Shown: piece by piece, positions 1-64,000 of the stretch | How the letters are laid out: every line of letters starts with the position of its first letter | Position numbering within the stretch: the first letter of the stretch is position 1 | Source: an uncultured Ectothiorhodospiraceae bacterium | GTDB lineage: Bacteria > Pseudomonadota > Gammaproteobacteria > UBA9214 | Length of the DNA stretch: 64,000 bases | Assembly (NCBI GenBank): GCA_947258845.1 | Contig: CAMYJZ010000001.1 | Coordinates: 226-64,225 of the forward strand | Direction: 5' to 3' | The notes under the pieces: generated by a model | What the model was told of the DNA's origin: nothing | Databases searched by the model: none | Seen by the model: the letters and a program-made list of their open reading frames with translations, nothing else | Program-made: the position numbers and the translations under genes

Positions 1-424
1 TGGTGTGGATATCGAGGAATTGCCCCGGTTCGCCCCTGAGCGATCCCAGGGCGGTGCCTCTTAGCGTGACCCTGGCCGTATCTCCCTCGATGTCCACCAC
101 GGGATCATCCAGGCCGATTTCGAGGGTGGTGATCCTGTTGCGGGCACTGAGGATTATTCGCTCCAGTTCATGATGGTCGGGTACTTCGGTGATGCCGTAG
201 CCGGCACTGGTGAGGTCATACAGCGTGTAATCGGTAAAATGCCGGGCGATCTCCCGGGTCCGGGTGAGCTGCTGGATGCCGCTCTCCGCTGCGGTGATTT
301 CCGCCAGGTCGCGGAGGCGCTCGAGCTGTTTAAGGATTTCCTTCTCGTCATCGACCATCATCAACGGCACTGCGATCAACGCAGCCACCCCGGCCAGGGC
401 AAGCAACCAGTACCTGCTCAGCAT
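1..424 (-). CDS. hypothetical exported/membrane-anchored protein, partial (C-terminus beyond window start); N-term MLSRYWLLALAGVAALIAVPLMMVDDEKEILKQLERL...
   Basis: Reverse-strand reading frame is open from the ATG at 424..422 to the window edge. It has a hydrophobic N-terminal signal/anchor and mixed composition. The competing + strand ORF 170..694 is Pro/Gly/Arg-rich junk. Not in the ORF track because it has no stop within the window. Confidence 0.35.
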   Translation of the reverse strand, partial: MLSRYWLLALAGVAALIAVPLMMVDDEKEILKQLERLRDLAEITAAESGIQQLTRTREIARHFTDYTLYDLTSAGYGITEVPDHHELERIILSARNRITTLEIGLDDPVVDIEGDTARVTLRGTALGSLRGEPGQFLDIHT

Positions 425-491
425 GGTGTCTCTGCGCTGGCTGCCGGACCTGACAGGGTGCGGGTGCCATGGGGTGTTGCCGGCATTCGGG

Positions 492-1097
492 TCATGTCCC
501 CTTGCTCTGGATCAGGTACCACTGTACCAGCTGCGCGGCCAGTGCCTCGGCAGCTGACTGCTGCCCGTTTGCCTGCAACCATTCCACGGCCCAGCGGTGC
601 CCCCAGGCGCTGGCATTGCTGTTGCTGGGCGGCTGGCCGGTCTGCCGGGTTTCGGCCAGGAACAGGAAGATCGCCCGTGCCAGTGCATGTATAGTCGCCG
701 ACTGCCTGTCAGGATAACGCCACTCGCACAGCCCCCGTGTGGTGTAGCGTTGCCTTGCACCGCGTCGCCGCCGCAGGGGTTGTGCCGGCACGCGTCCCCA
801 GCCGCGCTCCAGGGCCGGGTAATCCATGCCCTGCCAGACATTCACCTTGATCCGGTACTTGTGCCGGGGTAGTGGCGGCCCGGTATCGACGTAGCGCACC
901 CGCGGGGGCCAGCAGACGCTCAGGGTAGCCGGTGGACAATCACCGGCAATCCGTGGCTTGTGTTGTTCCTCGGTCATGGGGTAGATGCGAATCCAGTCCA
1001 GCAGGCCGGTGTCGTAGAGCGCCAGTTTGTCGAGGATGAAATCAACGGCAGCGGATGCCTCCGTTCTGTCGCGGACTGACAATACTGGATCGGGCAT
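492..1097 (-). CDS. hypothetical protein (201 aa), no recognisable domain
   Basis: ORF track; high third-position GC typical of real genes here; same strand and immediately upstream of the 1..424 gene. Confidence 0.4.
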   Translation of the reverse strand: MPDPVLSVRDRTEASAAVDFILDKLALYDTGLLDWIRIYPMTEEQHKPRIAGDCPPATLSVCWPPRVRYVDTGPPLPRHKYRIKVNVWQGMDYPALERGWGRVPAQPLRRRRGARQRYTTRGLCEWRYPDRQSATIHALARAIFLFLAETRQTGQPPSNSNASAWGHRWAVEWLQANGQQSAAEALAAQLVQWYLIQSKGT

Positions 1098-1427
1098 GGA
1101 ACACCTCCAGGCATGCAGACGCCATGGTTGATCTCAGATCATATTGAATCACATAACAAAAAAACACCGGCAGACCGCATTTGTATTCTGTCTTCAAGCG
1201 CAAAACACACCCCGGATGCAGTGCCGGTATGGGGGTGTCTGCGACCTAGGTCCAATGGACAGCAACCCGTATTTTCATAAGAATATAAACAAGATAGTGC
1301 ATTGCAGCTGGACCGGCCCTGGCGGTGCCGGGGCTGCGGCTTCGCACGGGCAGGCTGTGGAACTATAATAGCTGGCAGTAACAATAACAGTTGCCTGACA
1401 AATAATAACTCCTGCTGTACAACAAAG

Positions 1428-3266
1428 ATGGACTGGCAAAAAACATTAACAACAATAAAGCAGTATGCCTTCCCGAGGAAAGCCGCGCTGGAACGCGAGC
1501 TGTCTGCCACACAGGGGGAGAACCAGGTCCTGTCCGCGGAACTGGAGCGTGCGCGCCATGAACTCCAGAGCACCCTCAGCAAAGACGCGCAGCAGATCAG
1601 CGATCTGCGCCAGCAGCTAGGCAATATTCAATTCGAACACAGTGCAGCGCGCCACCAGGCGCAGTTGCTCGAGGCCTCCCTGCAACAGGCCTCGCAGCGC
1701 CAGGCAAGTACCGAACAGCAACTGCAATCGCTGGAGAGCAGCCTGGAGCAGGAACGCAGCCAGGCGCGGCAGCTGGAGGCGTCGCTTGAACAGGCATCAC
1801 GGCGCCAGGCGGGCACCGAGCAGCAGCTGGAGGCGCTGGAAGGCAAGCTGGAACAGGAGCGCCAGCAACATGAGTCCAGCCTGGGCATGACCCGGGAAAC
1901 ACTGGCCCTGTTGCAGTCCGAACAGCAGAACCTGCTGTCGCTGCAGTCTGACCAGGCAAAGGCATTCAACGAGGTCGGCCGGCAGTTGCTGGAGGCCATG
2001 CAGGCGGCAACGGCCCGACCGCCACGGCCGGTGTTGCAGATGGCGGCTATTGCCGGCCTGCTGATACTGTGCGGCACCCTGGTCGGCACGGTAGCGATGC
2101 GGGGCCTGCAGGAGGGCAGTGATGAACTCGCGCAACTCAACCTGGGCGTCAGGGACATGCACGTCTCCATGGAGCAGCTGTTCAACAATCAGAACGAGAT
2201 CCTGACGGGACTGATTGAGGCGCTTGACAGGGTTGGCGCCCAAGCCGATGTGTCTGATGCCGGGGTCGTCACGGAAGAAGCTGGCGCGGAGGTCCCGGTG
2301 CCCGGTGTGGCCCGGGTAGCGCGCACGCCGGGCAAGCGGTCTGATTACGACAAGTGGGGGCCGCTTTTGCTGATGGAGGGCACAGAGGCAGGGACGGTTA
2401 CCGGCAAGCCCGTGTTCGACCCGGAGGTCAAGGAGCAACAGGTCAACCTGATGGTGCTCGGTTTCAATATTGGCCAGCAGCATGCGGACGGCTTGAAGGG
2501 TTCACAGACACAAAGGGCGCTGGAGGAATTCAGCCTGCTGTATCTGCCGCTGGCGGACAGGCAGGCACAGGCGGCTGCCGATCAGCTGACGCCCCTGCTC
2601 AAAAGCTTCGCCGACCAGGCCAGGGGTGATGAGAAGACCTACCACGTTGACAGCGGTGTACTTGCCGCAATTCGCCTGGGCAGCCTGCACACCGATGTGG
2701 ATTTCTCCTTTCTCATGGAACTTGCCGCCGTAGAGAGCAGCTTTGATCCTGCATCCCGGGCGCGGACTTCCTCGGCTGCCGGGCTTTACCAGTTCAAGGA
2801 AGATACCTGGCTGGAGGTCGTAAAGAAATACGGAGACAAGTACGGGATGGGCTCGTATGCCTCCCAGGTTGAAGAGGTGGTCAGCAGCAAGGGCAGGACG
2901 CAGCCCGTCATCAGGGACCCGGCCGTGCACCGGCATGTGCTCGACCTGCGCTACAACCCGAGAATAGCCACGCTGCTGGCGGCGGAATATGTCAAGCGGA
3001 ACATGCGACGGCTGCTGTATACACTTGACCGGGAGCCGGGCCGTACCGAGCTCTACCTGACCCACTTTCTGGGTGCATCAGGCGCCATTTCATTTCTGAG
3101 GGCATTCTACGAGGACCCCGACCGGGTCGCGCATGATATTTTCCCGGGGGCGGCCAGCCGTAACCGCGGCGTTTTCCGCAAGCGGGACAGCAAGCCCCGT
3201 ACGCTGGCTGAGATCTATGAAATATTCAGCAGGAAATTCAACACCGCGCGCTACGAGGAAGGCTAG
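1428..3266 (+). CDS. bitopic coiled-coil protein with C-terminal lytic transglycosylase (SLT) domain
   Basis: Long Gln/Glu/Leu-rich coiled coil (about 230 aa), then one TM helix (MAAIAGLLILCGTLVGTVAM), then an SLT family-1 motif ...LMELAAVESSFDPASRARTSSAAGLYQF... (catalytic E-S plus AGL(M/Y)Q). Start placed at ATG 1428 (MDWQKTL), in frame with the track ORF 1302, because 1100-1427 is an AT-rich leader. Confidence 0.75.
   Translation: MDWQKTLTTIKQYAFPRKAALERELSATQGENQVLSAELERARHELQSTLSKDAQQISDLRQQLGNIQFEHSAARHQAQLLEASLQQASQRQASTEQQLQSLESSLEQERSQARQLEASLEQASRRQAGTEQQLEALEGKLEQERQQHESSLGMTRETLALLQSEQQNLLSLQSDQAKAFNEVGRQLLEAMQAATARPPRPVLQMAAIAGLLILCGTLVGTVAMRGLQEGSDELAQLNLGVRDMHVSMEQLFNNQNEILTGLIEALDRVGAQADVSDAGVVTEEAGAEVPVPGVARVARTPGKRSDYDKWGPLLLMEGTEAGTVTGKPVFDPEVKEQQVNLMVLGFNIGQQHADGLKGSQTQRALEEFSLLYLPLADRQAQAAADQLTPLLKSFADQARGDEKTYHVDSGVLAAIRLGSLHTDVDFSFLMELAAVESSFDPASRARTSSAAGLYQFKEDTWLEVVKKYGDKYGMGSYASQVEEVVSSKGRTQPVIRDPAVHRHVLDLRYNPRIATLLAAEYVKRNMRRLLYTLDREPGRTELYLTHFLGASGAISFLRAFYEDPDRVAHDIFPGAASRNRGVFRKRDSKPRTLAEIYEIFSRKFNTARYEEG
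1669..1878 (+). repeat. intragenic tandem repeat, 2 x about 105 nt (35-aa units LEASLQQASQRQASTEQQLQSLESSLEQERSQARQ / LEASLEQASRRQAGTEQQLEALEGKLEQERQQ)
   Basis: Direct comparison of the two adjacent units in the sequence and in the translation. Confidence 0.7.
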
Positions 3267-3298
3267 CCCGACTGATCGGCAACGGGCAGAACCGGCTG

Positions 3299-4273
3299 CT
3301 ATGTTGCTCTACCCACCCAGAACGACATGTCCTTGTCGAGGAATTCACTCCACGACATGTAGTGGGTACCGTCACAGGAGAAGGTCAGGCTGATCATTCC
3401 ATTGAAGATGTTGATCGAGGCCGAGCGCAGGTAGAGCGTCTCGTCCACCAGGCGCAACTGGCGCATCCCGTTCAGGATGGGGTCGATGCGATCCTGGGGA
3501 ATGAGTGCATCCCCGGGGTAGGGCCTGCGGCTGTAGAGCAGGCAGACATCCGGATCACCGAGTGCCTCGTGGTCGAGGATGCGGTAGCGATACGGGTCTT
3601 CCATCAGCCAGATGGTCGCGCGACTGCTGGAGAAATGAATTACAGCCTGGAACATGCCGCGTTCGGTCAGCAGTTCTTCGAGGATGGCCATGGCCGATTC
3701 CATGTTGTTGTCCATCAGGCTGTTGATGCGGCATTGCTGGAAGACCGTGCTGCGGATGGCCGGATCACCCTTGATCTGGCGCCAGTCGCGGGACTCCTCG
3801 TAGTGCCCGGCAGTTACCGGCAGGTCGCGCAGGTCGAAATCGGCCCCCAGGAAGCCCAGCATCACGTTATCCCGCCTGACCACCTGCAGGGCCGTCAGCG
3901 AGGGCCTGTTGGCACGCAGGCTGAGGTAGGCATCGGATAGCAGAAAGCCCCAGGACGGGACGGTTTCGCGCATGTAGGGTCGCTGTGAGCGGTCACGCCC
4001 GTAGTGTTCGGGAAGCAGCCCGGTGCTGCTGACGTTGTCGCTGATCTGGATGCCGTTGCTGTCGAGTGCGTACAGGAACACGCAATGCGGTATGCTGCGG
4101 AACCCGTCGGTTAGCACGATATCGAGCTTGTCGCGCTCGCCCCAGGCGGCCGCACAATTTGCGGCCAGCTTGGCCAGCGGCGCGGACAGCAGGTCCGCCA
4201 GCATGAGTCGCTGGTGGTGAATGGCATCTTTCTGGCTCTCCTTCATGGAGGCAAGTGTAATCGCAATCGGCAT
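3299..4273 (-). CDS. hypothetical cytoplasmic protein (324 aa), last gene of the NERD-led three-gene operon
   Basis: ORF track; coding-like composition; 48 bp downstream of the preceding same-strand gene. Confidence 0.6.
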   Translation of the reverse strand: MPIAITLASMKESQKDAIHHQRLMLADLLSAPLAKLAANCAAAWGERDKLDIVLTDGFRSIPHCVFLYALDSNGIQISDNVSSTGLLPEHYGRDRSQRPYMRETVPSWGFLLSDAYLSLRANRPSLTALQVVRRDNVMLGFLGADFDLRDLPVTAGHYEESRDWRQIKGDPAIRSTVFQQCRINSLMDNNMESAMAILEELLTERGMFQAVIHFSSSRATIWLMEDPYRYRILDHEALGDPDVCLLYSRRPYPGDALIPQDRIDPILNGMRQLRLVDETLYLRSASINIFNGMISLTFSCDGTHYMSWSEFLDKDMSFWVGRAT

Positions 4274-4321
4274 ACCGGGCCATTAGCCTGCATCCCCGAT
4301 GCCGGGTTCACCGGCGACTGG

Positions 4322-5233
4322 TCAACGGCCCGGCGCCGTTACGCGTCGGGTCGACTTGCTGATGTAGGTAGCCCGGCGGATATCGGGATCGGCGAGGGCC
4401 CCGGCGGTGCTTTCCAGGAACTGCAGGCTGACCTCCAGTGTGAACTCGCGCCTGGCGCTGCGCTCAAGGTAATCGACGAGTTGCCCGGTATTGGCCCGGT
4501 AGGTCAGTGATGCCGGTATGCCGAGTTCCGGTGTCAGTTGCAACACCTCGCCACCAACGGGCTGCAGGCGCGCATACTGCCGATCGCGCCTGATGGCGGG
4601 GTGGCTGGCATTCAGCGCCACCGTCACCCCGGTATCCGGCGCATTTCCCGTGTTGTCCGTGTGGAGGTGTGCCGTCGTTGCAATGGCATAGGCGCCATAG
4701 ACCGGCGTGTCCGGTGAAAGCGTGAGGGTGACCGCGAGATGCTGCTCCCGGTCGAATGCCGCCGTCAGCGTGCTGATGCGGGCAACAGCATCCGGCTCGA
4801 CCCGGGGTGCCGCGCGGTCGGCGTGGATCTGTCGCACGCTCGCCAGGCAGGCCTGTTGTGAAAAATGCGAGCCGTCAAAAATCAGGGATTGCCGTTCCAC
4901 GACGGCGGCACAGTGCGCCTCGTTCAGCGATGCGATGGCAAGCTCGTGGTAGCACTGTGACCGGTAATAGTAGCTCTGCATGCCGGCTGGATTGAAGATC
5001 AGCCCGGTTGGGCCACAGCGGGGCGGTGTCAGCCGGCAGCGTTCCTCCGCCGGGGTGTCATTTGGTATCAAGTTGTACAGGCTATTGATATTTTCCTTGT
5101 ATTCCCGGCAGGAAATGGGTCCGTCCGTACCGCGTCCCGGAAGGCTGTCCGTCTCGAATGCCCAGAGCAGGGCGAGCAGCAGCAGTCCCGCTGTCAGCCA
5201 CAGCAGGCGGGTGCGTGCAGGGCGTTTTACCAT
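4322..5233 (-). CDS. secreted hypothetical protein (303 aa) with signal peptide and Cys-rich N-terminal region
   Basis: N-term MVKRPARTRLLWLTAGLLLLALLWA is a signal peptide. Eight Cys in the first about 120 mature residues. Same strand, 48 bp gaps on both sides. Confidence 0.6.
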   Translation of the reverse strand: MVKRPARTRLLWLTAGLLLLALLWAFETDSLPGRGTDGPISCREYKENINSLYNLIPNDTPAEERCRLTPPRCGPTGLIFNPAGMQSYYYRSQCYHELAIASLNEAHCAAVVERQSLIFDGSHFSQQACLASVRQIHADRAAPRVEPDAVARISTLTAAFDREQHLAVTLTLSPDTPVYGAYAIATTAHLHTDNTGNAPDTGVTVALNASHPAIRRDRQYARLQPVGGEVLQLTPELGIPASLTYRANTGQLVDYLERSARREFTLEVSLQFLESTAGALADPDIRRATYISKSTRRVTAPGR

Positions 5234-5281
5234 TGATTTATGTCTCCCGGCTGCGAATGGCGGCCGGCCCCGGATAGCGGC

Positions 5282-5869
5282 TCACGATGATGAAACGCAG
5301 AGTTCCTTCCAGGCCGTGCGCAGATCCCCGGGGATATCCTTGTGTTTAGGCCGTGGCGGTTGTTTGCGGATGTCCGCAAGTTGCAGCACGTTGGATGGTT
5401 TGCCCTTGGGAAACTTTGCATTATGGGTAAACAGGTGCAGGCCCCTGACCGGTGTCCCGGGTACAAGGGTACTCACTGCAGTGACCTGTGCATGAAGATG
5501 TCGATCGGGGTTGGGAAACCGGTAGCTGCGTTTGTTGATTACCTGGGTCCACATATCGGTTTTGCTGCTGCCGAAGATCAGCCCGTCAAAGCGCTTCACG
5601 TCGACAACGAGTAGTGCGTCGATGGCCAGCAGCAGATTGTCAATCACGATTTCGCCGCCCAGGCCGTCGGGCAGGCTGATGTTTCGCAGGGACCTGGCGC
5701 CGAGCCGGTTCAGGGCCCGTTTGATCTGGTGCTCCTGGCGCCAGTGGCGCAGGGGCTTGCGGAACAGCACCAGTACCACTGCAAGTGCGACAGCGACAAG
5801 CAGGGCCATCCACAGGTGCAGCTCATTGAGCTGATAACGTTCCATGAGGACAAGTATTGAATCTGGCAT
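5282..5869 (-). CDS. NERD (nuclease-related) domain protein with N-terminal TM anchor
   Basis: TM helix LWMALLVAVALAVVLVLF followed by a NERD-like core ...GEIVIDNLLLAIDALLVVDVKRFDGLIFG...W... Alternative start MERYQ at 5845. Confidence 0.65.
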   Translation of the reverse strand: MPDSILVLMERYQLNELHLWMALLVAVALAVVLVLFRKPLRHWRQEHQIKRALNRLGARSLRNISLPDGLGGEIVIDNLLLAIDALLVVDVKRFDGLIFGSSKTDMWTQVINKRSYRFPNPDRHLHAQVTAVSTLVPGTPVRGLHLFTHNAKFPKGKPSNVLQLADIRKQPPRPKHKDIPGDLRTAWKELCVSSS

Positions 5870-6092
5870 GACCGGCGTGTAATCCTAGTGGAGGTGTTAC
5901 CGAGGGGATGATTCAGGTCTCGCGGGGCTATTCTACGCAATTTTTCAGAACGGGGGCGCCGGGGCTGTCCGTGGCATGAAAAATCAGGACCCTGCGATAG
6001 TCTCAGCCGGCAGCTAGTGGCCTGGCCCCCTGGCATGAGTTGTCTTATGAGAACGGGTTCCGGTAGACCATAGCGGGCGAAATGAACGAATC

Positions 6093-6737
6093 ATGATGGC
6101 GTTTCTCAAGCGGCTGTTCAAGGGAGTAAGCCGGAAAATGGCCGATGTCTTCCTGGGCGAGCCGGTCAGGGAGTGGGGCGTGGTCTATGAGCAGGCCGGT
6201 CGTTTCTTCAAAGAAACCACTTCCATCGACCTCTATCAAAAGAATGGTCAAGCGGTGCTCTGGCTGAAGGTCGCCTACAAGAGCAGGATCAGTTACAACT
6301 CCTACGGCTTCGCGATCAACATCCATGACCTGCACCACTTTGTGAAAACCCTGCAGGCGAGCTGCCGGGAATTGTCCCGACTGGCAGGCATGGCGCGGCC
6401 GCGAGCGACCCGTACACACGACAAGTTGCCGTTTGCGCACCGCCTGCTGCTCAAGGTGATCTTCGGGGTTCGGGCCAGCAAGCTGCTGCTCGATCTGCGC
6501 AACCCGCACACCCGGGCGACGGACTATCGCTTCTACGGCTTCGTCACGCGCACGTCGGGCAAGAAGATCTTCATCCAGTCGGACCTGGATATTTCAAAAG
6601 GGCATGGCACCGTCATTTCCGGCGAGGGCCTCGAGGCCGCCCTGCAGGTGCTGCAGGATTACCTGGACTCGGAGGAGTCGTCGGCCGCGTGGCCCGTTGA
6701 CGTTGCCACTGGCATGCCGGGGCGGGAGACCGGTTAA
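6093..6737 (+). CDS. hypothetical protein (214 aa)
   Basis: ORF track; good coding composition; divergent from the NERD gene. Confidence 0.55.
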   Translation: MMAFLKRLFKGVSRKMADVFLGEPVREWGVVYEQAGRFFKETTSIDLYQKNGQAVLWLKVAYKSRISYNSYGFAINIHDLHHFVKTLQASCRELSRLAGMARPRATRTHDKLPFAHRLLLKVIFGVRASKLLLDLRNPHTRATDYRFYGFVTRTSGKKIFIQSDLDISKGHGTVISGEGLEAALQVLQDYLDSEESSAAWPVDVATGMPGRETG

Positions 6738-6832
6738 AGTCCCGCCCATGACGGCCGAAATATCGGTTGTTACATCAACTGCTTAGTGCCAGCGGACGTC
6801 CCGGTGGCGGGCAGTGACAAAGGACGCATGCC

Positions 6833-7303
6833 GTGGCCACTGATTCAAAACTATCTGACAGATATAATGATTTTTCGCTGGAGCCCCTGAACACGCCGCA
6901 CCGCCGGCGGGTCGAGTCCACCATTCTCGTCGAGCTGCGCCGACACCCGCGGTTCGACACCCGCTTCCCGGCCCGGGCACACGCTGCCAGTGGCGCGGCT
7001 GTGGATGTGTTGATAACCAACATCTCGCAGTCCGGCATACGCCTGGAGGGTGACCTGGAAATGATCCATGCCCTGTTGCCTGGCCTGGAGCACCTGGACC
7101 GGCATGCACCGACGCCAGTACAGCTGGCATTTGTCCTGCCTGACGGGTCGGCTCCACCGACAGGTGTCAAGATGTGCTGCCAGACCGTCTATGTTCGTCC
7201 CTCGGGGGAGGAAAACTTCCAGATCGGCATGATGATCACCGCCTTTGATGAAGGGCGCAATGCCTATGCCGGGTACATCCTGAAGCGCCAGGCCGAATCC
7301 TAG
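6833..7303 (+). CDS. PilZ domain protein (putative c-di-GMP effector)
   Basis: RxxxR-like motif (HRRRVES) and D/NxSxxG motif (ITNISQSGIRLEG). GTG start with an AAGGA RBS-like sequence about 7 nt upstream. Confidence 0.6.
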   Translation: MATDSKLSDRYNDFSLEPLNTPHRRRVESTILVELRRHPRFDTRFPARAHAASGAAVDVLITNISQSGIRLEGDLEMIHALLPGLEHLDRHAPTPVQLAFVLPDGSAPPTGVKMCCQTVYVRPSGEENFQIGMMITAFDEGRNAYAGYILKRQAES

Positions 7304-7430
7304 CCCGCATTGTGCACCAGTCGACCGCGGACCTGTCTCCTTCAAAGACAGCGGGGACGTACACCTGAATGCCGGCCTGGCAGGAAACTCATCAGTAACT
7401 CATAATCGCGGCATTGTGGAACTGCGGGGT

Positions 7431-8282
7431 TCAGGTGGTCTCGAAGGTGTCGCAGTCGTTGATATCACCACTCTTGATGCCGCGCTTGAACCACTTGACC
7501 CGTTGCTCGGAGCTGCCATGGGTGAATGACTCCGGTACCACGTAGCCCTGTGACTCGCGCTGCAGGCGGTCATCGCCGATGGCGCTGGCGGCCCCCAGGG
7601 CCTCCTCGATATCCCCCTGTTCCAGTACCTGGCGGCTGCGATCGGCATGGTTGCCCCAGAGCCCCGCGAAGCAGTCGGCCTGCAGTTCCTGCCTGACCGA
7701 GAGGGTGTTGGCCTCTGTCTTGCCCAGGCCGCGTTGTGCGGAGCGTACCTGCTTGCTGATGCCCAGCAGATTCTGCACATGGTGGCCTATTTCATGCGCA
7801 ATGACATAGGCCTGGGCAAAATCACCGGGGGCACCGTGGCGACGCTTGAGGTCATCGAAGAAGGAGAGGTCGATATAGACCTTCTGGTCGGCCGGGCAAT
7901 AGAACGGGCCCATCGCGGAGCTGGCCATGCCGCAGGCGGAGCTCACCGAACCGCTGAACAGAACCAGGGTCGGTTCCCGGTAGGTTTTTCCGGCCTTTCC
8001 AAAGATGGTTTTCCAGGTGTCCTCGGTATCGGCCAGCACCACGGAGACGAAATCGGCCGCCTGCTGTTCCGCCGCGGTCGGCTTCCAGTCGGGCTGGCTG
8101 ACGGCGGGTCTGCCACCGGTCTGCATCTGCAGGATCTCCAGCGGGTTGATACCGAGGAAATAGCTGGCCACCAGCACCAGCGCTATCGTGCCAACCCCGC
8201 CCTTGAATGCGATTGGCCCGGCGACACGCCTGCCGCGCCGGTCCTCGATATTGGAACTCCTGCGCCCTCTTTTCCAACGCAT
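7431..8282 (-). CDS. ypfJ: YpfJ-family neutral zinc metallopeptidase
   Basis: MRWKRGRRSSNIEDRRG N-terminus and HEIGHH zinc motif typical of the YpfJ family. A GGAGG RBS lies upstream of the internal ATG at 8282, so the track ORF was trimmed from 8315. Confidence 0.85.
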   Translation of the reverse strand: MRWKRGRRSSNIEDRRGRRVAGPIAFKGGVGTIALVLVASYFLGINPLEILQMQTGGRPAVSQPDWKPTAAEQQAADFVSVVLADTEDTWKTIFGKAGKTYREPTLVLFSGSVSSACGMASSAMGPFYCPADQKVYIDLSFFDDLKRRHGAPGDFAQAYVIAHEIGHHVQNLLGISKQVRSAQRGLGKTEANTLSVRQELQADCFAGLWGNHADRSRQVLEQGDIEEALGAASAIGDDRLQRESQGYVVPESFTHGSSEQRVKWFKRGIKSGDINDCDTFETT

Positions 8283-8406
8283 GCTGTCTGCCTCCTGGCC
8301 TGCCAGGTCAATCATTATAGTGGAGACGGGGTGAATGATAATCGCCCGCTGTCAGATCAACCGCGCGCGGATTGCAAAACATTGTGGCCGGTCGCTTCAG
8401 GTGACC

Positions 8407-9408
8407 TTACTCGTAGTCAGGCGCGTAGTTCTCGAGGATCTTGATGTAGTTGGCGCGTTCGAAGGCGCTGGGGTCGAGGCAGTTGGCCTGGCTCATGGCG
8501 CCACGCATCTGGTCCAGCGAGGTGTACTGCTTTTCCTCCATCCAGGCCTGCAGGCCGTCGACCAGGGTGGTGAGGAAGCCGATGCCGTTCCTGAGCAGGC
8601 CCGAGGTGGTCATGACAACGTCGGCACCCGCCATCAGGTACTTGACGACTTCCGCGGGGCTGTGCACGCCGCGTGTGGCCGCGATCGAGGCATTGATGCG
8701 GCCGTATAGCACGGCAATCCAGAGCAGCGGAAGACGTATCTCGGAGGGGGTGCTGAGTTCGAGGTCCGGGACCACCTCCATCCTGTCGAGGTCGAAATCC
8801 GGCTGGTAGAAACGGTTGAACAGTACCAGGGCATCGGCACCCGCCTCGTCGAACTGGCGTGCCATGTTGCCGATGGCGCTGAAGAAGGGGCTCAGTTTGA
8901 GGGCGACCGGGATGGTCACCGATTCCTTCACGGCCTTCAGCACCTCGATGTAGCGCTGCTCGACCTCGCGCCCGGTCATGTAGAGGTGCGCGGGGATGTA
9001 AAAGGTATTGAGCTCGATGGCGCTGGCACCCGCCTCCTGCATCATGCGCGCCGTATTCACCCAGCCCTCGTTGGTGATGCCGTTGAGGCTGCCGATAACC
9101 GGTATGTCGACTGCCTCCGTCGCCTGGCGCAGCAGATTGAGGTATTCGTCCGGGCCGGTATCGTAGTCATCGTAATCCGGAAAATAACTCAGCGACTCGG
9201 CATAGCTCTCGGCGCCCGACGTGATCAGGTGTTCGATGGCGGCGCTCTCGTGTTTGATCTGTTCCTCGAACAGCGAGAACATCACCACGGCCGCGGCGCC
9301 GGCGTCCTCCATGCGCCTTATATTGTCGAGCTTCTCCGCCAGCGGGGAGGCCGATGCGACTATGGGATGCTTGAGCTGCATTCCCATGTAGGTGGTCCGA
9401 AGGTCCAT
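8407..9408 (-). CDS. dihydroorotate dehydrogenase-like (PyrD family 1-like) FMN protein
   Basis: TIM-barrel DHOD/DPD-like motifs (IVASASPL..., ...NTFYIPA..., GADVVMTTSG). Lies 27 bp downstream of the PFOR gene on the same strand. Confidence 0.85.
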   Translation of the reverse strand: MDLRTTYMGMQLKHPIVASASPLAEKLDNIRRMEDAGAAAVVMFSLFEEQIKHESAAIEHLITSGAESYAESLSYFPDYDDYDTGPDEYLNLLRQATEAVDIPVIGSLNGITNEGWVNTARMMQEAGASAIELNTFYIPAHLYMTGREVEQRYIEVLKAVKESVTIPVALKLSPFFSAIGNMARQFDEAGADALVLFNRFYQPDFDLDRMEVVPDLELSTPSEIRLPLLWIAVLYGRINASIAATRGVHSPAEVVKYLMAGADVVMTTSGLLRNGIGFLTTLVDGLQAWMEEKQYTSLDQMRGAMSQANCLDPSAFERANYIKILENYAPDYE

Positions 9409-9435
9409 GGCGTAGTCTCCTGCAATAGCGCTGCT

Positions 9436-13041
<3,606 letters not shown>

Positions 13042-13102
13042 GCTTGCTCCAGGTGCCGGCCATAAACCGGGCAGACCAGCTGCTGCCGGTCCTGATATGT
13101 GC

Positions 13103-14722
13103 TTATGCGGGTTCGGGGACCATTTCAATGGCATGGCAGGGGCACTGTTCGAAGCAGATGCTGCAGCCCGTGCACAGTTCCAGGTCGACTGTGTAACCCC
13201 GGTTCTTTCCGCGCTTGATGATGGCGTGCTCCGGGCAGGCCCCGAAGCAGCCATCGCATTCGAAACAATTGCCGCAGGACAGGCAGCGTTGGGCCTCGAA
13301 TACCGCGTCCCGCTTGCTTAGCCCGTGCACCACCTCCTCGAAGCCGCTCTGGCGCTGCGCCATTTCCAGGCTGTCCTGCGGGCGCTGGTCGGCATCCGTG
13401 AAATACCAGAGGTGCAGTTTGTCGAAGCTTGCCGGCGGTTGTTTGCGGATACTTATGTAGCGCTCGTCACGCAGCCAGCTGTCGATATTGCGGGCCGCCT
13501 TTTTGCCATGACCGACAGCGGTGGTCACGGTGCGTTCGGAGGGCACCATATCGCCGCCGGCGAAGATCCCGGGATGGCCGCTCATCATGTGTTCGTCGAC
13601 ACTGACCGTATCCCCCTGGAACTCCACGCCCGGGATATTCTCGAGCAGGGTGATATCGGTGCTCTGGCCCAGCGCCAGTATCAGGGAATCCGCCTCCAGG
13701 GTTTCCAGCTGGCCGGTACCCCGGGGCCGGCCATCCTCGCCGATTTCCATGACCTCGACCGTGACTGTGGTCTGGTCGATCTCGCGGATGGTGCGCAGCC
13801 AGTTTATCTTGACGCCTTCCTCGATGGCCTCCTGCGCCTCGAATTCATGTGCCGGCATTTGTTCGCGATTGCGGCGGTAGATGATCAGGGCCTCTTCGGC
13901 GCCGAGACGCTTGGCGACCCGGGCCGCATCCATGGCCGTGTTGCCGCCGCCATAGACTGCCACGCGCCGGCCCAGCACGGGTGCATCGCCGGTTTCGACG
14001 CTGGCCAGGAAGTTGACTGCGGACAGCATGCCGGCTGCGTCGCGTGCCGGTATGTCGATGTGCTTGCTGAGGTGGGCGCCGATGGCGACAAACACGGCAT
14101 CGAAATCCCCCTGCTGTTTCTCCGCCAGAACGTCCTCGACCTTGTGATCGAGGACAATCCTGACACCCATGTCCTCGATACGCCGGATCTCTGCATCCAG
14201 GATATCCCGGGGCATGCGGTAGGCAGGGATACCGAAATGCATCATGCCGCCCGCCATCGGTCCGGCCTCGCGGATCTCCACGCTGTGGCCCATGCGGGTC
14301 AGGTGATAGGCGGCCGACAGGCCGCTGGGACCGGCGCCCACCACCAGGATGCGCTTGCCGGTGGGGGTGGGGTCACATTCGATCTTCCAGCCCTTGTCGA
14401 TGGCCCGGTCGCCGAGAAAGCGTTCCACGGCATGGATACTGACCGGATTGTCGAGCTGGGTGCGGTTGCAGCCGGATTCGCAGGGGTGATAGCAGACCCG
14501 TCCGTGTACCGCGGGCATCGGGTTCTCCTCGACCAGCTTCTGCCAGGCCGCCCTGAAGTGTCCGTCCTGGGCCAGCGCGAGCCAGCCCTGGATGTTCTCG
14601 CCGGCCGGGCAGGCCTGGTTGCAGGGCGGCAGCAGGGAGACATACTCGGGCCGTTGCAGGCGCATCTGCCCGATACGTTTTTCCCGGGTCAGATCCGGCG
14701 GGCGCGTCAGATCGTACTTCAT
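13103..14722 (-). CDS. glutamate synthase small-subunit (GltD)-like NAD(P)H oxidoreductase with C-terminal 2x[4Fe-4S] ferredoxin domain
   Basis: GltD/PreT/SudA-like N-terminus (CxxxC...C cluster, two GxGxxG dinucleotide motifs VVGAGPSGLSAA and VYGGGNTAMD) and C-terminal CLSCGNCFECDGC...CTGCSICFEQCP. First gene of the PFOR operon. Confidence 0.85.
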   Translation of the reverse strand: MKYDLTRPPDLTREKRIGQMRLQRPEYVSLLPPCNQACPAGENIQGWLALAQDGHFRAAWQKLVEENPMPAVHGRVCYHPCESGCNRTQLDNPVSIHAVERFLGDRAIDKGWKIECDPTPTGKRILVVGAGPSGLSAAYHLTRMGHSVEIREAGPMAGGMMHFGIPAYRMPRDILDAEIRRIEDMGVRIVLDHKVEDVLAEKQQGDFDAVFVAIGAHLSKHIDIPARDAAGMLSAVNFLASVETGDAPVLGRRVAVYGGGNTAMDAARVAKRLGAEEALIIYRRNREQMPAHEFEAQEAIEEGVKINWLRTIREIDQTTVTVEVMEIGEDGRPRGTGQLETLEADSLILALGQSTDITLLENIPGVEFQGDTVSVDEHMMSGHPGIFAGGDMVPSERTVTTAVGHGKKAARNIDSWLRDERYISIRKQPPASFDKLHLWYFTDADQRPQDSLEMAQRQSGFEEVVHGLSKRDAVFEAQRCLSCGNCFECDGCFGACPEHAIIKRGKNRGYTVDLELCTGCSICFEQCPCHAIEMVPEPA

Positions 14723-15032
14723 TGGCAGTATTTCTCCTGGTTACCGTTACGGCATCATAGCAAGCCGCGGCAGCCGTGGTGTGCACGGCCGGGCATATCC
14801 GGGGTGGTGTCTTGCCCGGATTGTGTGCAGGGACGTCCGGGGCAGGATTCCAGTCAGTCATTCCTTGACACACGACCACTGCATCTTAAACAGCAGCGCG
14901 CAGCGCTTCAAGCGAGTTGCATGCCGCCGGGTCGTGCCCCGGCCATGCGTGCGGGCTTCGCTTGGGATATGATTTTGGGCGGGCCGGGCCTGCGATTCTG
15001 TTCCCGGACATACTCAACGACGAGGTAATGCC

Positions 15033-15905
15033 ATGTTTGAAGCTCCAGCGAGTCCCTTTCTCGTGCCATTCGACGGCGAATTCAGGTGGGCAGATGCGCC
15101 CACCCGGCCGCCCAAGGACGTGCCCGGCAAGAAGGAAATGAAACGGCAGCTGGCGAAGTCGGTCAGCCGGATCGACGAACTGCAGCGAATTTTCCATGCC
15201 CATGACCGCCATTCCGTGCTGCTGGTGTTTCAGGGTATGGATTCGGCCTGCAAGGACGGCACCATCCGGGCCATACTTCAGGGTGGCAATCCCGCCGGTT
15301 GCCAGGTGTTCTCCTTCAAGCAGCCGACGCCTGAAGAGCTCGATCATGATTTTCTCTGGCGTACCAGCCGTCGCCTCCCCGAGCGCGGTCGTATCGGTAT
15401 TTTCAACCGCAGCTACTACGAGGAGGTGCTGGTGGTGCGGGTGCACCCCCACTACCTCGGTGGCCAGAAACTGCCGGTGGATGTCGATTCCGAGACGATA
15501 TGGGCCGACCGTTACGTCTCCATCCGCCAGCACGAGGAACACATTGCGCGCAACGGGACCGTGGTACTGAAGTTCTGGCTGAACGTGTCGCGCGAGGAGC
15601 AGCGGCAGCGCTTCCTGGCGCGACTCGAGGAGAAGGAGAAGCACTGGAAGTTCTCGGTCGGAGATATCCGCGAGCGCGGTTTCTGGGACGAATACATGAC
15701 GGCCTTCGAAACGGCGCTGGCCGAGACCTCGCGCCCCTGGGCCCCCTGGTATGCGATACCGGCGGACAACAAGTCCTACATGCGGCTGTGTGTGGCGGAT
15801 ATCCTGGCCCGGACGCTGGAGTCGCTGGACCTGCACTACCCTGAAGTCGACGCGAAGAAGCTGGCGGAATTCGAGGACATTCGCCAGCGCCTGCTGGCGG
15901 AATAG
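15033..15905 (+). CDS. ppk2: polyphosphate kinase 2 (single PPK2 domain)
   Basis: PPK2 Walker-A-like LLVFQGMDSACKDGT, a lid-region RSYYEEVLVVRVHP and WYAIPADNK. Confidence 0.85.
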   Translation: MFEAPASPFLVPFDGEFRWADAPTRPPKDVPGKKEMKRQLAKSVSRIDELQRIFHAHDRHSVLLVFQGMDSACKDGTIRAILQGGNPAGCQVFSFKQPTPEELDHDFLWRTSRRLPERGRIGIFNRSYYEEVLVVRVHPHYLGGQKLPVDVDSETIWADRYVSIRQHEEHIARNGTVVLKFWLNVSREEQRQRFLARLEEKEKHWKFSVGDIRERGFWDEYMTAFETALAETSRPWAPWYAIPADNKSYMRLCVADILARTLESLDLHYPEVDAKKLAEFEDIRQRLLAE

Positions 15906-16056
15906 CGGGCCAGCGGCCCGACACCAGGCAGACCGTAGCCTGGGTCCGTCGCTGCCGCGACGGACCCAACGAATGTGGCATGCTTCAGTGTTGTCGGGTC
16001 CGCTGCACTTGACCCGACCTGCAGCGGTTGCAGGCGACACCGGGCCCGTAGCCGGG

Positions 16057-16278
16057 TCAGTGCCGCAGGTGATTGCTGGTCAGCAGCTTGAGCACCAGCA
16101 GCACCAGAGGCATGCCGTGCAGGAACAGGTCGAAGATATCGATGGGCCTGGACAGGGTACCGTCTGCCAGCATCTTGAGCTTTTCCCACAGGTGCGGTTC
16201 CGGCTGGAACGGTGCCAGGGCCAGAATCACGGCGACCGGCATCAGTACGACAAGAGGGATAGCCTCGAGCCATTTCAT
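16057..16278 (-). CDS. small membrane protein (73 aa)
   Basis: Two hydrophobic helices; tight spacing with the DUF502 gene on the same strand. Confidence 0.35.
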   Translation of the reverse strand: MKWLEAIPLVVLMPVAVILALAPFQPEPHLWEKLKMLADGTLSRPIDIFDLFLHGMPLVLLVLKLLTSNHLRH

Positions 16279-16290
16279 GACGACCTGGCC

Positions 16291-16887
16291 TCAGCGTGAA
16301 GCGTGGGTGCCGGTGACGCCGGCAGTCAGGGTGAAGCGCATGGCTTCCTCCATGCTCATATCCAGAGGGCGCACGGCACTGCGTGGCAGCAGTATCGTGT
16401 AGCCGCCGATCATATAACTCAACGGCAGGTAGACCAGGATGCTGTCATCATCACGGATACTCTTCGGCAGGCGTTCCGGTACCGCCTGGGTGACGAAACC
16501 GATAACCTGCATGTCCGTGTTGCCGATGTTGACTGCCACCACCTGCTCGAATTCCCTTTTCGTTGACGGGGAGATGAAATCGAAGAAGTCGCGCATCGCC
16601 CGGTAGACCGAGTTGATCAGCGGCAGGTGGTAGAACAGCGCTTCACCCTTGGCGAACAGCCAGCGCACGATATAGGCGTGCATCAGCAGGCCCACCAGGA
16701 ACACCACGACCATGCCCGCGATCACCCCCATACCGGGCCAGTACATGCCCTCCGGCAGCAGCTGGCGAATGGCGTTACCCAGTACCGATTCCATCGAGAT
16801 CACCAGCCAGTAGAGCAGGTAGAGTGTGAGTATGACCGGCAGGATGGTCACCAGCCCGGTCAGGAAGGTTCTGCTTAAGGATTTCAA
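16291..16887 (-). CDS. DUF502 family membrane protein
   Basis: N-terminal TM helices and conserved ...LPLINSVY... region typical of DUF502. Confidence 0.7.
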   Translation of the reverse strand: MKSLSRTFLTGLVTILPVILTLYLLYWLVISMESVLGNAIRQLLPEGMYWPGMGVIAGMVVVFLVGLLMHAYIVRWLFAKGEALFYHLPLINSVYRAMRDFFDFISPSTKREFEQVVAVNIGNTDMQVIGFVTQAVPERLPKSIRDDDSILVYLPLSYMIGGYTILLPRSAVRPLDMSMEEAMRFTLTAGVTGTHASR

Positions 16888-17102
16888 GGTTCGGGCCCCC
16901 GGTCACAAGTATGGTGTTCGGGCCCGCTGTCAATGAAGCGGGCTCCGGTAGAGAGGGTACAGACTGGCCACTGGATTAGCAAAATTCATATCGGGCTGAG
17001 CGGGACCCGGTTTCGGTGTAGATGGCCGCCGCCAATTCTTCGATCCCGGTGCGGTTTTCGGGTTAAACTTCCAGATTATTCATCTGCCAGAGAGCCTGCA
17101 TC

Positions 17103-17954
17103 ATGAAGTTCAGCGTCGACGAGTTCCGTGCCTGGAAGCACAAGAGCGTCACCCTGCTGGGTATGTCGGGGGTGGGCAAGACCTATCTGTCCATGCTGCT
17201 GCGCCAGCACAACTGGTTTCATTACTCAGGTGACTATCGCATCGGCACCCGCTACCTGGACGAGCCCATACTGGACCTGATCAAGCAGCAGGCGATGCAG
17301 GTCCCGTTCCTGCGCGAGTTACTGCGGCGCGACTGGATCTATATCCGCAACAATATCAAGGTGGCCGACCTGGGCCCGGTGCTGAGTTTTGTCGGCAAGC
17401 CCGGTAACCCCGAGCTGGGCGGGGTGCCCCTGGAGGAATTCTCCCGGCGCCAGGCCCTGTACCGCCAGGCCGAGATCGATGCCATGCGTGATGTGCCCGG
17501 CTTTATACGCAAGGCACATGAGATCTACGGCTACCCGAACTTCGTCAATGACGTGGGCGGGAGCCTGTGCGAACTGGAGGAGCCGGCGGTGATCGACCTG
17601 CTGGCCCGGCATACCCTGATTCTGTATATCCGGGTGACGGAAAAGGAGGAAGAGCAGGCCCTGATCGAGCGCGCCCAGAGCGACCCCAAGCCGCTCTATT
17701 ACCGGCCGGCCTTTCTCGAGGAGCAGTTGCAGGAATACCTGCAGCTCAACGGACTGGAATACGCGGCGGAGATGGACCCGAACGACTTCACCCGCTGGGT
17801 CTTCCCGCGCCTGTTCCACTCGCGCGTGCCGCGCTACGAGGCCATCGCCGAACCGCATGGCTATACCGTCACCTCGCGCGAGGTGAGTGCGGTGCGTGAT
17901 GAACAGGACTTTCTGGATCTGCTGGAAACAGCCATTGCCCGCAGGCGGGGCTAG
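17103..17954 (+). CDS. P-loop NTPase-like protein of unknown function
   Basis: Walker A LLGMSGVGKTYLS near the N-terminus. Sits 24 bp upstream of metA on the same strand. Confidence 0.65.
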   Translation: MKFSVDEFRAWKHKSVTLLGMSGVGKTYLSMLLRQHNWFHYSGDYRIGTRYLDEPILDLIKQQAMQVPFLRELLRRDWIYIRNNIKVADLGPVLSFVGKPGNPELGGVPLEEFSRRQALYRQAEIDAMRDVPGFIRKAHEIYGYPNFVNDVGGSLCELEEPAVIDLLARHTLILYIRVTEKEEEQALIERAQSDPKPLYYRPAFLEEQLQEYLQLNGLEYAAEMDPNDFTRWVFPRLFHSRVPRYEAIAEPHGYTVTSREVSAVRDEQDFLDLLETAIARRRG

Positions 17955-17978
17955 CCCGGTTTTTTCAGGGGAAAACGC

Positions 17979-19049
17979 ATGCCGATTGTCGCCCATAACG
18001 AACTGCCGACATTCCAGCGCCTGCGCGATGAGGGCCAGACGATCCTGGACCCGGACCGCGCCATGCATCAGTACATACGCGAACTGCATGTCGGCCTGCT
18101 GAACATGATGCCGGACGCGGCAATCGCGGCCACTGAACGGCAGTTCTACCGGCTGGTGGGGGAGAGCAACCCGATTGCGCAGTTCTACATGCACCCTTTC
18201 ACCCTGAAGGAGCTGCCGCGGGGCGCCCGGGCCCGGGAGCATATCGAGCGCTATTACGAGCCGTTTGAGAAGATCCGCGCTGAGGGACTGGATGCCCTGA
18301 TCATCACCGGCGCCAACGTCACCCATGCCGATCTCTCCCGCGAAGACTTCTGGGACCCGCTGCGCGAGGTGGTGGACTGGGCGACGGAAAACGTGACCTC
18401 GGTGCTGTGTTCCTGTCTTGCCACCCATGCCGTGATGCAGTTTCACCATGGCCAGAAACGCACGCCGCTCCCGGCCAAGCGCTGGGGGGTGTTTCCGCAC
18501 CGGGTACAGCGTTCGCACCATCCGCTGGTGAATGATGTCAACACGGTGTTCGACGTGCCCCACTCACGCTACAACGAGATCAGTCGTGCGCAGTTCGAGG
18601 CGGCCGGGCTGCACGTCCTGGCCGAGAGCGAACAGGCAGGTGTACACCTGGCGGTGAGCGCGGACGGCCTGCGCGTGGTCTATTTCCAGGGGCATCCGGA
18701 GTACGACACGGTGTCCCTGCTGAAGGAATACAAGCGCGAGATACAGCGCTTTGTCGCCGGTGAGCGCGCCGATTATCCGCCGTTTCCGGAAAATTATCTT
18801 AAGCCCCGGGAGTGCGCCATCCTCGACGATTACCGCCGGCGCCTGGCGGCGGCCAGGGAGTCGGGTCTGGAGCCGCCGGAGTTTCCGGAGGTGCTGGTTG
18901 CCGCGCGTCTCGACAACACCTGGCACGATACCGCCGAGGGCATCGTGGGCAACTGGATCGGCCAGGTCTACCAGCTGACCCACCAGGACCGGAAACTGCC
19001 CTTCATGGAAGGCGTGGATCCGAACAACCCGCTGGGTATCGATTTCTAG
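17979..19049 (+). CDS. metA: homoserine O-acyltransferase (MetA family; O-succinyl/acetyl)
   Basis: Co-linear with E. coli MetA: MPI..ELP..., VGLLNMMP, catalytic-region VCWAAQ-like SCLATHAVMQ, FQGHPEYD. Confidence 0.85.
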   Translation: MPIVAHNELPTFQRLRDEGQTILDPDRAMHQYIRELHVGLLNMMPDAAIAATERQFYRLVGESNPIAQFYMHPFTLKELPRGARAREHIERYYEPFEKIRAEGLDALIITGANVTHADLSREDFWDPLREVVDWATENVTSVLCSCLATHAVMQFHHGQKRTPLPAKRWGVFPHRVQRSHHPLVNDVNTVFDVPHSRYNEISRAQFEAAGLHVLAESEQAGVHLAVSADGLRVVYFQGHPEYDTVSLLKEYKREIQRFVAGERADYPPFPENYLKPRECAILDDYRRRLAAARESGLEPPEFPEVLVAARLDNTWHDTAEGIVGNWIGQVYQLTHQDRKLPFMEGVDPNNPLGIDF

Positions 19050-19083
19050 GGCAGCGGCATCGCCGCCGTTGCCGGTGGCGTGC

Positions 19084-19100
19084 GGTGCGTAGAACGCACC
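19084..19100 (+). terminator. short GC hairpin (GGTGCGT-AGA-ACGCACC) just downstream of the metA stop; no U-tract
   Basis: Perfect 7-bp inverted repeat read directly from the sequence. Confidence 0.3.
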
Positions 19101-19134
19101 CTACGATTGCCAGGCTGATCTGCATTTATCCCGT

Positions 19135-19245
19135 CTTGTTTTGCAATTATTGCGCGAATCTTTGCGCTCTTTGCGCCTTTGCGGTGAATGATTTGTCTTG
19201 TGCTTTCCTCCGCGCCCTCTGCGTCTCCGCGGTGAGAATTGATTG
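19135..19245. repeat. cluster of CTTTGCGC-like direct repeats and two about 35-bp imperfect direct repeats in a convergent intergenic region
   Basis: atCTTTGCGCtCTTTGCGCCTTTGCGgtgaatgatttg ... CGCGCCCTCTGCGtctccGCGGTGAgaattgattgg. Confidence 0.3.
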
Positions 19246-19298
19246 GAACATTCGTCCGCAGGACGCCAGCGCAATCCGACATGAGGCGCAAGCCGGTA

Positions 19299-20303
19299 TC
19301 AGTCCCAGTCATCCGCTGCCTGCCCGAGCAGCGGGGCCAGCTGCCGGTCGGCATTGATCACCACCAACCGGTAACTCTTGCCGTTCACCCGGGCGGCGAG
19401 CCACGGGCGCAGCAGCGTGAACAGCTCTGGTGTCGCGGCCAGTCCCGGCAGTGGGGCGAGGATCACTGCACCGGCCGTATTCAGTCCGACCTGGTGGTGC
19501 TCACTTCCCGGCAGCGCCTGGATGGCGAGACGGCTCCAGTCCAGGCGGACACCGCTGGAGCGGCTGCGCGCAATCCCCCGGGCCAGCGTGTCCAGCTCGG
19601 CCACGATCCGTGCACAGGCCGCCCGGTAGCCGGAAAGATTCTCCATGTCCCTGAACTGGAACTCCAGGCCGTCAGCGGTACTGCAGACCGGGCCCGCGTT
19701 CTGGCTGAAGCTCCACTGCGTTACCGATTTCTCCGGCCGCGATACCGGCAGCGGGGCCTGATACCCCGCGAGCAGTTCATCGCAGTGGTACAGGTCGCAA
19801 AAGCGCTCGATGATCTGCTGCTCGAAGGCGGCCTGCTGTGCGGCCAGCGGGCCGTTCACCATGACCGGTGTGCCATCGATCACCAGGGTGACGGTATTTT
19901 CCGGACCGGTCCTGATGACCGGAATTGTCTCGGTGTTTATCAGGCCGGCAAGCGCCCGCAGTTCCGCGGCATAGGCATCCACAGCGCCGGCCCAGCGTCC
20001 CGGGTCGCGATCCCGGGGCAGCTGTGCGGCCTCCAGGCGGGCCCGTTCCGCCGCGGCGCTATAGGCCTCGACCATTTGCGCGATGGCCATCACGGCGAAG
20101 TCCGCCTGCATGGGTTGCGGTGCATCGCCGAGGGTCATGGCGAGCTGGGCGAGCCGGGAGGGCGGTGGCGGTGTTTCTGCAGCTGCCTGGCGCACCGTGG
20201 CCGGGGACAGGGCCAGGCAGCACAGCAGCAGTAACAGGCCACGTCGCTTGCGGGCAGCAGGCGCCGTGCTGGATTCGGGTCGGGACAAGTCTTGCTGGCT
20301 CAT
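19299..20303 (-). CDS. secreted hypothetical protein (about 334 aa) with Sec/Tat-like signal peptide
   Basis: MSQQDLSRPESSTAPAARKRRGLLLLLCCLALSPATV signal. The antisense + ORF 19239..20234 is Arg/Gly-rich junk. Confidence 0.6.
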   Translation of the reverse strand: MSQQDLSRPESSTAPAARKRRGLLLLLCCLALSPATVRQAAAETPPPPSRLAQLAMTLGDAPQPMQADFAVMAIAQMVEAYSAAAERARLEAAQLPRDRDPGRWAGAVDAYAAELRALAGLINTETIPVIRTGPENTVTLVIDGTPVMVNGPLAAQQAAFEQQIIERFCDLYHCDELLAGYQAPLPVSRPEKSVTQWSFSQNAGPVCSTADGLEFQFRDMENLSGYRAACARIVAELDTLARGIARSRSSGVRLDWSRLAIQALPGSEHHQVGLNTAGAVILAPLPGLAATPELFTLLRPWLAARVNGKSYRLVVINADRQLAPLLGQAADDWD

Positions 20304-20562
20304 GAGCGGGTACAGTGGGGGTGCCTGGATTCTAGCATGCGAGCGTGGGTGTGAACCGGCGCGGATGTGCTGCAGCGGTGTGCGGTTTGCGCGGGCCATC
20401 CCCTGCTTGTGCGCTGGATCACGTTATTGGCTTGCCACGGCAGGCGCGCCGTGTGCCGCTTCCGCTGGAGGCTCAGGAAACGCGGTAGTTGGCCGCTAAA
20501 TGGCGTGTCTACACTGTCGGCTGAAGACAACTCAACTTGATATGACCGTGAAGGAAATCGTT

Positions 20563-21219
20563 ATGCTGTGTGAAACCAACTTGAGTAAATTGCTTGAAAC
20601 CCGGCTGCCGGTTTTATGCGTTGCATTGCTGCTTGCTGCATTTCTGCAGGGTTGCGCGACCCTCAACAAGGAAGAGTGTCTGGTAGCGGACTGGCGCCTG
20701 ATCGGTTACCAGGATGGCGTGGCAGGAAAATCAGCCGCCATGGTGGGCAGTTACCGCGAGGACTGCGCCAAACATGCGGTTGTGCCGGACCTTGCTGCGT
20801 ACCAGGCAGGCCGGGAGGAAGGCCTGCTGGAATATTGCCGTCCCGAGAACGGCTACCGTCAGGGTGCGTCCGGCCATGGTTACCCGGCAGTCTGTTCATC
20901 CGCCACGGAAGTCGATTTCCGTGCGGCCTATGAGGCCGGCAGGGATATCCATCTGGCAAGCTCCGAGGTCAACAAGACGGATGCGCTGATTAAAAAGCAA
21001 TGGCAGCGGGTGCGCTCACTGGAACATGAGCGGGAACACAAGCTGTCAGAACTGGTCATGGACGGGATCAGGAGCGAACAACGCGTGCTGCTGCTGTACC
21101 AGATCCATGAGACCGAGGCAGAGATCGCCGACGTAAAGGCCGGGATCAGTGACCTGGAACATGAATTGCAGTATCAGCAGGCACAGCTTGATCAGCTCAG
21201 GCGCAACAGCGCCTACTGA
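20563..21219 (+). CDS. DUF2799-family lipoprotein
   Basis: Lipobox LLAAFLQGC followed by CATLNKEECLVADWRLIGYQDG (the DUF2799 hallmark); C-terminal coiled coil. Confidence 0.7.
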   Translation: MLCETNLSKLLETRLPVLCVALLLAAFLQGCATLNKEECLVADWRLIGYQDGVAGKSAAMVGSYREDCAKHAVVPDLAAYQAGREEGLLEYCRPENGYRQGASGHGYPAVCSSATEVDFRAAYEAGRDIHLASSEVNKTDALIKKQWQRVRSLEHEREHKLSELVMDGIRSEQRVLLLYQIHETEAEIADVKAGISDLEHELQYQQAQLDQLRRNSAY

Positions 21220-21322
21220 CTGCCGGCGCGCGCTGGGTCCGTGGGGCCGGCTGCTGCGGCCCGGTCAAGAATTCGGCAGGATTTTCCTTTCCCGGGAGTG
21301 ACGGCTGAATCATACTCCCGGT

Positions 21323-22453
21323 ATGAACTCATCGACATTTTCTGCCGCATGTGCGACCGGCCCTGACTGGCAGACCATCGCTGCCCGCTGCCTGGAAGAA
21401 CTGGATGCAGGTACCTTACCCGCCAGTCTCGGCTGGCTGTATGTCACCGAACCACTTGCCCCTAAGCTGGGTGAAATGCTGGAGCATCTGCGCACCCTGA
21501 CGGGTGTCCATGACTGGGTGGGCACGGTAGGTGCGGGCATCTGCTACACCGGCCGCGAGATCTACGAAGAAGCGGCCGCGGCCATTATGCTGGCGAACCT
21601 GCCGGATGATTCTGCCCGCCTGATCCCGCCTGGCGTAGTCGCGATGAACAGGATGCTCGAGCAGAACCGTCGATGGATCGATGAGCGGGGCGCACATTTC
21701 GCAATTGTGCACGGTGATCCACGCACTGCGCAGCTACCGCAGCTGATCGAATCGCTGGCGGAGGCGCTGGATCCCGGTTTCCTGGTAGGCGGGCTGACGT
21801 CCGCCGGCGACGATGAGAACAACATCCAGATTGCCGGTGACTTGAGTGAAAATGCACTCTCGGGTGTCCTGCTGGCATCCGATATACCGGTAATTACCGG
21901 ACTGACCCAGGGCGTTTCTCCGCTCGGCAGCAGGCATGTCGTCACGGAATGCCGGAACAATATCCTGGTTACGCTGGACGAGCGGCCGGCGCTGGACGTG
22001 TTTCGCGAGGATATCGGTGATGTACTGTCACGCGACCTTTCGCGCGTCGCGGGTTATATCTTCGCCGGCCTGCCGGTGCGCGGTTCCGATACCGGCGACT
22101 ACCTGGTGCGTAACCTGGTCGGCATCGATCCCGAGCAGAAACTGGTGGCGATCGGTGACCTGGTCGAACCCGGTGATCCGCTGATGTTCTGTCGCCGTGA
22201 CGGCGACAGTGCCCGCGAGGACATGCAGCGCATGCTGGATGATCTCGGCCGGCGGGCCGGGGGCGTACCCAGGGCCGGGGTCTACTATACCTGCCTGGGC
22301 CGTGGCCGCTACCAGTTCGGTGATAACTCGGTGGAACTGAACATGATCCGCGATCGGCTGGGCGACTTTCCGCTGGTCGGATTTTTCTGCAACGGCGAGA
22401 TCTCCCACAACCGTCTCTACGGTTACACCGGGGTCCTGACCCTGTTCGTCTAG
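21323..22453 (+). CDS. FIST N/C domain sensor protein
   Basis: Length and the C-terminal ...GDFPLVGFFCNGEISH... typical of FIST_C. Confidence 0.8.
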   Translation: MNSSTFSAACATGPDWQTIAARCLEELDAGTLPASLGWLYVTEPLAPKLGEMLEHLRTLTGVHDWVGTVGAGICYTGREIYEEAAAAIMLANLPDDSARLIPPGVVAMNRMLEQNRRWIDERGAHFAIVHGDPRTAQLPQLIESLAEALDPGFLVGGLTSAGDDENNIQIAGDLSENALSGVLLASDIPVITGLTQGVSPLGSRHVVTECRNNILVTLDERPALDVFREDIGDVLSRDLSRVAGYIFAGLPVRGSDTGDYLVRNLVGIDPEQKLVAIGDLVEPGDPLMFCRRDGDSAREDMQRMLDDLGRRAGGVPRAGVYYTCLGRGRYQFGDNSVELNMIRDRLGDFPLVGFFCNGEISHNRLYGYTGVLTLFV

Positions 22454-22518
22454 CCCCGGCTGTTCCGTCCGGAGTCTTGGTACACTCTGTTCAGGCAAAC
22501 AAGCGAACAGGTGTCAGC

Positions 22519-23514
22519 ATGAGTGAGCTTTACTATGCCGCGGCCTGCCAGACGGCATTCGATTGTCCGGCAGACCGCAGCTCGATCGAGGAACGGACCC
22601 GGCGGATGTGCACCATCGCCGAGCAGACCATAGTCGGCTATGAGCCGTTCTTCGATGTGCGCCTGCTGGCGTTTCCTGAGTTCGCCCATGCCGCACCGAT
22701 CTATGACAGTATTGACAAGCTGCGCGACCGGCTGGCGGTTCCGATCCCCAACGAGCACACCGAGCGCTATACCCGGCTGGCGCGCCAGTACGGCTGTTAT
22801 ATCCAGACCGGCACCTTCCTGGAGGTTGACAGCGCCTATCCTGACGCGGTGTTCAACACCACGCTGCTGATCGGCCCCGGGGGCATCCTGTCGAAGTACC
22901 GCAAGGTCAACCCGTGGATACCCTGGGAGTTGCACGCCAGTCCCCATGATATCGCTGGCTACAGCGAGGACCTGTTTCCCGTGGTCGATACCGAGCTCGG
23001 CAGGCTGGGGGTGGCGATCTGCTACGACTGGCTGTTTCCCGAGACCCTGCGCGAGATCGCCTTTCGTGGTGCCGAGGTGATCATCCGGGTCTCTGCCTAC
23101 ATGGACCCCTGGGGCGCGACGCCGCCAATGGACTGGTGGACGCTGTTCAACCGGGCGCGTGCCGTGGAAAACACGGTCTATGTGGTGGCGGCCAACCAGG
23201 GGGCCAGCCTGGCCTGCTATCCACCGTTCAGCTGGCCCGGCGGCAGCATGGTGGTCGATTACGACGGCCGGATACTCGCCCAGGCCGATCCCGGGCCGGG
23301 CGAGAAGGTCGTGGTCGCGCCGCTGGACATCGGGGCCCTGCGCCACGAACGCGCCCGCCGCAGCGGCCACGACATGCGCGCCCACCTGCGCAGCGAGGCC
23401 CACGACTACCTGGCCACGGGACGGCTGGGAGCTGGCGGCGCCGCGGCTTCCGACTTTACCAGGGCGGCCATCGAGCAGCGCATCCGCGCCGCGAAGGCGC
23501 GCCTGGACGAGTAG
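22519..23514 (+). CDS. carbon-nitrogen hydrolase, aliphatic amidase/formamidase (AmiE/AmiF)-like
   Basis: YRKVNPWIPWE and ICYDWLFPE (catalytic Cys) align with AmiF YRKLFPWNPIEPW / ICHDGMIPE. The E-K-C triad context is present. Confidence 0.8.
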   Translation: MSELYYAAACQTAFDCPADRSSIEERTRRMCTIAEQTIVGYEPFFDVRLLAFPEFAHAAPIYDSIDKLRDRLAVPIPNEHTERYTRLARQYGCYIQTGTFLEVDSAYPDAVFNTTLLIGPGGILSKYRKVNPWIPWELHASPHDIAGYSEDLFPVVDTELGRLGVAICYDWLFPETLREIAFRGAEVIIRVSAYMDPWGATPPMDWWTLFNRARAVENTVYVVAANQGASLACYPPFSWPGGSMVVDYDGRILAQADPGPGEKVVVAPLDIGALRHERARRSGHDMRAHLRSEAHDYLATGRLGAGGAAASDFTRAAIEQRIRAAKARLDE

Positions 23515-23523
23515 GCGCAGCGG

Positions 23524-23916
23524 ATGTCCTCGTTGCCCGATATTCCCGCCGCGGTGACCCGCTCGCCGGCCCGCCTGACACCGGCGGTGCTGCAGGCCGC
23601 GGAACTGCTGGGCCTGTACCGTGCAGAACTGGCCCGGGTGCTGCACCTGCAGTGCGGGGACATAGGCCTGCCGGGAGCGGCGCGTGAAAAGCTGGTACCC
23701 GGTAGCCGAAGCTGGCAGCAGGCCGCGCTGTTCATCCGGTTCTACCGGGCGCTGTTTGCCGTTATGGAGGGTGACGAGGCCGCCATGTGCCACTGGCTGC
23801 GGGCCAGCAACCGGCAGCTTGAGGGTGTGCCCTTGCTGCTGCTGGTCGACGAGGACCGGCTGGGTGAGGTGCTGGATCACCTGCGCTCGTTGCCGGGCGC
23901 GCGGGTCTGCCAATGA
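23524..23916 (+). CDS. Xre/MbcA/ParS-like antitoxin-family protein (DUF2384 C-terminal toxin-binding domain)
   Basis: C-terminal ...GDEAAMCHWLRASNRQLEGVPLLLLVDEDRLGEVLDHLRSLPG matches the DUF2384 pattern (W-L..N..L.G..P..L.....G...V...L). Lies 9 bp after the amidase gene. Confidence 0.6.
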   Translation: MSSLPDIPAAVTRSPARLTPAVLQAAELLGLYRAELARVLHLQCGDIGLPGAAREKLVPGSRSWQQAALFIRFYRALFAVMEGDEAAMCHWLRASNRQLEGVPLLLLVDEDRLGEVLDHLRSLPGARVCQ

Positions 23917-23953
23917 ACCTGTCGACATACTGTAATCATCGGCGACGGCTTTC

Positions 23954-24781
23954 ATGACCCTGTTAACGGACCAGAACGCGTACCTGCGGGCCTGGCACGA
24001 GGACCACTATGACAAGCAGGTGCTGGTTGAAGGTGACTCCTGGGTGTCCTATCCCTTCCTGCAAAACCTGGCCCGGCAGATCGATGATGATGACACCCTG
24101 ATGCTGAACCTTGCCGCGCCCGGTGACGAGGCCCGGCGTATTCTGAAGTCCGGCAGTCCTCAGTTAAAGACGCTGCGCCGGTTGCTGCACACCCGGCGTT
24201 ACGGCTACAACTTTGACCTGATCTTTCTGAGCCTGGGCGGCAACGATATCATCGGTCCCGAGATCCACACCCACGGATTCGTATACGACAAGCGGGAATT
24301 CCCCGGCCTGATCGGACGTGAACTCCTGACCCCGCGCTTTTATGACACCGTTACCGGGATCGCCCGCGGCTACGAGAATTTTCTGAAGCTGCGCGATCGC
24401 TCGGACCTGAATCCGTTCACCCCGGTGGTTACCCACGTCTACAGTTACCTGAGACCGAGGAAGGTCGGTACCCGACTGGGTCCATTGAGGTTCGGCAGGG
24501 GCTGGATCCGGGTGCACCTGGAACGTATGCATATCAGGGACCCGGCCGAACAGCTGGACATTATGCAGGGCATGGTGGATGCCCTGTACAAGCGGCTGCA
24601 ACCGCTGGAGGACCGCTTCAGCCACTTCGTGGTCGTGGATACGCGCCACGTCCTGTCCTGCAAGGGGCGTCCGAAGACGGCCTGGTGGAAGGACGAGATC
24701 CATCCGCGCAGCAAGGGGTTTGCGCGGCTTGCGAGGCATATCCGGCGGGTGGCGCGGGCACGTGGGTGCTGGCCGGATTAA
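23954..24781 (+). CDS. SGNH/GDSL-family hydrolase
   Basis: Block I VLVEGDSWVSY (GDS), block III GGNDI, block V DEIHP (DxxH). Confidence 0.6.
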   Translation: MTLLTDQNAYLRAWHEDHYDKQVLVEGDSWVSYPFLQNLARQIDDDDTLMLNLAAPGDEARRILKSGSPQLKTLRRLLHTRRYGYNFDLIFLSLGGNDIIGPEIHTHGFVYDKREFPGLIGRELLTPRFYDTVTGIARGYENFLKLRDRSDLNPFTPVVTHVYSYLRPRKVGTRLGPLRFGRGWIRVHLERMHIRDPAEQLDIMQGMVDALYKRLQPLEDRFSHFVVVDTRHVLSCKGRPKTAWWKDEIHPRSKGFARLARHIRRVARARGCWPD

Positions 24782-24976
24782 GCGCTGCCCTTGTTTGTGT
24801 AGCCTATCATAAATAGCATGTAACTACATGATAATAATGTTTAATTTTAATGTTATTCCGGACCTGCTGCGGTGCCGTCGGGTGGCGGCCCGGTAGTGGC
24901 GCCGGCTGGCCTGTTACCCTTTTCCGTCCCCCGGCGTTAGCGACAGGTAGGCAATCCGCTAAACCAGGAGTCCATC
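24782..24976 (+). promoter_or_regulatory. very AT-rich (about 25-30% GC) promoter/UP-element-like region upstream of the His-rich protein gene
   Basis: ...tagcctatcataaatagcatgtaactacatgataataatgtttaattttaatgttattcc... is in sharp contrast to the about 64% GC surroundings. Confidence 0.4.
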
Positions 24977-25369
24977 ATGAAAATGCATATCAAAGTTCCT
25001 TCTCTGGTGGCCACCGTTCTGGCCATCTCCCTGGCCGGCCCGGGCGCGGCCCTGGCGGGTGACAAGCACCGCAACTATGACCGGCATGACTACGGTTCCC
25101 ACCAGGACCGGCAGCATAACCGGAATCACTATTATTCGCGGGACCAGTATGGTGACCGGCACCACTACAAGCAGCGCCGGCATGCCAAGGCCCACAAGTA
25201 CGACAGGCATCACTACAAGCATCAAAAGAAGCACCGTTACAACCGGCACAGCTACGCTTACAAATACGATGATGACGACGACGAGAAGCTGCTGATCGGA
25301 CTGGTGCTGGGTGGCCTGATCGGTTATGCCATCAACAATGCCTATGACGCGGACATCTATGACCAATGA
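24977..25369 (+). CDS. secreted His/Tyr/Arg/Asp-rich low-complexity protein with C-terminal glycine-zipper helix
   Basis: Signal peptide MKMHIKVPSLVATVLAISLAGPGAALA; repeats of DRH/HYK/RHH...; DDDDDE; C-terminal LLIGLVLGGLIGYAI (GxxxG zipper). Confidence 0.65.
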   Translation: MKMHIKVPSLVATVLAISLAGPGAALAGDKHRNYDRHDYGSHQDRQHNRNHYYSRDQYGDRHHYKQRRHAKAHKYDRHHYKHQKKHRYNRHSYAYKYDDDDDEKLLIGLVLGGLIGYAINNAYDADIYDQ

Positions 25370-25428
25370 TTGCTGCCGGCTGGCCCATGGCCCGGCCGGC
25401 TGTGGTGGAATTCCGTAAGGCATACAGA

Positions 25429-25461
25429 AGCACGCCTCGAATCAGGGAAACGAGGCGTGCT
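25429..25461. terminator. perfect 11-bp GC-rich inverted repeat (AGCACGCCTCG-N11-CGAGGCGTGCT) between convergent genes; possible bidirectional terminator or RNA element, no U-tract
   Basis: Read directly from the sequence. Confidence 0.4.
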
Positions 25462-25599
25462 AGTGACATACGAGGCCGACAACCTTCTGTGTATTATTCT
25501 GTATATGCCACTGGGTATTATCTTAGGCAGCCGGTAGTGGCGTGTATATCGTCCTGAAGTACATCGTCCAAAGGTACGACTGCCATCGGAAGGTACCTG

Positions 25600-26085
25600 T
25601 CAGCCGGCGCTGATTGCCTCCCCCCTCGGGGTATGCGTGCGGCACACTGCCTTGAGCGTGGTCATGGTGTCGTCATAGGACAACTCCGGTACCTGGATGC
25701 CACGGCGGCCGCGTTCGGCGTGGGCAATGAGGTCTTCGATGGAAATGATGCCTTCCACCTGTCCGCTGGCGTTGGTCACCGGCAGGCGGCGCACCTTCTG
25801 GTATGACATGGTCTTGAGGGCGTTCATGATGTCGCTCTCAGGCTGGCAGGTAAACAACTGGCGACTCATGATCTCCTGTACCTGGATCTCGCTGGCCGCC
25901 TTGTGTTGCAGGGCGACCGCCATGCAGATATCCCGGTCGGTGATAATGCCGATCGCGCTGCCGGAGGCGTCGATAACGGCCACGGTTCCGCAGTCGTTAT
26001 CCCACATCAAGATGGCAGCCGCTTCCAGCGTGGTTTCCGGTCCACAGCTGGTCACATCGCGGTTCATTATCTGTTTGACGATCAT
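25600..26085 (-). CDS. CBS domain pair protein
   Basis: Two CBS motifs (IMNRDVTSCGPETTLEAAAILM...GTVAVID; IMSRQLFTCQPESDIMNALKTM...RLPV). Confidence 0.8.
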   Translation of the reverse strand: MIVKQIMNRDVTSCGPETTLEAAAILMWDNDCGTVAVIDASGSAIGIITDRDICMAVALQHKAASEIQVQEIMSRQLFTCQPESDIMNALKTMSYQKVRRLPVTNASGQVEGIISIEDLIAHAERGRRGIQVPELSYDDTMTTLKAVCRTHTPRGEAISAG

Positions 26086-26483
26086 TGTGCTCCTCCTGGT
26101 TTAAGTGATGGGTCGATCCTGCCTGTCTGGCTTATGCTCCTGGATGGATAATGGATTGTTGTTACCCTCGTATGTCACTCTCCGGTTGGCGCCTCGGTTC
26201 GTGCGTACCGGGCCACGACTGTCATGCCCCCTGCACGGTTCACCAAGCTGGCCTTAACTTACGCCAGCCTGTCTTTTTGTCAAGCACCCGATGCGCCCGG
26301 TCGGCCAGGTCGTGTGTTACCCGGTTACCGGGCATTGATCCTGTCCGGAAGATTGTTATATCGTCTGCCGATGATGGCTATCCCGGTCACCGGCCCCGAG
26401 AATCCTCAACTGCAACAGGCCTGCTTCGAAACACGCTGCCGCTGGGCGCGTCGGCGGCGGGGCGGGTGATTGTGAGCGAGGGC

Positions 26484-26768
26484 ATGCACCTGTTCCTGCT
26501 GTTTGTGGCCTGGGTCATTATCGCTGCCGGGGTCCACTTTGCGGTCAAACGCTACTTCCTGGCGTCATTCCTGGCGGCCGTTGCCATGGTGCTTGCGACC
26601 CAGGTTGCGGGTTATCTCCAGACCGGGGGTCTTGACCCGCTCTGGTTGCTCAGTTGCGCTGTCGGGTTCTCGATGGCGCTGGTCATGGCACTGCTGGTGG
26701 GCTTGCCGTTTCGGGTGTTGCGACAGCTGCGTAACACCGGCCTGTCGGAATCAGGGCCCAATGATTAG
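26484..26768 (+). CDS. small membrane protein (94 aa)
   Basis: Three hydrophobic helices beginning at an internal ATG (MHLFLLFVAWVIIAAG...). The upstream part of the track ORF is Cys/Arg-rich junk. Confidence 0.4.
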   Translation: MHLFLLFVAWVIIAAGVHFAVKRYFLASFLAAVAMVLATQVAGYLQTGGLDPLWLLSCAVGFSMALVMALLVGLPFRVLRQLRNTGLSESGPND

Positions 26769-26789
26769 CTTCACTGAAGGCCCGGCGGG

Positions 26790-27404
26790 TCAATTGTTTG
26801 GAGGTTGGGCCGGCAGATCTGAAAGGGCGGGTATCCAGGCTGTCAGGGGTGTCCCGGTCTGGCCGGTTTGATCCAGAACATAAAGGCCATCCGGTTCGAG
26901 TTGTTCGATCAGGCGTTCCCAGAGTGACCCGGGACTGGTGCTGAATACGGCCTGCGGGTCGCCTTCAATGACATGCCAGCTATCGCCCTGCAGCTCGCGC
27001 GCGAGTTGCCCTGCCGACCAGCTCGCGTGCCCCACATAGAAATGCAGTTCATCCGGCGGCTTGTTCTCGGCCAGCAGCCGGTTCATCACATCGCGGTCGG
27101 CGCTGATATAGATATCGCCGACGACGCGCCTTATCAGCCCGGTCTGCCCGGTGTTACGCATCAGCATCATGATCTGACCGTGTTGCACCGGGCCGCCGAA
27201 ATACAGGGAATACCTGGCGCCGACCTGCTCCCTGATGCCCGTTATGGCCTCGGATAAATTCAACCCGCTGGGGCGGTTCACGATGAGGCCGGCAGAGCCT
27301 TCCGGTCCGTGTTCCAGCAGGTAGATCACGCTGCGACTGAAGTGGGGATCCCGGAGATCGCGTTGTGCGACCAGGAACATGCCGGCCGCCGGCTGCGTTT
27401 CCAT
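26790..27404 (-). CDS. yqgE: YqgE/AlgH family protein (UPF0301)
   Basis: ...FLVAQRDLRDPHFSRSVIYLLEHGPEGSAGLIVNRPS... matches the AlgH family signature. An alternative longer start at 27509 would add a signal-peptide-like segment. Confidence 0.75.
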   Translation of the reverse strand: METQPAAGMFLVAQRDLRDPHFSRSVIYLLEHGPEGSAGLIVNRPSGLNLSEAITGIREQVGARYSLYFGGPVQHGQIMMLMRNTGQTGLIRRVVGDIYISADRDVMNRLLAENKPPDELHFYVGHASWSAGQLARELQGDSWHVIEGDPQAVFSTSPGSLWERLIEQLEPDGLYVLDQTGQTGTPLTAWIPALSDLPAQPPNN

Positions 27405-27539
27405 TGTCCCCGGCGGTGCGGGGTCGCTGATCGCCGGCTTTGATGCGACGGCGACCGGCTCCGGCAGCAGGCACAGGCAGGCCATAATGATGAGAGGGCG
27501 CAGGTGCATGGTGAGAAGTATAGTGAACTCTCTGCAATT

Positions 27540-27818
27540 ATGACGGGGCCATGGGGTGTCCGGATGATTCCGATCCACGAGCTGCTCAACCGGATCCGCT
27601 GGGACCGGGATTTCGGCCGGGCGGACTTCATTATCGGCTACTACGACCGGGTGACTGATGAAATCATCCGGGTGCCGCTGGCCGAACTGTATTTCGAACC
27701 CGATGACCACTTTTCCTTCGAGCTGGTCGATCACGCGGGTGAGCTGCACAGCATCCCGCTGCACCGGATTCGGGAGGTGTTCCGGGACGGGGTGCTGATC
27801 TGGCTGCGCGGGAACTGA
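27540..27818 (+). CDS. small conserved hypothetical protein (possibly DUF504-like)
   Basis: ORF track 27504..27818 trimmed to an internal ATG; divergent from yqgE; coding-like composition. Confidence 0.5.
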   Translation: MTGPWGVRMIPIHELLNRIRWDRDFGRADFIIGYYDRVTDEIIRVPLAELYFEPDDHFSFELVDHAGELHSIPLHRIREVFRDGVLIWLRGN

Positions 27819-27839
27819 GCGGGGGCGGGCCCGGTGTGC

Positions 27840-29960
27840 TCAGCGGCTGGCGGCGAAGGACACCCGGAATTCCGCGCCGGGGTTCTGATTGACGATATCG
27901 ACCTGCCCGTCCATTGCCACTACCAGCTGGTGCACCAGGGCCAGGCCGATGCCGGTGCCCACGGTCTCGCGGGTGAGTTCGTTCTCGGAACGGTAGAACA
28001 GCCTGAAGATCTTTTTCATCTGGTCGCGGGGGATGCCGGGACCGTAATCACGCACCCTGAACAGCACGCTGCCGTCCTGCCGGAGGGTGCAACCAAGGTC
28101 AATGGCGCGGCGTTCGGCCCGGGCGGAAAACTTGATAGCGTTGTCCACCAGGTTGATGATGATCTGGGTGAAATAATCGGGATCGACCCGGACGATCGAG
28201 CGGGCGGCGTCGTCGTTGCTGTCCAGGGTGAATTCGAAGCCCGCCCGTTCGACCTGGGCACCGATCCGGGAACGCACGGTGTCCAGTAATTCACCGGCGC
28301 TCACGGGCTTCAGGTCCACCTCCAGGTCATTGCGCGTCATGCGCGCCAGTTGCAGTACGTTGGTAATCAGGCGTGACAGGCGTTCACTCTCGTCGAAGAT
28401 ATAGTCGTAGTAGACCTGTTTCTTTTTGTCATCGGCCCAGCCCTCGCGCAGCATCTCGCCATACAGGCGTATCGAGGTCAGCGGGGTCTTGAGTTCGTGG
28501 CTGACGGCGGAGACGAAATCCTGTTGCTGACGGGCCAGGTCGATCTGCCCGGCACCCAGCCGGTACATCAGATAGAAACCGCCCAGCAACACCAGCGCGA
28601 GGACGGCGGCGATCCAGCTGATCAGGCTGCTGCCGGGCGCGGCGGGCAGCCGGGTGATGCTGAAGATCAGTTCCATCCCGCTAAGGGGGGCGGACAGGCG
28701 CCGCTGGTAAAGCAGTGCGCCACGCAGTTCCTCGGCGCTGGACAGGTAGCCGCGCGCGGCCTGGCCGGTGAAGGCCGTGAAGACATTGCCCTGGTAGGCG
28801 ACAATCAGGTCACTCATCTGCGCCAGGGCGGTCTCGTTGAAGGCGGCCTGGATGACACCCCGCAGGAACGGCTGCTGTTCGATCAGTGCGCCCTGGACGT
28901 AGCGTTGCCCGTCCCGCCAGACCCGGCGGAACAGTACGAAGTGACCGCTGTCTAGCAGACTGATCTCGAAGGGGTCGATCTCGCTCTCGAAGGTGTGGAT
29001 GCGCAGCGCCGATTGTGGTGCGTGCGGCACGGCGGTTTCGGCCTCGAGCACCGGCGCGGCTGGCAACGACCCCGGCTCGGTCAGCGGTTCCGGCAGGGCG
29101 CTGCGCTCCCGGCGGGCGGTGCGTTTTTCCAGCAAGGGTGCCTGGGCGCCGGCAACTTCGGCTTGCCGTTTCTCGGCGGGCAGGGCCTGGTAGCGGGAGT
29201 CCAGCTTCAGGTCCTCGACGCGCCCCAGTGCCGTGCTGTGCTTCTGCTTGCGCTCCTGTTGCAGCGGGGCGGCGGTCTTCTCGTTGAGGCGGTCGAAGCT
29301 GGCCTGGCCCGCCGGCTGTTGTTGCGCCAGGCGTGGCGGAGGGGGCGCGGCATCGTCCAGGGAGAGCTGCGCCGCGCCGTCCCTGTCTGCTCCCCCCGTG
29401 GCAAGACTGTCGCTGCGCATGCCGGATGGCGCGTATGCTGCCTTACCGCCGGCCGCGTCGGATTCTGTGTCGCGAACCAGCCGGTTGCGGCCGAGGATCT
29501 GTTGCATGCGCCCGGCAAGCACCAGTCGCCGGTCGAGCTCCTGTGCGGAGATGCCGTAGGCCGCCGGTTCCACGCCCGCCTGCGGCAGCAGGGGGGTGCT
29601 GAAACCGCCCTCGGCATCAACCTGAAAGTGGCCGATCAGTCCGGGGATGGCGCTGCTGACCGGATAGTCCGACAGCGGTGAACGCTGCACGAAACTGGCG
29701 GCGGGGTCACCGGCGATGACCAGGAAGGCATAGTCACTGAAGCGGTGCGTTTCCTCTGCCTCGAGCAGCTGGCGGTAGCGCTTGTCGATGCGCGCGGCCA
29801 GTTCCTCCGCCAGCACCCGGTGCTGGTGAAACACCTCCCACTTCAGCTGGCTGTAGGCCTGGTAGACCAGGATACCGGCGGGAATGGCCAAAGCCAGAAA
29901 GAAAACCGCCAGCCAGCGGCGCAGGCGTTTACGGTCCAATCCGGTGAGCACGGTCTGCAT
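27840..29960 (-). CDS. sensor histidine kinase with large periplasmic domain
   Basis: N-terminal TM, long Pro/Ala/Gln-rich periplasmic region, second TM, H-box HELKTPLTSI, N-box LVDNAIKFS, G-box DYGPGI / GTGIGL. Confidence 0.85.
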   Translation of the reverse strand: MQTVLTGLDRKRLRRWLAVFFLALAIPAGILVYQAYSQLKWEVFHQHRVLAEELAARIDKRYRQLLEAEETHRFSDYAFLVIAGDPAASFVQRSPLSDYPVSSAIPGLIGHFQVDAEGGFSTPLLPQAGVEPAAYGISAQELDRRLVLAGRMQQILGRNRLVRDTESDAAGGKAAYAPSGMRSDSLATGGADRDGAAQLSLDDAAPPPPRLAQQQPAGQASFDRLNEKTAAPLQQERKQKHSTALGRVEDLKLDSRYQALPAEKRQAEVAGAQAPLLEKRTARRERSALPEPLTEPGSLPAAPVLEAETAVPHAPQSALRIHTFESEIDPFEISLLDSGHFVLFRRVWRDGQRYVQGALIEQQPFLRGVIQAAFNETALAQMSDLIVAYQGNVFTAFTGQAARGYLSSAEELRGALLYQRRLSAPLSGMELIFSITRLPAAPGSSLISWIAAVLALVLLGGFYLMYRLGAGQIDLARQQQDFVSAVSHELKTPLTSIRLYGEMLREGWADDKKKQVYYDYIFDESERLSRLITNVLQLARMTRNDLEVDLKPVSAGELLDTVRSRIGAQVERAGFEFTLDSNDDAARSIVRVDPDYFTQIIINLVDNAIKFSARAERRAIDLGCTLRQDGSVLFRVRDYGPGIPRDQMKKIFRLFYRSENELTRETVGTGIGLALVHQLVVAMDGQVDIVNQNPGAEFRVSFAASR

Positions 29961-29964
29961 TAGC

Positions 29965-30666
29965 CTAATCCGTTAGCAGCCGGTAGCCCGCGCCGCGCAC
30001 GGTAACCAGGTGGCGCGGTTGTGACGGGTCGGGTTCGATCTTGCGGCGCAGCTTGGCGATGTGGATGTCGACGGTCCGGGTTTCGATGTTCAGGTCCCTG
30101 GCGTAGCCCCAGACCCGGGTCAGCAGTTCCTCGCGCGAGACCGGCCGCTCCGAATTGGCATTCAGGTACTGCAGTATGTCCATTTCGCGGCGCGTGAACG
30201 CAAGGTTTTCCCCGGCGCGTGTGCCCTGCAGGTTGCGGCAGTCGATCTCGATAGCGTTACCCAGGTGGATCCGGTGGTTCATCCCGACACCGATGCGCGC
30301 ACGCCGCAGTACGGCCTGGATACGCAGCATCAGCTGGGCTACCGAAAAGGGCTTGGCGATGTAATCGTCGGCGCCCAGTGACAGGCCCTGGATGATGTCT
30401 TCATCACTGGTCTTGGCCGTCAGCATGATGATGGCCTGCTCGGGGTCGCGTGCGCGGATCCGGTTGCAGATGTCGAAGCCGTTCATGCCGGGCAGCATGA
30501 CATCGAGCAGGATGAGGTCAAATTGCCCGCTCACGGCCTTGTCCAGTCCCGCGTTGCCTTCAGCCGCGGAGTCGGTTTCGTAGCCGTGGAACACCAGCAC
30601 ATCCATCAGGCCGTCGCGGATGGCGGCCTCGTCCTCGACAACAAGAATACGGATTTTGCGTTGCAT
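29965..30666 (-). CDS. OmpR-family response regulator
   Basis: RILVVEDE...receiver D, winged-helix C-terminus ...RHLVTVRGAGYRL. Start trimmed to MQRKIRILVVEDE. Confidence 0.85.
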   Translation of the reverse strand: MQRKIRILVVEDEAAIRDGLMDVLVFHGYETDSAAEGNAGLDKAVSGQFDLILLDVMLPGMNGFDICNRIRARDPEQAIIMLTAKTSDEDIIQGLSLGADDYIAKPFSVAQLMLRIQAVLRRARIGVGMNHRIHLGNAIEIDCRNLQGTRAGENLAFTRREMDILQYLNANSERPVSREELLTRVWGYARDLNIETRTVDIHIAKLRRKIEPDPSQPRHLVTVRGAGYRLLTD

Positions 30667-30890
30667 GGTCTTTGCTCGTCCGCTATCCCGAAACGGTTGA
30701 ATGTTCAAGACGGTGCGCCGCCTGCATGACGCCGTGCTGATTAAAGCCTATCAGCTTGTTCCGACCGCGGCATGTAAATATTTTGTAAATCATGCACCGG
30801 AAGTTTTACCAAAGCCTGTCTACCTGCAAGTCGGCGTGGCTCCTAGACTGAATTCACAGTCAACAGAACCACACGGCAAGGAGGTGAACC

Positions 30891-31427
30891 ATGGCATTAA
30901 TAACCCGCGTATCACGACTGTTTCGGGCCGATATCCACGCGGTCCTGGATCGTATCGAAGAGCCCGATGTGTTGCTGCGGCAGGCCGTCCGGGAAATGGA
31001 GGAGGCGCTCGCCCGCGATGAACAGCGTATCAAGGTGCTGACCCGTGAACACGAGCAGCTGGTCAGCCGACATCGGGACATACAGCAGTCCCTGGAGGGA
31101 ATCGAGGCAGAGCTGGATGTCTGCTTCGACTCCGGCAAGGAGGACCTGGCCCGGGCACTGATCCGGCGCAGGTTGGAGGCACAGCGCTTTATACAGTTTC
31201 TCACCCGCAGGCACGAGACGCTGGGAACGACACTGGCCGGACTCAGGGACCGGGTCGGTGAAAACCGGACGCAGCTGGAGAGCATGCGCCAGAAGGTCGA
31301 ACTGCTGGCCGAGGACGAGGCACCTGCCCGTCACGAAGAGGCCCGGGCCACCCCGGACACCTCGGTACGTGATGCGGACGTGGAGGTGGCCTTTCTGCGT
31401 GAACGGCAGAAGCGGGGGCTGTCATGA
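30891..31427 (+). CDS. PspA/IM30 (ESCRT-III-like) family protein, short form (178 aa)
   Basis: MALITRVSRLFRADIHAVLDRIEEP... against E. coli PspA [25 protein letters not shown]...; EDLARALI against EDLARAAL. Strong AAGGAGGTG RBS. Confidence 0.75.
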   Translation: MALITRVSRLFRADIHAVLDRIEEPDVLLRQAVREMEEALARDEQRIKVLTREHEQLVSRHRDIQQSLEGIEAELDVCFDSGKEDLARALIRRRLEAQRFIQFLTRRHETLGTTLAGLRDRVGENRTQLESMRQKVELLAEDEAPARHEEARATPDTSVRDADVEVAFLRERQKRGLS

Positions 31428-31993
31428 AACGCCCGAACTTCATGGAAGGGGTCGCGCTGGCCCTGGGTGTGAGTGTCCTTGCCAGCGTGTTGTTCACGGT
31501 CCTGGGGCCGGTGTTCGGCAGCACTGCGATCCTGCGTTTGCTGATCGCCACCAGCAGCCTGGTCTATGTCATCTATCTGCTGAGTCGCAGTAGCGAACGC
31601 GTGGGACGAGTCACCACTCTGGCCGCCTGGGTCGTGGCGGCGCTCGCACTCTGGTGGCTGGAGCCGCCGCTGCTGCTCTATGTACTGGGGCATGCCGGAT
31701 TCATCTGGCTGGTCCGCTCGCTGTACTTCCATGCCGGCGTGCTCTCTGCGCTGGCCGACCTGGGCCTGAGCGGCCTGGCCCTGGTGGCAGCGGTCTGGGC
31801 GACGCTGCAGGCAGGCAGCCTGTTTCTCAGCCTCTGGTGTTTCTTCCTGGTGCAGGCGCTGTTTACCGGTATCCCGAAGCACATCGGGCGCACGCCCCCG
31901 AAACGGCGGCCCGATCCCGATGACGAAGACCGTTTCCAGCATGCCCACCGTGTTGCGGAAGGGGCGTTGCGCAGAATCACATCAGTCAATTAA
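31424..31993 (+). CDS. polytopic membrane protein (4-5 TM), translationally coupled to the pspA-like gene
   Basis: ATGA overlap with the upstream gene; multiple hydrophobic helices; basic C-terminal tail. Confidence 0.65.
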   Translation: MKRPNFMEGVALALGVSVLASVLFTVLGPVFGSTAILRLLIATSSLVYVIYLLSRSSERVGRVTTLAAWVVAALALWWLEPPLLLYVLGHAGFIWLVRSLYFHAGVLSALADLGLSGLALVAAVWATLQAGSLFLSLWCFFLVQALFTGIPKHIGRTPPKRRPDPDDEDRFQHAHRVAEGALRRITSVN

Positions 31994-32013
31994 ATCTTCA
32001 GGAGGTAAATCAA

Positions 32014-33234
32014 ATGAAATCGAGAATCATTGCATTGGCATTATTCATATCCACCGCCGCCGGCGTGGCCCTCTATCCGGCCTACCAGAGTGCGGGGACC
32101 CTGATTCAACCGGCAGTCGATCCAGTCACGATTAACCTGCCGCCCGTTGATCCGCAGACCAATGAGCGGCCCCGGGTAGAGGTCGTGTTCGTGCTGGACA
32201 CCACCGGCAGCATGGGCGGGCTGATCCAGACCGCCAGGGAGAAGATCTGGTCGATTGCCACCACCATGGCATCGGCGCAACCGGCGCCCGACATCCACAT
32301 GGGCCTGGTTGCCTACCGTGACCGTGGTGATTCCTACGTGACCCGGGTGGTGGACCTCTCGGATGACCTGGATTCCGTGTATGCCAGCCTGATGGATTTT
32401 CGGGCCGAGGGTGGTGGTGACGGGCCGGAAAGCGTAAACCAGGCCCTGCATGACGCGCTCCACAAGATCTCCTGGAGCCAGGACAGGCAGGCCTATCAGG
32501 TGGTGTTCCTGGTCGGTGACGCACCGCCGCACATGGACTACCAGGACGACATCAAGTACCCGGAGACCCTGGCGGCCGCCACGGCCAGGGGCATTGCGGT
32601 GAATACCATCCAGTGCGGCCATAACGGTTCGGCGAAGCAGGACTGGGAACGGATTGCCGGGCTCGGTCACGGTCGCTACTTCCAGGTGGAACAGGCGGGC
32701 GGTGCCGTGGCGATCGCCACGCCCTTCGACGAGAAACTCGCGCGCCTCTCGGCCATGCTGGACGCTACGCGGCTTTACTACGGCACGGACGAGGAGAAGG
32801 CAAAACAGCGCCTCAAGCTGGATGCGTCTGACAAGCTGCATGCGGCCTCATCGGTCGAATCCCGCGCCCGCAGGGCGGCATTCAATGTCTCGGCGAGCGG
32901 CGCGTCCAACTTTCTCGGTGATGGCGAGCTGGTCGATGATGTGACCAGCGGGCGCATCGAGCTGTCCGGTATCGACAGGGACAGCTTGCCGGAACCGCTG
33001 CAGGCCATGGCGCCGGTAGAGCAGGAGGCGTTGATCAGCGAGACGGCCGCGCGTCGTGACACGCTACGGCGCGAGGTACAGGAGCTGGCGGAGCAGCGCT
33101 CGGCCTACCTTGAAAAGAAGGTCGATGAACTCGGCGGGGCGCGGGATTCGCTGGACCACAAGATCTACAGCGCGGTGCGGGAGCAGGCCGGCAAGCTGGG
33201 TCTGCATTACGAGGCCGACGCACCCGACTACTGA
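32014..33234 (+). CDS. secreted von Willebrand factor type A (vWA) domain protein with C-terminal coiled coil
   Basis: Signal peptide MKSRIIALALFISTAAGVA; MIDAS-like VVFVLDTTGSMGG; strong AGGAGGT RBS. Confidence 0.8.
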   Translation: MKSRIIALALFISTAAGVALYPAYQSAGTLIQPAVDPVTINLPPVDPQTNERPRVEVVFVLDTTGSMGGLIQTAREKIWSIATTMASAQPAPDIHMGLVAYRDRGDSYVTRVVDLSDDLDSVYASLMDFRAEGGGDGPESVNQALHDALHKISWSQDRQAYQVVFLVGDAPPHMDYQDDIKYPETLAAATARGIAVNTIQCGHNGSAKQDWERIAGLGHGRYFQVEQAGGAVAIATPFDEKLARLSAMLDATRLYYGTDEEKAKQRLKLDASDKLHAASSVESRARRAAFNVSASGASNFLGDGELVDDVTSGRIELSGIDRDSLPEPLQAMAPVEQEALISETAARRDTLRREVQELAEQRSAYLEKKVDELGGARDSLDHKIYSAVREQAGKLGLHYEADAPDY

Positions 33235-33333
33235 GTCGGTTCGTCCCGTGCACGGCCCGGTGGCAATACCGGGCCGTGCGCTTGACGGCTATAATCACAC
33301 CCGACAGCAGCAAGTGCAGAACAGGATCAGCTT

Positions 33334-33711
33334 ATGAGCGACATGATGGCGGTTTTCCTCAACGGGATCGCGCAGCTGGAATATGACCGCAGCAGGCCGC
33401 TGCCGGATCACCAGGCGGTCTACCTGGAGAAGATGGATGCGAGGATGGCGGCAGGCATCCGTGTCGGCGAGGAGACCATCGAACACCCCGACGAGAACCA
33501 GCGTGCCCGGTTCGTGGCCGCCAACCTGCTGCATGCCATCAAGAGTAATAATGAATCCATGGCCGCCGCCCTGTGCAGCTATCTGGCGACCCGCCTGCCC
33601 GAGCTGAAGCAGGTCAGGTTCGATGAAAACGGGGGTGACGTCGCCATCGAATTAATCTTTGACCAGGACTACCGCAAACAGGTCGCTGTTGATTTTACCC
33701 ATCTCCACTGA
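33334..33711 (+). CDS. hypothetical protein (125 aa)
   Basis: ORF track; coding-like composition. Confidence 0.5.
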   Translation: MSDMMAVFLNGIAQLEYDRSRPLPDHQAVYLEKMDARMAAGIRVGEETIEHPDENQRARFVAANLLHAIKSNNESMAAALCSYLATRLPELKQVRFDENGGDVAIELIFDQDYRKQVAVDFTHLH

Positions 33712-33919
33712 GGCCTGATCGGCCTGGACCCGGTCCATGTTCTTGCGTCACAGCAGCCTCGCTAGGCTGAGCCCTGTGCAGTAGTACCGGCACGCCCCGC
33801 GACGAGCCTGCCCGGTTAAAGAAATACCCTGCCGGACCGATGTTTTCCCTGTACGTAAATATGCGTATTCCTGTTTCAGGCAGGGATATCTGCTTCAGTA
33901 TCAAAAAGGAAAGAAAATT

Positions 33920-36277
33920 GTGATCGGTGTCACAAAAACACACCCGGGGACGGACTGTATTGGGTCCCTCATGCCGGAGAAGCGTCTGCACCGGCTGCTC
34001 GTATCCTTCGTAGTGGCCCTGCTGTATGTGGCCTCGGCCGAGCTGGGCCTGCAACTGGCGGTGGTGCACGGCAACGTGACGGCCGTGTGGCCGCCCACGG
34101 GTATCGCCCTGGCGGCCCTGCTGCTGCTGGGGACCTGGGTGTGGCCCGCCATCGCGGCGGCTGCCTTCCTGGTCAACCTCCTGAACGATACACCGTGGCT
34201 GACCTCACTGCTGATAACCGCGGGCAATACCCTGGCCTTGCTGGTGGGTGCGCGCCTGGTCAGTCATTTCGCCGGGGACTGCAACCCGCTGGGGAGCTGC
34301 AAGGGCCTGGTGATGCTCGCGGCCGGGGGTGCCATGGCCGCCACAACCCTGAGCGCCACGATCGGTGTAACTGCACTGGTCGCATCGGGGCTTGCACCGG
34401 TCGATGGCTCCGCAGAGATCTGGCTGACCTGGTGGCTGGGCGACGCCGCGGGCGTGATCGTGTTTGCCCCCCTGTTGCTGGCCTGGGGACGGAATCCGGT
34501 AGTCAGCTGGAAAGGCTCGCGGATGATTGAGGGCCTTGCCTTGGCGAGTACCCTGATCATCGTCTCACAGATCGTGTTCAGCGGCTGGTTTCCGACCGGC
34601 GCCGGCAATCATCCGCTTGCCTTCATGATGCTGCCGGTCCTGCTCTGGTCGGCAATGCGTTTCGGTCGGCGTGGTACCACCCTGGCGATTGTGACCGTGT
34701 CACTGCATGCGATCTGGGGCACGGTTCAGGGATACGGCCCATTCGTGCATCACGATCTGAATGAGTCCCTGTTGATGTTGCAGGCCTTCATGAGCGTTAC
34801 CTGTCTGACTTCCCTGATGCTGGCCATCGTATTGCATGAACGCAAACTCGCGCAGCAGCGACTCGTACAACACCAATCTGGAATTGAGCGGCGCATAGCA
34901 GACAGGACCCGGGACCTGGTGGATGCAAACAGGCAATTGCTGCGGGAGATGCACCTGCGTGCACAGGGTCATGATATGGTGGTCAGCCTCGGGCGGATAC
35001 TCGAGGAGTCGCGCAATGAAATCTACATATTTGATGCAGATAACCTGAAATTCATCAACGTCAACCAGGGGGCGCGCCTTAACCTCGGTTATACCATGAG
35101 CGAACTGGCCGGTATGACACCGGTCGATATCAAGCCTGAAATGACCCGGAAAGCATTTGAACGGCACCTGGCGCCGCTGCGGGACGGCAGCCTGGAACGC
35201 CTGTATTTCGAGACCGTGCACCGCCGCAAGGATGGCAGCCGCTACCCGGTGGAGGTGCACCTGCAGCTTGCCAGTCTCGGGCCGCGGCGCGTGTTTACAG
35301 CCATGATTTTGGATATCAGCCAGCGCCGCGAGTTCGGTGTGAAGCTGCGGCAGGCGGCAACCGTTTTCGATAACTCCAACGAAGGTGTCATGGTGACTGA
35401 CGCCGACCGTAATATCACTGCAGTCAACCGGGCATTCACCGGGATTACCGGGCACGACGGGGCGGACCTGCTCGGCAAGAAGACCGATGTCCTGAGATCC
35501 GACCGGCACGGCCAGGCGTTCTTTGAAGGCATCTATGCCGAGCTGCACGAACGCGGGCGCTGGCAGGGCGAGATCTGGCACCGTCGCGAAAACGGTGAAG
35601 CCCACCCGCACTGGACCAGTATCAGCGAGGTCCGCAATGAAGCCGGATCGGTCACCAATTACGTGTATCTGTTTACCGATATCGCCGCCATAGAGGGCAT
35701 CCAGGCGCGCGTGAAGTACCTGGCCTACCATGATCCATTGACCCATCTTCCCAACCGGACACTGTTTGACGACCGTCTCACCCACGCCCTGCACAACACC
35801 CGGCGATCCGGCAAGCGGGTGGCCGTGCTGTTCCTCGATCTGGATGGCTTCAAGGATATCAATGACAGCCTTGGCCACCTTTCGGGCGACGAATTGCTGC
35901 AGCAGGTGGCAGAGCGGCTGGTAATCTCGGTACGCGAGACAGATACCGTCACGCGCTACGGTGGCGATGAGTTCACCATCATTCTCGAGGGAATAGAGGC
36001 CATGGAGAACGTGGTCAGTATCTCCGAGAGGATCCTCTACGAGATTCAAAAACCCTTCATCATCGGCGGCCATGAGCGGCGAATCTCCACCAGCATCGGG
36101 GTTAGCGTGTATCCCGAAGATGGCCGGGACCAGCATGCCCTGATCGAACGTGCCGATGCCGCCATGTACCTGGCGAAGCATGCTGGCGGCAACCGCTTCA
36201 GCTTCTACCTCGACACCCCGGCGCCGCTTGCAGGCCGGGACCGTGCAGGGGATACTGAAACCGGTCCGCGTCAATAA
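33920..36277 (+). CDS. MASE1-PAS-PAS-GGDEF diguanylate cyclase
   Basis: N-terminal multi-TM MASE1-like region, two PAS-like segments and GGDEF (RYGGDEFTIIL). A GTG start at 33920 or ATG 33971 (MPEKRLH) is possible. Confidence 0.85.
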   Translation: MIGVTKTHPGTDCIGSLMPEKRLHRLLVSFVVALLYVASAELGLQLAVVHGNVTAVWPPTGIALAALLLLGTWVWPAIAAAAFLVNLLNDTPWLTSLLITAGNTLALLVGARLVSHFAGDCNPLGSCKGLVMLAAGGAMAATTLSATIGVTALVASGLAPVDGSAEIWLTWWLGDAAGVIVFAPLLLAWGRNPVVSWKGSRMIEGLALASTLIIVSQIVFSGWFPTGAGNHPLAFMMLPVLLWSAMRFGRRGTTLAIVTVSLHAIWGTVQGYGPFVHHDLNESLLMLQAFMSVTCLTSLMLAIVLHERKLAQQRLVQHQSGIERRIADRTRDLVDANRQLLREMHLRAQGHDMVVSLGRILEESRNEIYIFDADNLKFINVNQGARLNLGYTMSELAGMTPVDIKPEMTRKAFERHLAPLRDGSLERLYFETVHRRKDGSRYPVEVHLQLASLGPRRVFTAMILDISQRREFGVKLRQAATVFDNSNEGVMVTDADRNITAVNRAFTGITGHDGADLLGKKTDVLRSDRHGQAFFEGIYAELHERGRWQGEIWHRRENGEAHPHWTSISEVRNEAGSVTNYVYLFTDIAAIEGIQARVKYLAYHDPLTHLPNRTLFDDRLTHALHNTRRSGKRVAVLFLDLDGFKDINDSLGHLSGDELLQQVAERLVISVRETDTVTRYGGDEFTIILEGIEAMENVVSISERILYEIQKPFIIGGHERRISTSIGVSVYPEDGRDQHALIERADAAMYLAKHAGGNRFSFYLDTPAPLAGRDRAGDTETGPRQ

Positions 36278-36463
36278 TACCCCTGAAATAAAGTAAGCAT
36301 ACCGGTCACACCTATCTGGCATAAGCTCCTCACAAGCGCGCTCATCTACCTGCCGGCATTCTGGCTGTGCGGCCCTGCCCACGGCGAAACTCGCCTGTCG
36401 GGTAATGTCGCCTACTACAACGGCCCGCTATCGCTGCAGGATAACCGCCGTCTCTTTGCCGCC

Positions 36464-37048
36464 GTGGCCAACCGGCCGGTCAGGCGGCTGGTGATCAATT
36501 CCGGCGGTGGCGAGGTGGAGGCGGGCATCGCCCTGGGAAGGTGGGTCTTCAGGCAGCGGCTGGATGTGGAAGTGCCCGGGTATTGCCTTTCATCCTGTGC
36601 CAACTATGTCTTCCCGGCGGCCGGCCGCAAGTTTATCGCCCCCGGTGCCGTGGTTGCCTGGCACGGGAATTACCATCACCTGAAGGCGACCGGCCTGTGG
36701 ACGGATGACATCGCCGCTCGCATGCAACGTCATGGCGAGGACGCCGTGACGGCACGTGGCAAGGCGCGTGCGGAGATGGAGCGACTGGTGCAACTGGAGC
36801 GGGCGTTCTTCGCGGACATCGGGGTCGATGAGTATCTTTGCTGGATCGGAAAGATGCCACCGTATAATGTCCCAAACTATTATTTCCTTTCGCGCGAGGA
36901 CATGGCAGGATTCGGTGTCACACAGGTACAGACACCACCCGGCTACGAACACACGGATGTCACGGGCCTCGACGCGTCGGTTGAATTCATCAGTCTGAAT
37001 AGCGCGCTTGCATCAGGCAAGCGCCAGGGCGGTGGCGAACGCCGTTGA
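36464..37048 (+). CDS. periplasmic ClpP/crotonase-fold protein (COG3904-like); true start unresolved
   Basis: RRLVINSGGGEVEAGIALGRWVFRQRLDVEVPGYCLSSCANYVF is typical of the COG3904 / ClpP-class periplasmic family. The reading frame stays open upstream to the stop at 36284..36286 and encodes a signal-peptide-like LLTSALIYLPAFWLCGPAHG, but with no ATG/GTG/TTG in frame. Confidence 0.5.
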   Translation: MANRPVRRLVINSGGGEVEAGIALGRWVFRQRLDVEVPGYCLSSCANYVFPAAGRKFIAPGAVVAWHGNYHHLKATGLWTDDIAARMQRHGEDAVTARGKARAEMERLVQLERAFFADIGVDEYLCWIGKMPPYNVPNYYFLSREDMAGFGVTQVQTPPGYEHTDVTGLDASVEFISLNSALASGKRQGGGERR

Positions 37049-37107
37049 CGCCGCTAGCGTATCTGTAACCGGTATATCTGTACTGGACACTAACAGGGGA
37101 TCTGCGG

Positions 37108-38403
37108 ATGGGCGAGCATACTGTAACCGTTATCGATAACCGGACCGGCAAGCAGATCGAACTGCCAGTCAGGCAGTCAAGCCAGGGACCGGACGCGGTG
37201 GATATCGGCCGGTTCCTGCGCGAGACCGGCTATTTCACCTATGATCCCGGCTTCCTGTCCACGGCCAGTTGCCACAGCCGGCTGACCTACCTGGACGGGA
37301 AACAGGGCATGCTGCAATACCGCGGTTACCCGATTGAGCAGCTGGCGGAACACAGCAGTTTTATCGAGGTCGCCTACCTGATGTTGTGCGGCGAGTTGCC
37401 CAACCAGGCCCAGCTTGATGGTTTCCAGGATACCATCACGCATCACAGCATGCTGAACGAGTCGCTGAAGGGATTTTTCCGCGGTTTCTACCACGATGCA
37501 CATCCGATGGCGATCATGGTGGGCGTGGTAGGTTCCCTGTCGGCCTTCTACCACGATTCCACCGATATCAATAATCCCAAGCACCGCGAGATCGCCGCAC
37601 ACCGCATGATCGCGAAGATGCCGAGCATTGCTGCGGCGAGTTACAAGCACTCCATCGGCGAGCCCCAGGTCTATCCCGACAACTCCCTGAGTTATACGGG
37701 CAATCTGCTGAACATGATGTTCAGCGTGCCCTGCGAGGAATACGAGATCGATCCGGTTGCGGAGCGGGCCCTGGATCTGATCTTCATCCTGCATGCCGAT
37801 CATGAACAGAATGCCAGTACCTCCACCGTGCGCCTGGCAGGCAGTTCCGGCGCCAATCCCTTTGCCTGTATCGCCTCCGGTATAGCGGCGCTTTGGGGGC
37901 CGGCGCACGGCGGTGCCAACGAGGCCGTGCTGACCATGCTGGACGAGATCGGCGATGTCGGCAGTGTGCCGAAGTACCTGGATCGTGCCAAGGACCGTAA
38001 CGATCCGTTCCGCCTGATGGGTTTCGGCCATCGCGTCTACAAGAACTACGATCCGCGCGCACGCATCATCCGCAAGATGTGCCACGAGGTGCTGGAAAAA
38101 CTCGGCAAGGGCGATGACCCGATGTTCGAGCTGGCGCTGCGCCTGGAGGAGATAGCCCGCAGCGACGAGTATTTCATTCAGCGCAATCTCTACCCGAACG
38201 TGGACTTCTACTCGGGTCTCATCTACAAGGCGCTGGGTATACCGACAAATATGTTCACGGTGATGTTCGCCATTGCGCGTACCGTGGGCTGGGTGGCCCA
38301 GTGGATGGAGATGATCGGCGAGGAGGACCAGCGCATCGGCCGGCCGCGGCAGTTATACGTGGGGGCGAAACAGCGCGATTACCAGCCGCTGGCGGAACGT
38401 TAG
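37108..38403 (+). CDS. gltA: citrate synthase (type II)
   Basis: 431 aa; [14 protein letters not shown] and ...[15 protein letters not shown]... signatures. Confidence 0.9.
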
Positions 38404-38420
38404 CAGCGCCGTGCCCGCAC

Positions 38421-39827
38421 CTAGCGGATCACGATATACAGTGCGCCGTTGCCGCGGCGGATATTCATCAACAGGGCGTCCGGGTTGCGCTTGACCGCCA
38501 CGGCGACATCGTCCACCGATTGCAGCGCCTGCTGGTTGATCGACACAATGATGTCGTCTGCGCGCAGGCCGGACGACCAGGCCGGGCTGCCGTGATCCAC
38601 CTCCAGTACCTGAACACCTTCCACCTGTCCCGCCAGTGCATGATTGTCCTGGATGTCGCCGAGAATGGCACCGGCCAGATGCCGGCTCGATTCACCCGCG
38701 GCGGTGGCGGTTTCCAGCGGGTCTGCTATTACCGCATGCAGCGTCAGCGGTCTGCCCTTGCGCAGCACGTCGAGTCGCACCCGGGCCCCCACGCGCAGCA
38801 GGCCGATGGCGTTGCGCAGATCGCCGGAACCGCTGACCGGGCGTTCGTTCAGGGCAACGATTACATCACCGGGCTGCAGGCCTGCTGCCGCGGCCGCCGA
38901 TCCAGGTGTCACCTGGGCGACAACGGCCCCGCGGCGCTGTTGACTGCCAAAGGCGCGCGCGAGCTCGGGTGTGAGGTCCTGCGCCACCAGCCCCAGTTGT
39001 CCGCGGCGCACCTTGCCGTATTCAGCCAGGTGCTCGATGATCGTCCGGGCCATGCTGCTGGGTATGGCGAAGCCGATACCGATGTTGCCGCCGCTGGGGC
39101 CGACGATGGCCGTGTTGATCCCGGTCAGTTCACCGCGCATGTTCACCAGTGGACCTCCGGAATTGCCGGGATTGATGGAGGCGTCGGTCTGGATGAAGTC
39201 CTCGTAGCCCTCGATACCCAGATCGGTGCGTCCCAGCGCACTGACGATGCCGTAGGTGACGGTTTGCCCGAGTCCGAAAGGATTGCCGATCGCCACCACG
39301 AAGTCGCCGACGCGCAGACGTTCCGAGTCTGCGATCTTCAGTGCCGTCAGTCCCTCGGCCTCGATGTGCAGCAGGGCCAGGTCCACTTCCGGATCCGAGC
39401 CCACCACCTCCGCAGTGAACTGGCGCTGGTCACGCAGCGTGATGGTGATTTGATCGGCGCCCTCGATCACGTGGTGATTGGTGAGGATGTAGCCCTTTGA
39501 TGCGTTGACGATCACACCCGATCCCAGGCTGTGCTGCTTGCGTTCCCGGCGTTGCTCGTCGTGCAGGTCAAAAAACCGCCGGAAAAAAGGGTCATCCAGC
39601 AGGGGGTGGCGCTGGACTTTAACCCGGGTACGGGTGGAGATATTGACTACCGCCGGCAACACCTGCTCCAGCATCGGCGCGATACTGTCGCCCGGTGGCG
39701 CCGTTCTGGCATCCGCGCCATTGACCAGGCCGCAAAGCAATACCAGTGCGGCCAGCAGGATCCTGCAGCCAAGGCTCGGTGTCAGCAGGCAAACGGCGGT
39801 GTCTTTCATGCGGGATACTCCTGTCAT
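38421..39827 (-). CDS. degP: periplasmic serine endoprotease DegP/DegQ (HtrA family, two PDZ domains)
   Basis: Signal peptide; catalytic triad context (HH, D, GNSGGPL); two PDZ regions. Confidence 0.9.
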   Translation of the reverse strand: MTGVSRMKDTAVCLLTPSLGCRILLAALVLLCGLVNGADARTAPPGDSIAPMLEQVLPAVVNISTRTRVKVQRHPLLDDPFFRRFFDLHDEQRRERKQHSLGSGVIVNASKGYILTNHHVIEGADQITITLRDQRQFTAEVVGSDPEVDLALLHIEAEGLTALKIADSERLRVGDFVVAIGNPFGLGQTVTYGIVSALGRTDLGIEGYEDFIQTDASINPGNSGGPLVNMRGELTGINTAIVGPSGGNIGIGFAIPSSMARTIIEHLAEYGKVRRGQLGLVAQDLTPELARAFGSQQRRGAVVAQVTPGSAAAAAGLQPGDVIVALNERPVSGSGDLRNAIGLLRVGARVRLDVLRKGRPLTLHAVIADPLETATAAGESSRHLAGAILGDIQDNHALAGQVEGVQVLEVDHGSPAWSSGLRADDIIVSINQQALQSVDDVAVAVKRNPDALLMNIRRGNGALYIVIR

Positions 39828-39839
39828 GTCCGCAATCTT

Positions 39840-40160
39840 CTACTGCAGGGTGATCTCCTGCACCAGCACCCAGGGCGCCACCACGATCGCCCAGAAGGCC
39901 GGATCCGTCCTGTTCCAGTGATGCGCATCGGCATCGCAGGCACGCCGGATGTTGCCCTGGCCGAGCCACTGCTCGACGCTGGCCCTGTCGTCCTGTGCGA
40001 AACGGCTTGCCACCTCGACCAGGTCCATGTCCCCGGACAGGATGATTACCACCCCGCGGGCGAAGTGGCGCTGCAACTCCGGCCAGCCCAGCCGGCCGGT
40101 TTCCAGATTGAGTTGCTGTCGCAGTCCTGCGTCATTGAGTTTGGCTGGCGTATCGGCCAT
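39840..40160 (-). CDS. DUF2288-family protein
   Basis: Trimmed to MADTPAKL...; family-like length of about 105 aa. Confidence 0.5.
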   Translation of the reverse strand: MADTPAKLNDAGLRQQLNLETGRLGWPELQRHFARGVVIILSGDMDLVEVASRFAQDDRASVEQWLGQGNIRRACDADAHHWNRTDPAFWAIVVAPWVLVQEITLQ

Positions 40161-40277
40161 GATTTGAATGCCTGGGTATACTGAAAGTTCCATTATACGT
40201 AACCGGAACGGGGGCAGTTTCCTCTTATGGTGTCCGGTTTTCCGTGCCGGCGTGCGTTATCTGTCTTCGGGGAAATC

Positions 40278-40676
40278 ATGTCTGCAGAACCAATGTGTCC
40301 CTGCGGGTCCGCCAGGGAATATGCTGCCTGTTGCGGACCCTATCACGCGCATGCCGCAGCTCCCGCTACGGCCGAGGCCCTGATGCGTTCACGCTATACC
40401 GCCTTTGTCCTGAGCGACGCGGCTTACCTGCTGGAGACCTGGCATGCCACGACCCGGCCGGCGGCACTGGACCCGGATCAGGCTGCCCGCTGGCTGGGTC
40501 TGAAGATTATCGCTTGCGCGGGAGGCGGCAGCCATGATCCTGACGGAACGGTCGAGTTCATTGCGCGCTACAAAATCGGAGGCCGGGCAGTGCGCCTGCA
40601 CGAGCTAAGTTACTTTCAAAAACAGGACGGGCGCTGGTTCTATGTCGATGGTAAAAATCCACGGGCTGCGAAATAA
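40278..40676 (+). CDS. ychJ: YchJ family protein (UPF0225, SEC-C motif)
   Basis: MSAEPMCPCGSAREYAACCGPYH and LMRSRYTAF... align with E. coli YchJ. Confidence 0.75.
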   Translation: MSAEPMCPCGSAREYAACCGPYHAHAAAPATAEALMRSRYTAFVLSDAAYLLETWHATTRPAALDPDQAARWLGLKIIACAGGGSHDPDGTVEFIARYKIGGRAVRLHELSYFQKQDGRWFYVDGKNPRAAK

Positions 40677-40704
40677 GGTGGCGGCAATCGCCGTCGCGTG
40701 AGCG

Positions 40705-41889
40705 ATGCAGAACTACGACGTGATCGTGATCGGCGGCGGTGCTGCGGGCCTGATGTGCGCACTGACTGCCGGGCAACGCGGTCGCCGGGTGCTGGTACTG
40801 GAACGCGCCAACAGGGTCGGCAAGAAGATCCTCATGTCCGGCGGCGGGCGCTGCAATTTCACCAACCTGCAGGTGACGCCGGAGCGTTTTCTGTCCGCCA
40901 ATCCGCATTTCTGCAAGTCAGCGCTGAGCCGCTATACCCAGCAGAACTTCATTGCACTGGTAGAGAGCCATGGCATTGCCTACCACGAGAAGACCCGCGG
41001 GCAGCTGTTCTGTGATGTTTCGTCGAAGCAGATACTGGCGATGCTGCTGGACGAATGCAGCAGCGCCGGTGTGGACATCCGCTCCAGCTGCGTGGTGGAG
41101 TCACTTGCAGACACTGAGGGCTTCCGGCTGGAGACCAGCCAGGGAAGCTTCACCGCCGGGGCGCTGGTGGTCGCCACCGGGGGGCTGTCGATTCCCTCCC
41201 TGGGTGGTTCGGACCTGGGCTACATGCTGGCCCGGCAATTCGGCCTCAGGGTGCAGCCGTTGCGCGCCGGGCTGGTTCCGCTGACCTTCACCGGCGCCTT
41301 CCATGAACTGTCGGCACGGCTGTCGGGGGTATCGCTGCGCGCCCGCGTCGGCAGTGCCGCCGGGTCCTTTGTCGATGACATCCTGTTTACCCACCACGGC
41401 CTGAGTGGTCCGGCGATATTGCAGTTGTCCAGTTACTGGCAACCGGGGGAGACGCTGCATCTGGACCTGCTGCCCGACCTGGAAATACCCGGCCTGCTGC
41501 TGTCATTCAAGCAGGACAGGTCGAGGGCGCTGCTGCGCACGCCGCTGGCCGGGTATCTGCCCACGAAACTGGTGAAGGAACTGGAGGCGCTGTGGTGGCC
41601 CGAACGGGCGCAGACGCCGCTGGCGGAGTGGCCCGACAAGTTTCTGAAGGATATCGCCGGGCACCTCGGGAACTGGGTGCTCAAGCCGGCGGGAACCGAG
41701 GGCTATCGCACGGCCGAGGTTACCCTGGGCGGTGTCGATACCCGTGAACTGTCCTCGCAGACCCTGGAGTGCAAAACCCGCCCGGGGCTTTATTTCATTG
41801 GCGAGGTGGTCGACGTCAGCGGCCACCTTGGGGGATTCAACTTCCAGTGGGCCTGGTCTTCAGGTTGGGTTGCAGGGCAGTATGTCTGA
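40705..41889 (+). CDS. NAD(P)/FAD-dependent oxidoreductase, YhiN/HI0933/BaiN family
   Basis: N-terminal DVIVIGGGAAGLMCA Rossmann motif; GKKILMSGGGRCNFTN; C-terminal GEVVDVSGHLGGFNFQWAWSSG. Confidence 0.85.
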   Translation: MQNYDVIVIGGGAAGLMCALTAGQRGRRVLVLERANRVGKKILMSGGGRCNFTNLQVTPERFLSANPHFCKSALSRYTQQNFIALVESHGIAYHEKTRGQLFCDVSSKQILAMLLDECSSAGVDIRSSCVVESLADTEGFRLETSQGSFTAGALVVATGGLSIPSLGGSDLGYMLARQFGLRVQPLRAGLVPLTFTGAFHELSARLSGVSLRARVGSAAGSFVDDILFTHHGLSGPAILQLSSYWQPGETLHLDLLPDLEIPGLLLSFKQDRSRALLRTPLAGYLPTKLVKELEALWWPERAQTPLAEWPDKFLKDIAGHLGNWVLKPAGTEGYRTAEVTLGGVDTRELSSQTLECKTRPGLYFIGEVVDVSGHLGGFNFQWAWSSGWVAGQYV

Positions 41890-41912
41890 GGCCTGCACAC
41901 CGGGGTGGGGAT

Positions 41913-42098
41913 ATGGGTGAAGTCGTCCGTTTCAAAAAGCCGAAGCTCGCGGACAAGGCAAGGGGCAAGACGCTGTGCAAACGGGGCTTCCACAAGTGGC
42001 TGGTTGACAAGGAGCGGCAGTTCGACGTCAAGCAGGGACGCCTGGTGACGGTATACCGCTGCAGCCGCTGCGGGGCCCTGAAGACCTTGGCGCATTAG
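41913..42098 (+). CDS. small Cys/His zinc-ribbon-like protein (61 aa)
   Basis: Internal ATG of track ORF 41769..42098; CKRGFHKW...CSRCG; high GC3; located just upstream of ahcY. Confidence 0.4.
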   Translation: MGEVVRFKKPKLADKARGKTLCKRGFHKWLVDKERQFDVKQGRLVTVYRCSRCGALKTLAH

Positions 42099-42199
42099 TG
42101 GATTGCTGAAAATATCGGTAAATTATCGCGTCTGCCGCCGACATCACCGCATTCTGTACATATACTTTTAACAGGAAGGGTGAACAGGAGCGGATCAGG

Positions 42200-43465
42200 A
42201 TGCAGGCGCACGGCTACGATATCAGGGACCCCGCCCTGGCGGAGCAGGGCGAGCGGCGCATTGAATGGGCCTGGAAGGAAATGCCCGTGCTGCGCCAGCT
42301 CGCCGCACGTTTTTCCCGCGACCGGCCACTGCAGGGCATCCGCATGAGCGGCTGCCTGCATATCACCACCGAGACCGCCAACCTGGCGCGCACCCTCAAG
42401 GCGGCCGGCGCCGACCTGGTGCTGTGTGCCAGCAACCCGCTCAGTACCCAGGACGATGTGGCGGCGGCCCTGGTCGAGCGCCACGGGATTCCCGTCTACG
42501 CCATCCGGGCCGAGTCGACAGAGACCTACTATCAGCACCTCAACGCGGCCCTTGACCATCGTCCCGTGCTGACCATGGATGACGGTGCCGACCTGGTCAG
42601 TGAAATCCACAAGCACCGTACCGAACTGCTGCCCGCGATGCTCGGTGGCACGGAGGAGACCACCACCGGCGTGATCCGCCTGCGTGCCATGGCCCGTGAG
42701 GGTGCGTTGCACTTTCCGGTGATGGCGGTCAATGACGCCATGACCAAGCACCTGTTCGATAACCGCTACGGTACCGGGCAAAGCACCCTGGACGGCGTGA
42801 TTCGCGCCACCAACATCCTGCTGGCCGGCAAGACCCTCACCGTGGTCGGGTATGGCTGGTGCGGTCGGGGCATTGCACTGCGTGCCAAGGGTCACGGTGC
42901 CCTGGTCATTGTGACCGAGGTCGAACCGCTGCGGGCACTGGAGGCGGCCATGGACGGCTACCGGGTCATGCCGCTACTCGAGGCCGCCGCGCAATCGGAC
43001 TTCATTATCACGGCCACGGGTGACAAGCATGTCGTCGACGGGGAGCATATCGAGGCCATGAAGGACGGTTGTGTGCTGGCCAACTCGGGGCATTTCAACG
43101 TGGAGATCAATATCCCCGCGCTCGAGGCGCTGAGTGTTGGCAATCGCCGCCCGCGCCCCTCGGTGGACGAGTACACGCTTGCCGATGGTCGCACCCTGTG
43201 CCTGCTGGCCGAAGGCCGGCTGGTGAACCTCGCCGCCGCCGAGGGTCATCCCTCCGCAGTGATGGACATGAGTTTTGCCAACCAGGTCCTGTGCGCCGTG
43301 CACCTGGCGTCCGCCGCTGGCCGGCTCGAGCACCGCGTGCACGAGGTGCCGGCAGAGATCGACCGGGAGGTTGCCCAACTGAAGCTGGCGGCGATGGGCT
43401 TGCGCATCGACGAGCTCACCGCTGAACAGGCGAGTTACCTGTCCTCCTGGGAGGAGGGCACCTGA
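42200..43465 (+). CDS. ahcY: adenosylhomocysteinase (S-adenosyl-L-homocysteine hydrolase)
   Basis: 421 aa; NAD-binding [10 protein letters not shown]; conserved ...HLASAAG... Confidence 0.9.
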
Positions 43466-43487
43466 GCATCATCAGCGTGGAACTGCC

Positions 43488-44168
43488 ATGAAAAAGGCCA
43501 TCAGACGTATGCTCGACACCATCGAGAGCGAGGTGCATTACACCCGCTCACTGATCGGCAGGGATGCACTCGACCCACGGGTGATGGCAGCGATGGGCCG
43601 GGTACCGCGCGATCATTTCGTCCCGCCCAATCTGAGGCCGCTGGCCTTTGACAATGGCCCGTTACCAATCGGTCACGGGCAGACCATCTCCCAGCCCTAC
43701 ATCGTCGCCTTGATGACCGACCTGCTGGAGCTGGAGCCGGAGCACGTGGTGCTGGAGGTCGGCACCGGTTCCGGCTACCAGACGGCGGTGCTGGCCGAGC
43801 TTGCGACCAGGGTCTATAGCATCGAGGTCATCCGGGAACTGGGCGTGGCCTCGGCCGAGCGCCTGCAGGCGCTGGGCTACAGCAACATCGAATACCGCAT
43901 CGGTAACGGCTACGCGGGCTGGCCCGAGCATGCCCCCTACGACGGTATTATCGTTACGGCCGCGGCCTCGCAGATACCGCCGGCGCTGGTCGAGCAGCTC
44001 AGGCCCGGGGGGCGGCTGGTTATCCCGGTGGGTCTGCCCTATATGCACCAGGAATTGATGCTGATGGAGAAGGATGCCGGCGGGGGCATCCACAGCCGCG
44101 ATATACTGGGCGTCGCCTTTGTCCCGCTGTGCGAGATGCCGGCAGGCAACGACGATGCGGCCCGCTAG
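43488..44168 (+). CDS. pcm: protein-L-isoaspartate O-methyltransferase
   Basis: ...GHGQTISQPYIVALM...VLEVGTGSGYQTAVLA... Confidence 0.9.
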   Translation: MKKAIRRMLDTIESEVHYTRSLIGRDALDPRVMAAMGRVPRDHFVPPNLRPLAFDNGPLPIGHGQTISQPYIVALMTDLLELEPEHVVLEVGTGSGYQTAVLAELATRVYSIEVIRELGVASAERLQALGYSNIEYRIGNGYAGWPEHAPYDGIIVTAAASQIPPALVEQLRPGGRLVIPVGLPYMHQELMLMEKDAGGGIHSRDILGVAFVPLCEMPAGNDDAAR

Positions 44169-44213
44169 TGAGTTTTGCCCGGCGCCTGCCGGTGTGTCCG
44201 CGCAGGGTGCGAC

Positions 44214-45857
44214 TCAGGGCAGGCGGCGTAACTCGACCCGGCGGTTGCGTGCGAGTCCCTCCCGGGTGCTGTTACCGGTCAGCGGCTGTTGCTCGCCATA
44301 GCCGCGTGCCGTCAGCATGTCCGGGTTGACCCCCTGTTTCACCAGGTAGTCCCTGACGCTGCCGGCGCGCTGCTGGGACAGCCACTGATTGTAGGCCGGA
44401 TTGCCCTGGGCGTCGGTGTGACCGGCTACCTCGAGCCTGAGTGAGGGGTGCTGGCGCAGGATGGCGGCGGTCCGGTCGAGGATGGCAAGGGAGCGGGCGC
44501 TGAGCTCGTGCGAGTCATAGCGGAAGCTGACACCTTCCAGTATCACGGGTTCATTGCCGGCGCAGCCTTCAGGTCCGACACGGGTATCAGGCGATGAGTC
44601 CGGGCAGAGATCAATGCTGTCGGCTATACCGTCGGCATCGCCATCAATTACAGCGGGCCCGGCAGCCGGCGCGGGTGTCGGGGGTTCGGCCAGCGCCTCG
44701 ATCTGCCCCTGTGCCGTTTCCAGATCGGCCGTGGCCGCTGCCAGGGCCGTGTTACAGGTCACCAGTTCGGCCTGCACGGCAGCCTGTGTCGTCTGTGCTG
44801 CCGCCAGTGCCTGCTGGTCAACGCCGCGCGCGTGTCTTTCCTGCTGGAGTTCGGTCGCCAGGTTGTCCCGTTCCGTCTGGCATGCCTGGCGGCGGGATTC
44901 CTGTTCATCGCGTTGCGTGCGAGTTGCAGTCGTTTCGGCCTGTGCCTGGGTCAGGGCATCGGCGGCGGCCTGTACCTCGGTCTTCATCAGGGCAAGCCGC
45001 TGTTCGCGCGTATCCAGCTCGCTGCGCAGGCCGCTGGCTTCAGCGTTGCCGGATTCCACCAGGGCCTCTAGCTCTGCCAGTCGGCTCTCGCGCTCGGTCA
45101 GCCGTTGCTGCAGTCCGGAGCGCTCATCGGCGTGCGTTGCAGTGTCCCGTTCCAGTTGTTCGAGGCGTTCCGTGAGCCGGCCAAGTTGCGCCTCGCGCTC
45201 TGCCAGCAGCTGCTGTTGCCGGGTGTGTTCGTCAGCGTGTATCGCGGCTTGCCGTTCCAGCTGTTGCGTGAGCATGGCCAGTTGCTTCTCCGCGGCCATC
45301 AGCTCGATGGAGAGCTCGGTCTCGCGTTCCCGGATCCTGTTCCGCTCGTTCACGGCCGAGGCCAATTCGGCATCGAGGGCGGCATTGTCAGCACCGGCCT
45401 TGCGGAATTCGACATCCAGCCGGTCCAGCGACCGTCCGGCATCTTCCAGTAACACCTGGGTCTCTCGCAGTTCCTCGTGTGCCCGGTCGAGTTCCGTCTG
45501 CAGGTGGTCCCGCACGTTATCAGCGCTGTCTGCAGCCTGGACCGGCGGCCCGATTTGTCGTGTCCCGGTACCGGGTGTGAACGCGGGTCGGCGGCCGCCA
45601 TAAGGTGCAAACCCGGGTGTCGGGTAAGCACGGCGGCCGGGGTACCAGCCGGGCCGCGTTACCTGCCCGGGGGCCTGGCCGTAACCGGGGGGTGTTGTGT
45701 AGTAGTAGCCGGGTGGGGCGGCGGGGGAGTGCCCCGGTACCAGTGCAGGCTGACCGGGGGCCGGGCCGCTGGCGGGTTCCCCGGACCAGGCGGGGGTGCC
45801 GGCTGAAATAATCAGGTAGAGACTGACAAGAATGGCATTCAGGGTATTGTGCTTCAT
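44214..45857 (-). CDS. OmpA-family protein with long coiled-coil region and Pro/Gly/Tyr-rich N-terminal linker
   Basis: Signal peptide MKHNTLNAILVSLYLIISAGTPAWS; C-terminal OmpA-like domain (...LEVAGHTDAQGNPAYNQWLSQQRAGSV...NRRVEL). Start trimmed from 45974 to ATG 45857. Confidence 0.8.
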   Translation of the reverse strand: MKHNTLNAILVSLYLIISAGTPAWSGEPASGPAPGQPALVPGHSPAAPPGYYYTTPPGYGQAPGQVTRPGWYPGRRAYPTPGFAPYGGRRPAFTPGTGTRQIGPPVQAADSADNVRDHLQTELDRAHEELRETQVLLEDAGRSLDRLDVEFRKAGADNAALDAELASAVNERNRIRERETELSIELMAAEKQLAMLTQQLERQAAIHADEHTRQQQLLAEREAQLGRLTERLEQLERDTATHADERSGLQQRLTERESRLAELEALVESGNAEASGLRSELDTREQRLALMKTEVQAAADALTQAQAETTATRTQRDEQESRRQACQTERDNLATELQQERHARGVDQQALAAAQTTQAAVQAELVTCNTALAAATADLETAQGQIEALAEPPTPAPAAGPAVIDGDADGIADSIDLCPDSSPDTRVGPEGCAGNEPVILEGVSFRYDSHELSARSLAILDRTAAILRQHPSLRLEVAGHTDAQGNPAYNQWLSQQRAGSVRDYLVKQGVNPDMLTARGYGEQQPLTGNSTREGLARNRRVELRRLP

Positions 45858-46035
45858 GTTGGACACCCGCTTTGTTGTTATCTGTTGGTGTTGTTGCTGT
45901 GGCTGAACCGGGTCCGGCCGCAAACCATGCAGCGACCGTCTGTGCAGCCGTATGTACCCCTTAATTATATACACAGTCCGTGAAGAATGTCGTTCGCTAT
46001 GTGGTTGTTATTGCGTGTCGGCCCTGTAGATACGG

Positions 46036-47334
46036 CTACAGGCGGCGTGCCAGCAGACCCATTTCTGGCACCGGGCCGTCCAGCGGGATCTGCACCCGGT
46101 AGCCGCCGCCGGGGACTTCCCGCATGGTTTTGCCATCCATGTCACGCATGTCGGCAAGCCAGAAGCTGCGATTGCCACCGGGCAGCACCAGTTCCATTTC
46201 ATCGCCGACGGCGAACTTGTTCTTGACCAGGACCTGGGCCATGCCGTTTACCCGGTTATAGCCGGTCAATTCCCCGACGAAGCGCTCTCGCGTGCTGGTC
46301 GAGCAGCTCTCGAGATAGTTCTGGTATTCGTGGTCAGGGTGGCGTTGGAGGAAGCCGTCGGTATAGCCGCGGTTCGACAGGTTCTCCAGCGAGCCCAGCA
46401 GCCCGGCATCGAAAGGGCGTCCCGCGACGGCATCATCGATGGCCTGGCGGTACACCTGCGTGGTGCGGGCCACGTAGTAATACGACTTGGTGCGCCCCTC
46501 GATCTTGAGGCTCTCCACTCCAATCCTGACCAGCCGTTCGACGTGCTCCAGTGCCCGCAGATCGCGGGAATTCATGATGTAGGTGCCGTGCTCGTCCTCC
46601 TCGATGGGCATGAGTTCGCCGGGACGCTTGCCTTCTTCCAGCAACCAGGCCGGGTGTGAGTTGCCCGGCGTGCCGGCCTCCAGGGGAGCGATGTCGCCGC
46701 TGCTGTCCTCGCTGGCCGGCTTGAGCTTGTAGTCCCAGCGGCAGGAGTTGGTGCAGCTGCCCTGGTTGGCATCGCGGTGATTGAAATAGCCCGACAGCAG
46801 GCAGCGACCCGAGTAGGCAATGCACAGGGCACCGTGTACGAACACCTCGAGTTCCATCTCGGGGCAGTCCTGGCGGATCTCCTCGATCTGGTCAAGCGAG
46901 AGCTCGCGGGACAGCACGATGCGCGCAATACCCTGTTGCTGCCAGAAGCGCACGCTGGCGAAGTTCATGGTATTGGCCTGCACGGACAGGTGTATCGGCA
47001 ACTCCGGCCAGCGCTCGCGGACCAGCAGGATCAGCCCCGGGTCCGCCATGATCAGGGCGTCGGGACCGAGCTCGATCACGGGCTCCATGTCGGCCAGGAA
47101 GGTCTTTACCTTGACGTTATGCGGCAGAATGTTGCTGGCAAGGTAAAATGCCTTGCCGCGTGCGTGGGTTTCCCGGATGCCGTGCGCCAGGTTTTCCAGG
47201 CGATGGAAGTCATTGTTGCGCACGCGCAGGCTGTAGCGCGGCATGCCGGCATACACGGCATCGGCACCATAGGCCAGTGCATAGCGCAGATTGTTGAGGG
47301 TGCCGGCAGGCGCCAGCAGTTGGGTCTTTTTCAT
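46036..47334 (-). CDS. U32 family peptidase (YegQ/RlhA-like)
   Basis: MKKTQLLAPAGTLNNLRYALAYGADAVYAG... and E..HGALC..YSGRCLLS motifs. Start trimmed to MKKTQ. Confidence 0.85.
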   Translation of the reverse strand: MKKTQLLAPAGTLNNLRYALAYGADAVYAGMPRYSLRVRNNDFHRLENLAHGIRETHARGKAFYLASNILPHNVKVKTFLADMEPVIELGPDALIMADPGLILLVRERWPELPIHLSVQANTMNFASVRFWQQQGIARIVLSRELSLDQIEEIRQDCPEMELEVFVHGALCIAYSGRCLLSGYFNHRDANQGSCTNSCRWDYKLKPASEDSSGDIAPLEAGTPGNSHPAWLLEEGKRPGELMPIEEDEHGTYIMNSRDLRALEHVERLVRIGVESLKIEGRTKSYYYVARTTQVYRQAIDDAVAGRPFDAGLLGSLENLSNRGYTDGFLQRHPDHEYQNYLESCSTSTRERFVGELTGYNRVNGMAQVLVKNKFAVGDEMELVLPGGNRSFWLADMRDMDGKTMREVPGGGYRVQIPLDGPVPEMGLLARRL

Positions 47335-47652
47335 GGGAATGTCAGTCCAGATCGGCAGATGGGAGAAAATAAAGGCTGGGCAGGCCGGCCGCAAGCGCTA
47401 ATGCCCGGGTGGCCTGCGCCCGGGCCGGTGCTGTCAGGATATGACCGGGCTCCGGAGTGTCAGCCTGCCACGGGTGGTTTTATCCGAAAAACCAAAGCGG
47501 ATTCCTGCTCTGTTGACCTGGATCAATTCCACTGGCCGCAAAAATGGAGATGATCCGAATAGGTTATCATCCGCTGCTGCCTGCGTTCCGGGGTCGCGAC
47601 TGCGGGTGTGCAGGTCAGGCATTGTTCAATCTATCCAACCGGGGGAATCGTA

Positions 47653-48150
47653 ATGAGTGATGTGAGCGAAGAAGTCAGGAACTGGACCGCAGCCGAGGTC
47701 ATGCAACGCAATGTGTTGTCCGCCGATGCAGACTGGTCCATCGAGGCGCTGGCCAATTTCCTGACGGACAATCACATATCGGGAGCGCCAGTCACCGGTG
47801 CCGGGGGTGAATTGATCGGGGTGGTGTCGCTGACGGATGTGGTGCGCCACGGCAGCATGCCGGAGAGCGATTCCGCCACGGGCGAAACCCATGATGTCTA
47901 CCTGTATGCGCTGGAGCGTCACATGGGACAGGAGGAAATGCGCCTGTTTCACACCGGCCACGAGTCATCTGTAAAGGTGCGGGACATTATGACGCCGATG
48001 ATCTTCCGGATTGAGGAGGATGCCAGCATCCAGCAGGTCGCCGATACCATGATCCGGGGCGGTATCCACCGGGTATTTGTCACCGAGGGCAACACGCTGA
48101 AGGGGATTGTCACGGCGCTCGACCTGCTGAAGGCCGTGGCCGCACTTTAG
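47653..48150 (+). CDS. CBS domain pair protein
   Basis: Two CBS motifs; start trimmed to MSDVSEE. Confidence 0.75.
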   Translation: MSDVSEEVRNWTAAEVMQRNVLSADADWSIEALANFLTDNHISGAPVTGAGGELIGVVSLTDVVRHGSMPESDSATGETHDVYLYALERHMGQEEMRLFHTGHESSVKVRDIMTPMIFRIEEDASIQQVADTMIRGGIHRVFVTEGNTLKGIVTALDLLKAVAAL

Positions 48151-48216
48151 GTCCACGGCTACGGTTAACGCAGCCGTTGATTGCCGTCCCCGTTCACCAC
48201 GCGTGTCGGGCCAGAT

Positions 48217-49695
48217 TCAGTCGAGCGCCTGCTTGAGTTGATCACGCACGGTCCTGAGGACCTCGATGCGGGCATTGTACTTGTCATTGGCCGACACCAG
48301 TGTCCAGGGACAGTTGCCGGTGCTGGTGTGTGCGACCATGTCGTTCACTGCGCGCCGGTAATCATCCCACTTGCCGCGGTTGCGCCAGTCCTCCTCCGTG
48401 ATCTTGTGTTTCTTCCACGGGGTCTTTTCACGTTCACGGAAACGCTGGAGTTGGACGTCGGGGCTGATATGCAGCCAGAACTTGAGCAGGATGCTGCCAT
48501 GCTCGATCAGTTGCTCCTCGAAGTCGTTGATTTCCTTGTATGCGGCCATCCATTCGTGTTTTTGCGCCAGTCCCTCGACCCGTTCGACCAGGACCCGGCC
48601 GTACCACGAGCGGTCATACAGGGCCATGTACCCGGCCCGGGGAAACCGCCGCCAGAAGCGCCACAGGTAGTGATGCGCGAGTTCCTCATCAGTTGGGGCG
48701 GCTACCGAGATGGCTCGGAACAGCCGCGCATCGATGGCATTGGTCAGCCTGCGGATCGCACCGCCCTTGCCGGCGGCATCCCAGCCCTCGAAGACCATCA
48801 CGGTCGAGCACTTGGCGTCGTAGGCCCGCCAGGACAATTCATTTACCTGCGCCTGGTAGCGGCTGAGCAGTTTGTTGTAGTCGTCGTGGGAGAGTGCAGC
48901 CTCGAGGTCGACCTTGTCCAGTATGGTTTTCTGGTGACCGCTGATGGTCACCACGGGATTGTGTTCCTCGCTGCCCGGATCCTCGGTGCGGTGTCCCCGA
49001 TGACGTTCGTTCATCCGCCTGCTGATGACCTGACCGGCGCTGATGTCGCGGAAACGCCGGTTGTCGGCCTCGATCATGTACCAGGGGCATTTACCGGTAT
49101 CGGTGTGCCGCAGACTGCGTTCGGCGGCGACCAGAAAGGCCTTGTACTCCTTCGGGCTCTGACCATTACTGACGTGGGGCACGTGCCTGGCGACCGCACG
49201 GCGTTTCTTCATGCGCTTTTCGTGGGTCGGGTGAGAGAGATGAAACCACAGCTTGATGATCAGCATACCGTCCGCGGTCAGCATGCGTTCGAGTTCCCTG
49301 GTGCGCTGCATGGCCTCATCGAGCTCGGCATCGTCGATGCTGCCGGCGGCATGCCGGTGAATCGGGTCCCAGTACCAGCCACCGAACATCACCGCGATCG
49401 AGCCGCGTGCCGGAAGGTGCCTCCAGAAGCGCCAGTGTTGCGGGCGTTCCAGCTCCTCCTGGGTCTCGTCCCAGAAGGCATGGGTCTCCATGCCGCGGTT
49501 GTCGAACCACTTGTTGAGACGGTCGACCACCTCGCCCTTGCCGGCACCCTCGACACCGGCAACGATGATCAGGGTTGCGACCCGGCTCTCGGCCAGGTCG
49601 CGCTGCACCTTCAGCAATTCAGCGCGCAGGTGCTGTTCCTGGGTCTTGAAATCGGCCTTGGACAATGATTGTCCCAGCTCAATGGCTTCGAACAT
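48217..49695 (-). CDS. pap: two-domain PPK2 polyphosphate:AMP/nucleotide phosphotransferase
   Basis: Two tandem PPK2 domains, each with a Walker-A-like motif (VAGVEGAGKG; FEGWDAAGKGG). Confidence 0.85.
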   Translation of the reverse strand: MFEAIELGQSLSKADFKTQEQHLRAELLKVQRDLAESRVATLIIVAGVEGAGKGEVVDRLNKWFDNRGMETHAFWDETQEELERPQHWRFWRHLPARGSIAVMFGGWYWDPIHRHAAGSIDDAELDEAMQRTRELERMLTADGMLIIKLWFHLSHPTHEKRMKKRRAVARHVPHVSNGQSPKEYKAFLVAAERSLRHTDTGKCPWYMIEADNRRFRDISAGQVISRRMNERHRGHRTEDPGSEEHNPVVTISGHQKTILDKVDLEAALSHDDYNKLLSRYQAQVNELSWRAYDAKCSTVMVFEGWDAAGKGGAIRRLTNAIDARLFRAISVAAPTDEELAHHYLWRFWRRFPRAGYMALYDRSWYGRVLVERVEGLAQKHEWMAAYKEINDFEEQLIEHGSILLKFWLHISPDVQLQRFREREKTPWKKHKITEEDWRNRGKWDDYRRAVNDMVAHTSTGNCPWTLVSANDKYNARIEVLRTVRDQLKQALD

Positions 49696-49811
49696 CTCTA
49701 CTCCTGTATGCAGGTTGGCACACCCCGGCAGGACCTGTGCCGCGAATGCAGTTATTCCACCTTGTTAATCATGCGGCACGGACGCATGACTGTAAATAAT
49801 GCATCAGCCGC

Positions 49812-52715
49812 TCAGGTGGCAATCAGCACCCGCAGGGCATCGAGACGCAGATGCGCGGCCTCCAGCGCCTCTGTCAGGGCCTTCCACCGGGTTTCCAGGA
49901 AGCGGATTTCCGTGTCGCGCACATTGGGGTTGACTCGGCGCAGTGCCTCCAGGCGGTTGATTTCACCCAGCAGGGTCTGCTGTATCCTGTTGTGAGCGGC
50001 CGCCACGATGCGGGGGGTCTGCTCCCCGGCACGTTGTTCGCTGGCATCCAGCATCGCGCGCAGTTTCCTGGCGTAGCTGCGGGTGATCCTGGCCGCTGTT
50101 TCGGCCGGAACGGACTCGCGTGTCCGGCCGATGACCGCGTGGGGCAGGGCGGCATCATGGTCGTTGCCGTCCTGATCGATGACCACGCGCACGCTGGTGG
50201 GTGGCAGGTAGCGGCCCGCCTGGAGTTGCTCGCTGGCAGTGCTTTCCAGGGTATACAGGCATTCGATCAGCAGGGTGCCCGGCTTCGCCCCCGGGTGGCG
50301 GATGGTGGCCATTGCCGCGTTGCCCAGTTCGCTGCCCAGTACCCGGTCCATGGCGCCGGTGACCAGGGGGTGCTCCCAGCTGATGAACTGCATGTCCTCG
50401 TTGACCAGTGCGGTGTCTCTCGTCAGCGTCATGGTCATTCCTTCCGGTTTCAGTCCGGGAAAGGAGTTGCTGTGCATGTGATCACCGGGCTGGATGATGT
50501 GGCTGTCCTCGCCATGAATCTCCGAGTCGATGCCGAAGCAATCGAAAACCCGCTCCAGGTAGTCAGCCAGGCCGGTCTCCTGGTCCTGTTCCAGGGCAAG
50601 GTCCCGCAGCGCCCCGGCAGGGCCCGGCCGGCAGGAGTTGTATTCCAGCAGGCGGTCGCGGCCGCGCTGCAGTATCGCATTCATTTCGTGGTGCAGCTGG
50701 CGGGTGGTGGCGATCAGCGCCTTCAGGTCTTCGAGACCGGTGTCGATCTGGTGCAGGGCCTCGAGCAGGGCGGCCTCAACCCTGGCAAAGACGGCGTGCC
50801 CGGCTGGACAGGTGTGCTCGAAGGCATCCAGCCCCTGCTGGTACCAGTGATACATGATCGCCTGGGCACTGTCCTCCAGGTAGGGGACATGGATCTGGAT
50901 GGTGCGGGTCTGGCCGATGCGGTCCAGGCGGCCGATGCGCTGTTCCAGCAGGTCCGGGTTGAGCGGCAGGTCGAACAGGATCAGGTGATGGGCAAACTGG
51001 AAGTTGCGTCCCTCGCTGCCGATCTCCGAGCACACCAGCACCTGGGTGCCGAACTCGAGATCGGCAAAATAGGCCGCCGCACGATCCCGTTCCACGAGGC
51101 TCAGGCCTTCGTGAAACACCGCGGCATGGATGCCCGCGCTGCTGCGCAGCGACTCCGCCAGGTCCATGGCGGTCCCGGCGCTTGCCGTGATCACCAGCAC
51201 CTTGGCAGGGCGGAGTTTTCCAAGCTGCGTGGCCAGCCACTCGATCCTCGGGTCGATGCGGGTCCAGTGCGGCTGGTCGTGGCCCCGGGTGGCGGCGTAG
51301 AGTAGCTCGGGGCAGAGCAGCAGGCGCGGCTCCACCGTGCCGCTGGTCTGAAACTCCGCCAGGCATTGCGCGTAGTCCGCCGGCAGGCTCAGCGGACAGG
51401 CGTTCACCCGGCGCCCGGGGAAGCCCTGCACCGCGCTGCGGGTGTTGCGGAACAGGACGCGACCGGTGCCGTGGCGGTCTAGCAGGTGTTCGACCAGTTC
51501 CAGGCGGGCGCTGTCCATGTCCGGTCCGGCGCTGTCTTGCTCAAGGACGGTGTCGAGCAGTACCCGGTTGTCCGCCTCGCCCAGTGTGCCGAGCAGGGTG
51601 TGCCGCTGTTCGGCGTCCAGTGGCAGGCCGCTCAGCAGGGCCTCGACGGCGCGTGCTATGGGTTCATAGGCGCTCTCCTCCTCGATAAAGGTCTCCAGAT
51701 CGGGAAAGCGGGCGGGATCGAGCAGCCGCAGGCGGGCAAAATGGCTGGCCCGGCCGAGCTGTTCCGGGGTGGCGGTGAGCAGCAGGACGCCCGGGGTATC
51801 GGCGGCCAGCTGTTCGATGAGTCGGTATTCGGGACTGGCGTCCCGGGGTGACCACACCAGGTGGTGGGCCTCGTCGACAACCAGCAGGTCCCACTCCCCG
51901 GCCCGTGCCTGCTGGAAGCGCCCGGGGTTCCCCGCCAGGAATTCCAGGGTGCAGAGCACCAGTTGTGCATTCTGGAACGGATTCTCCTCGTTGCTGCTGG
52001 CCTCCAGTGCCTGGCAGCGGTCCTCGTCGAGGATGCTGAAATACAGGTTGAAACGCCGCAACATCTCCACCAGCCACTGGTGCAGCAGGCTCTCGGGGAC
52101 CACGATCAGGATGCGCCGGGCGCGTTCCGTCAGGAGTTGCTGGTGCAGGATCAGGCCGGCCTCGATGGTCTTGCCGAGGCCGACCTCGTCGGCCAGCAGG
52201 ACCCGCGGTGCATAGCGGTTGGCGACCTCGTGGGCGATATACAGCTGGTGGGGGATCAGGCTGGTGCGTCCACCGGTCAGGCCGTGCAGGTCGGAATGGG
52301 CCAGCCGGTTGGCGTGCAGCAGTGTCTGGTAACGCAGCTCGAACCACTTGTCCGAATCGACCTGCCCGGTAAACAGGCGCTCGGCGGGGCGGTTGAGCTG
52401 GATGAGGCTGTCCAGCTGGCCTTCTTCCAGCGTGGCCGGCTGACCATCCTCACGTCTGCCGCTGTAGATCAGCAGCCCGTCCAGTTCGGAAACCGCATCG
52501 ACCGAGAGTGACCAGCCCTCGTGACTGCGAATGCTGTCGCCCGCAGTGAACCTGACCCGCGTCAAGGGTGCGCTCTGCCTGGCGTAGCGGCGGGTCTCGC
52601 CGGTGCTGATGAAGACAATGGAGACCGTGCGCGCCTCCACTGACAATACCGTGCCCAGTCCGAGTTGCAGTTCGGCGTAACTGATCCAGCGTTGTCCTGG
52701 GATGAATTCTGTCAC
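49812..52715 (-). CDS. rapA: RNA polymerase-associated SNF2 ATPase RapA (HepA)
   Basis: 967 aa; N-terminal MTEFIPGQRW...; DEVGLGKTIEAG (motif I), DEAHHL (motif II), C-terminal helicase motifs. Confidence 0.9.
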   Translation of the reverse strand: MTEFIPGQRWISYAELQLGLGTVLSVEARTVSIVFISTGETRRYARQSAPLTRVRFTAGDSIRSHEGWSLSVDAVSELDGLLIYSGRREDGQPATLEEGQLDSLIQLNRPAERLFTGQVDSDKWFELRYQTLLHANRLAHSDLHGLTGGRTSLIPHQLYIAHEVANRYAPRVLLADEVGLGKTIEAGLILHQQLLTERARRILIVVPESLLHQWLVEMLRRFNLYFSILDEDRCQALEASSNEENPFQNAQLVLCTLEFLAGNPGRFQQARAGEWDLLVVDEAHHLVWSPRDASPEYRLIEQLAADTPGVLLLTATPEQLGRASHFARLRLLDPARFPDLETFIEEESAYEPIARAVEALLSGLPLDAEQRHTLLGTLGEADNRVLLDTVLEQDSAGPDMDSARLELVEHLLDRHGTGRVLFRNTRSAVQGFPGRRVNACPLSLPADYAQCLAEFQTSGTVEPRLLLCPELLYAATRGHDQPHWTRIDPRIEWLATQLGKLRPAKVLVITASAGTAMDLAESLRSSAGIHAAVFHEGLSLVERDRAAAYFADLEFGTQVLVCSEIGSEGRNFQFAHHLILFDLPLNPDLLEQRIGRLDRIGQTRTIQIHVPYLEDSAQAIMYHWYQQGLDAFEHTCPAGHAVFARVEAALLEALHQIDTGLEDLKALIATTRQLHHEMNAILQRGRDRLLEYNSCRPGPAGALRDLALEQDQETGLADYLERVFDCFGIDSEIHGEDSHIIQPGDHMHSNSFPGLKPEGMTMTLTRDTALVNEDMQFISWEHPLVTGAMDRVLGSELGNAAMATIRHPGAKPGTLLIECLYTLESTASEQLQAGRYLPPTSVRVVIDQDGNDHDAALPHAVIGRTRESVPAETAARITRSYARKLRAMLDASEQRAGEQTPRIVAAAHNRIQQTLLGEINRLEALRRVNPNVRDTEIRFLETRWKALTEALEAAHLRLDALRVLIAT

Positions 52716-52839
52716 CGGGCGTCCGTGGGCGATTGAAAAGGGGCGCCATAGTAGATGAATTTCAGGGAAAAATCCCGCCAGGGGGGGCGAACGGGTTCGC
52801 GAGGGTTAATAATTGGTTTGCGGCGGGTACAATAGGCGT

Positions 52840-53280
52840 ATGGGTGATTCATTGCATATTGTGTGTGCCCCCTGCGGGGCCGTGAACCGGATCCCGGCGT
52901 CACGGCTGGGTGAATCACCGCAGTGCGGCAAGTGTCACCGTCCCCTGTTCAGTGCTCACCCGCTGGAATTGAACTCCGGAAACTTCCAGGCGCAGATCAC
53001 CCGCAACGATGTGCCCGTGCTGGTCGATTTCTGGGCGCCCTGGTGCGGACCCTGCAAGATGATGGCCCCGGCCTTTGAGCAGGCGGCGGCGCAGCTCGAA
53101 CCGCGGGTGCGGCTGGCCAAGCTCAACACCGAGAACGAGCAGGCCATCGCCGGCCGGTTCGGTATCCGCAGCATCCCGACCCTGGTGCTGTTCCGTAAAG
53201 GGCGCGAACTTGCCCGTCAGTCCGGCACCCTGGGTCTGCGGGATATCCTGCGCTGGACCGAGTCGTACACGCACGCCTGA
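52840..53280 (+). CDS. trxC: thioredoxin 2 (with N-terminal zinc-finger extension)
   Basis: CAPCGAVNR...CGKC zinc motif plus WCGPC active site. Confidence 0.85.
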   Translation: MGDSLHIVCAPCGAVNRIPASRLGESPQCGKCHRPLFSAHPLELNSGNFQAQITRNDVPVLVDFWAPWCGPCKMMAPAFEQAAAQLEPRVRLAKLNTENEQAIAGRFGIRSIPTLVLFRKGRELARQSGTLGLRDILRWTESYTHA

Positions 53281-53363
53281 ACACCGGGTTCCCGAATAGG
53301 GTCTGCTAATGTTGATATGCACCGATGCCGCAGTATTTCCGCTGTGATTACCCGGGCGATTGC

Positions 53364-53783
53364 ATGCTGAAGATATCCACACACGTCTCTATTCCCGCCA
53401 GCGAGATCGGGATCAGCGCCATTCGTGCGCAGGGTGCCGGGGGTCAGAATGTCAACAAGGTATCCAGTGCCGTGCACCTGCGCTTCGATATCGGTGCCTC
53501 ATCACTGCCCGCATTTTACAAGGAACGTCTGCTGAAACTGAACGACCGGCGCATCAGCAAGGAAGGCGTCATCATTATCAAGGCGCAGCGTTACCGGACT
53601 CTGGAAAAGAACCGGGAAGAGGCCCTGGAACGGCTGCAGGCGCTGGTCAGGGGCGTGGCCGTCACCCCCAGGAAACGCCGGCCGACCCAGCCGACCCGCA
53701 CGTCACGCGAACGGCGCCTCAACGATAAAACCCGGCGCGGCAGGGACAAGCTGTTGCGACGCAAGCTGACGCGCGAGGAGTAG
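53364..53783 (+). CDS. arfB: alternative ribosome-rescue factor ArfB (peptidyl-tRNA hydrolase, GGQ family)
   Basis: [20 protein letters not shown] and basic C-terminal tail. Confidence 0.85.
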
Positions 53784-53867
53784 GCATCCGTTTGCCGGCT
53801 GTCCGTTATTGATCCCGGGGACAATTCTTGTAAGCTTGCAGGGAGACAGCCGCCGCGGAGCACCCCT

Positions 53868-54263
53868 ATGCCTGACAGCAAGATCCGAAAAGACGGTGCC
53901 AAACTGGATCGCGTCGTTGCCGAGGCGCGGCGCAACCGGGATCAGCGCGAACAGGGCTACCGGGAGCAGGCACTCAAGCTCTACCCGTGGATCTGCGGGC
54001 GTTGCAGCCGTGAATTCACCCGTGCCAACCTGCATGAACTCACGGTCCATCACCGCGACCACAATCATGATAACAATCCCGCGGACGGCAGCAACTGGGA
54101 GTTGCTGTGCCTGTACTGCCATGACAACGAACATGCACGCTACCTGGACCAGGTCACCGGTGGAGAAGACCGCACGGCTGACAGCAAGGAGCCGGAAGCC
54201 ACGCATAACCCGTTTGCCGATCTCAAGGGGCTTCTGGGCGGGAAACAGCGACCGGATGATTGA
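53868..54263 (+). CDS. yajD: HNH nuclease family protein YajD
   Basis: Near-identical blocks to E. coli YajD: GYREQALKLYPWICGRCSREF...ELTVHHRDHNHDNNPADGSNWELLCLYCHDNEHA...NPFADLK. Confidence 0.8.
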   Translation: MPDSKIRKDGAKLDRVVAEARRNRDQREQGYREQALKLYPWICGRCSREFTRANLHELTVHHRDHNHDNNPADGSNWELLCLYCHDNEHARYLDQVTGGEDRTADSKEPEATHNPFADLKGLLGGKQRPDD

Positions 54264-54431
54264 AACGCACCCGGGTAGTCAGTCGCGGTGTCGGCCGTGA
54301 CATTGATTCCAATCCGGAAACCCTGCGCACATCAGCACTGAGCCGGCGTCAAGGGATGCACTGCCGCGCGCGGCCGCCTGCACGAGGTGGTACCTGTCGG
54401 GGTATGAAAAATAACGCCGGCTGATCTGGCC

Positions 54432-54461
54432 AAAAAAACCCGTCATACTGGACGGGGTTTT
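54432..54461. terminator. bidirectional rho-independent terminator (A-run, CCCGTC hairpin, T-run) between convergent yajD and the 54488..54937 gene
   Basis: caAAAAAAACCCGTCatactgGACGGGgTTTTcag. Confidence 0.6.
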
Positions 54462-54487
54462 CAGTACTGCTGCAGAGTTTGAGACGA

Positions 54488-54937
54488 TCAGTCCAGTTGT
54501 GCCACCGTACTGGCCAGGTTACGTGATGCCGCCAGGTCACGCGTCAGTTCGTCGATATCGTCAGTGACAGACGCCAGCCTGTTTTTGGCAAGCGTGTGCT
54601 CGCGTTTCCTGTAACCCGCATAGAGCAGGCCGCCCGGCATGATGACCGTAATGACGGCATCGCCCGTATCCAGCCGGGTCTTCTCGACCGCTTGGGTGAG
54701 TTGTTGCTGGTGCTGGATGAGTTCGGTACGCAGTTGCTCGATGCGTTCGACCAGCAGTTGCGAATCGATCGCGGGCACCTGGGCGATGAATCCGTTGCCT
54801 TCAACTGTCTCCACCCAGATGAGTTGTTCCTGGATTGTGCCGTGGTCGCCGGCCTGGTCGGCCAGCACGCTGTGGGTAGTGAACGCGTTGACCAGCAGGG
54901 TACAGAGTATGACCAGGTGGTATTGTGATTTGCGCAT
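54488..54937 (-). CDS. secreted hypothetical protein (149 aa)
   Basis: Signal peptide MRKSQYHLVILCTLLVNAFTTHSVLA; preceded by the AT-rich promoter region. Confidence 0.55.
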   Translation of the reverse strand: MRKSQYHLVILCTLLVNAFTTHSVLADQAGDHGTIQEQLIWVETVEGNGFIAQVPAIDSQLLVERIEQLRTELIQHQQQLTQAVEKTRLDTGDAVITVIMPGGLLYAGYRKREHTLAKNRLASVTDDIDELTRDLAASRNLASTVAQLD

Positions 54938-55291
54938 CGATTGCCCCTCTCAAGTGTGTTGTTGCCGGTGAGCCGTTGAATGTGTGGCCAGCCGAATAGC
55001 GCAAGATATTAGCAGAACTAATGAAGAAACAAACATAGAGATTATGAATAGAGCGATTAATTATACGCTTGAATAATAGTATAAAAGTGAATCTTAATTA
55101 TTATGATTCGATTTCTTGTTTATTGTTTTTGTTTTTTATCATCTGAATTACCATGTTACAAAACAGGCATGGCAAAAGTAAACTGTATGACTGTTATTAT
55201 TTGTATTTATCGCAGCCAGCGATTTATTTTACTGATGGTTGGGGATACCGCGGTTGTTTGATAAAAACGACTTTTATTAGAAGTTAATGGA

Positions 55292-56401
55292 CTACTGTCG
55301 GGCACCCATGGCAAGCGCGCGGCGTCTGCTTGCTTCGGCCTCGAGACTGGCGGTATCTGCATTCCAGGTATCGATGCCCGGCCAGGCACTGACGTTTTGC
55401 ATTACGATGTCCGAGAGCGCACTGATGTGTTCCGGAGCGTCATTGAGTGCGGGGATGTAGCGGTAATCACCGCCACCGGCCTGCTCAAAGACCCGCTTGT
55501 TCTGCAGGGCCATTTCTTCCAGGGTTTCCAGGCAGTCGGCGGAAAACCCGGGGCAAACCACGTCAACGCTCTTCAGGCCCTGTTTGCCCAGCTGTTCAAG
55601 GGTTTCGTTGGCATAGGGGCGCAACCATTCCTCGCGGCCGAAGAGTGACTGGAAGGCCACAATCCAGGCGCTGTCATCAAGCCCGAGCTGTTCGGCAACC
55701 AGGCGTGCGGTCTTCTGGCACTGGCAGTGGTAGGGGTCGCCCGCCAACAGGGTGCGCCTGGGCATGCCGTGAAATGAAAACAGCAGTCGCTCGGGCTGTC
55801 CGTGCCTGTCCCAGAACTGTCGAATACTGCTGGACAGGGCGCCTATGTAGCCCGGCTGGTCATGGTACTGGGCGATAAAACGCAGGTCCGGCACCTGGCG
55901 CCATTGTTGCAGCGTCATTGCCACGGCATCCAGGGTGGAGGCGGTTGTTGCGGCCGAATGCTGCGGATATAGCGGAAATACCAGGATGCGCCGGGCATTG
56001 GCTGCGCACAGTTCCTCCAGTGCCGAGGCGATGGAGGGGTTGCCGTAGCGCATGCCCAGGGCGACCTTCACGGGTCCCTTGATGCGTGTCTCCAGTGATT
56101 TTTCCAGGGCATCGCGTTGACGTTTTGAGTAGGCCATCAACGGCGATCCGTCATCACTCCAGATTTGTGTGTAGGCATGGGCGGACTTGCGGGGTCGCGT
56201 GGTCAGGACAAGGGCATGCAGAATGAGCCACCAGACGGGTCGTGGTATCTCGACCACGCGCGGATCCCAGAGAAATTCCTTCAGATAGCGCCGTACTGCC
56301 GCGGGCGTGGGTTCGTCAGGTGTGCCCAGGTTAGTGATGAGGATCCCGGTGGTCGGGATGGAGTCGTGTGAGTAGTCGGAAGGTCCCTTGTGCATGCCCA
56401 T
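55292..56401 (-). CDS. hemH: ferrochelatase
   Basis: ...GILITNLGTPDEPT...VRRYLKEFLWDPRVVE... and ...LFSFHGMP... align with HemH. Start trimmed to MGMHKG. Confidence 0.9.
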   Translation of the reverse strand: MGMHKGPSDYSHDSIPTTGILITNLGTPDEPTPAAVRRYLKEFLWDPRVVEIPRPVWWLILHALVLTTRPRKSAHAYTQIWSDDGSPLMAYSKRQRDALEKSLETRIKGPVKVALGMRYGNPSIASALEELCAANARRILVFPLYPQHSAATTASTLDAVAMTLQQWRQVPDLRFIAQYHDQPGYIGALSSSIRQFWDRHGQPERLLFSFHGMPRRTLLAGDPYHCQCQKTARLVAEQLGLDDSAWIVAFQSLFGREEWLRPYANETLEQLGKQGLKSVDVVCPGFSADCLETLEEMALQNKRVFEQAGGGDYRYIPALNDAPEHISALSDIVMQNVSAWPGIDTWNADTASLEAEASRRRALAMGARQ

Positions 56402-56530
56402 GGTGTAAGTCGCCTGTTGACGATTTGTATGAATTGGAGTTTCAGCGAGTATACCCGTGGTCACGGCTACCGAATAGCCTGCGCCGGGAACGGGATGACC
56501 GCGCCACGGTTGCGGCCGCGGCACCGGAAA

Positions 56531-56725
56531 TCATGAATGATAGATGCTGTTGCTGCTTTTCAGGTAGAAGTCGTCGATCGAGATGTACTCGACTGAGATA
56601 TTATTCAGGCGCCGATCCGGGATCCGGCGTTGATCGGCATTAAAAATCTTGCCCATCCTAACCCTGTCAACAGGGGCTGACTCCGCGGCGAGATTGCGTC
56701 GTTCTATTCTTCTGCGTTCTCTCAT
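56531..56725 (-). CDS. small Arg-rich hypothetical protein (about 64 aa), speculative
   Basis: Track ORF 56531..56788 trimmed to an internal ATG (MRERRRIERR...); lower-GC intergenic zone upstream of hemH. Confidence 0.2.
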   Translation of the reverse strand: MRERRRIERRNLAAESAPVDRVRMGKIFNADQRRIPDRRLNNISVEYISIDDFYLKSSNSIYHS

Positions 56726-56992
56726 GTCGGCAGCTTCCTTAAACGCCGTCTGCCAGCATACCTGCACCGTGTACTGGAAACGGCCCATACCCCAAGCATA
56801 GTCCCGCCGGGTGATACTGCTGATGGCATTACTTGATCTGCATCAAGTAAACCGGCATTTTGACACCCCGCCTTCGTGTTTTGCCGGGTTGTGGCGCCTG
56901 CAGGAAGCTTGTCCCGGGCCGGGTATGCTATGAAGGGTGAAAATGGGTCTGTGGCCGTAATACGCCCGACCGGTCCGGAATGGCTGATGGAT

Positions 56993-59059
56993 ATGAGAAA
57001 ACACCTGATGTGGTTGCCTGCCGTGATGGCCCTGGTCTCGGTACTCACTCTGGCGGCATGTGCCGCACGACCCGCCGTGGAGGCAGGCTCGCAGGGCAGC
57101 GTCACGACACTCCCTGTCGCCAGCGACACCCTTGAGGCTGCGCCCCGGGTAATGGCGGCATTTCTAGACCGGGACAGGCGTGCCGTTTTTGTGCAAATGC
57201 GCTACGGAACCGGGCATGCCGTAGCGACAATCCCGTCCGTGACGCATGATCTCATGGCCGGGGCCGGAAACAGCGGCACAACCGCCAGACTTGATGTACT
57301 GGCGGCTGCGCAGTTCGAAGCGCTACACGCGGATGCCGTGGCAGTCGATGTGCATGGACCGCGGGCCTGGCAGGCCCTGCTCAGGGCATCACTGGAACAG
57401 CTTGCGCCGGTGGAGTACGGCCGCGGTGCCATGGTCGATATCCTGCACCAGCACGAACTGTTCCTGTACCGCGATGCGGCGGGTGCGGTGCACGCCGTAC
57501 CGGGTGTCTACAAGCCTGCCGACATCCAGCTGGCGAAGAGTCACGATTTCATGCAGTTGCTGGCCGTCATGGTCCAACAGCAATCGGTGCGCTTCGGTAC
57601 CGACAGCCGCCTGCTGTTCGAGACCGGTGATGACAGCGACTATGGTTATCCGTTCGTCTTTGCCGATGCCACCAGCGGCAGGATGGTCTTCCTGCAGCAC
57701 TCACCAGCGGGGAGCGGGGTGGGGCAGGGGCTGCCATTCGGCACCGCGGTCGGGCTGTTCACGCGCACCGTTATGGACCATGTGCGTATCGCCCTCAATC
57801 AGCCGGTGTCGTCGGTGGCGCGCCTGTTTACCATGGCTGTCAGCTCGACGGTGGACCTGGCGCAACCCCATAGCCTCATGCTGCCCGGACAGCAGCCGGT
57901 CCCTCCGCTCTACGAGGGGCCCGGCATGGACCTGGCGGCGTGGGAACAGTCGCTGGACACCCTTACCGGCAGCAGGCAGTCGGCCGGCCGGGTGAATTAC
58001 CGGGTGGATGGTTCCGGTTTCTTCCCGCGGCTGATCGACCTGCTCAGTGCGGCACGCGAGTCCGTCCACCTGCGCGTCTACATCTTCGACAATGACGACT
58101 ACGCACTGCAGATCGCGGACCTGCTCAAGCGCCGCTCGGCCGACATCAAGGTAAAGGTCCTGGTCGACGGGCTCGGCACCCTGGGGGCCGGCCAGGTCCA
58201 GTCGGCGTCATTGCCCCCGGATTACCGACCGCCGCTCTCGATGATGAACTATCTGCAGGCGGATTCCGGTGTCAGGGTGCGCGTGCTGTCGAACCCGTGG
58301 CTTGCCGGCGATCACACCAAGGCCATTGTGATCGACGGCACCGTCGCCTACCTCGGCGGGATGAACATCGGTCGCGAATACCGCTACGACTGGCATGACA
58401 TGATGGTGGAGATCAGCGGGCCGGTGGTGGCGCAAATCGTTGAGGATTTTCACCGCGCCTGGGCCCGGGCCGGTTTGCTGGGCGATCTTCAGGGACTGTT
58501 TCACCGAGGCCGGGATGAACCGGGGCAGGCCTCGGCCGATGATTACCCGCTGCGCCTGCTTTATACGCGCCCCGGTAATTCGCAGATCCTGCGTGCCCAG
58601 ATCGCCGCTATCCGCACGGCCCGCCAGCGCATTTACCTGGAGAACCCGTACCTCACCAGCGATGCGGTGCTTTACGAACTCATCCAGGCGCGCCGCCGCG
58701 GCGTGGATGTCCGGGTGATCATGCCCTACCGGAGTGACAGCGGGGTGATCACCAAGAGCAACGCGCTGGCAGCCAATACCCTGCTGAATAACGGCGTGCG
58801 TGTTTTCATCTACCCGGGCATGTCGCACCTGAAGGCCGCTGTGTATGATGGCTGGGCCTGCGTCGGTTCGGCCAATTTCGACAACCTGAGTCTGCGCGTG
58901 AACCGCGAAATGAACCTGGCGACATCCCATGAGCCGGCGGTAACGGCGCTGGTGGAGCAGGTTTTCCTGCCCGACTTCGAACGCTCGCTGGAACTGACAG
59001 AAGCGCTGCCGAATGAGTGGTCCCGGTATCTGGCCGAGTTGCTGGCCGACATGCTCTAG
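56993..59059 (+). CDS. phospholipase D / cardiolipin synthase-family lipoprotein with large N-terminal uncharacterised domain
   Basis: Lipobox LTLAAC; two HKD motifs (HTKAIVIDGTVAYLGGMNI; HLKAAVYDGWACVGSANFD). Confidence 0.8.
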   Translation: MRKHLMWLPAVMALVSVLTLAACAARPAVEAGSQGSVTTLPVASDTLEAAPRVMAAFLDRDRRAVFVQMRYGTGHAVATIPSVTHDLMAGAGNSGTTARLDVLAAAQFEALHADAVAVDVHGPRAWQALLRASLEQLAPVEYGRGAMVDILHQHELFLYRDAAGAVHAVPGVYKPADIQLAKSHDFMQLLAVMVQQQSVRFGTDSRLLFETGDDSDYGYPFVFADATSGRMVFLQHSPAGSGVGQGLPFGTAVGLFTRTVMDHVRIALNQPVSSVARLFTMAVSSTVDLAQPHSLMLPGQQPVPPLYEGPGMDLAAWEQSLDTLTGSRQSAGRVNYRVDGSGFFPRLIDLLSAARESVHLRVYIFDNDDYALQIADLLKRRSADIKVKVLVDGLGTLGAGQVQSASLPPDYRPPLSMMNYLQADSGVRVRVLSNPWLAGDHTKAIVIDGTVAYLGGMNIGREYRYDWHDMMVEISGPVVAQIVEDFHRAWARAGLLGDLQGLFHRGRDEPGQASADDYPLRLLYTRPGNSQILRAQIAAIRTARQRIYLENPYLTSDAVLYELIQARRRGVDVRVIMPYRSDSGVITKSNALAANTLLNNGVRVFIYPGMSHLKAAVYDGWACVGSANFDNLSLRVNREMNLATSHEPAVTALVEQVFLPDFERSLELTEALPNEWSRYLAELLADML

Positions 59060-59292
59060 TCAGGGTGCGCTATAGCAATGTAGCCCGGGTGCAGGCCGCC
59101 TGGCCGGAATCCGGGACAGCAGGGACGTCACATTTTCCGGATCCCGTTGTCATCCATCCGGTCAACTACCGCCGTGCCCGGGTGCCTTGCACGCACCGTT
59201 CGGGTCACAGTGAATCAGGATTACGCGGTTATCAACGATGCGCCGAGTGCACCCTGCCCATCTGCCGTGTCCGCGGGGATGCTCCGGTACGC

Positions 59293-59799
59293 TCAGGTCC
59301 CGGGTTTGCTGTACTCCACCCCGATGACGGTATAGCAGATCTTCCCGTTGGGTGTTTCCACCCGGACCTCGTCTTCCAGGGTCTTTTTCATCAGGGCACC
59401 TGCCATCGGCGAGTCCATGCTGATCCAGCCCTTCACGGGGTCGAACTCGTCGGCCCCGACGATACGATAAACCACCTCCACGCCGTCCTCGTCTTCCAGG
59501 GTGACCCAGGCGCCGAAATAGACCCGTGAGGGATCGGACGGCGGCGCGGATACCACCGTCAGGTCCGGGACGCGTTTCTGCAGGTAACGGATGCGCCGGT
59601 CGATCTCGCGCAGTTCCTTTTTGCGGTAGATATACTCGGCATTCTCCGAACGGTCGCCTTCCGCCGCCGCGGCCGTGAGCGCCCGGGTCACCTGGTCACG
59701 GCGCCTCCAGATGGCCTTGAGTTCATCCTGCAGGGCCCGGTAACCCTCCAGGGTGATATAGGGTGAGGACTTCGGGGCAGGCGGGCGGTAACGTCCCAT
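59293..59799 (-). CDS. greB: transcription elongation factor GreB
   Basis: GDRSENAEYIYRKKELREIDRRIRYL, FGAWV, ISMDSPMAGALMKK match GreB rather than GreA. Start trimmed to MGRYRPP. Confidence 0.85.
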   Translation of the reverse strand: MGRYRPPAPKSSPYITLEGYRALQDELKAIWRRRDQVTRALTAAAAEGDRSENAEYIYRKKELREIDRRIRYLQKRVPDLTVVSAPPSDPSRVYFGAWVTLEDEDGVEVVYRIVGADEFDPVKGWISMDSPMAGALMKKTLEDEVRVETPNGKICYTVIGVEYSKPGT

Positions 59800-59812
59800 G
59801 GGGGGCGGTTGT

Positions 59813-60037
59813 TCAGTCGAGTGCGGGTCCGAGAATAAACTCCACCGGTTCGAAGCCGTGATCCTCCAGCAAAGGTGCAATGTCGTCCCAGTCGTAGTCC
59901 GGATTATCCTCCTCGACCTGCGCGATCAGCCCCGTCACATGGCGGTAGACCTCGTGCTGCTCGAAGTCATCGGGCACCCGGACCAGGCGGATGGCGCTGG
60001 AATCCCTGGCAGGTAATATCATGAGGATTTCACTCAT
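59813..60037 (-). CDS. small acidic hypothetical protein (74 aa) immediately upstream of greB
   Basis: High GC3; stop lies 13 bp before the greB start. Confidence 0.4.
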   Translation of the reverse strand: MSEILMILPARDSSAIRLVRVPDDFEQHEVYRHVTGLIAQVEEDNPDYDWDDIAPLLEDHGFEPVEFILGPALD

Positions 60038-60360
60038 AGAGTTCTCCAGATTGCAGAAAGACGATCATTCGAACAGGTGTCATATTAGTGCAGGATACCC
60101 AGGCATGGCAGTAATGATGTCAGGCAGTTGTCGCCGGCCTTCTGGGCTGCATCCGCCTGATGTTTGCCGACTTTGTAACCGGGATATGGCGCTGTTAGCA
60201 AGGGTCCCTGGCTGGTGCTATCTTAAACTATAGGACGTGTGATAAACACTAAATGGATGCGTCATAAACACAAATGATTTTCAGTGGTGACAACTCGTTG
60301 TGGCAGGTATTGTTTGTTTCTTCCAGAGGCTGCAGTAAACCCCGCCATGCCTTGAGGTTT

Positions 60361-61278
60361 ATGGATGCCGCGCACACCGTCTGCGCAGTGCAGGTACTGT
60401 TATTGCTGTTTGCCGGGCTTTCTGCCCCCGGTGAGTTGATGGCCAACTCGAAGCTGGTCGAGCAGGGCAGGTATCTTTTCCAGGCGGCCGGATGTCTTTC
60501 GTGCCACCGCGATGACCGGACCCTGGCGGGGGGGCGGCCACTAGTCACGCCGTTTGGCACTTTCTATCCTCCCAATATTACACCGCACCGTGAATCGGGG
60601 ATCGGTCGCTGGTCTGAGGAGGACCTGGTTCGTGCCTTGCGCATGGGTCTTGATCCTGCCGGCCGGCATTACTATCCGGCCTTCCCGTATCCCTCCTATA
60701 CCCGGATGACGCAGCGGGACATGCACGCCCTGTATGCCTACCTGATGACCTGGCCGGAATCCTCCCGGCCGAGTCGACCCCATGCGATATCCTGGCCGTT
60801 TTCCTCGCGGTCCCTGATCAGCCACTGGAAGCAGGGCCGCTTCACGCCGGGGGCGGCCGTTGTCAACCCGGAAAGGTCTACGCAATGGAACCGGGGCGCC
60901 TACCTGGCCACGGCGCTTGGACACTGCACTGAATGCCACACCCCGCGTGGCTTCCTGGGTACACCGGACAACACGCGTTTCATGGCCGGCACCTGTTCCG
61001 GACCGGAAGAGCTGAGGGTGCCCAACATCACCTCGGATGACGATACCGGTATCGGGCGCTGGTCGTTCGAGGAACTGGAAACCTTCCTGGCCACCGGTGA
61101 GCGCCCCGATGGTTGCTACACGAGCGGGCTGATGATGGAGGTGCTGGGCACCAGCTGCATGGGCCTGACAGACAATGACCGGCGGGCACTGGCCGTCTAC
61201 CTGGCCTCCCTGCCGCCGATACACCACAACCTGGATTACCTGTGCGCAACGTTTGAGGATGACGAATTTCTCGAATAG
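60361..61278 (+). CDS. diheme c-type cytochrome
   Basis: Signal peptide; two CxxCH motifs (CLSCH, CTECH). Confidence 0.75.
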   Translation: MDAAHTVCAVQVLLLLFAGLSAPGELMANSKLVEQGRYLFQAAGCLSCHRDDRTLAGGRPLVTPFGTFYPPNITPHRESGIGRWSEEDLVRALRMGLDPAGRHYYPAFPYPSYTRMTQRDMHALYAYLMTWPESSRPSRPHAISWPFSSRSLISHWKQGRFTPGAAVVNPERSTQWNRGAYLATALGHCTECHTPRGFLGTPDNTRFMAGTCSGPEELRVPNITSDDDTGIGRWSFEELETFLATGERPDGCYTSGLMMEVLGTSCMGLTDNDRRALAVYLASLPPIHHNLDYLCATFEDDEFLE

Positions 61279-61508
61279 TTGTTCCCGATACGGTCTATAA
61301 TTCCTCTCACAAAAGCCGCCAGACCGGTGTCACTGCGATAGAGAGCAGGGCTTGGAAACCGCTTGCTTTATTGATCTGTCACGTCATTGCGAACCTGGCG
61401 AAGCGATCTCTTGACCGTGCGATCAACGAGTTACAGATTGCCTCGTCGTTTTACCCTCGCAATGGCGAATACTCATGCCTTGCTTTGTACCCGCACCAGG
61501 AGAGAGCC

Positions 61509-62303
61509 ATGTTTCGAGCGATCACGTTTGTTTTGTTGATATTATTCAGTCTGCCGTCCCGTGGCGCCCTGGTCGGCGAGGAAGTGAGCTACCAGGCCGG
61601 TGACGTCGCTCTCAAGGGATATATCGCCTACGATGCTGCCATGGAGGGCCGACGCCCAGGTGTCCTGGTGGTGCATGAATGGTGGGGCCACAATGACTAT
61701 GCCCGCAAGCGTGCCGAGCGGCTTGCCGCGCTGGGTTATACCGCCCTGGCCGTGGACATGTACGGTGACGGCAAGACCGCTGACCATCCCGATGATGCCG
61801 GCAAGTTCGCCGGTGCGATTCGCCAGGACCTGCCCCTGATGCGGGCGCGCTTCGAGGCCGCACGTGAATTTCTCAACCGCCACCCCACGGTGGATCCGGA
61901 GTTGAACGCGGCGATCGGCTACTGTTTCGGTGGCGGGGTGGTGCTGGAGATGGCGCGCCAGGGACTCGATCTGGACGCGGTGGTGAGCTTTCATGGCAGT
62001 CTCGGCGGCGGTTCCCCGGCGGAAGATGGCAAGGTCAGGGCGCGCATCCTGGTCACCAACGGGGCCGATGACCCGTTCGTCAGCGCCGAACAAATCGCGG
62101 CCTTCAAGGCGGAGATGGACGCGGCGGGTGCCGACTACACCTTTATCAACTATCCGGGTGTCAGGCACAGCTTCACCAACCCGGGGGCTGATAAATTCGG
62201 TGAACGCTTCGATTTGCCGCTGGCCTATGATGCGGCTGCCGATGCCGATTCCTGGCAGGCCATGCGGGAGCTTTTCGAAGCGGCCTTCTCGCCGGATCAG
62301 TAA
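61509..62303 (+). CDS. dienelactone hydrolase family protein (secreted)
   Basis: Signal peptide MFRAITFVLLILFSLPSRGA; nucleophile motif GYCFGG; the HGxxD-like region SFHGSLGG. Confidence 0.8.
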   Translation: MFRAITFVLLILFSLPSRGALVGEEVSYQAGDVALKGYIAYDAAMEGRRPGVLVVHEWWGHNDYARKRAERLAALGYTALAVDMYGDGKTADHPDDAGKFAGAIRQDLPLMRARFEAAREFLNRHPTVDPELNAAIGYCFGGGVVLEMARQGLDLDAVVSFHGSLGGGSPAEDGKVRARILVTNGADDPFVSAEQIAAFKAEMDAAGADYTFINYPGVRHSFTNPGADKFGERFDLPLAYDAAADADSWQAMRELFEAAFSPDQ

Positions 62304-62447
62304 CGAATTCCAGTCACCGGTCATGCCATCGTCTGCAATGGTAACGGCCGGCGAGGCCTGATCGGCAGCGCCCTGCTGCCGGGAAAAAAAGCGCTGGCGG
62401 GTCACAGCGTCTTTGCGCATAATGTGGCGCTTTTTCAGGGTGCTCAC

Positions 62448-63368
62448 ATGTGGTTCAGGAACCTTCAGTTGTACCGGCTTGGCCGGGCCTTTGGCCTTTC
62501 GGCGGAATCACTCGACAGGCGCCTGCGTAACCAGGCCTTCCAGGGATGCAGTCGCATGGACCTGGCGGCCAGCGGCTGGGTGCCGCCCCTGGGACGGCAT
62601 GGCGAGCAACTGGTGCATGCCGCCAACGGCTACTTCATGATCTGTTCGCGCAAGGCCGAGAAGATCATTCCCGCAAGCGTCGTCAAGCAGCTGCTGGACG
62701 ACAGGGTGGCGGAGGTGGCGGCCGCCGAGTCCCGCGATGTCTACCGGCGGGAGAAGCAGCGCATGAAAGACGAGATCATGGTCGATTTGCTGCCGCGCGC
62801 GCTGACCCGCCACACCGACCTGTTTGCCTATATCGACACCCGGGCAGGCTACGTGGTGGTGGATACGCCTACCTCGTCGCGTGCCGAGGACCTGATAAGC
62901 AATATCCGCTCGAGCCTGGGGAGTTTCAAGGCCACCCCGGTGCAGGTAAGGAAATCCTGCATGAATACCATGACCGGCTGGCTGAAGGGCGAACGCCTGC
63001 CGCGTGGTCTCGAGCTGGGCGACGAGTGTGAACTCGCGCACACCGATCCGGGCAATGGCGTTGTCAACTGCAAGCACCAGGACCTGTCCACCAGCGAGGT
63101 CCGCAATCACATCAAGGGCGGCAAGTACGCGACCCGGCTCGCCATCCGCTGGAAGGAGCGCCTCTCCTGTGTGCTGCACGATGACCTGTCGATCAGGCGC
63201 CTGCGTTTCGAGGACGTCATCAGGGAGGCGGAGGGCGGCACCGATGACGACGATCCGGCGAGTCGGTTCGATCTCGATTTTTCCCTGATGACCCTGGAAC
63301 TGGCGGACTTTCTGCCACAACTGTTCAAGGCGTTCGGCGGCGAGGAGACCGGGGAACAGGCAGCGTGA
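62448..63368 (+). CDS. rdgC: recombination-associated protein RdgC
   Basis: MWFRNLQLYRL...GWVPPLG... is co-linear with E. coli RdgC. Confidence 0.9.
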   Translation: MWFRNLQLYRLGRAFGLSAESLDRRLRNQAFQGCSRMDLAASGWVPPLGRHGEQLVHAANGYFMICSRKAEKIIPASVVKQLLDDRVAEVAAAESRDVYRREKQRMKDEIMVDLLPRALTRHTDLFAYIDTRAGYVVVDTPTSSRAEDLISNIRSSLGSFKATPVQVRKSCMNTMTGWLKGERLPRGLELGDECELAHTDPGNGVVNCKHQDLSTSEVRNHIKGGKYATRLAIRWKERLSCVLHDDLSIRRLRFEDVIREAEGGTDDDDPASRFDLDFSLMTLELADFLPQLFKAFGGEETGEQAA

Positions 63369-63466
63369 GTGTGCTGCACGCCCTGACATTGCCACGGCCG
63401 GCAGTATTCCGGTTACGGTTGCCTCCCGAAACGTCTACTATAGTGAGGGTAGATAGGGGGTAGACC

Positions 63467-63760
63467 ATGGACAGCACCAGTCGTTTCTGTTCTGTGTTGT
63501 TTGCCGGGCTGGTCTGGGCGGTACCGGGCGGAGCGGAGACCTTCGACCGCGGCCAGGCGCTGTATGAGAATCATTGTGTGGCCTGCCACGAAACCGCGGT
63601 GCATACGGGTGCCGAACGCCGTGCGACCTCGCGCCGCGATATTCGCAAGTGGGTGACGACCTGGAACTTTCATGCCGGGCTGGGCTGGTCGGACGAGGAT
63701 GTCGAGGATGTGACTGATTTTCTGAACCGGCGTTTTTACCGGTTCGTGGATCAGCTCTAG
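63467..63760 (+). CDS. monoheme c-type cytochrome (small, secreted)
   Basis: Signal peptide and a single CVACHE motif. Confidence 0.7.
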   Translation: MDSTSRFCSVLFAGLVWAVPGGAETFDRGQALYENHCVACHETAVHTGAERRATSRRDIRKWVTTWNFHAGLGWSDEDVEDVTDFLNRRFYRFVDQL

Positions 63761-63763
63761 CCC

Positions 63764-64000
63764 GTGACGGAGGTCCTGCCCATCGGCGAACGGCAGCGGC
63801 GGCAGGTATGCGCCGCCACCGAAGACTGCCTGCGCCGCGCTGCCGGGATCTGCCGGATCGAGTTTCCCGCCATTGATATCCGCTTCGATCTGAGCGGCCG
63901 GGCCGCGGGCATGTACCGCGTGCGCCAGGGCCGGCGCTGCATCCGCTATAACCCCTATATACTTGCCCGCTACTTTGACGAGGGCCTGGCCGAGACAGTG
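63764..64000 (+). CDS. sprT: SprT family protein, N-terminal part (partial, continues beyond window)
   Basis: GTG start; ...AAGMYRVRQGRRCIRYNPYILARYFDEGLAE... is similar to the SprT N-terminus. No stop within the window. Confidence 0.55.
   Translation, partial: MTEVLPIGERQRRQVCAATEDCLRRAAGICRIEFPAIDIRFDLSGRAAGMYRVRQGRRCIRYNPYILARYFDEGLAETV

Follow-up and report, generated by a model that had tools for sequence, protein, structure and literature searches.

The locus comprises five genes in two divergent groups. Within the window, the 64-kb stretch of DNA that was analysed, the genes of a sensor kinase and a response regulator point away from a three-gene operon encoding a short PspA-family protein, a six-TM membrane protein and a vWA protein. 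All five open reading frames of the original prediction were found in place:

27840..29960, minus strand: sensor histidine kinase, 706 aa, assigned from its HisKA and HATPase_c domains and from synteny
29965..30666, minus strand: OmpR/PhoB-type response regulator, 233 aa, with Response_reg and Trans_reg_C domains (REC and winged helix)
30891..31427, plus strand: short PspA/IM30-family protein, 178 aa, PF04012
31424..31993, plus strand: six-TM inner-membrane protein, 189 aa, its start coupled to the pspA-like gene
32014..33234, plus strand: predicted exported vWA protein, 406 aa, with a signal peptide or signal-anchor

The regulator reading frame reaches a TTG at 30708 (29965..30708); its start is placed at the ATG at 30666 because orthologues share the 233-aa length (MQRKIRIL...). 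The original prediction ran on to 33711, taking in a further reading frame (33334..33711, 125 aa) that is conserved in the three closest relatives only and lies outside the module.

The cassette is common to about 140 related gammaproteobacterial sequences of sediment and marine origin. Its order, with kinase and regulator divergent from the PspA-TM-vWA trio, is kept in essentially all of 80 genome loci, as far as the contig reaches. A distant homologue of the TM protein served as seed for an independent set of 80 metagenome loci. There, the PspA gene is present at 60 of the 60 loci with room for it, the vWA gene at 42 of 42, the regulator gene at 37 of 41 and the kinase gene at 21 of 22. The arrangement is far beyond chance, and the proposed synteny of the trio with a divergent two-component system is near-universal in these two independent sets. 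A gene-cluster comparison of 81 loci revealed no conserved neighbour beyond the five module genes. Named carriers, apparently cultured, are Sedimenticola selenatireducens and Thiogranum longum.

The cassette is best described, with a confidence slightly above even for the explanation as a whole, as a five-gene unit for signalling and response, self-contained and inherited vertically, of sediment and marine Gammaproteobacteria. Its compact, self-contained build and the flanking genes, which vary from genome to genome, would also suit anti-phage defence or mobile-element cargo, with "phage shock" taken literally, instead of a housekeeping stress module. Such a role is highly improbable. PADLOC returned no meaningful match, only weak generic ones (HATPase, REC, coiled-coil), with the TM and vWA proteins drawing no hit at all; the TM protein is unmatched in 72,556 plasmid and 50,697 phage records; no conserved integrase or defence genes lie nearby; and sequence identity is graded across the related gammaproteobacterial lineages to which the cassette is confined.

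In the operon, the stop codon of the pspA-like gene and the start codon of the TM gene share an ATGA at 31424-31427, the overlap described originally, which is kept in 73 of 75 loci. The gap between the TM and vWA genes measures 12-25 nt in most loci, and a GGAGG ribosome-binding site precedes both the pspA and the vWA gene. Beyond the last gene lies a stem-loop:

33248..33281, plus strand: GC-rich 15-bp hairpin, 14 nt past the vWA stop, without a U-tract

The operon probably ends at this hairpin (-39.8 kcal/mol, z = -5.7).

The intergenic region shared by the two gene groups contains a tandem repeat, followed by further conserved blocks towards the pspA-like start:

30773..30790, plus strand: tandem direct repeat TGTAAAT-ATTT-TGTAAAT, core GTAAA-N6-GTAAA, 11-bp period
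30803..30810, plus strand: conserved block GTTTTACC; its reverse complement is GGTAAAAC, so that it forms an inverted copy of the core of the tandem repeat
30817..30823, plus strand: conserved block TGTCTAC, whose GTCTA is the inverted complement of TAGAC in the CCTAGACTG block
30842..30850, plus strand: conserved block CCTAGACTG, in which a -10-like TAGACT precedes the start codon by about 45 nt

The tandem repeat occurs only once in the window. It is found within 2 mismatches in 63 of 69 genome loci, and its core (10 bases) within 1 mismatch in 55 of 55 metagenome loci, at a nearly fixed distance from the pspA-like start, mostly -110 to -118. In a small clade the trio and the repeat box are kept without an adjacent two-component system, so the repeat is still present where no such system adjoins. 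OmpR/PhoB-family regulators bind direct repeats of this 7+4 layout, and the regulator, 62-87% identical across loci, carries the Response_reg and Trans_reg_C domains of the OmpR type, as had been proposed. The repeat is a likely candidate for the binding site of the adjacent regulator. Two-component control is supported because this conserved OmpR-type tandem repeat lies in the shared intergenic region; the search for a regulator site suggested for 30667..30890 gave a candidate at 30773..30790. The GTAAA-N6-GTAAA core also fits the CpxR consensus, GTAAA-N(4-8)-GTAAA (PMC5063474), a likeness that concerns the site only.

The offset of the GTTTTACC block from the repeat start is constant (+31); the block may serve as a promoter element or as an additional, third half-site. 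The CCTAGACTG block is kept in the clade of the window and not in the most distant clade. A generic sigma-70 scan returned no canonical promoter. A scan for -24/-12 elements, with GG and GC required, found no conserved sigma-54 element, the best candidate in the window matching 8 of 12 specified bases at a non-conserved position, which confirms the reported absence of a PspF-type promoter.

The short PspA matches PF04012 with E=1.1e-20 and 74.6 bits (gathering cut-off 33.9), and PF04012 is found in all 120 of its homologues listed. The match forms one stretch over profile positions 4-151 of 220, so that both the PspA_IM30 assignment and the truncation claimed at the outset are upheld. The protein consists of an amphipathic helix α0 (hydrophobic moment 0.45), an α1-α3 hairpin, a variable linker (~140-155) and a conserved, helical-looking, acidic tail of about 20 residues, PDxSVRDEDVEVAFLREKQKR; Cys78 is invariant. 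Vipp1, Synechocystis PspA and E. coli PspA(1-144) align collinearly with it from residue 1 to ~140-152, and the profile E-values for solved Vipp1/PspA structures range from 2.5e-10 to 2.2e-08. The N-terminal ~150 residues (α0-α3) are thus homologous to those of the Vipp1/IM30 and PspA polymers. In contrast to these ESCRT-III-like polymer formers, which possess α5, the short PspA lacks α5 entirely and most of α4, ending at residue 178 with a different tail. In Vipp1, α5 makes the domain-swap contact (Interface 1) that is essential for polymers and defines assembly in the superfamily, and the protein does not polymerise without α5/α6 (PMC8281802, Liu et al. 2021). Because α5 is missing, the short PspA may not act like polymer-forming LiaH/PspA and is probably a membrane-bound hairpin adaptor or sensor, not a classical ESCRT-III-like polymer.

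The membrane protein has six predicted helices instead of the four to five first counted, with a positive-inside charge distribution and a cytoplasmic tail, in which a basic linker leads to an amphipathic helix at the C-terminus with the conserved sequence DRFQxAHRxAExALRKL. The protein is part of a stand-alone family, ~950 clusters in size, that no Pfam or NCBIfam model matches. The protein and 39 homologues gave no match to PspB/PspC, even at E<=1, nor to the LiaI/LiaF families; the domain searches suggested for the operon succeeded for PspA_IM30 and vWA and failed for LiaI/PspC against the TM protein. No informative structural relative was found with its model, which is of moderate quality (pLDDT 71.5).

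The two proteins could still act in the classical manner, with the short PspA polymerising into ESCRT-III-like assemblies for patching or remodelling of the inner membrane, either the conserved tail replacing α5 or the C-terminal helix of the six-TM protein supplying it in trans, and the vWA protein having a separate periplasmic role in repair or adhesion. The intact α0 and hairpin, collinear with Vipp1 and PspA, agree with this, as does the known case of LiaH, a PspA homologue paired with the small membrane anchor LiaI (PMC11237479), and the geometry of a ~20-residue tail on a flexible linker could permit a domain swap. However, the single Pfam match stops at position 151, and the tail finds no counterpart in the α4/α5 section of the profile; the amphipathic moment of the tail is weak (0.27), and Vipp1 polymers are abolished by removal of α5/α6 (PMC8281802). 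Taken as a whole, retained polymer formation is rather unlikely.

The vWA protein consists of an N-terminal hydrophobic segment, from which export is predicted, a Pro-rich variable linker, a vWA domain (~54-235) of confirmed Rossmann-like fold and a C-terminal domain (~239-394). The vWA domain was thus recognised correctly; the tail, described as a coiled coil, is instead conserved and folds into a helical domain (pLDDT 85-95), one of whose helices is 39 residues long. MIDAS-like residues are invariant (D62-x-T64-x-S66, D136 and D169, a variant of DxSxS...T...D), with D136 assigned to the canonical MIDAS Thr position. The face around this putative metal site is invariant, including the adjacent GDAPPHMDY loop, which implies a specific, conserved ligand. 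The divergent clade carries DTSSS, and in pairwise alignment N apparently replaces D169. A divergent orthologue, 27% identical, keeps the whole architecture.

The kinase begins with a basic N-terminus, followed by two hydrophobic segments, TM1 (residues ~17-37) and TM2 (~445-467), which enclose ~410 residues predicted to form a periplasmic sensor on the topology read from the sequence. The DHp (HisKA) and HATPase_c domains follow directly after TM2 without a HAMP domain, an organisation that agrees with the periplasmic-sensing kinase originally proposed. Every named-kinase NCBIfam cut-off lies above its scores, and the sensor region matches no Pfam family or PDB sequence. This region is composed of conserved N and C lobes separated by a hypervariable, low-complexity insert, within which three short motifs are conserved: FD(R/K)L, GRVEDLKL(D/E) and R(K/R)E(R)..LPE. 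Their acidic residues D223, E249/D250 and E285 are invariant. Clade-specific changes in the motifs go along with the divergent vWA type.

These motifs open the possibility that the operon products are sensor accessories, not effectors, in a self-limiting loop like CpxP-CpxA, LiaF-LiaS or PspA-PspF. The vWA metal site would dock on the acidic motifs of the disordered periplasmic insert, and the six-TM protein would hold the hairpin-only PspA, which would modulate the kinase from the cytoplasm. Such feedback would account for invariant acidic residues within an otherwise hypervariable insert, for the invariance of the vWA metal-site face and its GDAPPHMDY loop, for a PspA reduced to a hairpin fragment without the polymerisation helix α5, and for the tight co-occurrence of the kinase with the trio. 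On the other hand, the small clade with trio and repeat box lacks an adjacent two-component system, so that the genes of trio and kinase need not lie together, and shared ancestry explains the motif changes accompanying the divergent vWA type equally well. As a whole, feedback sensing is possible but unlikely. A bolder version, which we regard as speculative and distinctly unlikely in its entirety, makes the cassette a trans-envelope sensory device around a PspA that gave up polymerisation: the acidic tail would clamp the hairpin-only PspA to the basic C-terminal helix of the six-TM protein, the vWA metal site would grip the acidic motifs of the kinase insert on the periplasmic side, and membrane or envelope damage would be read on both inner-membrane faces and fed back to the kinase.

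Among described systems, Lia of B. subtilis (LiaRS-LiaIH, liaIHGFSR) resembles the module in that a two-component system adjoins a PspA homologue and a small membrane protein, thought to be its anchor, and in that sigma-54 and PspF are absent from both. The Lia regulator, however, is of the NarL/LuxR type and its kinase senses within the membrane, whereas the module combines an OmpR-type regulator (Trans_reg_C) with a kinase whose ~410 residues between TM segments form the predicted periplasmic sensor. LiaF, LiaG and Toastrack have no counterpart in the module (no LiaI/LiaF/DUF4097 match), and the membrane partner, with its six TM helices, is outside the LiaI/LiaF families. Against the LiaH model NF045984 (cut-off 380) the short PspA, in which α5 and most of α4 are missing, reaches 40.8 bits. 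The module further differs in its predicted exported vWA protein and its divergent gene layout. The Lia logic, by which a two-component system induces a PspA homologue together with its membrane anchor, may apply to the module as well; the tandem-repeat candidate operator and the divergent layout speak for it.

The Psp system (pspF-pspABCDE) shares with the module a PspA-family gene beside a membrane protein gene, divergent from regulator genes, and an amphipathic N-terminal helix plus hairpin, the short PspA resembling the E. coli PspA(1-144) fragment (4whe). PspF, the sigma-54 promoter, PspB and PspC are absent from the module, where the kinase and the regulator are the sole conserved regulators. 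Compared with PspA, the short protein lacks the C-terminal third and scores 44.1 bits against TIGR02977 (cut-off 242.95) and 36.6 against NF007974 (cut-off 336). CpxAR likewise pairs an OmpR-family regulator with a kinase bearing a periplasmic sensor, but the module regulator reaches 123.9 bits for CpxR (cut-off 341) and its kinase 96.1 for CpxA (cut-off 486); its sensor domain, which is far larger, shows no relation to that of CpxA, and CpxP is absent. Membership in Psp, Lia or Cpx was rejected on equivalog scores under the cut-offs and on the missing partner genes. With respect to the membrane-associated vWA proteins BatA/BatB (Bacteroides aerotolerance operon), no conserved MoxR ATPase, DUF58, TPR or other Bat genes lie near the module, its vWA protein has a different C-terminal helical domain, and the PspA partner is unique to the module. 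As first suggested, no system joining PspA and vWA appears to have been described: full-text literature searches and the 2024 PSP census gave none, and vWA is absent from the text and supplement of that census (PMC11237479). The module looks like an undescribed variant of PspA envelope-stress systems.

Most likely, the cassette monitors and protects the envelope or inner membrane in a LiaRS-LiaIH- or Psp-like manner, and we hold this explanation as a whole to be somewhat more probable than all others together. The kinase would detect an extracytoplasmic cue via its large, novel periplasmic domain, as placed by the predicted topology, and would then phosphorylate the OmpR-type regulator. The regulator would bind the conserved GTAAA-N6-GTAAA repeat and activate the pspA-like/TM/vWA operon; we infer both the binding and its positive sign. 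The conserved ATGA overlap may give matched amounts of the short PspA and the six-TM protein, which conceivably form an inner-membrane complex in which the latter would be the anchor; its basic cytoplasmic C-terminal helix may pair with the acidic PspA tail, and the α0 amphipathic helix would touch the bilayer. The vWA protein is presumably exported and kept at the periplasmic surface of the inner membrane or close to it, where its invariant metal-site face would bind a conserved acidic ligand. The term "envelope stress" is an analogy drawn from the name of the PspA family. The interpretation as a Lia/Psp-like envelope module is supported by the PspA_IM30 match and the conserved synteny, the two computational checks named at the outset.

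PspA, Vipp1 and ESCRT-III constitute a universal family for membrane repair and remodelling, and current models rest on α5-driven polymers. A large α0-α3-only PspA family, always with the same membrane protein, could reveal, as an experiment of nature, the role of a PspA hairpin that does not polymerise. The partner repertoire of PSP systems would grow by a kinase whose sensor is uncharacterised and by a presumably exported vWA protein, both absent from the 2024 census (PMC11237479), and the GTAAA-N6-GTAAA candidate operator opens the way to regulon prediction and reporter assays. If the trans-envelope device were real, it would mean a new use of an ESCRT-III-family hairpin and a vWA domain in a bacterial two-component sensor; if the cassette is merely a lineage-specific envelope-stress operon, it would still provide useful annotation for two families now labelled "hypothetical".

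The module consists of kinase and regulator genes on the minus strand, facing a pspA-like, membrane protein and vWA operon on the plus strand. The open reading frame (ORF) list and Pfam place the five genes and their domains where the original prediction had put them from sequence alone.

Features of the module and its downstream flank (coordinates, strand, description)
27840..29960, minus strand: histidine kinase (HK), 706 aa, Pfam HisKA and HATPase_c
28900..29400, minus strand: kinase insert, residues ~165-320, rich in Ala, Pro, Gln, Glu, Lys and Arg
end at 29965, minus strand: OmpR-type response regulator (RR), Pfam Response_reg and Trans_reg_C
30773-30790: tandem direct repeat TGTAAAT-N4-TGTAAAT, 11-bp period, from the alignment of pspA-like upstream sequences
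30891..31427, plus strand: pspA-like gene, 178 aa, Pfam PspA_IM30
31424..31993, plus strand: six-TM membrane protein, 189 aa, hydrophobic, no Pfam or NCBIfam match
32014..33234, plus strand: vWA protein, 406 aa, Pfam VWA_4, VWA and VWA_2
33334..33711, plus strand: ORF of 125 aa, just past the operon's terminal hairpin
33920..36277, plus strand: MASE1-PAS-GGDEF diguanylate cyclase, downstream of the module

Within the operon, translation of the pspA-like and TM genes is coupled. The predicted ATGA stop/start overlap is seen in the window sequence at 31424-31427 and is kept in 73 of 75 loci, and in most loci 12-25 nt separate the TM gene from the vWA gene. The pspA-like gene and the vWA gene each have a GGAGG ribosome-binding site ahead of them. 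Past the vWA stop codon, the window has a GC-rich hairpin of 15 bp (-39.8 kcal/mol, z = -5.7).

Database relatives of the 178-aa protein number in the thousands, the best 120 being almost all 176-179 aa long. A scan of one genome per species yields 282 stretches encoding a relative, of which the best 80 loci form the genome set for synteny. These 80 are gammaproteobacterial (Ectothiorhodospiraceae, Sedimenticola, Thiodiazotropha, Thiogranum, Arenicellales, Woeseiaceae and Chromatiales), the closest among them being Ectothiorhodospiraceae with up to 84% identity, and wherever the contig reaches they show the order HK(-) RR(-) PspA(+) TM(+) vWA(+) with near-identical spacing. An independent metagenome scan was seeded with a distant TM homologue, 40% identical to the window protein, and counted over loci with sufficient flanking DNA only. 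It places a PspA-like gene upstream of the TM gene in 60 of 60 loci and a vWA gene downstream in 42 of 42, with the regulator present in 37 of 41 and the kinase in 21 of 22. The synteny expected of the pspA-like, TM and vWA genes thus holds in both sets, and linkage of the module genes is obligate. Clustering of all ORFs from 81 loci adds no conserved neighbour to the five genes; whatever else recurs is a shadow frame of them. The module is widespread within one ecological and phylogenetic group. An origin of the cassette in anti-phage defence or in a mobile element is unlikely, since PADLOC returns no meaningful match, the TM protein matches none in plasmid or phage collections, and no conserved defence or mobility genes lie nearby.

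At individual loci encoding module relatives, the trio and its GTAAA-N6-GTAAA box also occur with no complete two-component system immediately upstream (L099, L101, L106, L109, L110, L027 and L063). The regulator is ~4 kb away in L106, L027 has no two-component system within 7 kb, and L063 keeps a kinase fragment, the regulator being absent. The cassette is further carried, at 51-65% identity, by metagenome-assembled genomes named Halobacteria archaeon (L024, L032, L038), Bathyarchaeota archaeon (L075) and Enterobacteriaceae (L026), names that most likely reflect mis-binning or mislabelling rather than transfer. The bin MFD03551.bin.2.20 contains two cassette copies, on different contigs.

The span first proposed for the module, 27840-33711, included the ORF at 33334..33711. 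This ORF (79-82% identity) and the MASE1-PAS-GGDEF gene recur in no loci but L001-L003, which are the closest relatives; the module therefore stops at 33234 and the ORF is a separate gene; a functional tie of the MASE1-PAS-GGDEF gene to the cassette is unlikely for the same reason. The ORF has no Pfam or NCBIfam match, and a perfect TATAAT lies at ~33290-33295, ~39 nt upstream of its start. On the other flank, a 130-aa ORF (24977..25369, plus strand) is hydrophobic at both termini, the C-terminal stretch being rich in Gly, Leu and Ile, and its middle (HRNYDRHDYGSHQDRQHNRNHYY...) is extremely rich in His, Arg, Tyr, Asp and Lys; it has no Pfam match and may encode an envelope protein that binds metal or is of low complexity. 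The AlgH-like (DUF179) ORF at 26790..27764 (minus strand) has, as listed, a long N-terminal extension that overlaps an opposite-strand 104-aa ORF with an MJ1316 domain (27504..27818, plus strand). The AlgH domain match sets in only at residue 136, which probably places the real start codon of this gene well downstream of the listed one.

The 178-aa protein matches PspA_IM30 with E = 1.1e-20 and 74.6 bits against a Pfam cut-off of 33.9. The match spans no more than positions 4-151 of the 220 in the profile; the truncation of PspA/IM30 that was originally proposed is therefore genuine. The family profile is collinear, from residue 1 to ~140-152, with Vipp1 and PspA of Synechocystis and with the E. 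coli PspA(1-144) hairpin fragment, and the short PspA therefore has an amphipathic α0 (hydrophobic moment 0.45) and the α1-α3 hairpin. A variable linker then leads into a conserved C-terminal tail, PDxSVRDEDVEVAFLREKQKR, which leaves the α4/α5 portion of the Pfam profile unmatched; α4/α5 are lost. Without α5/α6, Vipp1 migrates in monomeric or dimeric form, and the contact between α5 and the hairpin is considered a defining feature of polymerisation in the superfamily (Liu et al., PMC8281802). Given the lost α5 and this behaviour of Vipp1, the short PspA by itself probably does not assemble into classical rings or rods; the tail or a partner standing in for α5 would change this. A version of the mechanism in which the short PspA is a classical polymer-forming effector is rather unlikely. 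The protein has one invariant cysteine, Cys78, in the motif LDVCF.

The membrane partner, described at first as having 4-5 TM segments, is predicted to have six, with a cytoplasmic N-terminus; on this the AlphaFold model (pLDDT 71.5) concurs with hydropathy and the distribution of charges. Beyond the TM helices follow a basic disordered linker, predicted to be cytoplasmic, and a conserved amphipathic C-terminal helix, DRFQxAHRxAExALRKL. At 90% identity the family falls into 1233 clusters, and at 50% into 946. In an exhaustive profile search its members are stand-alone, unannotated proteins of ~185-195 aa with no fusions to other domains, and 40 of them give scattered sub-threshold matches only (for example DUF2615 in 10 of 40, best E-value 8.6e-4). 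A nearly invariant cysteine, Cys139, lies in TM6 within the motif WCFF.

The vWA protein begins with Lys/Arg, a hydrophobic segment and a Pro-rich variable linker. This N-terminal segment, together with the positive-inside rule, points to export to the periplasm. Residues D62-x-T64-x-S66, D136 and D169 of the site do not vary, and neither does the GDAPPHMDY loop beside them. The predicted vWA domain is recovered by Pfam, whereas the coiled-coil tail is replaced in the model by a folded helical C-terminal domain, well conserved and confidently modelled, with no recognised relative. Orthologues at only 27% identity retain the whole architecture. One sub-clade (L045, L056, L072, L082, L103, L104, L117) has vWA proteins 25-31% identical to that of the window; its MIDAS motif reads DTSSS or DTSGS instead of DTTGS in L045, L072, L103 and L104, and N replaces D169 in the L072 alignment.

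The Pfam domains of the kinase and regulator support the two-component system originally called, and neither protein reaches an NCBIfam equivalog cut-off for PhoR/PhoB, CpxA/CpxR, BaeS/BaeR or other named systems. The kinase has ~410 residues between two TM segments and no HAMP domain after the second. In this sensor, conserved N- and C-terminal lobes flank a hypervariable low-complexity insert, within which three short motifs with invariant acidic residues, FD(R/K)L, GRVEDLKL(D/E) and R(K/R)E(R)..LPE, are conserved across all clades; this resembles a disordered periplasmic linker carrying short linear motifs. Searched with a sensor profile of 29 orthologues, neither PDB sequences (lowest E = 0.28) nor Pfam families yield a significant match. 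A feedback-sensor version of the mechanism, in which the three operon products would modulate the kinase, is rather unlikely. In the divergent-vWA loci the insert motifs show parallel clade-specific changes (for example FDKL and NVLP); this co-variation of kinase motif and vWA clade, considered as a sign of interaction, tracks phylogeny and is not decisive.

Upstream of the pspA-like gene, sequence alignment across loci reveals strongly conserved non-coding blocks. The tandem repeat, found once only in the 64-kb window, lies ~104-140 bp (mostly 110-118 bp) ahead of the pspA-like start codon and is present with at most two mismatches in 63 of 69 genome loci. Its GTAAA-N6-GTAAA core occurs with at most one mismatch in 55 of 55 metagenome loci, where the G, T and A positions are invariant or nearly so. 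The box is retained even with no adjacent two-component system, for example in L027 and in the clade of L099, L101, L106, L109 and L110. OmpR/PhoB-family dimers as a rule bind DNA at direct repeats of seven bases with a period of 11 bp. The core also fits within the CpxR consensus, GTAAA-N(4-8)-GTAAA (PMC5063474). From the repeat layout, the CpxR-like core and the persistence of the box, we infer that the adjacent regulator binds the repeat and controls the pspA-like operon; it would probably control its own divergent operon too. Identity with CpxAR was considered and rejected: the operator is similar, yet the CpxA/CpxR equivalog cut-offs are missed.

The other conserved blocks are GTTTTACC, an inverted copy of the repeat core at a fixed +31 offset; TGTCTAC, located 3' of it; and CCTAGACTG, which in the window's clade holds a -10-like TAGACT. 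Several -35/-10 assignments were tried for these blocks, all lacking canonical spacing, and the scan of 30600..33950, intergenic region included, gives no canonical sigma-70 promoter. No sigma-54 element is conserved upstream of the pspA-like gene, as the original prediction had it. Rfam detects no significant RNA family in the leader or operon. In L076 the region between the regulator and pspA-like genes is ~3.3 kb, compared with 150-490 bp elsewhere, which suggests an insertion; the repeat box still lies beside the pspA-like gene.

The module resembles LiaRS-LiaIH in its two-component system, PspA homologue, small membrane partner and absence of sigma-54; its divergent arrangement recalls the psp locus. 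The module differs from both in that its LiaH and PspA equivalog scores fall far under the cut-offs, PspF, PspB, PspC, LiaF and Toastrack are all absent, and the regulator is OmpR-type. The module belongs to neither Lia nor Psp. The lack of a conserved ATPase in the neighbourhood also sets it apart from vWA operons of the Bat/MoxR type. The text and one supplementary file of the 2024 PSP-partner census (PMC11237479) contain no mention of vWA or von Willebrand, and full-text searches of an incomplete literature collection for papers pairing PspA with a vWA protein return nothing relevant. As far as checked, the PspA/six-TM/vWA combination is undescribed, as had been suspected.

The Lia/Psp-like reading of the locus is supported, with the TM count, the vWA tail and the ORF at 33334..33711 corrected. 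It is slightly more likely than not that the cassette serves to monitor the envelope or membrane, as a module particular to this lineage that follows Lia-like logic. In this reading the kinase would sense an extracytoplasmic cue, and the regulator would bind the tandem GTAAA repeat, inducing the operon. An inner-membrane complex would be built from the six-TM protein and the short PspA, whose production is coupled, and the exported vWA protein would act at the periplasmic face via its putative metal-site surface. Two-component regulation, membrane topology, all protein contacts and the physiological role are predictions in this scheme, and functional statements are inferences throughout; the module itself is well defined and directly testable. 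In conclusion, it joins a natural PspA without α5, an obligate and unannotated six-TM partner family, a putatively exported vWA component and a kinase with a novel sensor.
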